Of a DNA stretch of 32,000 bases, positions 1-32,000 are shown one piece after another (within the stretch, counting starts at the first letter, position 1; each line of letters begins with the position of its first letter). The notes below the pieces were generated by a model, which was given only the letters and a program-made list of their open reading frames with translations, did not search any database and was not told the DNA's origin. The stretch is from NCBI RefSeq assembly GCF_000219355.1, contig NC_015722.1, positions 960,001 through 992,000 of the forward strand, given 5' to 3'. The DNA is from Candidatus Midichloria mitochondrii IricVA. GTDB lineage: Bacteria > Pseudomonadota > Alphaproteobacteria > Rickettsiales > Midichloriaceae. The position numbers and the translations under genes are program-made.

Positions 1-105
1 AATTTAAAATTATTTATACATTAATCATGTGGATTATGACAAATTCAAATTACAACTATTATCTTTTTATGCTATTTAGGAGCTTCGTACAATTTTTATA
101 AAGCA

Positions 106-663
106 ATGCTTAATTTACTGGTTGGACTTGGTAATCCGGGACAGGAATATGTTGGAACGCGGCATAATATAGGTTTTGAAGTGATAGACCGATTATCGAG
201 GAAATATGGTGTGAATAGTTTCACTAACAAATTTCATAGTTTATATACTAGGACCTCTGATGACTTAGTTCTTCTTAAGCCCGTTACTTATGTTAATAAC
301 TCAGGGGCGGCAGTTATTGAAGCTGCTAAATTTTTTAAGATTCCACCGGCTCAGATCTTTGTATTTCACGACGATTTAGATCTCAAGACGGGGAAAGTTA
401 AGGTTAAAATAGGCGGCGGGCATGGTGGCCATAATGGTTTGAGATCTATCGATCAGTATATAGGCACAGATTATTGGAGAGTGCGTATAGGGATATCTAA
501 GCCAGAATATAAAAGCAGTGTTAGCGATTATGTACTGAAAAAATTTACTAAAGAACAGAACGAAATAATTAATGTAGCGGTAGAAAAGATTGTTAAAAAC
601 ATTCATATACTAATGAAAGACGGCAAAGATAAGTTTCTTTTAGCGGTATATAATACGAATTAA
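106..663 (+). CDS. pth: peptidyl-tRNA hydrolase
   Basis: 185-aa ORF. N-terminal 'LLVGLGNPGQEYVGTRHNIGF' and 'GGGHGGHNGLRS' are characteristic Pth motifs. It is followed directly by ychF, a common pth-ychF arrangement. Confidence 0.95.
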   Translation: MLNLLVGLGNPGQEYVGTRHNIGFEVIDRLSRKYGVNSFTNKFHSLYTRTSDDLVLLKPVTYVNNSGAAVIEAAKFFKIPPAQIFVFHDDLDLKTGKVKVKIGGGHGGHNGLRSIDQYIGTDYWRVRIGISKPEYKSSVSDYVLKKFTKEQNEIINVAVEKIVKNIHILMKDGKDKFLLAVYNTN

Positions 664-675
664 ATTGAGGACAAA

Positions 676-1758
676 ATGGCTTTAAAATGTGGAATAGTGG
701 GGTTACCAAATGTGGGTAAATCAACTTTGTTTAATGCATTAACCAGCGGTATTGCCGCTGAGGCTGCAAATTATCCTTTTTGTACTATCGATCCAAATTT
801 CGGTTGCGTTTCAGTTCCAGATAAAAGGTTAGAAAAGTTAGCAGAGCTTGCAGGCTCACAAAATACCATTCATGCTCAGATCGAGCTTGTAGATATCGCT
901 GGGTTAGTTAGAGGGGCCCACGAAGGACAGGGACACGGCAATCAGTTCTTATCGCATATTAGAGAGGTGGATTGTATATTATATATTTTGCGCTGCTTTG
1001 ATGACCAAGATGTTATACACGTTGAGGGAAGAGTTGATCCTATTTCTGATAACGAAATAATAGAGACAGAATTGATATTAGCAGATATCCAAAGCCTTAC
1101 TAAAAGAATACCAAATATGGAGAAAAAATCTAAACAAAGCAAAGAAATAGCAGACCAGTTAATCTTAATTAATGAGGTACTTAAAGTGCTAAACGAAGGT
1201 AAACCCGCAAGGTCTTTGATTACTGAGCATAACCTTAATGAAATTAATAACTTACAGCTCTTAACCAGTAAACCATTTTTATATGTTTGCAATGTAGCGG
1301 AGTCAGATATAATAGATGGTAATGCATTAACTAACGCTGTATTGCAAAAGGCAAATGAAGTTGGAGCTAAGACAGTTTTAATATCCGCTCAAATTGAACA
1401 AGAAATTGCTAATCTAACAGAAAAGAGTGAGAAAGAAGCATTTTTAAAAGCTTTAGTGCTTGAAGAGAGCAGTTTACATAGGTTAATCAGAGCAAGTTAT
1501 GAAACCTTAGATTTAATCACGTTCTTTACAATAGGTCCCAAAGAAGCGCATGCCTGGACTACTCATAAGGGGGCAACTGCGCCGCAAGCAGCGGGGGTTA
1601 TCCATACCGATTTTGAGAAGGGATTTATATGTGCAGAAACAATAAGCTGTATTGACTACATGAATTACGGCAGCGAAGCAAAAGTCAAGGAAGCTGGAAA
1701 ACTGAGGCTAGAAGGCAGAGAATATAGAGTAAATGATGGTGATGTTATGCATTTTTAG
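676..1758 (+). CDS. ychF: redox-regulated ribosome-binding ATPase YchF
   Basis: 360 aa. P-loop 'GIVGLPNVGKSTLFNALT', 'DIAGLVRGA' G3 region, and a C-terminal TGS-like 'GVIHTDFEKGFI...REYRVNDGDVMHF'. A GAGGA Shine-Dalgarno lies just upstream of the ATG. Confidence 0.95.
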   Translation: MALKCGIVGLPNVGKSTLFNALTSGIAAEAANYPFCTIDPNFGCVSVPDKRLEKLAELAGSQNTIHAQIELVDIAGLVRGAHEGQGHGNQFLSHIREVDCILYILRCFDDQDVIHVEGRVDPISDNEIIETELILADIQSLTKRIPNMEKKSKQSKEIADQLILINEVLKVLNEGKPARSLITEHNLNEINNLQLLTSKPFLYVCNVAESDIIDGNALTNAVLQKANEVGAKTVLISAQIEQEIANLTEKSEKEAFLKALVLEESSLHRLIRASYETLDLITFFTIGPKEAHAWTTHKGATAPQAAGVIHTDFEKGFICAETISCIDYMNYGSEAKVKEAGKLRLEGREYRVNDGDVMHF

Positions 1759-1918
1759 ATTTAATGTTTAACTATTTTGAAATCATTACTTCGTTTATAC
1801 GCTTCTCTCCCGTTCACTGTTTTTTCCGAGAATCGGATTAGTACCCGAAAAATTTGTAGCAGCTTGGACTGCTTTGATATATAAATTGACCTCATATCTT
1901 TAAGTAAAATAAAACACA

Positions 1919-3748
1919 ATGCATAAATATCGTACGCATCACTGTAACGAATTAAGTTCGGCTGATATTGGCCAAAAAGTTAGACTATCAGGTTGGGTCC
2001 ATAGAAAAAGAGATCACGGCGGAGTTTTTTTTATAGATTTACGAGATCATTATGGTATTACTCAAATTGTCACCTCTGATCAGGATCCCGAGTTAATAAG
2101 GTTAGAAGAAAGTGCCTATGCTGAATTAGTTTCTTTAAGCTATGAAAGCGTTATTACTATTACAGGCACAGTTTTGAAAAGATCAGATGAAACAGTGAAT
2201 GGCTCAATAACTACAGGCAGGATTGAAGTCTTAATCGAAGACTTTTCTATTAACTCAAAGGCCGAGGTCCTACCATTAAATGTTAATAGCGATATGCCTT
2301 TTCCAGAAGATATTCGTTTGAAATACAGATTTTTAGATCTGAGACGCGAGAAGTTACATAAAAATATAGTTCTGCGCAATCAAGTTATTCGATTTATTAG
2401 AGAGAAGATGCATGAATTAGGATTTAATGAGTTTCAAACTCCAATTTTGACTGCCAGTTCTCCGGAGGGCGCAAGAGATTTTCTAGTCCCAAGCAGATTG
2501 CACTATGGTATGTTCTATGCATTACCTCAGGCTCCTCAGCAATTTAAACAGTTATTAATGATCTCCGGTTTTGATCGCTATTTTCAAATAGCTCCATGCT
2601 TTAGAGATGAAGATGCAAGGGCTGATAGAGCGCCAGGAGAATTTTACCAGCTAGATGTTGAAATGTCATTTGTTACCCAAGAAGACGTTTTTGCAACTAT
2701 AGAACCAGTACTTTATGGGACATTTAAGAATTTTTCAGATTTTGCAGTGACAGAAGCACCTTTTCCGCGCATTAAATATGCTGATGCGATGCTGAAATTT
2801 GGCTCAGATAAGCCGGATTTGAGAAATCCTATTGTTATATCAGATGTCACTGATCTATTTAAAGATTCAGGATTTGCTATATTTAAAGAAGCAATCGATA
2901 AGCATAGCGCGTGCGTCAGAGCGATTCCTGCTCCTCAAGCAGCTGCTCAACCCCGCAGTTTTTTTGATAAAATGGTTAGTTATGCGCAAACTGATTTGCA
3001 GGCAAAGGGCCTTGCTTATATAGTCTTTGGGGAAGATGGAATGGCAAAGGGTCCCATTGTAAAATTTTTAAATGAAGCACAATTGAGAGATTTAAAAACT
3101 CAAGTAGGTTTACAAAATGGAGATGCGGTATTCTTTATTTGCGAAAAACCAGCTCTAGCCTCCAAAATGGCTGGCCATGTTAGAACTAAGATTGGTCAAA
3201 AACTAGATTTGCTTGAGAAGGATGTTTATAAGTTATGTTGGATTATTGACTTCCCATTTTATGAATGGAACGAAGATGAGAAAAGAGTAGATTTCTCTCA
3301 TAATCCTTTCTCTATGCCACAGGGGGGTATAGAAGCTTTAGAAGCTGCAAATACCGTTGAAAAGCAGTTAGCTCTTACTGCTTACCAATATGATATCGTC
3401 TGTAATGGTATAGAGCTTTCAAGTGGGGCGATTAGGAACCATAAGCCTGAGATTATGTACAAAGCGTTTTCCTTGGTTGATTATGATAAAGATTTTGTGG
3501 ATAATAAATTTGGAGCCATGATTAAGGCATTTACTTACGGAGCCCCGCCACATGGAGGGATCGCACCTGGTATTGATAGGATAGTCATGCTACTTGCCAA
3601 TGAACCTAACATTAGAGAAGTGATTGCTTTTCCTCTTAACCAAAATGCGCAGGATCTGCTAATGGGCGCTCCTTCTTCTGTAACTGCTAAGCAGCTTAAA
3701 GAATTGAATATTAGTGTTGTGCCCAAATTAGGAAAAAAGATTGCATGA
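1919..3748 (+). CDS. aspS: aspartate--tRNA ligase (bacterial type, about 600 aa)
   Basis: 609 aa. OB-fold N-terminus '[25 protein letters not shown]', class II motifs '[10 protein letters not shown]' and '[14 protein letters not shown]', and the large bacterial insertion domain. Confidence 0.97.
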
Positions 3749-4116
3749 TTATAGGTGTTGGCTGCGATATTGTTAAAATTTCCCGCATCTCAGACTTACT
3801 GAAAGAGTACGGGATGAGCTTTAAAAAAAAAATATTTACTGAGGATGAAATAAATTTAGGGGAGAGGTTAGACGAATTGCTGCAAGCCAGTTATTATGCA
3901 AAAAGATTTGCGGCTAAAGAAGCATTCTCTAAGGCTTTGGGAACTGGTATAGGAAATGGGTTAGGTTTTCTTGATATTGAAGTCATAAATAATGAATTAG
4001 GAGCCCCTAAAATAAATTGCCAGAAGCTAGGCAATAAGCTGGCTCACCTTTCTCTATCTGACGAGCGGGAATTTGCAATAGCGTATGTAATTGTTGAAAA
4101 GAATGGTTATAGATAA
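3745..4116 (+). CDS. acpS: holo-[acyl-carrier-protein] synthase
   Basis: 123 aa. '[15 protein letters not shown]' N-terminus and '[15 protein letters not shown]' are typical AcpS. The start overlaps the aspS stop (ATGA). Confidence 0.9.
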
Positions 4117-4335
4117 GCCCCTCACAGCTGAGTAAAAGCCTGAGTATGTTTATTAGTACATTACTAGCGATTTTAATAGAAAAGTGAAGCTTATGTTAGG
4201 GACTTAATTAAAGGTTAATATTGCTCGTAAATAATGGGTAATATTAGTATCAATAATATGGGATAGCGGTTGCGGTGCGAAGCTTATTGTATATATTGAA
4301 CTTACGTTGAATCAAATTTTTAAGGAGGCGCTCAC

Positions 4336-5096
4336 ATGTTGGGGTTTTTGTTGTATTTTATCTCGAGAGAGACATGTAACTAAGTAGCTAAGGCTAGTTA
4401 TCATTCTAAAACTGCTCAAGAATCAGCAACCACTGCAGCTTATGAGACGTTTTGTGCTGCAAAGGATACTGCAAGAGTGGCTTCTGCGCTTCCATTAGCC
4501 TATTGTACTTATAAGGAGTTTTTGTGGAACGGTGATTGGAAATCTTCCTATTATAAGTGCTGCATCTACAATAGCTAAATATACTGTTTCACCTATCGCG
4601 TCAACTGTTATATCGGGAGTAGCAAGCGTGCTAGGATGTGCAGCTAAAGGCCTTGTATTTTTATCCGGTTTCTGCTTTTGCTCTGGTTACAGGACTTACT
4701 TTCTGTAAAACCGGAGATATACAGCGCTTACAGCCCGTAATTGAGAAAACTGGGTCTGCATTGTACCATACAGGCAATGCGGGCAAGAAGCAGGAACTTC
4801 TGCTTATCATGGGGCTAAAGCGATTGGAGGAGCCGTTAGTGATCTTTTATCAGGAAAGGAAACTTGGCTACGGAAATGGCACGTGAATTAAAACTCGCCG
4901 AGCATGAGAAAGATGTGGCTTATGCATATGACATGCCAAGTACAGACTTCGTTATGTGAGTGACAATCCTTATGAGGGGATAAGCTCTCTTTTTGGCGAA
5001 GAATCACATTTGTGTTAGCAATAACGGAGTAGATTACTTTATGCAGCTGGTATTGGTGCTATTGGTGCCAATTAGCCGGCCGCATAAAAAAAGAGT
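4336..5096 (+). pseudogene. decayed gene of unknown function (Ala/Gly/Ser/Thr-rich, hydrophobic segments)
   Basis: Strong SD 'AAGGAGG' (4322-4328) lies 7 nt before the ATG at 4336. There is an in-frame TAA at codon 16 (4381-4383), then 64 open codons. Reading then continues only by switching frames (for example 'ISAASTIAKYTVSPIASTVISGVASVLGCAAKGLVFLSG', then the 4638-4886 ORF, then 'AAGIGAIGAN'). No recognisable family. The 3' end is approximate. Confidence 0.35.
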
Positions 5097-5177
5097 AGAC
5101 TAGCGTTTTATTTTTGCATGACTAACACTTCAAGTGAATATTTTTAAGTAAATCACTGCTTAATTAATGTAAAAATT

Positions 5178-5987
5178 GGCATTGCCTAATATTTATAGAT
5201 AGGAGTTTCAAATCCAGCAGATGCCTATGGAAGAAGAGGGTAAGAGTAGCGCAAAGCATCCTCAGGAATTTGCTGTAGCGCTTCGTTCTTCGATTAAAAC
5301 TAGCTTGATAATGCCTCTTAAAGAATTCTTTGATTCTACCAATGATGTCTCAGCTTTTGTTCTGTGATGGTGCGTGGAGATTTTATAGTATTCATAAACG
5401 CTGTAATCATCTGTACATGCTCATTTATAACGTTCCTCAAAGCCTAAATGACAGGTTCAGGTGGGTTGCCTTACTCCCCGGTCACCTACTTCAAAATCAA
5501 TAATTTCACCCGCTCCTCTATCAACTGCAATCAATATAAAGGTGTACCCCACTTCCATTCTTTGGTCTTTTTTTATATATGTGCACAGCTCGCCAATCTC
5601 TAGGACCTCGATATCCTTAAGTGACTTTGTGCTGTTGCAGCTCTTATCTAACTTTTCTTGCACATAGCGCCCCCCCGTCCTTCGATCCATGAAGATATTT
5701 GGCTGTTATGGATTCCAGTCAGTCTCTCTATCGTCCTAATCCCGCAGTCCTCAAGATTAGGTTTTAAGTCTATCATTCATAGTGTATTTCTGTCGCTTAT
5801 TACCTTCTCGGTAATTCTTTTTGCAATTCTTGCACCTATTTACCTCTTGCTGTCCCTATACCACACCATTCTTCACCTGCTCGCTAGAGCCGCAATATTT
5901 ACACTTGATTGTCCATTTCTACTCCACCTATTCTACTAGAAGATATCAACACCCTCTCATTGCTGTCTATAATTACCAGGCATTGCC
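5178..5987 (-). mobile_element. IS1-family insertion sequence, degenerate copy A (transposase pseudogene)
   Basis: 810 bp bounded by imperfect terminal inverted repeats: GGCATTGCCTAATATTTATAGA on the left, and GGCAATGCCTGGTAATTATAGA as the reverse complement of the right end (18/22 match). The minus strand encodes a Zn-finger 'CKYCGSSEQVKKNG..CKNCKKNY' and an HTH 'GIRTIERLTGIHNSQISSWIEG'. It also encodes a DDE core 'LEIGELCTYIKK...FILIAVDRGAGEIIDFEVGDR' (ORF 5457-5690). The reading frame is broken by several stops and frameshifts. Confidence 0.8.
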
Positions 5988-6132
5988 AAATCCTTAGCGG
6001 GACACAAAAGACTTACTGTTGCAAGGCTGGTTTGCTTTTTTAACATGTCCTACCTTGCAAAGATTAAAGTACTTTAGCCATAATACTACGAGCGATAGGC
6101 TCTCAAATAGAATGCGGTACAAGAGGTTAAAC

Positions 6133-6930
6133 CTATACCATTAAATTATAAAGGATAGGGTTAGCGCCAATCATCCCGCTTCCCTCTTCTATCGTATGAT
6201 TACTTTTAAAATCTGAAACAACTCCACCTGCTTCTCTGATTAATAGAATACCTGCCGCAATATCCCAAAGTTTAATTACACCATGAACACAAAAATCAAA
6301 CCTACCACTCGCAATATATGCCATGTCTAAAGCGGCAGATCCAGTGATGCGAAATCTGGCCTTCTGCTCTTTCAAAAGCAAATGAATTCTTTCCTCCTCA
6401 GTAGAATAACTCCCTAAAACACTACTTATGGTACCAACCGATTCTGATAGTTTTTCCCTGCTAGAGACTTTTATTTTTCTCTCTGCATAAAGGTCATCTA
6501 TATAATAAGCTCCTTTGCCCTTTTCACTCCAGTAAATATCTCTTGTAATTGGACAATAGACAATCCCGGCAATAATTTCTTTTTCTGTATTGGTCCTTTC
6601 AAGCGCAATTGAGACGCAAAAATGCGGATTACCACGCATAAAATTTGACGTTCCATCAATAGCATCAACTATCCACCGATAATTAAATTCAGGGTCATTT
6701 ATAATTTCTCCCCGCTCTTCTAACAAGAAGTTGCTATCAGGAAAAAAATGAGACAACTCTCTAATGATAATTTTCTCTGCCTTTACATCAGCGTTGGTTA
6801 CAAATCCTCCTAAATCCTTTTTAGAGACCTGCAACTTCTCTAACTCATAAAAATCCCTGGTAATGGCATTACTTACCTTATCACAAGTTTTTATTAAAAA
6901 ATTTATTAGGTTAGATCTCTTGCTATGCAT
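6133..6930 (-). CDS. suhB: inositol monophosphatase family protein (SuhB-like)
   Basis: 265 aa. IMPase motifs 'LLEERGE', 'WIVDAIDGTSNF' and 'LWDIAAGILLIREAGG'. Confidence 0.85.
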   Translation of the reverse strand: MHSKRSNLINFLIKTCDKVSNAITRDFYELEKLQVSKKDLGGFVTNADVKAEKIIIRELSHFFPDSNFLLEERGEIINDPEFNYRWIVDAIDGTSNFMRGNPHFCVSIALERTNTEKEIIAGIVYCPITRDIYWSEKGKGAYYIDDLYAERKIKVSSREKLSESVGTISSVLGSYSTEEERIHLLLKEQKARFRITGSAALDMAYIASGRFDFCVHGVIKLWDIAAGILLIREAGGVVSDFKSNHTIEEGSGMIGANPILYNLMV

Positions 6931-6967
6931 ATTAGGTCAAAACCTGAGGAATTAGTGAAATATCAAA

Positions 6968-7009
6968 CAAAAAGGGCGCCAAAAAGTATAAACTTTTCAA
7001 CGCCTTTTT
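6968..7009 (-). terminator. rho-independent terminator-like hairpin downstream of the 7026-7235 gene
   Basis: On the minus strand: AAAAAGGCGTTGAAAAGT-TTAT-ACTTTTTGGCGCCCTTTTT. This is a long stem (GC base plus A/T and G:U pairs) followed by a T-run, 17 nt after the stop codon. Confidence 0.5.
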
Positions 7010-7025
7010 GAAACAATTTCCAAGC

Positions 7026-7235
7026 TTATAAAACTTGATAAGGAACCGGTCTTCCAGCCGCATCACGCACTAAATCACCGTTATCAAATTTAGCTGCTAC
7101 ATAATTGCCATGCCCAATTTTTCCGCCCTTATACATTACAGGTTTCACTTCTTTTCCGTCTACCTTTTTTAAAGTTGCGGAAGCACCACGATTCGCAATA
7201 TTATTCTTTGATGTTTTTGTACCCTTTGCTGCCAT
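7026..7235 (-). CDS. small basic hypothetical protein (about 69 aa)
   Basis: ORF 7026-7274. The likely start is the internal ATG at 7235 ('MAAKGTKTSKNNIANRG...'). It is Lys/Gly-rich and has its own terminator-like hairpin. No family recognised. Confidence 0.45.
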   Translation of the reverse strand: MAAKGTKTSKNNIANRGASATLKKVDGKEVKPVMYKGGKIGHGNYVAAKFDNGDLVRDAAGRPVPYQVL

Positions 7236-7345
7236 ACACTTGAACCCAATCAATCTTTGTGTTAAAAATTCCATAGTGCGATTATGGACATTTTACACAA
7301 TTAGTCAAGTGGTATTGACTTTCTATATAGTGGTTAACAATACTT

Positions 7346-7933
7346 ATGCTCTTCAACCAAGCAACTTTTTTAACTAGCGCAGCTAATTTGCGCAATTTAC
7401 CAAAAACTCAGCTACCAGAAATTGCCTTTATAGGCAGATCGAATGTTGGTAAATCAAGCCTCATCAATGCAATTGTTGGCAATGCAAAAATTGCAAAAAC
7501 TTCAAAAACTCCCGGCAGGACTCAACAAATTAATTTTTTTAAGCTCCCAGAATTTATTATAGTGGATCTACCTGGCTATGGTTATGCTTCAGCTCCAATA
7601 AAAGTGATACAAAAGTGGCAAGAATTTAACTTAGAGTACATAAAAAACCGTCAACAATTAAAACTGGTTTTTATCTTGATAGACAGTAGAATTGGGTTTA
7701 AAGAATTAGATTTAAACCTCATCGAACAACTAAATGAAGCTGGAGTTAAATGTAGAATTATCTACACTAAAGTTGACCAACTAAATAAAAGCGAAATAGA
7801 AATTTTAAAATCAATAACCACTTTTAACGATAGATACCCTCTCCTAGAGCCGAACGCTTTGATCGCGAGTAGTAAGAATAAGGAAGGTATAGAAAGAATA
7901 CGTAAGGTGATTTTGCATTATATAATTTCTTGA
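7346..7933 (+). CDS. engB: ribosome biogenesis GTP-binding protein YihA/YsxC
   Basis: 195 aa. G1 'GRSNVGKSSLINA', 'TPGRTQ', G3 'DLPGYGYA', G4 'TKVD'. The N-terminus is collinear with EngB. Confidence 0.9.
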   Translation: MLFNQATFLTSAANLRNLPKTQLPEIAFIGRSNVGKSSLINAIVGNAKIAKTSKTPGRTQQINFFKLPEFIIVDLPGYGYASAPIKVIQKWQEFNLEYIKNRQQLKLVFILIDSRIGFKELDLNLIEQLNEAGVKCRIIYTKVDQLNKSEIEILKSITTFNDRYPLLEPNALIASSKNKEGIERIRKVILHYIIS

Positions 7934-7988
7934 AATGAATTGCTTTTGTTTTATTATATATAGAAAACTTAGATAGCGTTTTTGCATC

Positions 7989-9293
7989 ATGTTAAAGGAT
8001 AGTGACAGAATTTTTTCTAATCTTTATGGACAAGATAGTGCTGATTTAAAATCTTCAAAGGAGCGCGGTGATTGGGATGAAACAATAAAATTTTTAAAAT
8101 TAGGCCCCGATGTAGTTATTGAGGAAATTAAGAAATCTGGTTTAAGAGGCAGAGGCGGGGCCGGATTCTTAACTGGAGCAAAGTGGTCTTTTATGCCTAA
8201 AAATCCAACTGAAGAAAATCCCTCTTATTTAGTCGTTAATGCAGATGAGGGTGAACCTGGAACCTGCAAAGATAGAGATATTATAAGACACGAACCTCAT
8301 AAAATTATCGAAGGATGCCTCATAGCAGGTCATGCAATCCGAGCAGAAGCCTCTTATATTTACATACGCGGTGAATTTTATAACGAAGCAATTGCTCTAC
8401 AAAAAGCAATTGATGAAGCATATGAAGCCGGATTAATTGGAAAAAATGCTTGTGGCAGCGGCAAGAATTTCGATATCTACCTACATAGAGGGGCCGGAGC
8501 TTACATTTGCGGAGAAGAAACTGCTCTTCTTAATAGCTTAGAAGGCAGGAAAGGCATGCCACGACTTAAACCTCCGGCTTTCCCAGCAGCAGTTGGTTTA
8601 TTCGGGCATCCAACAACTGTAAATAATGTCGAAACTATCGCAGTGGTTCCAGCCATTATGAGGCGTACTGCTGATTGGTTTCTCTCTCTAGGTAAACCCA
8701 ATAATAGTGGCACAAAGGTTTTTTGTATATCTGGCCATGTAAATAAGCCTTGCAACGTTGAAGCAGAAATGTCCATCCCTCTTAAGGAATTAATCGAAAA
8801 ATATGCAGGCGGAGTAAGAGGGGGTTGGGATAACCTTTTAGCCATTATTCCAGGCGGCTCATCAGTGCCAATGCTACCTAAAAAAATATGTGATGATGTT
8901 TTAATGGATTTTGATAGCCTAAGAGCGGTACAGTCAGGACTTGGAACTGCCGGGGTAATCGTTATGGATAAATCAACAGATTTGATTGAAGCAATAGCAC
9001 GATTGTCAAAATTTTATATGCATGAATCTTGTGGCCAGTGCACACCTTGTAGAGAAGGCACAGGTTGGATCTATAGAATTATGTCAAGACTGGTTAAAGG
9101 TAACGCTCATTCGGAAGAAATAGATAAACTTTTTGAAATTACTAAACAAATAGAGGGTCATACTATTTGCGCTCTTGGAGAGGCTGCTGCATGGCCCGTA
9201 CAAGGTTTAATTAGACATTTCAGAAACGAAATAGAAAATCGTATTAAAATATTCCACAACAATAGACTCTCAAAAGGAAGAAGGGCTGCATAA
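7989..9293 (+). CDS. nuoF: NADH-quinone oxidoreductase subunit F
   Basis: 434 aa. '[10 protein letters not shown]', '[14 protein letters not shown]', '[14 protein letters not shown]' and the 4Fe-4S motif '[12 protein letters not shown]'. Confidence 0.97.
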
Positions 9294-9300
9294 ATAACTC

Positions 9301-11151
9301 ATGACGAAAAAAGCTAAATCCTCTAAAAGAGTTTGTATACGGAGAAAAGCCTCTAGAAAAGGTATTTTCTTTCGATTAAAAAGAGTTTGGCAAAACAAAA
9401 TTTTTAGGCTTTTTATAAAAAGCTCAATAGCAGGATTAATAATAGCCGCCTTTCTTATTTCCATTTTCATAATTTACTGTGCAATCGATCTTCCAGACAT
9501 TGAAAAATTATCAGAAGACAATTCTAGGCCTCATATAATAATCAGAGCAGGAACAGAAGAAATATTAGCTCATTATGGAGATATTTATTGTAGATCTTTG
9601 ACCTATGGGCAATTACCTAAAACTCTCATCGATGCTGTTTTAGCCACAGAAGATAGAAGATTTTTTGATCATGCTGGAATAGATTATTTTGGCATAATTA
9701 GAGCAGCATATAAAAATAAAATTGCTGGAAGGGTGGTCCAAGGTGGCAGCACCATTACACAACAGCTAGCAAAAATTATTTTCCTATCAGCAGAACGCAC
9801 AATCAAACGTAAGGTACAAGAGGCATTACTTGCAATTCAATTGGAAAGATTATTTTCCAAAGAGCAAATTCTCGTTATGTACTTAAACCGCGTTTTTTTA
9901 GGGCATGCCAATTACGGCGTTGATGCGGCTGCTAGAAATTATTTTGGTAAACGTACTGAAAACTTAACGCTCTATGAATCAGCGTTTATAGCCGGAATGC
10001 TTAAAGCTCCTTCTCGGTATGCGCCCCCTGGAGGCGCAGAAGTGGCATTGAATCGAGCTAAGCAAGTGCTGTCAAACATGGTAGCAGCTGGGTTTATTTC
10101 TAAAAGACAAATGGAGAACGCTGCCATACCCAATTTTATTAATAACGCACGGCCAAGCGGATTATTAGTTAATCAGTTCTTTACTGATTATATACTATCA
10201 GAATTACCTAAACTAATCCCCAATATCAAACAGGATCTAGATATACATACAACCTTTTCGTTAGAAATACAGCATAACCTTGAAAAGGCTATCACAAAAA
10301 CTTTAGAAAAAGACAATATATCTAAAAAGATACAGGTCGCCGCTATAGTAATGAATAAGAATGGGGGGATAAAAGCAATGATGGGAGGAAGGTCCTACGT
10401 ACACTCGCAATTTAATAGAGCGGTTGCTGCAAAGCGTCAACCTGGCTCAATTTTTAAATTATTTGTATACTTAGCAGCTTTAGAAAATGGTTACAGCGCT
10501 GATAGCTATATTGAAGATGAAGAGGTGAAAATTGGTAAGTGGACCCCGAGGAATTTCTCAAGGAAATATATGGGTACTGTCTCCTTAATTGATGCCTTTG
10601 CCTACTCATTAAATACTGTCGCTATCAAACTCAGTGAATCTGTAGGTCGAGAAAAAGTGATTTCTATGGCAGAAAAGCTCGGCATTGAAGACAGTTTGAA
10701 GAACTTACCAAGCCTTGCTCTGGGGACAAGCGAAGTTACTTTATTAGATCTAGTCTCTTGCTATGCAGTCATAGCTAATGATGGAATGCTGGTTAATGAT
10801 TCAAGTATACTTAATATATCAAATTCTAATAAAAAAACTATCTATCGTCTCAAGAGAGGCGGGATATTTGATAATAGCAGAGTTTTAGAAGAGAACGTAG
10901 TATCTCAAATAAAAGATATGCTAGCAGCGTCAGTGATGTATGGTACCAGCAAAAATGCTGCTGTCCCTGAACATAAAGTTTACGGTAAGACCGGAACAAG
11001 TCAGGATCACCGCGATGCATGGTTTATTGGAATTGTAGATGACTTAGTTCTTGGTATCTGGGTTGGCAACGACGATAATACTCCTATGAACCGTGTTACT
11101 GGCGGCACCTTGCCCGCTAATATATTTAAAGAATTTATGAAAATGAGGTGA
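9301..11151 (+). CDS. mrcA: class A penicillin-binding protein (transglycosylase/transpeptidase, PBP1A-like, short form)
   Basis: 616 aa. N-terminal TM anchor; GT51 motifs 'EDRRFFDHAGID' and 'GGSTITQQLAK'; transpeptidase motifs 'GSIFK' (SxxK), 'SLN' and 'KTGTS'. Confidence 0.9.
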   Translation: MTKKAKSSKRVCIRRKASRKGIFFRLKRVWQNKIFRLFIKSSIAGLIIAAFLISIFIIYCAIDLPDIEKLSEDNSRPHIIIRAGTEEILAHYGDIYCRSLTYGQLPKTLIDAVLATEDRRFFDHAGIDYFGIIRAAYKNKIAGRVVQGGSTITQQLAKIIFLSAERTIKRKVQEALLAIQLERLFSKEQILVMYLNRVFLGHANYGVDAAARNYFGKRTENLTLYESAFIAGMLKAPSRYAPPGGAEVALNRAKQVLSNMVAAGFISKRQMENAAIPNFINNARPSGLLVNQFFTDYILSELPKLIPNIKQDLDIHTTFSLEIQHNLEKAITKTLEKDNISKKIQVAAIVMNKNGGIKAMMGGRSYVHSQFNRAVAAKRQPGSIFKLFVYLAALENGYSADSYIEDEEVKIGKWTPRNFSRKYMGTVSLIDAFAYSLNTVAIKLSESVGREKVISMAEKLGIEDSLKNLPSLALGTSEVTLLDLVSCYAVIANDGMLVNDSSILNISNSNKKTIYRLKRGGIFDNSRVLEENVVSQIKDMLAASVMYGTSKNAAVPEHKVYGKTGTSQDHRDAWFIGIVDDLVLGIWVGNDDNTPMNRVTGGTLPANIFKEFMKMR

Positions 11152-11260
11152 TCTACCTACTCAATGCTATATAGAATCAACAGCGGAGAAGAGTAACGGA
11201 GTGCCTTTTATCTCAATACTGCTATAATCCGGTATAGAAATTGATTCTGGGATATGAAAC

Positions 11261-11589
11261 ATGAGTAACAAACACATCAGTAGTAATGATTTTAAAACTT
11301 TTCCTGTAGACAAAACGACGCTTATGTAAGATAAATCCCTCTTTATACATCATGTGATAGAGAGCGATAAAGAAGCAATATTAATTATTCGTCCAAGAAG
11401 GTGGGGCAAATCTTTAAACTTCGATATGCTGAAGAAGTTTTTTAATATTGAAGTTGATCAATATGGTAACAAGGTCGAGCATAATTCAAACAGAGTACTA
11501 TTTGCCGGCGGTGAAGCAGTTTTAGCGGATGGCCGCACACTAAGTAACCTCAGTTTGACGTTAAGGAGTATGCCCGTGAGCCTATTTTT
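11261..11589 (+). pseudogene. AAA-ATPase-like / PD-(D/E)XK family protein, N-terminal fragment
   Basis: The ATG at 11261 gives 'MSNKHISSNDFKTFPVDKTTLM'. An in-frame TAA follows at 11327-11329, then 'IRPRRWGKSLNFDMLKKFF...' (ORF 11354-11611). The 'VDKT...RPRR(F/W)GKSL..ML..FF' pattern is what I recall for the 'predicted AAA-ATPase' N-terminal domain family. The C-terminal two-thirds is missing and is replaced by the IS982-like remnant. Confidence 0.5.
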
Positions 11590-12460
11590 CCATGAGATAA
11601 TATTGGGTTGAAGACATAAGCCAAGAGCCCTGAGAAAGAGGTCTGTCAAGAAATTGTTTGGCGAGCGATGCCGTGGCGCTGGATTTGGCAAATCTCTTTC
11701 AATTCTCCGATGGCTGTTTCAATCAATCCACGCCCTGCAAGAAGCAGTTGTTTAAAAGCCGCAAGCGGGTTTTGTTTTTCTTAAGCCGTGTGATGAGCTC
11801 AATACCTTGATTGCTCAGTGTTTTTGCTTATATACCACCGATCTCCGAATAGAAGGCCTGTCAAATATTGAGTCAGTTTCTCGACAACGGCTCGATCATC
11901 TGTATTACCCGAAGTCAGTGTGAATGACATAATCTCTCCTTGATCATTGAGGCCAAAGAACCATCCGGGTCGACGTTTTCCCACGCTGAGCGACGCCTTT
12001 AAGGACCTTATTACGGCTAATACGTAAGTTATGACAAAACCTTCCAGCTTTTTGTTGAGTCAACGTACCTGTTTGTTTCCCTTTGCAGCAATTCAGCAGA
12101 ATGACCAACGGGATGACCGCGTCTCGCATCAGCTCAACAAAGCGATTGTAGCTGATAAGCTTCGGCAATCCCTCTCTGAGAGAGATTTGAAAACAGTTTA
12201 GGTAAAAATCTTTGAATCCGGTAATGCCCTCAAATGAAACAAAACGAGGATCGTTATAACTTCGGAAAGCATCATCCCAGACTCTCGTTCCCTTTGTCTC
12301 TGCGAGTTTCTTGAGGATCTTTGGTACGTGAGTTGTCGCTTGCAAAAATCATCAATCAAACAAAATATTTCTACTAGAGGAACCACTTTCCTTATTTATC
12401 GTGAAATTGAGAAGAACTTAATGGTTACACAGCTTCTTTGAAGCCATATCAGATAATTTC
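11590..12460 (-). mobile_element. IS982-family insertion sequence remnant (transposase pseudogene)
   Basis: Minus-strand fragments carry typical IS982 transposase signatures: 'EIFCLIDDFCK...MLSEVITILVLFH' (12198-12386), 'LPKLISYNRFVELM' (11944-12345), 'GWFFGLNDQGEIMSFTLTSGNTDDR...LFGDRWYISK' (11799-11984) and 'RHRSPNNFLTDLF' (11458-11691). The fragments are split over three frames. The ends are approximate and no clean IRs were resolved. Confidence 0.7.
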
Positions 12461-13779
12461 TTTAAAACTTACCTAAAACTGGGGTTACTTAGGATAGCCC
12501 ACCAGCACACTATCGCCAAGATTCAAAGTATAACCTTCATAACCTACTATAACTGCAGCTGAACCCTCGATAACGATCAGGTATTCACTTCTATTGTGAT
12601 GAAGTTGCAAAGATGTTCTTTAAAAAGGGGCTATTTTTAATTTTTTGATAGCAAAATTTTTTTCCTCTCTTAATTTCGTAAAATGCTCCCCCAAGGTTTA
12701 TTATTTGAAACCTCATATTTAAGGTTATAATACATGTTTTGTGTATTAGTCCGCTAGATTTATCAGCCATTAATATCGCTTCATCAGTATTTACAACTAT
12801 TACGTCATTTAATCCAATAACTGCAATGGGTTTTTGATCCGAGACAACGTAACTATTTTGTGTATCCATCAAGAGGGTGTTACCACTGCTAAAATTGCCG
12901 TATTTATCTTTTTCCGCGACTTCCCCCCCAAGCTGAATATAAACAACCTATGTCATACCATTTAACATTTGCAACAGACGTAAAGATATTATCTGATCTT
13001 TCAATAATTGCAGTGTCTATAGATATCCTTTTTTGCTCAGCTCATTTGGTAAAATATAAGTCCTATTACTAATTTCAGTAGATTTATTTAGGCTTCTTGG
13101 GATTTACTATATATTTGAGGGCATAAATTTTTCATTTCTTGTAAAAAATTAGCCACTCCAGATAAAAATATACCGCTGTTCCAGTAACAAAATTTATTTC
13201 ACCAAATCGTCAATTTTCTCTTCAGTAGGCTTCTCCACAAATCTACTCGCTTTTTGTATACTTTCAAAGTTAGCATCTTTCCCAACCTGAATATAACCAT
13301 ATCTAGTTTCTTTTCTTTGAGGATGAAGGCCAAAGATTGTAATTCTGTTGTGACTTTTGGCAGCTAGAAAGTAAATTTTATTAAACAGTTCTTGCGCATA
13401 TTCTAAATAATGATCTACTGGCATAATTAATATCACTCCTAATTCAGTGCATCACTTTTTTATTTATTAACAACGGTGGCTAAAGCAGCCGCAAATGCGC
13501 TACCATTGGCTTGCGATTCCATTATGATATGCCCTACTTCTATATTAAATTGTTTAATTTTTTCTTCAACATACGATATAAAGCATTCCTGTACTATAAT
13601 GATAGGGAGGTTAAAATACTGTGCCTCCTTTAACCTAATTAGCGTACTCTGTAGTAAAGTATAACTCATCCCAGGTAGAGATGAATTGTCTTGGTTTCGA
13701 TGGGATTAGACAAAGGCCAAAGTCTACTACCTTCGCCTCCGCACAAAATTATAGGAGTGATAGAAAAATTCTTAAGCAT
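12461..13779 (-). pseudogene. manC: mannose-1-phosphate guanylyltransferase / mannose-6-phosphate isomerase (ManC/CpsB-like), multiply disrupted
   Basis: The ATG at 13779 gives 'MLKNFSITPIILCGGEGSRLWPLS' (nucleotidyltransferase G-loop). Further pieces follow in different frames with stops between them: 'LLQSTLIRL...IIMESQANGSAFA' (13460-13669), 'IMPVDHYL...TIFGLHPQRKETRYGYIQ...FVEKP' (13194-13436), 'AVIGLNDVIVVNTDEAILMADK' (12591-12872) and the cupin 'HHNRSEYLIVIEGSAAV'. Confidence 0.75.
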
Positions 13780-13805
13780 AAAAAACTAACCTTTTCCCAA
13801 TTTAA

Positions 13806-13825
13806 TATAGAACTTTAGTTCTATA
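13806..13825. repeat. perfect 20-bp palindrome (9-bp arms, 2-nt centre)
   Basis: TATAGAACT-TT-AGTTCTATA. It lies between the flgE-like stop (13970) and the manC pseudogene start (13779). No adjacent T-run, and the function is unknown. Confidence 0.4.
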
Positions 13826-13969
13826 AAAACACACAGCCTCCAAATGCTATAATAAAAGAAAAAGATTGCAAGAAAGTTTTTTAATATTCGATTAAGATGT
13901 TAAAACAACAGCAAACAACCGATTAACATACTGTAATAAATGTTATTTGCTATTATTTAACAATTAAAA

Positions 13970-16312
13970 TTAAATCTTTCTTAAAAATTCATCAATCAGC
14001 TTATTCGCAATAGACATCGCCGTTGCATTCATTTGTCCAAACTGATTCATATCTACTATGCTCACCAGTTGGTCTGTTCCGTTCGATCCACTGTCTGCGA
14101 GTGCTTTGCTCTCAACAGTTCCCGCATAAGCTCCTGACAAACGAATTGATGGAGCTCCAGTATCACCAGTTTCTGCGTATGCACCATTTTCTCTTTGGAA
14201 ATATTGAGGGGCCTGAAAAACTGCAACAGGTATCGCATACAACATTCTGTCTTTAGCTCCATTTTTAAATTTCATATACAAATTACCTTTATCAATATAC
14301 CAGCTATCATATTCTCCAAGAGGCGAGCCATCTGTTTGGTAGGTCAAAAGGTTTTTTTGTCCTTTTAACTCCTTACTAGTTTTACCATTAATATTTATTT
14401 GAGCATGAGTTGGTGCAACTTGGGTATTATTAATCGCCCAATCAACAATCAAGTCTGAACCAAAAAGAGGAATATTAGTATTTTGGGTGCTTATTACTCC
14501 AGGATTCTCATGAAGGCCAATTGTGCTAAGTAAGCTAGGATCTCCCGTAACTGGTATTGGATTACCCGCAGCTTTTGGCTTTAATACTAAAGCAAAGCCA
14601 TTACGGCTAGGAGCTAAAGCCGCAATACAAGAGCAGTTAGCCTCCCCATTAATTGCATTCATTAATCCAATTAATGAATTAAATTCTCCAGCGTTGGCGG
14701 GAGCCGCAACATAAGTAAATGTTTGCCCCCCTATTTGAACTGCAGTGTTCGTAGTAGCCCCTAAGTCGGCACTAGGATCACTAAAATAATTTTTGGTGAT
14801 GAGATTAGCAGTTACTGGAGTACTATTTAAGTATTGACCATCTGGAGTAAAATTTAAGATACCTGCCTGCAATAAGCCATCGTCTCTATACAACTTTGAT
14901 GTTGCGTCTATCTCTCCTTTAGCAGAAACTTCCACAACCCACGCAGTAGTAGAAATTTTCTTAAAAGAAAAATTCACATCTTTTTTACCACCCTTAGAAT
15001 CAAAAAAAGAAACTCTTTCTTGATAATCAGCTCGAACTTGACCTCCAGCCATATTGTGATTTGAATCTAAATAGGAATATATCGGTTCTAAGTTACCTTG
15101 ATTGAACTTTGGTACTCCAAGAGCACCTAATATATCAATCACAGGATCTTGGTTTCTTATCTCGATCATTTCATCAACTGTACTATATAAAAACATTTTA
15201 TCTTTTGCACTTGCGGCACCTATAAAACTAGCATTAAATGAGTTTCTACTGAGAATATTTTGTAGTTGTTCTATAGTTGCAAATCTCTTTTGAGTCGCAT
15301 CTACTGACGTGATGATATTACCTGTATCAAGATTAAAATTAGCCTTGCCTCCAAATACATTTTCTAAATCTGCTGATAATGCTATAGTAATTTTACTACC
15401 ATTATCTTGCGAATAAATAAAAAGGGAAGCAGTAGTGTCATTTTTTAAAACTTTAGCTCCCAGAACTTGGCCATAGTTCTGGTTTATTCCTGTTGCTAAA
15501 ATATCTAAGGCAGCAGTATTGTCAGTGTTGGCTGGAATATCAACTTTCAATTCCCTATTCTGAACCGGCTGTGAGCCATTTTTTATCGAAAAGGTCATAG
15601 CGACTTTACTAGTATCTATAGCAGCCGCTGTGTTGCCAGGTATTTGTATGCTCCTTGTCTCAACGAAGCCACCATATTGTAAAACAAATTGTTCAGTTGT
15701 TGGAGGAGCCGACTCTAACGTAGATTTTGTAGTCCTATTTATTATTACGCCCTTATCTCTGAGAAGAGTCACCCCCGGCGATTGCACCTCTCCTAGTAAA
15801 ATTCCAGAATCCCCAGTCGCTACCGTATCAGCGTTCAGTTTAAAAGCCAAATCTATTTTGTTAGTAGCTTCGGCTTCAGAAATAGTATCTTTGTCTATTT
15901 TAATCTGCACTAGTTTAGCAGTTGACAAAACTCCACTGTCATCATAAGCATAACCCTTCAGGTACTTTCCACTGTCCTCAAGATCTCCATTTTTATTCAC
16001 TTCAAATGAGCTAGTCTTTACATAAAGGTTATTCTCTGAGCCATCTTCAGTAGTAACGACTAACATGCCATCACCCATAATTGTAATATCCCCCTCGTTA
16101 GCAGTACCAGTGAAGGTTAGTGGACTATTTACGTCTATAAAAGTTTTTGTTTCAACCCCACTTGATTTACCTGCAACAGAAGTTTCTTGCCAACTTATAC
16201 TATCAGCAAATCGTCCTGGTGTGTGATCATTTGCTAAGTTTTTGGCTAGAGTATCCATGCTTTGACTTGATTTTCTGAAGGCTTCAGATGATACGGCACC
16301 TAATATAGTCAT
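13970..16312 (-). CDS. flgE: flagellar hook protein FlgE-like (long, divergent, about 780 aa)
   Basis: N-terminus 'MTILGAVSSEAFRKSSQSMDTLAKNLANDHTPGRF' fits the rod/hook N-terminal pattern (..NIAN..T.G(Y/F)K). 'GDITIMGDGMLVV' fits DxxIxGxGFF, and 'LYVKTSSFEVNKNGDLEDSGKYLKGY' fits YTRxGxFxxDxxGxL. The C-terminus 'YAIPVAVFQAPQYFQRENGAYAETGDTGAP...GTVESKALADSGSNGTDQLVSIVDMNQFGQMNATAMSIANKLIDEFL' fits the FlgE C-terminal domain. The start is moved to the ATG at 16312, where homology begins; the upstream ATG at 16363 lies inside the predicted promoter. Confidence 0.8.
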   Translation of the reverse strand: MTILGAVSSEAFRKSSQSMDTLAKNLANDHTPGRFADSISWQETSVAGKSSGVETKTFIDVNSPLTFTGTANEGDITIMGDGMLVVTTEDGSENNLYVKTSSFEVNKNGDLEDSGKYLKGYAYDDSGVLSTAKLVQIKIDKDTISEAEATNKIDLAFKLNADTVATGDSGILLGEVQSPGVTLLRDKGVIINRTTKSTLESAPPTTEQFVLQYGGFVETRSIQIPGNTAAAIDTSKVAMTFSIKNGSQPVQNRELKVDIPANTDNTAALDILATGINQNYGQVLGAKVLKNDTTASLFIYSQDNGSKITIALSADLENVFGGKANFNLDTGNIITSVDATQKRFATIEQLQNILSRNSFNASFIGAASAKDKMFLYSTVDEMIEIRNQDPVIDILGALGVPKFNQGNLEPIYSYLDSNHNMAGGQVRADYQERVSFFDSKGGKKDVNFSFKKISTTAWVVEVSAKGEIDATSKLYRDDGLLQAGILNFTPDGQYLNSTPVTANLITKNYFSDPSADLGATTNTAVQIGGQTFTYVAAPANAGEFNSLIGLMNAINGEANCSCIAALAPSRNGFALVLKPKAAGNPIPVTGDPSLLSTIGLHENPGVISTQNTNIPLFGSDLIVDWAINNTQVAPTHAQININGKTSKELKGQKNLLTYQTDGSPLGEYDSWYIDKGNLYMKFKNGAKDRMLYAIPVAVFQAPQYFQRENGAYAETGDTGAPSIRLSGAYAGTVESKALADSGSNGTDQLVSIVDMNQFGQMNATAMSIANKLIDEFLRKI

Positions 16313-16351
16313 TTTTAAAATAATACAAAAGTTAATAACAAAATTATATAC

Positions 16352-16367
16352 AGCAAGAACCATGCCA
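16352..16367 (-). promoter_or_regulatory. candidate sigma-54 (-24/-12) promoter for the flgE-like gene
   Basis: The minus strand reads TGGCAT-GGTTC-TTGCT, against the consensus TGGCAC-N5-TTGCA. The -12 element ends 39 nt before the ATG at 16312. It is the only such match I found in the window, and by rough base-composition odds well under one is expected by chance. Confidence 0.45.
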
Positions 16368-16473
16368 ACTTTTTTTGAAAAAACATTTAATTGAACAATA
16401 TATTACTATTAATAAATTAAATATTATGGTTTATTAATGAATAAAAAATTAATAAAATTGGACGTAGGGGGAG

Positions 16474-17610
16474 ATGTTTAATTTTTTAGAGAAAGGAGTG
16501 TTTTTTTTAGATAAAAATGAGCAATTTGATTTTATAACATTTAGATTTTTTGATATTTTTGGGGCCTACCAAGACGTTACTTATTCCGCGCACTATTTTA
16601 GTGATGATTTCCTACAAAACAATGCAGTAATTGCCTCCTCTAGTAGCTTAACAGACTGCGTCAGTAACAAAAAAATTTATCTAAAGCCTAATTTAAACAC
16701 CTTTTTTCCTGATCTTTTAAGTAACGCAATTATTATTCACTGCAATATAGTAGTTAAATCACATGAAGGAGTTAATCTTTATGACAACCTAAATCATGAT
16801 CCACGATATCTTGCAAGTCGAACTGACAGTTACTTATTGAACTCTATGAAAATTGATCAAATAGCTTTTTTGATTGAACTGGAATTTTATGCCGATATAG
16901 AGGATGATCTAGAAGATGAGTTTTACAATAATTTAAAAAGTAGCTTTGAAAAATCTAATGTAGAATTAGTTTCATACCGGAAGTTGGAAGAGCCTAACAA
17001 ACGATTGGTAGGCACCTTCTCTCTTGGTATACTTAATACTGCTGATACAATTGAAAAAGTGAAATATCTATTGAAGAAGATTGGAGTTCATTATCAGGTC
17101 GTAGTGTCCTTCGAAAGCGATAAAAAACACCCAGCTAGAATTATTGTTAACCATGTCATATATCAAAACAACAGATCTATTTTTCATCTAAACAACTTTT
17201 TCACCCCTACAGAAGAGGTAACTAGGTATATTGGAGGAATTTTTTATAATTATGATCAAATAATAGATTTATCAAAAAAATTAAGACAGACTTCGGAAAA
17301 TTTAAGAAAAATTAAATTTTATTATGCAGAAGCCCTCCCTAGCTTAAAAGACCATTGTAAGGTAATGGTTAACGATCTTTATATATCAATTGATTTGCCG
17401 GCTCAGGGTGTAAATAGTTATATCTTGTTAGCAAGCTTAATAATATATGGTATTGATGGAATTTACGAAAAGATTGAGTGCAACGAATTAGATATGGGAC
17501 AAGGTATTTTAGACCAAAGCCTTGATTTTTCAAGCCCTTCTCTTACCTCTTTTAATCTTATTCATAATGTCATGGGGGAGGAAATTGTTGACCTTTATAA
17601 AAAGGTGTAA
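16474..17610 (+). CDS. glutamine synthetase-like protein, shortened and catalytically degenerate (candidate pseudoenzyme)
   Basis: 378-aa intact ORF. It matches GlnA landmarks collinearly (E. coli sequence as I recall it). 'FDFITFRFFDIFGAYQDVTYSAHYF' matches '[25 protein letters not shown]'. 'IIIHCNIV' matches 'LIIRCDIL', and 'HDPRYLASRTDSYL' matches 'RDPRSIAKRAEDYL'. 'IELEFYA' matches 'PEPEFFLF', and 'RYIGGI' matches 'YYIGGV'. 'ENLRKIKFYYAEA' matches 'NSYKRLVPGYEAP'. 'NSYILLASLIIYGIDGIYEKIE' matches '[22 protein letters not shown]'. Confidence 0.6.
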   Translation: MFNFLEKGVFFLDKNEQFDFITFRFFDIFGAYQDVTYSAHYFSDDFLQNNAVIASSSSLTDCVSNKKIYLKPNLNTFFPDLLSNAIIIHCNIVVKSHEGVNLYDNLNHDPRYLASRTDSYLLNSMKIDQIAFLIELEFYADIEDDLEDEFYNNLKSSFEKSNVELVSYRKLEEPNKRLVGTFSLGILNTADTIEKVKYLLKKIGVHYQVVVSFESDKKHPARIIVNHVIYQNNRSIFHLNNFFTPTEEVTRYIGGIFYNYDQIIDLSKKLRQTSENLRKIKFYYAEALPSLKDHCKVMVNDLYISIDLPAQGVNSYILLASLIIYGIDGIYEKIECNELDMGQGILDQSLDFSSPSLTSFNLIHNVMGEEIVDLYKKV

Positions 17611-17630
17611 GTAGAGTAAAGCCTAAGGCG

Positions 17631-17648
17631 CCCCTAAGTTAACAGGGG
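17631..17648. terminator. weak hairpin between the convergent GS-like and uvrB genes
   Basis: CCCCT-aagttaac-AGGGG (5-bp stem, 8-nt loop) in the 56-bp convergent intergenic spacer. The T-run is poor. Confidence 0.25.
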
Positions 17649-17666
17649 AGCTAGGTTCTGTAGGTT

Positions 17667-19655
17667 TTATAAACTCGTCAGATCCATTTCTAGCTCTTTT
17701 ATTTCGTCTCTAATCTTGGCTGCGGCTTCAAAATTTAAAGCTTGGGCCTCCGTTACCATTTGCTTACGTAATTTCTCTATATATCTTTCTAAGTCTGCCT
17801 TACTTAAGTGTGTTTTACCTTTAACCTCAACTTGTTCATTGCCCTCCATAGCGTTTATCGCCTCCTCTAAAGCGTTACTTATAGATTTAATTATGGTCCT
17901 AGGCACGATATTATGCTCCTTATTATATTCTTCCTGAATTTTTCTACGTCTATTAGTTTCATCAATTGCCCTCTTTAGTGATCCAGTCATTTTATCTGCA
18001 TATAATATAACTCGACCATTAATATTTCTTGCAGCACGCCCTATTGTTTGAATCAACGAAGTTTCAGAACGCAAGAATCCCTCTTTATCAGCATTCAAAA
18101 TCGCAACTAAAGCACATTCTGGGATATCAAGACCTTCTCTCAAAAGATTTACCCCAACAAGCACGTCATACACCCCTTCTCTCAGTTTCTTTATAATCTC
18201 AACTCTTTCTAATGTTTCAACATAAGAATGTAGGTAAACCGCCTTAACATCTATATCGGTCAAATAACCTGTTAAATCTTCAGCCATCTTTTTGGTAAGG
18301 GTCGTGACTAAAACTCGGCCTGAATTTGAAGTTACATCCTTACATTCATTTAATAAGTCATCTACTTGAACTTCAACTGGCCGTATAATACAAATTGGAT
18401 CAAGTAATCCAGTTGGCCTTATAATCTGTTCAACGTATTTTCCATTTGTCATTGTAAGCTCCATAGGACCAGGAGTTGCAGAGACAAATATAGTTTGTGG
18501 CCGCATTGCGTCCCATTCCTCAAACCTTAAAGGTCTATTATCAAGCGCTGACGGCAACCTAAAACCATAATTAACCAAAACTTCTTTCCTTGCTCTATCG
18601 CCGTTAAACATTCCTCTTATCTGTGGAGTTGTCACATGGCTCTCATCAACGATCAGTAGAGCATCATGCGACAAATATTCAAATAGAGTAGGAGGCGGCT
18701 CTCCAGCCTTTCTACCTGAAAGATAACGCGAATAGTTTTCTATTCCTTTACAACTTCCAGATTGTTCAATCATCTCCAAATCTAAATTTACTCTCTGCTC
18801 TAATCTTTGAGCCTCAACAAGCAAATTGTTTTCCTTAAAGTATTCAACTCTTTGATCTTTTTCAGTTCTTATTCCATTAATGGCCTGCAATAAAGTAAGC
18901 CTAGGAGTTATATAGTGACTATTTGCAAATATAATTATTTCCCGCAATTGCTGTATTTTATTACCGGTTAAGACATCAAATTCATAGATTTTTTCTGTAT
19001 CATTGCCAAAAAAGCTTATTTTCCAGGCTCTATCTTGATAGTGCGATGGGAATATATCAACTACATCGCCCCTCATTCGAAATGTGCCTCTAGTAAACTT
19101 CACATCATTTCTTTCATATTGCAGCTCAACCAATTTTTCTGCTAAAGACGAACGACTGAGTTTTTCTCCAGTCTTAATTGAAAAAGTCATCCGCAAATAT
19201 AATTCAGGAGATCCAAGACCATAAATACAGGAAATAGAAGAAACCACTATAACATCTTTTCTCTCGAGTAATGCCCTGGTTGCAGAGTGCCTGAGCAAAT
19301 CAAGCTTATCATTTATACTAGAGTCTTTTTCTATATATAAATCAGCCCTAGGTATATAGGCTTCTGGTTGGTAATAATCATAGTAAGAAACAAAATATTC
19401 AACTGCATTATTTGGAAAAAATTTTTTCATTTCGCTATATAATTGGGCAGCCAAAGTCTTATTATGCGCCATAACGAGGGTTGGCTTTTCATATTTTGCA
19501 ATTACATTTGCCATGGTAAAAGTTTTACCAGAGCCGGTCACTCCAAGTAAAATTTGGTTTTTTTCTCCGTTCCTTAATCCGTTGAGAAGTCTCTCTACGG
19601 CCGCTGGCTGATCTCCAGAAGGCTGATATTCAAAATTAAGGTTAAATAACGCCAC
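17667..19655 (-). CDS. uvrB: excinuclease ABC subunit B
   Basis: 662 aa. '[14 protein letters not shown]', Walker A '[10 protein letters not shown]', 'VDESHVT', helicase motifs, and the C-terminal UVR domain '[16 protein letters not shown]'. GTG start with an in-frame TAA two codons upstream. Confidence 0.97.
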
Positions 19656-19789
19656 TACTTAATCAGATCTACCGTTTCAGAAGCTAATTTTTCTTTTGGT
19701 TTTAAATCTAAGTTTGCAATTTGTATAATTGTAAACGCCAAAACGCCTGTAATAACTAGTATCACCGATATTAATGTTTTATTTTTCAT
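19655..19789 (-). CDS. 44-aa predicted single-pass membrane peptide, stop overlapping the uvrB start
   Basis: Below the ORF-track size cutoff. The ATG at 19789 gives '[44 protein letters not shown]', with a hydrophobic helix at residues 5-24. Its TAG overlaps the uvrB GTG (TAGTG). uvrB has no SD of its own, which is consistent with translational coupling. Confidence 0.35.
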
Positions 19790-19878
19790 AAAAAGATTAC
19801 ATAAGCTTTAAAAAATCGCATTGCAACATACACTGGATTATGCAATTTTCATACTCTTAAAGCAATTATAATTTTTGT

Positions 19879-22254
19879 ATGAATCTCTTAATAGTAGAAT
19901 CGCCAGCAAAGGCTAAAACCATAGGCAAATATCTGGGCCCCAGTTATAAAGTTATATCTTCTTATGGACACGTCAGAGCATTACCTTCAGAAGAAGGAGC
20001 AGTCGACCCTGAGCACGATTTCGCAATGCGTTACGAAATCCCCCCAAAAGCTGCAAAGCAGATTGCAGCAATTGTGGCTGAAGCTAAACACTCCGACCAT
20101 ATATACCTGGCAACCGACCCAGACCGAGAAGGAGAAGCTATATCCTGGCACGTCCTAGAAATCCTTAAGCAAAAAAAAGCTATAAAAAACTCTACCAAAG
20201 TCTATAGGGCAGTCTTTCATGAAATAACTAAAAAAGCAATAGCGGATTCATTAAAAACCCCTAGAGATCTCAATAATGATCTCGTTAGCGCTCAAAAAAC
20301 AAGACAAGGCTTAGACTATTTAGTTGGTTTTACACTGTCCCCAGTATTATGGAGAAAGCTGCCTGGTAGCAGGTCTGCTGGTCGTGTTCAATCAGTTGCT
20401 CTTAGAATGATATGCGAAAGAGAAGCTGAAATAGAAAGTTTTAAGAGTCAAGAATATTGGAGCATTCATGGACGTTTTTCTACCGAAAAAGGGGAGGAAT
20501 TTGATAGTACCTTAATAGAATTTCAGGGCAAAAAACTCGAAAAATTTACTACAGTAAATGAAGCTCAAGCTGCTGACGTAATCTCCAAAATTAAGGATAA
20601 TAGCTTTAGTGTAAAAAGAGTCGAAAAGAAAAAAGTTAATAGAAATCCTCAGGCTCCTTTCTCCACCTCAACTATGATTCAAGAAGCATCAAGAAAGTTA
20701 GGGTTTTCTGCTAAAAAAACTGCACAAATTGCTCAAAAATTATATGAAGGTATTAACATAAATGGCGAGTTAACTGGTCTGATAACCTATATGAGAACAG
20801 ATAGCACTAGTATTTCAGCAGAGGCTACAAAAGCTGCAAGTGAACTAATCACTAAAATATACGGTAGCAATTATTTACCCCCTTCTCCAAGAGTTTACAA
20901 GACCAAAACCAAGAACGCGCAAGAAGCTCATGAGGCAATTAGGCCCACAGATGTATTTAAAAAACCTGAAAGCATCAAAAGCTTTTTAGAAGAAGACCAA
21001 TTTAAACTATATGAATTGATATGGAACAGGCTGGTTGCAAGCCAGATGGCTAGCGCGATTTTGGATGTTATGACCGTAGATATCGCTGATGATCAAGGAA
21101 ACACATTTAGAGCCACCGGATCATCCATTGCGTTCTCTGGTTTTTACAAAGTTTATCGAGAAGGTATTGATGATGCTGATGAAGAAAAAGATAGGATCTT
21201 ACCAATCTTAAAAGAAAAAGAATTATTAAAATTATTAGAAGCAATAAAAGAGCAACACTTTACCCAACCCCCTCCGCGCTATACAGAAGCTAGTTTGGTA
21301 AAAAGAATGGAAGAGCTAGGTATTGGCAGGCCTTCTACATATCCTACAATCATCTCAATTCTTCAAGATAGAAAATATGTTATTTTTGAGAAGAAACGGT
21401 TTATACCAGAGCCCAGGGGCAGATTAGTAAATACCTTTTTAACTTTGTTTTTTAATCAATACGTAGAATACGGCTTCACAGCTAATTTAGAGGAGCAGCT
21501 TGATGAAATTGCCGCTGGCAAAGTTATATGGAAAAAAGTCATGAAAGATTTTTGGTATCCCTTCAAAAATAAAACTGATGAGGTTTTATCCATAAAAACT
21601 TCAGAAATATTAGCCAAAATGGAAGAGCAATTATTAAACTACTTATTCCACAAAGAAATTCTGCAGGATAGTAAATCTATCGAAGAAGTACTTAAATGTA
21701 GCAAATGCGTTACCGGAAAACTGCAGTTAAAAAACGGACGTTTTGGGTCATTTCTAGCCTGCTCTAATTATCCAAACTGTAATTATACCAAAGCAATCGG
21801 TTCAAATGATAACAACATGCAAGATACTTGTAACGAGCCAGCGGTCGCCGACTTGCCAAAAGTTCTCGGCACTGATCCCAATACTAAAGAAGAAGTTTCA
21901 ATTAGAAAGGGGCCGTATGGATTTTATGTCCAACGAGGAGAGGGCAAAAAAGTTAAAAGAACAGGCTTACCTAAGGATTTGAATTATCAGAATATAGATT
22001 TGAATTATGCTATTGGTTTGTTGAACATGCCAAGAGAACTCGGACTTGACCAAGAGGGAGTATTAATAAGGGCTGGTGCTGGAAAATTTGGCCCTTATTT
22101 AGAGCGAAGTGGTAAATATATTTCATTACGAACGGCTCGAATAGATCCAGTTTTGATCACCCTTGAAGAAGCCCTTGGCATAATTAAAAAAAGTTCGTCC
22201 GATAAAAAGGATAAGAGTTCTCAGGGGAAAAGGTCTGCAAAGGCTACTATTTAA
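19879..22254 (+). CDS. topA: DNA topoisomerase I
   Basis: 791 aa. Toprim 'LLIVESPAKAKTIGKYLG' and 'DPDREGEAISWH'. Catalytic Tyr region 'ITYMRTDSTSIS'. One C4 zinc ribbon 'CSKCVTGK...CSNYPNCNY', and a Lys-rich C-terminal tail. Confidence 0.97.
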   Translation: MNLLIVESPAKAKTIGKYLGPSYKVISSYGHVRALPSEEGAVDPEHDFAMRYEIPPKAAKQIAAIVAEAKHSDHIYLATDPDREGEAISWHVLEILKQKKAIKNSTKVYRAVFHEITKKAIADSLKTPRDLNNDLVSAQKTRQGLDYLVGFTLSPVLWRKLPGSRSAGRVQSVALRMICEREAEIESFKSQEYWSIHGRFSTEKGEEFDSTLIEFQGKKLEKFTTVNEAQAADVISKIKDNSFSVKRVEKKKVNRNPQAPFSTSTMIQEASRKLGFSAKKTAQIAQKLYEGININGELTGLITYMRTDSTSISAEATKAASELITKIYGSNYLPPSPRVYKTKTKNAQEAHEAIRPTDVFKKPESIKSFLEEDQFKLYELIWNRLVASQMASAILDVMTVDIADDQGNTFRATGSSIAFSGFYKVYREGIDDADEEKDRILPILKEKELLKLLEAIKEQHFTQPPPRYTEASLVKRMEELGIGRPSTYPTIISILQDRKYVIFEKKRFIPEPRGRLVNTFLTLFFNQYVEYGFTANLEEQLDEIAAGKVIWKKVMKDFWYPFKNKTDEVLSIKTSEILAKMEEQLLNYLFHKEILQDSKSIEEVLKCSKCVTGKLQLKNGRFGSFLACSNYPNCNYTKAIGSNDNNMQDTCNEPAVADLPKVLGTDPNTKEEVSIRKGPYGFYVQRGEGKKVKRTGLPKDLNYQNIDLNYAIGLLNMPRELGLDQEGVLIRAGAGKFGPYLERSGKYISLRTARIDPVLITLEEALGIIKKSSSDKKDKSSQGKRSAKATI

Positions 22255-22353
22255 GATTTTGAAGGTAAGAAGTACACTTTTTATACCACTCTATTCTTTC
22301 AGTTCTTCATGTTAAAGAAGAATACTGCATAAATGAAGAATTGGAAAATACTA

Positions 22354-23165
22354 GGCATTGCCTAATATTTATAGATAGGAGTTTCAAATCCAGCAGATGC
22401 CTATGGAAGAAGAGGTTAAGAATAGTGCAAAGCATCCTCAGGAATTTGCTATAGCGCTTCGTTCTTCGATTAAAACTAGCTAGATAATGCCTCTTAAAGA
22501 ATTCTTTGATTCTACCACAATGATGTCCCAGCCTTTGTTTTGTGATGGTGCACGGAGATTTTGTAGTATTCATAAACGCTGTAATCATCTGTACATGCTC
22601 ATTTATAACGTTCCTCAAAGCCTAAATGACAGGTTCAGGTGGGTTGCCTTGCTCCCGTCACCTACCTTCCAAAATCAATAATTTCACCCGCTCCTCTATC
22701 AACTGCAATCAATATAAAGGTGTACCCCACTTCCATTCTTTAGTCTTTTTTTATATATGTGCACAGCTCCTCAATCTCTAGGACCTCGATATCCTTAAGT
22801 GACTTTGTGCTGTTGCAGCTCTTATCTAACTTTTCTTGCACATAGCGTCCCCCCGTCCTTCGATCCATGAAGATATTTGGCTGTTATGGATTCCAGTCAG
22901 TCTCTCTATCATCCTAATCCCACAGTCCTCAAGGTTAGGTTTTAAGTCTATCATTCATAGTGTATTCTGCCGCTTATCACCTTCTCGGGTAATTCTTTTT
23001 GCAATTCTTGTACCTATTTACCTCTTGCTGTCCCTATACCACGCCATTCTTCACCTGCTCGCTGGAGCCGCAATATTTACACTTGATTGTCATTTCCTAC
23101 TTCACCCATTCTACTATGAAGATATCATACCATCTTGTTGCCGTCTATAATTACCGGGCATTGCC
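22354..23165 (-). mobile_element. IS1-family insertion sequence, degenerate copy B (transposase pseudogene)
   Basis: 812 bp, same orientation and same termini as copy A, about 95% identical by eye (roughly 35-40 substitutions/indels). The minus-strand C-terminal fragment 'HYLASFNRRTKRYSKFLRML' (ORF 22307-22618) matches the IS1 InsB C-terminus pattern. It carries additional private stops, for example 'IKKD*RMEVGY'. Confidence 0.8.
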
Positions 23166-23619
23166 TAAAAATATACCCTCTAATAACGAGGCTCGCTGCT
23201 TCTTTGCTTTGGGGAGAGTATAAGAAGGCGGCCCTTTATGTATACTTTCGCATCCCAATCCCTCTGGATGCGCCAATTATCTCTTTTGAAGGGGGTTTAG
23301 AGAACAGTATAAATTTTTACAGCTATAAGCCAAGCTATCCAAATTAAAGAAGGGTTTTGCTTTATCCTACTGAACTTCTTATCCTCGATTTTCAACACTT
23401 ATATGTGCCAAAGGGTTACCCTCTTCACTTTTAAAAGCAATTCGGTTTCTAAATTTAGTACCTTTTTTCTGGTACTCTAACTACATCTTTAACACAGGCT
23501 GCACCTATCCTCATAGAGAAAGTATTTTAATTTAAATACAAAATGTAGAAAATGAGCGACCTAGTGGCGCGTAGTCAAATTATAAAGACCAAGGCTATAG
23601 CCGGAGCATATCACTTTAC

Positions 23620-24069
23620 TTAACGCTTATTTATAAAAAAATCTTTTAACAGCTTGCTACACCTTCTTTCTTCAATGCCGCCATAGTATTCCGGCTTATG
23701 ATGGGTGCTACTATGCGCAAATATACAAGGGCCATGATCTACTCCACCGGTTTTAGGATCATAGGCGCCGAAATATAATCGTCTTATACGCGCCAAAGAT
23801 ATGGCATAAGCACACATCGCGCAGGGCTCTAAAGTAACATATAGATCACATTCAGTTAAATATCTCGTTTGTAATTTGTGACTAGCTTCGCGTAATGCTA
23901 AAATTTCGGCATGTGCAGTTATATCCATATCGCTTATGGATAAATTATGTACTTTAGTAATAATTTGCTCGCCGCATACTATAACCGCGCCAACAGGCAC
24001 CTCTGCAGTGTCAAAAGCTTTTCTAGCTTCATTAATTGCATACTGCATAAAGTGGTTAGAGTGTATCAT
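23620..24069 (-). CDS. tadA: tRNA-specific adenosine deaminase
   Basis: 149 aa. Zinc-binding CDA motifs 'HAEILALREA' and 'LEPCAMCAYAI'. Confidence 0.9.
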   Translation of the reverse strand: MIHSNHFMQYAINEARKAFDTAEVPVGAVIVCGEQIITKVHNLSISDMDITAHAEILALREASHKLQTRYLTECDLYVTLEPCAMCAYAISLARIRRLYFGAYDPKTGGVDHGPCIFAHSSTHHKPEYYGGIEERRCSKLLKDFFINKR

Positions 24070-24082
24070 GTTAAAGGTGATA

Positions 24083-25040
24083 CTATTCTTTTGGTATTAA
24101 GTTTTTGCGAAAATCCGCAGAATAAATACCGATAGTTTTTGCTAACATCTTTAGAGCTTCTTCTTTAGGCCTTTGAAAGGTATTTCTGCCTATTATAGAA
24201 CCAGTCCCGCCACCATTTTTAATTGCTTTAATTTCCTCAAAAAGTTCTTCATTATCCTTAGATGCCCCGCCTGAAAAAAAGCACCATTCTTTTACCTGCA
24301 AAAGCAGAACTCATTATATGATGTACCCTTTCAGCCAATAATTTGACTTTGATACTGTTTTTCTCGTAAACCCCTTTGTTTTCGCTTAACTCTAAGTCGC
24401 TAGAGGGCAATTTAACTTTGATGATATGAGCCCCAATTAAAGCCGCAATATGTGCAGCATAAGCGATCACATCAATAGCTGTTTCTCCTTTTTTGGAGAT
24501 ACCTCTTCCTCTTGGATAGGACCAAATCACAATGGCAAGACCATTTCGTTTTGCTTCAAGAGAAATTTTTTGAATTTCTTCTATCATATCATTCGCTCTA
24601 TCAGATCCTGGATAAATCGTAAAGCCAATTGCGGAACATCCTAACCTTAAGGCATCTTCGACTGAAGCAGTGACTGCTTGATCATAGTCAGAAGAATTAG
24701 CGGATAAAGAATTAGAGCTATTAATTTTTAATATGAATGGAATTTCACCAGCGTATTTAGCAGCAACAACCTCAAGCATACCAAGGGGTGCTGCATAGGC
24801 ACTTAAACCAGCTTCTAGAGCAAGACTTATATGATATTCAGGATCATAAGCATGTTTATTCATAGAAAAACTTTTAGCAGGGCCATGCTCAAATCCTTGA
24901 TCTACTGGTAAAATTACTAGATGACCAGTCCCAGCAAGCTTACCATGATTCAGTATTTTGACCAGATTACTTCTAACGCCAGGATTATCACTGTCATAAT
25001 AAGAAATAATTTCTTTTATCTTGGAATTCATACGTACCAT
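24083..25040 (-). pseudogene. fbaB: class I fructose-bisphosphate aldolase (DhnA/FbaB-type), single frameshift in a homopolymer
   Basis: Two overlapping ORFs (24258-25040 and 24083-24301). 'LVILPVDQGFEHGP' and 'IIKVKLP' (Schiff-base Lys region) are FbaB-like. Removing one base from the A7 run at 24274-24280 (T7 on the coding strand) joins '...AGKRMVLF' to 'SGGASKDNEELFEEIKAIKNGGGTGSIIGRNTFQR'. Confidence 0.8.
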
Positions 25041-25048
25041 GACCTTTG

Positions 25049-25537
25049 CTACCTGTATTTCATTTCTTTAACAATATTATAAGATATAGCTTTTTCCCAC
25101 CTATCTCCGTTATCTAGTAATTTATCTTTATTGTAAAAAAGCTCAACTCTAGTTTCAGCGGCAAATTCAAAGTTAGGTCCTTCCACAATGGCATCAACCG
25201 GGCACGCTTCTTGGCATAAACCGCAATAGATACATTTTGTCATGTCAATATCATACTGAGTAGTCCGTCTACTATTATCTTCTCTATTTTCTGCCATAAT
25301 AGTGATGGCCTGCGCGGGACAAACTGCTTCACATAGTTTACAAGCTATACATCTTTCTTCACCGCTTGAATAGCGCCTTAGAGCGTGCTCCCCTCTAAAC
25401 CTGTTGCTGAGAAAACCCTTTTCATAAGGATAGTTAATAGTCACTTTGCGTTTAAACATATAACGCAAAGTTAAAAGCATCCCTTGGATAATCTCAAATA
25501 GAGTAAAGGATTTTAAAAAATTACAAACTCGAGCCAT
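25049..25537 (-). CDS. nuoI: NADH-quinone oxidoreductase subunit I
   Basis: 162 aa. Two ferredoxin-type motifs, '[12 protein letters not shown]' and '[12 protein letters not shown]', with a NuoI-typical N-terminus. Confidence 0.95.
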
Positions 25538-25606
25538 ACACTAATTGTTAAACTATAACACTAAGTCTATTATATTAAGTTGATTAAATATAGTCTACTA
25601 CTTTCG

Positions 25607-28581
25607 TTACTTTTCAAATTTCTGACCGAGCACTAATAGACATGGAGTGAAAAATAAAGTTAAAATAGTGGCAAAACTTAAACCGCCTGCAATGGAAGCA
25701 GCCGACCGGCGCCAACGTTGACTTGAAGGAGCATTATAAGTTATCTCTCTTTCAAAAAAGAGTGAGTCCTGCAATCATCGGAATAAGGCCTAATATCGCA
25801 GTGAGTGCAGTAAGTAGAATAGGCCTCATTCTCTGGGCGCCGGTCCTAACTACTGCTTCTTCTACAGAAATTCCGCTGGGCTCTTAAGTGCTGGTAAGTA
25901 TCAACGGACAGGATGTTATTGTTAAGCACAACTCCTGCTAATGCAATAATCCCTATACTGCACACCACTATACCAAATGGTTGCCAAGAAAGAATGAGAC
26001 CTATCAAAACACCAACTGCTGATAGGAATACCGCACTCATAACTATATTGTTGATCTTTATCGTCTCCGCCATAGGTCACATTAATACCTATCATCAAGA
26101 TTTTGTTCGAGCCACTTCTTGATCTCTTTTACTTTAGTATCTGCAAGTACTCCTGGCTTAACATCTGATTTTACTGTAATAGTAATGTCTTGATTTAATC
26201 TTTTGATTTTATTGACTTGAGGTTCTGCTACTCGGTTGACAAATTGACTAATAGGGACTTTCTTGCCATCAGTTGTGACAATAATATCTAGTTCTGAAAT
26301 TAATCTTTTGGTTGCCGGATAACGTAGCAGTATATCTACTTCGTCGTTAGAGTCGTCCGCACACGGTAGGTTGATAGCTTTAGCCCACTTGTAATCAACT
26401 TCACCATATTACCAACCATTCCAACATCGACTCGATACCTTGCAACAAGCTCTCGATCAAATTTTAAACCCCATTCAATAGCAGGAATTGGTCTTGAATC
26501 TTTCCAACATCCTTGAATCCAACCATTTCAGTCATAGCGTTTCTGAAACGTTCAACAAAGGGAGGAAGCAAGTCGTAGTTATATGAAGAGAAATTTATTT
26601 CAATTGGTTTCTGTGAGGGTGGGCCTTTCCTTTCTTCCAGTATTTGAAAGCTTATTTCCTTGATGTGCTCCAATCTTTCAGTTATATCAGCAAAAATTTC
26701 TACGGCTTTTCTTCTTGTTTGCCAATCTTCAAGCTCAAGTTGAACTATAGCGATGGTATCTTCAGGAAACATTCCTTTGTCATCAACTAGACAGCTTTTA
26801 GCGTAGAAGACTTTTATATCTTTCTTTAGATCAAGAATTTTAGCTTCAACGTCTTGGAGCAACTTGCCTTTTTGCGAGAGTGAGAGGTTACCAGGTGATC
26901 CTATTGAAATTGTTGCTGAAGTTGGTTCTACTTGTGGGAAAAATTCTACTCCGGTTCCTGCGATAAAAAAGAAAATATACACGCTTACTAGAAAATCACA
27001 TATGCTCGAGATAAAGAGTTTTGGCCTCTGCAAGACAATTGTTAATAATTTAATTTAACGTATTTTGCGCTTTAAACCTCTCAAGTCAGCAAGATCACCT
27101 TCCTTCGGCTGCGCGCATGCTTTAACTGCTTCTTCATCTTCAGTTTTAGAATGTCCTAAAATTGGGCCTAGGGCTGGCTGAAAGTAGAGAGCGAATATCA
27201 AAGAATTGCTTAAAATAGCGATTACTGTAATTGGCATAAATTTCACGAACTGACCAATAACTCCTGGCCAGAATAGAAGGGGCATAAATACAACAATTTT
27301 TACGAGTGTTGAAGTCACTATACATTCTAGTTGCTGCTTCCAGAAAAGGCTATTTGCAGTTCATGGCCATCGGCCATTTTTCTATCCGCATATTCACTTA
27401 CAACTATTGCATCATCAACTATCATGCCAACGGTTAGTATGAGGCTAAACAATACAACTATGTTGAGGGTGAGGCTAATAAAATTCCAACTAAGAATGAA
27501 GCAGGAAGTGACAAAGTAACTAATAAGGCCCCGCGAACCTACCCCGCTGATAAAACGATGACTATCATAACCAAAATTCCAGCTAAGATGATGCTATTTT
27601 CTAAATCTGCAATCATTTCGTTGATTTGATCAGACTGATCTTGAGAATACATAATTTCAATAGATGCCGGCAAAAATTTTGAATTTTCTTTGATCATTTC
27701 CTTAACTGCAGCCACTAAATGATATTTGCTTCACTTCTTTTAGAGATCTCTAACACCACTGCTGATTTACCGTTTACTCTTGCAATAGTTTGCGCATCTT
27801 TAAAAGTTTTTTCACTGTTGCAATATTTTCAAGCCTTAGTATTCCACTCTTGCTCGCTTTAATTGGAAAGGAGAGAAATTCGTTTATGTTTTTAACCAGG
27901 CTTGGTATTTTTATTGCATACTCTCCCCCTTCTGTTTTTAAAGTTCCAGCAGGAACTAACGCATTGTTAGAAGCAATGATCTGTGCAATTAAATCAATCG
28001 CAACTCCATATCTCTCAAGTGTTGCCGGCTCAATGATAACTTCGATTGCATTTTTTTCTCCCCTATATTAACTTCTAAAACACCTTTGACTCCTTCTATC
28101 TTGTCTTTTAAGTCTCTTGCTAAGGTAACTAAACTCCTTTCATCGACATCTCCTGTAACCATTACGTTTAATACTGGCTCTAAACTTAGGTTTATTTAAT
28201 TCACAGTCGGGGTATCACAGCATCTTTTGGCAGAGTTTGGTTAAAAGTAGTATCGCCAACTTTATCTCCTACACCTCTTAAAGCTCTATCACTATCAAAC
28301 CCTGCATTGAATTCAAGTATTACATTAGCACTGCCCTCTTGGACGTAAGAGGTCATCTTTGTGATACAAACAACAGATCTTAAGGCGTTTTCCATAGGCC
28401 GCAGTAGCAATCTTTGCCCATCTTCTGGAGAAATGCCCACATATTGCATTAAAACATATATCATCGGTATTGCTTCCTTTAGGTATTTGAGTGTACGCTA
28501 AATAGCCCAATAACACACGATGAATAGGAATAAGATAGTTGCTCTCCTGCGATCTACAAACGCGTTAACTAACTTCCCCAT
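25607..28581 (-). pseudogene. RND efflux transporter (AcrB/AcrD/AcrF family), heavily fragmented
   Basis: The ATG at 28581 gives 'MGKLVNAFVDRRRATILFLF..', which hits a stop after 27 codons. Fragments in all three minus frames include 'GISPEDGQRLLLRPMENALRSV...NVILEFNAGFDSDRAL' (28201-28464) and the porter-domain piece at 26464-27033. TM pieces lie at 27055-27318 and 25846-26073, with a C-terminal 'ATILTLFFTPCLLVL'. About 870 bp (27331-28200) has no minus-strand ORF of 61 codons or more. Confidence 0.85.
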
Positions 28582-28815
28582 TTACCACTCTTTTCTTTCA
28601 CTTTTAGAGAAATTATATATCAATCTTTCTAAGGGGTTGTAGTCTTCATATTTTTTATTTTTGGGGACTTCAATTTTATACATAGCATTTTTTGATTTAT
28701 TTAAACCCATTGCCTCTTCGAAGTCTCGTTGCATGTTAGGATTTGAAGGCATACTTTCCTTTCTTTGTAAATATCCTAAGTATATCATTAAGCCAATTGC
28801 AGCTATTGTAAGCAT
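28582..28815 (-). CDS. small membrane protein (about 77 aa) abutting the RND pseudogene start
   Basis: ORF 28582-28899. The likely start is the ATG at 28815 ('MLTIAAIGLMIYLGYLQRK...', one TM helix). Its TAA is immediately followed by the RND ATG (TAAATG). No family recognised, and it is far too short to be a membrane-fusion protein. Confidence 0.4.
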   Translation of the reverse strand: MLTIAAIGLMIYLGYLQRKESMPSNPNMQRDFEEAMGLNKSKNAMYKIEVPKNKKYEDYNPLERLIYNFSKSERKEW

Positions 28816-28967
28816 TTTACTATTGAAAGTTATCAAGGTAAACTCCAACAAAAAATTAATGAATTTAGTATAATAATACTTGAAGATTATATCAAGCAAT
28901 ACTATGCTTCAAAAAAGCATCGTTTAGTAAGTCATTGAAGTATATCTTGAAATTTTTATTAGAAAGT

Positions 28968-29426
28968 TCATTTAATCAGAGTATTGTTGAAAAGCTCATT
29001 AGCCCGGGCTTGAAAGGCGTTGATAATTTTTTCGCAGGCTAGTGGTGACATTTGGCTAATAGCTAACTCTGATATCCTGGATTTTAATGCGAAAGTGATT
29101 GAGAAGTGTACTTCTGTTTTGTGATTGTCAGCTTTAGTTAATAACCACTGGCTTTCCATTTGTTTAAATGGGCTTGAATTAGAGGTGATTAAAACTGCAG
29201 CCTTTCCTTTCTTTATCGGAAATAGAGTAATGTTGGAGATATATTTTTCACGTATTCCAAGGGCTTTTATTACTACTTCAGCTTCTATAGAATTCTTTTC
29301 TTGTTTTAATATTCTTAAGTTATCGCACCAAGGAATGAACTTAGGGTATTGATTAATATCTGATACCAATTCGTAAAGCTGTTTGATTTCATAATCACTA
29401 ATGATTTTTTTGCTAAAGTGGTGCAT
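28968..29426 (-). CDS. ratA: SRPBCC/START-fold protein (RatA / COQ10-like ubiquinone-binding family)
   Basis: 152 aa. 'LYELVSDINQYPKFIPWC' followed by alternating beta-strand segments and a C-terminal helix, as in RatA/Coq10 proteins. Confidence 0.75.
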   Translation of the reverse strand: MHHFSKKIISDYEIKQLYELVSDINQYPKFIPWCDNLRILKQEKNSIEAEVVIKALGIREKYISNITLFPIKKGKAAVLITSNSSPFKQMESQWLLTKADNHKTEVHFSITFALKSRISELAISQMSPLACEKIINAFQARANELFNNTLIK

Positions 29427-29730
29427 GGATTAACCTAAATTATTTATAGGCTTTTATAACTTTTTTATATTTCGTGAGATAGATTAATTGATCCTTATGT
29501 TGATTCTCTAACTTTTTTAAATATTCTTCAAGATTTTCAATTGCACCTAAAAGTGTTGTTCTTTCTGGTTCTAATAATTTTATATCTATTTTAGAATATT
29601 GGATATCTTGATGAATATCTCTAATTGTAGCAAAGCTAAGATTTATTTTTTTATTATCTCCATTTCTTTTTCCATAATACGTAAAATATGAGCAGCGACT
29701 TTTTTTATCCTTCCTTTGATTGAAATTATT

Positions 29731-30165
29731 TTATTTTCCATATCTTATTGCCGTTGTTGCAAGCTTATCAGCTTTTTCATTATACACATCACCATTATGC
29801 CCCCTAATCCAGCGCCATGATACGTCAAGTTTACTTGATAATAATTCAAGCTCTTGCCAAAGGTCTACGTTTTTTATCAATTTATTTTTATTACGCCAAT
29901 TGTTTTTCTTCCATTTTTGTATCCAATTAGTTATTCCGTTGCATACGTATTTGCTATCAGTATAAACTTCTACTTTGACATTTCTTTTAATAACTTTTAG
30001 TGCTTCGATTGCTGCAGTTAATTCCATACGATTATTTGTGGTATTTTCTTCAAAACCAGATATTGCCTTAGTAGTATCTTTCCAGATTAAAATTGCTCCC
30101 CACCCACCTTTCCCAGGATTACCTGAGCACGCGCCATCACAATATATTTTTAGAATATCAAACAT
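29731..30165 (-). CDS. rnhA: ribonuclease HI
   Basis: 144 aa. 'IYCDGACSGNPGKGGWGAIL', 'TNNRMELTAAIEAL', 'VYTDSKYV' and 'WIRGHNGDVYNEKADKLA' carry the D-E-D-D catalytic residues. Confidence 0.93.
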   Translation of the reverse strand: MFDILKIYCDGACSGNPGKGGWGAILIWKDTTKAISGFEENTTNNRMELTAAIEALKVIKRNVKVEVYTDSKYVCNGITNWIQKWKKNNWRNKNKLIKNVDLWQELELLSSKLDVSWRWIRGHNGDVYNEKADKLATTAIRYGK

Positions 30166-30204
30166 AAAATTTTTATTGTAATTGTATTTTAATTAAGTTA
30201 AGCA

Positions 30205-30502
30205 TTGATCGAAAATTTTTTATGTCAAATAAAATTACCAAAAATTGCAACTTTACATTCAATAAAAATTGAACTTGAAGGAGGGAGTAGCTATTATCGG
30301 TGCTCTTGTGGCTTTAAGTAATAGTCAACCATTTTGTGATGGTTCTCATAAAGATACAGGGTTTTTACCTATTGAATATAAAACGGAAGAGAGTAGAATT
30401 ATGGGGTTCTGTGGTTGTAAATATAGCAAAAAAGGAGCTATATGCGACGGTAGTCATAAATTATTAGAAAACTTTGAAGAGAAATATGAGATATTTGAAT
30501 AA
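30205..30502 (+). pseudogene. CDGSH-type iron-sulfur domain protein (two motifs), frameshifted
   Basis: The second motif is intact in ORF 30269-30502: 'CGCKYSKKGAICDGSH'. The first motif is split. Frame 1 reads '...IKIELEGGSSYYRCSCGFK' and hits TAA at 30319-30321, while the next frame reads 'NSQPFCDGSHK'. Deleting t30319 restores exact C-x-C-x2-x-x3-P-x-C-D-G-S-H spacing. The start is uncertain: TTG 30205 in the first frame, or ATG 30222 in the third frame, which would imply a second lesion. Confidence 0.65.
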
Positions 30503-31832
30503 ATTGATGAACTTGCTTAAATTTTTAAGTTTTATTTTGTTTTTTTGTATCGGTGGAGCATTGGCAAGTAATGTAACCTCTTCTAGTAAAGAAAATGGGG
30601 GCTTCAAGTTATTCAACACCGTCTTTAATATTGTGAAATTAGAATACGTTGAATATTTAAGTGATGCTAAGATTTTTGAATATGCCGCCCAAGGTTTGTT
30701 ATCTCTATTGGATCCTCATTCTGCTTATCTAAGTCCCAAATCCTATCAAGAAATGAAGAATTCTACTAAGGGGGAGTTTGGGGGCTTGGGTATGGAGCTG
30801 ACTATGGAAAATGGGATTATAAAAGTTATTTCACCATATGAAGATTCTCCGGCATATAAAGCTGGGATAAGGGCTGGAGATTACATAACTATGATTGATG
30901 GTAAATTAGTTAAGGGAATGAATTTAGGTGAAGCTAGTGAAAAATTGAGAGGAGAGCCGGGCACTAAAATTTCTTTAAAAATTTATCGGGATTCGGCTGG
31001 AGTTATTGACGTAAATTTAGAAAGAGAAATTATAAAAATAACTCCGGTAAGAAGTAAAACGATAGCTGCGGGAACTGTTGGCTATATTAAAGTTTCTATG
31101 TTTAACAATAAGGCTGCGAGCACTGTTAAAAAGGATTGGCTTACTATGATTAAAAATAACCCTAATTTGTTAGGATTGGTTCTTGACCTTAGGTCTAACC
31201 CTGGTGGTGTACTTGCCCAAGCTAAAGAGGTTGCAGATCTATTTTTAGTTGGAGGTGATATAGTAACTGTTGGCTCTAGAAATTCAGAGTATAATCAAGT
31301 TCTAAAAGCTAATGGAGAAGATATAACAAAAGGTCTACCAATTGCGGTAATAATTAACTCTGGTTCTGCTTCTGCGGCTGAGATTGTTGCTGGAGCTTTG
31401 CAAGATAATAAAAGAGCTTTAGTGGTAGGGGTAAAATCGTTTGGCAAAGGGTCAGTGCAAAAAGTTATACCGTTATTCAACGGTGCTGCTGTTAAGATTA
31501 CTACCTCACTTTATTATACTCCCTCAGGCACATCAATACAGGCCCATGGCATAGTTCCAGATATAGTAGTTCCAGAAGCGACTATTAAACCACTAGATAA
31601 GAGGGGAATTGCAGTATCAGAATCTTCGTTAATTGGCCATATTTCTAAGAAGCCAAATACTTCTAGTGTATTAATTAACTCTGATAATAATAATGGGCTA
31701 ATGCTTTCTTCGTTATTTGATTCTGAAGAATCTAATGATTTTCAACTTTTAAGAGCTGCGGATGTAGTGAAATCTATGTCTTTATATAAGAAAACTACTG
31801 TCGAGAATAACAATGCTAAGAAAATTAAATAA
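30486..31832 (+). CDS. ctpA: carboxy-terminal processing protease (S41 family)
   Basis: About 448 aa from the first ATG (the ORF opens at TTG 30474). Signal-anchor N-terminus; PDZ region 'FGGLGMEL...GIIKVISPYEDSPAYKAGIRAGDYI'. Also 'DLRSNPGG', the catalytic Ser in 'NSGSASAAEI' and the Lys in 'SFGKGSVQ'. Confidence 0.9.
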   Translation: MRYLNKLMNLLKFLSFILFFCIGGALASNVTSSSKENGGFKLFNTVFNIVKLEYVEYLSDAKIFEYAAQGLLSLLDPHSAYLSPKSYQEMKNSTKGEFGGLGMELTMENGIIKVISPYEDSPAYKAGIRAGDYITMIDGKLVKGMNLGEASEKLRGEPGTKISLKIYRDSAGVIDVNLEREIIKITPVRSKTIAAGTVGYIKVSMFNNKAASTVKKDWLTMIKNNPNLLGLVLDLRSNPGGVLAQAKEVADLFLVGGDIVTVGSRNSEYNQVLKANGEDITKGLPIAVIINSGSASAAEIVAGALQDNKRALVVGVKSFGKGSVQKVIPLFNGAAVKITTSLYYTPSGTSIQAHGIVPDIVVPEATIKPLDKRGIAVSESSLIGHISKKPNTSSVLINSDNNNGLMLSSLFDSEESNDFQLLRAADVVKSMSLYKKTTVENNNAKKIK

Positions 31833-32000
31833 TTATATAACTTTGTTTTTCATTACTGTACTTATTACAGTAGGTTCAAAAGAGGCCACCCCAGTCCAAT
31901 TACAGGATTTAGACATCGAGAAGTTTAATGATATTATGTCAAATAAGCAGCCGATCACTTTGCTATTTATTTTTACTTCATGGTGTAAAGCCTGTAAAAG
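31813..32000 (+). CDS. thioredoxin-fold thiol:disulfide oxidoreductase (TlpA/DsbE-like), 5' partial running off the window
   Basis: The ATG at 31813 overlaps the ctpA end. It gives 'MLRKLNNYITLFFITVLITVGS...' (signal/anchor), then 'PITLLFIFTSWCKACK' with a WCxxC redox motif. The ORF is open to the window edge. Confidence 0.6.
   Translation, partial: MLRKLNNYITLFFITVLITVGSKEATPVQLQDLDIEKFNDIMSNKQPITLLFIFTSWCKACK

Follow-up and report, generated by a model that had tools for sequence, protein, structure and literature searches.

A probable catalytically inactive descendant of type I glutamine synthetase under purifying selection in Candidatus Midichloria mitochondrii

In the structural literature on glutamine synthetase (GS), the metal ligands of the type I enzyme (GSI) are E129, E131, E212, E220, H269 and E357, and the residues serving substrate, ATP and ammonium are D50', Y179, R321, the E327 flap, R339, R344 and R359. 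The C-terminal helix of GSI latches its two hexameric rings, and canonical GS is also known to regulate partner proteins. Lengsin is described as a class I GS descendant of the vertebrate lens which is inactive yet conserved and has a non-enzymatic role (PMC2667176, with reference to Wyatt 2006 and Grassi 2006); in this description lengsin is a dodecamer in which the functionally important GSI regions are kept and changes are mainly N-terminal (PMC2667176). Other GS-I paralogues do not make glutamine, namely GlnA2, GlnA3 and GlnA4 of Streptomyces, PuuA of E. coli and NpaA1 of Pseudomonas (PMC5403932, PMC6529630, PMC8998196, PMC11335346). These gamma-glutamyl-amine ligases are active, ATP-dependent enzymes of normal length. 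In the GS-like enzymes known to act on other substrates, the ligands of metal and ATP are retained. Searches of the literature for the present gene and for pseudoenzymes of the GS type within the Rickettsiales gave no specific result.

The window, i.e. the whole stretch of DNA that was analysed, is 32,000 nucleotides long and stems from Candidatus Midichloria mitochondrii. The GS-like gene and those of its neighbours that are discussed below are located as follows (positions within the window):

16474-17610, + strand: GS-derived gene, 378 amino acids plus stop codon, deposited as 'glutamine synthetase type I' (AEI89310.1)
13970-16363, - strand: flgE-like gene, head-to-head with the GS-like gene
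about 11.8-12.4 kb: DDE transposase, split into three ORFs
about 12.5-13.7 kb: manC-like gene, in fragments
26464-27033: AcrB fragment, a decaying neighbour

The reading frame on the + strand runs from an ATG at 16474 to a stop codon ending at 17610, and the deposited protein is identical to the one analysed here (P0001). That this frame of 378 codons is intact had been claimed before, from the letters alone, in an earlier note on this DNA, and it holds: at the base composition of this region a stop would arise on average every 12.4 codons, and the probability of 378 open codons is 1.5e-14. The gene was found on 16 contigs, ten of which are M. mitochondrii assemblies larger than 1 Mb, with an identical protein; three sampled M. 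mitochondrii assemblies differ by 0 nt in the gene.

The Midichloria protein is a true homologue of type I GS over its whole length. BLASTP aligns its residues 17-338 collinearly with residues 14-391 of E. coli GlnA (8e-13), TIGR00653 is matched at 4.6e-13, and phmmer finds the GSI chains of the PDB at about 1e-9, matching residues 15-140, all of which bears out the collinear GlnA homology claimed in the earlier note. The motifs DPR, ExEF, xADxxxxxKY, YIGG and N-x-Y...G-x-DGI are kept, and N314, Y316, G326 and G329 show little or no variation among 45 GS homologues. As regards the functional GlnA class (EC 6.3.1.2; TIGR00653), the protein stays under all curated thresholds tried, with 48.7 bits versus a cut-off of 429.15 for TIGR00653 and 41.7 versus 845 for PRK09469. 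The Pfam search that the note had proposed likewise gave matches below the gathering thresholds, with Gln-synt_N on residues 18-93 (E 1.4e-6; 28.3 versus 33.4) and Gln-synt_C on residues 312-338 (E 1.4e-3; 18.2 versus 24). An HMM built from canonical GSI only scores the Midichloria protein and its orthologues, hereafter the family, at 64-72 bits versus 824 for E. coli GlnA; hmmalign to this HMM gave no alignment of the C-domain of the family, a result which reflects divergence and yields no residue mapping. The segments of the gene referred to in the following are:

16474-16788, + strand: N-terminal beta-grasp domain (residues 1-105), the part most like canonical GS according to Gln-synt_N and phmmer
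16852-16893, + strand: strand KIDQIAFLIELEFYA (residues 127-140), which bears E135 and E137, the sole surviving metal ligands
16894-16905, + strand: junction of the main deletion, without counterpart of residues ~137-185 of E. coli GlnA (Tyr179 ammonium-site loop and central-channel loop)
17131-17157, + strand: PARIIVNHV (residues 220-228), replacing GSGMHCHMS, with I224 for H269, N226 for H271 and P220 for G265
17380-17403, + strand: YISIDLPA (residues 303-310), replacing RIEVRFPD, with S305 for E357 and D307 for R359
17413-17463, + strand: NSYILLASLIIYGIDGI helix (residues 314-330), aligned with the GS helix and the sole stretch recognised by Pfam Gln-synt_C

An AF2 model of the protein reached a pLDDT of 81.5 and a pTM of 0.87 from an alignment that included canonical GS, on which this confidence depends; from a family-only alignment of 3 sequences the pLDDT was 36.6. 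In the structural comparison, which had also been proposed in the note, the predicted fold matches GSI: the top 50 Foldseek matches of the model are all GSI (best 7e-24, TM 0.70, 7w85_A). Collinear similarity and a two-domain GS-like fold, the latter taken from the model, place the protein in the GS superfamily. It has the same order of beta-grasp and barrel as canonical GSI (GlnA of E. coli and Salmonella; PDB 7w85, 2gls, 1f1h) and differs from it in its shorter length, in the number of metal ligands and in the lack of the adenylylation loop and the C-terminal inter-ring helix.

For the scoring of the ligands, residues were mapped in an L-INS-i alignment of 47 sequences, including 6 family members and 36 comparison GS sequences, and the mapping was concordant with BLASTP, phmmer and MAFFT. 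Only two of the six metal ligands are kept, E129 (E135 in the Midichloria protein) and E131 (E137); E135 is invariant in the family and E137 is Asp in the sister lineage. None of the six family members retains D50, Y179, E212, E220, H269, R321, E327, R339, E357 or R359, each of which has been substituted or deleted. In detail, the Midichloria members have K or L for E212, L for E220, I for H269 and S for E357, and the sister lineage has S, S, V and S at these positions. D50 is replaced by A or V (A54 in the Midichloria protein, where S57 is the equivalent of S53), R321 by N or K, R339 by A, D or E, R344 by K and R359 by D or S, and Y179 and E327 are deleted. Ligands with 83-92% conservation among the 36 GS sequences used for comparison have given way to Leu, Ile, Ser, Asp and Ala. 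An acidic residue (E172/E173) is found in the turn adjoining the position of E212. The loss of ancestral catalytic residues that would be expected of a pseudoenzyme is seen in the Midichloria protein.

The protein is 91 residues shorter than E. coli GlnA (469 amino acids), in agreement with the shortening of about 90 residues given in the earlier note, which had however placed the gap between the 'HHE' strand and the GSGMHxH loop. This segment is present, ADTIEKVKYLLKKIG being aligned to ADEIQIYKYVVHNVA; the large deletion is located between the strand bearing E129 and E131 and the helix ahead of the HHHE strand, and in the model the strand of residues 127-140 passes directly into a helix of residues 144-160 (pLDDT >90). 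Smaller deletions have removed the Glu327 flap, the adenylylation loop and the C-terminal helix, so that about 90 residues are deleted altogether. The elements that build the dodecamer (the C-terminal helical thong and the central loop) and the adenylylation Tyr397 are without counterpart in the alignment, and the missing context of the adenylylation Tyr had been recognised in the note. The exchange of RIEVRFPD for YISIDLPA was reproduced exactly by the alignment. The replacement of GSGMHCHMS was correctly located as a region, but the letters quoted, 'IIVNHVIYQ', are offset by 3 residues, PARIIVNHV being the aligned stretch; within it all family members share the block P-A-R-I-x-x-N-H.

Within the genus Midichloria the GS-like gene is under purifying selection as strong as that on topA, uvrB and nuoF. 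The dN/dS comparison suggested in the note gave values of 0.05-0.11, in the range of these three genes. In detail, omega was 0.058-0.082 versus L002 (topA 0.072-0.078, nuoF 0.066-0.072, uvrB 0.11-0.15), 0.05-0.11 versus a strain from Ixodes holocyclus (uvrB and topA 0.07-0.08) and 0.069-0.106 versus L007; Sd=65 synonymous stand against Nd=19 non-synonymous changes (binomial p=8e-30). Versus the sister lineage omega is 0.22, with 0.04 for pccB across the same split, and because of this higher value across the deeper split the constraint cannot be called uniformly strong. Orthologues with 95-98%, 85% and 50% identity match the protein in length and are free of in-frame stops and frameshifts. In the basal I. 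holocyclus strain, which is not intramitochondrial and has a genome of 934 kb, the gene is intact, as it is in the sister lineage at 50% identity. Purifying selection across lineages, the other property expected of a functional pseudoenzyme, is thus found. On the sequences compared, the gene has been kept since the last common ancestor of Midichloria and earlier. Scans of genomes and metagenomes for further family members yielded the I. holocyclus strain and a second copy of the sister-lineage contig, and no others. The most conserved blocks of the family lie around barrel strands (residues 181-200 are 70% invariant, residues 221-260 are 65% invariant), and of the former active-site positions 5/16 are invariant versus 175/362 elsewhere, a difference which is not significant (p=0.21).

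When 1.84 billion proteins were searched exhaustively, the nearest relatives of the family were P0004, P0005, P0006 and P0015, which are of the alphaproteobacterial GS type. These four are encoded on AT-rich, symbiont-like contigs, and each is without four of the six metal ligands, as is the Midichloria family. P0004 shares derived motifs of the C-domain with the family (SAGLYIGHSIYLDNRTIF versus PARIIVNHVIYQNNRSIF, and VEFRYASE versus IKFYYAEA). Unlike the Midichloria protein, all four are full length (396-451 amino acids) and are recognised by Pfam Gln-synt_C at 1e-50 to 1e-78.

A conserved block and a candidate promoter lie upstream of the gene:

16396-16460, + strand: 65-nt upstream block, 100% identical across the genus Midichloria, with three 9-nt half-sites
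16408-16416: half-site ATTAATAAA
16430-16438: half-site TTTATTAAT
16448-16456: half-site ATTAATAAA
16375-16404, + strand: candidate sigma-70-like promoter (TTGAAA, 18 nt, TATATT), called from its consensus matches (10/12)

The block is the longest exact match to the I. holocyclus strain in a syntenic segment of 8.3 kb and is probably a promoter-proximal operator or a 5' leader. An Rfam search of the block gave no family beyond chance, and its RNA fold has a z-score of -1.3. The candidate -10 hexamer lies inside the conserved block, and the region overall is not enriched for sigma-70-like matches. The invariance of the block suggests that expression of the GS-like gene may be controlled.

The head-to-head layout with the flgE-like gene agrees with the coordinates and strands, and the decay of several neighbours, likewise mentioned in the earlier note, is seen in the split transposase, the manC-like fragments and the AcrB fragment. 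The hinted link to the flgE-like gene found no support: in the I. holocyclus strain this neighbour is fragmented while the GS-like gene is intact, and in the sister lineage the GS-like gene has other neighbours and no flgE-like gene beside it. A functional link between the two was rejected on these grounds. Among defence and phage families, PADLOC gave no match and PHROGs one insignificant match (0.005).

With IS, manC and AcrB fragments in the vicinity, and with one MAG calling a product of only 254 amino acids, the gene might be regarded as a young pseudogene or chance-open remnant like the decaying genes around it. We give this almost no chance, and as far as the sequence data reach it is refuted by the improbability of the open frame (1.5e-14), by the low dN/dS (0.05-0.11; p=8e-30) and by orthologues at 85% and 50% identity which are intact and just as long. 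The short product of the MAG, the 'hypothetical protein' P0068, was rejected as a disrupted orthologue: the first 146 nt of its contig are unrelated sequence, the frame stays open from codon 31 to the stop codon, and the break is the junction of a contig end or of a rearrangement and no in-frame stop. It is very improbable, too, that the gene is an ordinary, fast-evolving glnA which still makes glutamine and owes its divergence to the AT-biased evolution of an endosymbiont. The deposited name speaks for this, as does the general retention of glnA in Rickettsiales (PMC5615194, PMC6863919), and the best 120 matches of a profile search for a second glnA were all generic alphaproteobacterial GS, with no canonical Midichloria glnA among them. 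Yet housekeeping neighbours in the same genome are still readily recognised by Pfam, whereas this protein reaches 49 bits against the TIGR00653 cut-off of 429, has lost about 90 residues of functional loops and carries replacements of ligands that are conserved to 83-92% in 36 GS sequences. The database name 'glutamine synthetase' is probably misleading for this gene.

A remodelled enzyme, in which the GS barrel has been re-tooled for other chemistry or another ligand by means of E135, E137 and new invariant residues, appears improbable to us, though less so than the two former readings. Such a site could be built from the invariant E135, from residue 137, which is always Glu or Asp, and from R222, N226, H227, K279, K281, D301 and S305, which are newly invariant in the family; the barrel-strand blocks are the most conserved ones, purifying selection is strong, and GS-like paralogues with new substrates are known (GlnA2/3/4 and NpaA1; PMC5403932, PMC6529630, PMC8998196, PMC11335346). 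Against it stands the loss of four of the six metal ligands and of R321, R339 and R359, the change of R344 to Lys and the deletion of the E327 flap and the Tyr179 loop. Moreover, Midichloria and the sister lineage carry different residues at most positions of the former pocket, unlike what is expected of a working site, and folding alone would also conserve barrel strands. A gamma-glutamyl-amine ligase would be expected to keep the metal and ATP ligands and to have an altered amine pocket; here metal and phosphate ligands are lost, and for this reason the protein is not classed with these ligases.

We consider it probable that the gene encodes a catalytically dead GSI descendant, a bacterial 'pseudo-GS', which is maintained as a functional protein, and very likely, judged from its residues and substitution pattern, that the protein is both selected and inactive as a GS. 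The reading as a GS-derived pseudoenzyme offered in the earlier note is thereby supported by the lost ligands, the dN/dS of 0.05-0.11 and the intact orthologues. The note had also named what would speak against it, namely the lack of a significant GS match, retention of all catalytic ligands or orthologues with stops; what was found are significant sequence and structural matches to GSI, two of six metal ligands and an open frame in every orthologue. Neither glutamine nor another gamma-glutamyl product could be formed by the protein through the GS mechanism. It would most likely work by binding rather than by catalysis, because the beta-grasp domain and the barrel core are the GS-like parts best kept and the former ligand positions show no more conservation than other parts of the protein. 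It may form a GS-type assembly, possibly a single ring, and may serve as a scaffold, regulator or sensor via contacts with proteins or small molecules; this specific binding or scaffold mechanism is proposed tentatively. Precedents for it are the regulation of partner proteins by canonical GS and lengsin as a GS-I relic with a non-enzymatic role.

By description, lengsin is the closest functional analogy, and the likeness is one of analogy only. In contrast to lengsin, the Midichloria protein is bacterial, its N-domain is the part best kept, and the ligands as well as the dodecamer loops and helix are lost; the Midichloria pseudo-GS, a bacterial counterpart to lengsin, probably arose independently of it. 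Reduced genomes purge useless genes fast, and the flgE-like, manC-like and AcrB-like neighbours are decaying; a probably dead enzyme that has stayed under housekeeping-level constraint from a time before the radiation of Midichloria therefore points to a function that is important to the symbiont. The host split has been dated to about 99 Myr (bioRxiv 10.1101/2022.05.16.490919).

Midichloria has glutamine-dependent enzymes, e.g. GlmS, and if the gene is its only GS homologue the symbiont would depend on its host for glutamine. P0072, on a contig of 1,191,988 bp, was rejected as a Midichloria glnA because of its GC content of 51.5% and a gene content unlike that of Midichloria. The supplements of the paper on the M. 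mitochondrii metabolic model contain no GS entry. Metabolic models that trust the annotation will credit this widespread tick symbiont with a step of glutamine synthesis and ammonium assimilation which the protein almost certainly cannot perform.

A more far-reaching scenario, which we regard as rather unlikely in its full extent, is that AT-rich intracellular alphaproteobacteria have converted GS stepwise, and possibly repeatedly, into a protein without catalytic activity, with P0004, P0005, P0006 and P0015 as full-length intermediates and Midichloria as the trimmed end-point. The resulting protein would play an important part as a regulator or sensor, e.g. of host glutamine or glutamate, or as a scaffold, with a tightly conserved operator, and would be the sole GS homologue of the genome. 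Were this so, Midichloria would not assimilate ammonium, and reconstructions that credit it with glutamine synthesis would be wrong. The apparent full-length intermediates may offer a natural series for studying the conversion of an ancient metabolic enzyme.

The reading frame at 16474-17610 of this Candidatus Midichloria mitochondrii window proved to be as the earlier note had described it, with an ATG at 16474, a stop codon ending at 17610 and a product of 378 aa on the forward strand. Given the local base composition, stops are expected every 12.4 codons and the probability of 378 codons without one is 1.5e-14. An identical protein, P0001 (AEI89310.1), carries the database name 'glutamine synthetase type I'. 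The GS-like gene is found on 16 contigs, 10 of them assemblies of >1 Mb, and 0 nt differences were seen in it among the three assemblies sampled.

The GS-like gene is not decaying. Compared with L002, a 95%-identical Midichloria MAG, its synonymous differences number 65 and its non-synonymous ones 19 (neutrality rejected at p=8e-30), and the dN/dS comparison proposed in the earlier note indicates purifying selection, with values of 0.05-0.11 within Midichloria.

dN/dS of the GS-like gene and of other genes against L002 and against L007, the basal Ixodes holocyclus strain
GS-like gene: 0.058-0.082 (L002); 0.05-0.11 (L007)
topA: 0.072-0.078 (L002); 0.07-0.08 (L007)
nuoF: 0.066-0.072 (L002)
uvrB: 0.11-0.15 (L002); 0.07-0.08 (L007)

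The complete 934-kb genome of the I. holocyclus Midichloria holds an intact 381-aa orthologue with 85% identity. All other Midichloria form the sister group of this strain, whose genome is the smallest and which does not live inside mitochondria; the isolation of its host lineage has been put at ~99 Myr (bioRxiv 10.1101/2022.05.16.490919). The divergent neighbour of the GS-like gene has had a different fate:

13970-16363, reverse strand: flgE-like gene, 797 aa, weak Pfam matches to FlgE D1 and D2

It is intact and constrained in M. mitochondrii and L002 (omega 0.125) and broken over several frames in L007 (~6105-7891), where residues ~388-557 are absent; the GS-like gene has thus been kept where its neighbour was lost.

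An intact orthologue of 380 aa with 50% identity is encoded on the near-identical metagenomic contigs L001 and L011, flanked by radC and a gene judged VirB4-like by eye. Since the PccB protein on this contig is 90% identical to that of Midichloria and only ~73% to those of other Midichloriaceae, the source of both contigs is taken as a sister lineage of the genus. Between the two lineages dS is ~1.6 for both the GS-like gene and pccB, with omega values of 0.22 and 0.04, respectively. Purifying selection therefore holds across this deeper split but is less uniform, and the value of 0.22 would fit either a period of accelerated evolution along the deep branch or a weaker constraint in the sister lineage.

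P0068 (254 aa), the only seemingly shortened orthologue, was rejected as a disrupted one, its shortness reflecting a contig-end junction without an in-frame stop. The first 146 nt of its Midichloria contig (L006:1-146; MAG GCA_030068825.1, JALDTI010000019.1) are unrelated to the compared loci and take the place of the flgE-like gene and of GS-like codons 1-30; either the assembly broke at a repeat here, or the gene of that strain is truncated by a genuine rearrangement. Separately, L004:7411-9785 (Logan SRR16203938) has two topA gene calls, of 101 aa and 670 aa, in place of a single one of 791 aa, owing to either a frameshift or an assembly error.

The HMM search suggested earlier did find homology to glutamine synthetase (GS), with scores under the cut-offs: TIGR00653 (GlnA) matches at 4.6e-13 with 48.7 bits (cut-off 429), Pfam Gln-synt_N matches aa 18-93 at 1.4e-6, and Gln-synt_C matches only a 27-residue piece (aa 312-338) at 1.4e-3, both under the gathering score. 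BLASTP with E. coli GlnA yields a single collinear alignment (17-338 of the GS-like protein vs 14-391; E 8e-13, 21% identity), and solved structures of type I GS (GSI) are matched at ~1e-9 by phmmer. The part closest to GS is the N-terminal beta-grasp, which in GS docks onto the adjacent subunit. An HMM of canonical GSI only gives 64-72 bits for the GS-like family (the protein and its orthologues) vs 824 for E. coli GlnA and does not align the family C-domain; the homology of this domain is supported by the bridging protein P0004, which matches the family at 3e-22 and Gln-synt_C at 1e-50. The structural comparison agrees, as an AlphaFold2 model with 45 GS homologues in the alignment (pLDDT 81.5, pTM 0.87) has GSI as 50 of its best 50 PDB matches, headed by E. 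coli GlnA 7w85_A (7e-24, TM 0.70). From three family sequences alone pLDDT drops to 36.6, so the predicted GS-like fold follows from homology and does not constitute an independent prediction.

Catalytic positions, whose roles we take to be those of the established GS structural literature, were mapped by L-INS-i with 47 sequences, concordant with BLASTP, phmmer and two MAFFT alignments. Most are substituted or deleted, as the earlier note had anticipated; among the 36 comparison GS in this alignment, catalytic positions are conserved in at most 92% and metal ligands in 75-86%.

Catalytic positions (E. coli/Salmonella numbering) and their counterparts in the GS-like protein
E129, E131: retained as E135, E137 (L-INS-i); the sister lineage has Asp at E137
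E212: K170 or L171, by alignment
E220: L178
H269: I224
H271: N226
E357: S305
R359: D307
R321: N276
R339: A287
R344: K292
D50: A54
Y179, E327, Y397: fall in deleted segments

In total ~90 residues are missing relative to GlnA. The large deletion had been placed between HHE and GSGMHxH, where the segment is in fact present; the largest gap (~48 aa, E. coli ~137-185) separates the ExE strand from the helix preceding the HHHE strand. Also deleted are the Glu327 flap, the adenylylation loop and the C-terminal helix. With the deletion site corrected, the original observation on this gene is confirmed.

Within the family, 5 of the 16 alignable former catalytic positions (31%) are invariant, compared with 175 of the remaining 362 (48%), which is no significant difference, and at several former ligand positions the residues differ between Midichloria and the sister lineage. 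The former active site thus no longer stands out by its constraint. Conservation is highest in aa 181-200 and aa 221-260 (barrel strands and helices), which contain new family-invariant residues, e.g. P-A-R-I-x-x-N-H.

The pseudoenzyme reading of the earlier note, namely a bacterial pseudo-glutamine synthetase, is supported: the protein is homologous to GSI, has lost ligands and loops, is under purifying selection and was retained while the genome shrank. The protein is very probably both selected and GS-inactive: a GSI descendant that would no longer run the GS reaction, yet stay as a functional protein. Membership in functional GlnA is ruled out, as its defining features were tested for and are lacking, and a divergent but still active GlnA is highly improbable. 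A pseudogene, at odds with the selection on the gene, is if anything slightly more so.

How a selected, GS-inactive protein would act is a more tentative matter. We favour, with some reserve, the possibility that a GS-type assembly, which may have lost ring stacking, binds, scaffolds, regulates or senses. A re-tooled enzyme built on E135, E137 and the new invariant residues seems unlikely.

The spacer between the GS-like and flgE-like genes measures 110 nt and contains a conserved block:

16396-16460: 65-nt non-coding block (L002 ~4320-4384; L007 7923-7987)

The block is 100% identical in M. mitochondrii, L002 and the I. holocyclus strain despite a coding dS of 0.7-1.0, is the longest exact match within the 8.3-kb syntenic segment, and is kept in parts by the sister lineage. 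As controls, the divergent uvrB/topA spacer shows 91% identity and the convergent GS/uvrB spacer 26%. It carries three 9-nt half-sites (ATTAATAAA, TTTATTAAT, ATTAATAAA) and includes the -10 hexamer of a promoter-like match; the 13 nt directly before the start codon vary, SD region included. No Rfam family was matched by the block and an RNA fold test gave no significant structure. It is probably a promoter-proximal operator or leader.

The surroundings include several degraded genes:

~11800-12390: DDE transposase, split in three short ORFs
~12485-13670: manC-like mannose-1-phosphate guanylyltransferase, NTP_transferase and cupin fragments
26464-27033, reverse strand: 189-aa ORF, probably what is left of an RND efflux pump gene; matches the AcrB/AcrD/AcrF profile at 535-655 only, of 1021

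These manC fragments also occur in L002. A block of suhB, GTPase, nuoF and PBP genes directly follows topA in L002:10401-15496 and L007:14081-17143; in the window it lies upstream, at 6061-11166, with IS and manC remnants before the flgE-like gene. The difference suggests that a rearrangement occurred in the M. mitochondrii lineage alone, with its breakpoint immediately past topA at ~22350.

Gamma-glutamyl-amine ligases of the GS type retain the catalytic machinery, and such an identity was ruled out for this reason. These ligases served as a comparison system (PMC5403932, PMC6529630, PMC8998196, PMC11335346). Lengsin, an inactive relic of GS-I in the vertebrate lens, offers the nearest analogy; it is a eukaryotic dodecamer that has kept the functionally important GSI regions (PMC2667176). 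A literature search yielded no paper on the Midichloria gene or on a GS pseudoenzyme in Rickettsiales.

Midichloria sp. IholoSidney (L012:9519-11285; CP094379.1) encodes a GlmS-type glutamine amidotransferase (GATase and SIS domains), so this symbiont uses glutamine although its GS homologue looks inactive.

Searched exhaustively with HMMER, 1.84 billion representative proteins yielded only 65 hits to the family profile. The nearest relatives, P0004 (L008:143-1498), P0005 (L009:8001-9341; L010:5976-7316), P0006 and P0015, are full-length GS homologues of 396-451 aa, each of which has lost 4 of 6 metal ligands; the contigs of P0004 and P0005 (L008-L010) are AT-rich (31-39% GC) with housekeeping neighbours. 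Derived C-domain motifs are common to P0004 and the family, whose long branch P0004 adjoins in a crude NJ tree, a position for which long-branch attraction is possible. These four proteins may be intermediates or parallel cases, a hint that GS in intracellular bacteria was eroded step by step or more than once.
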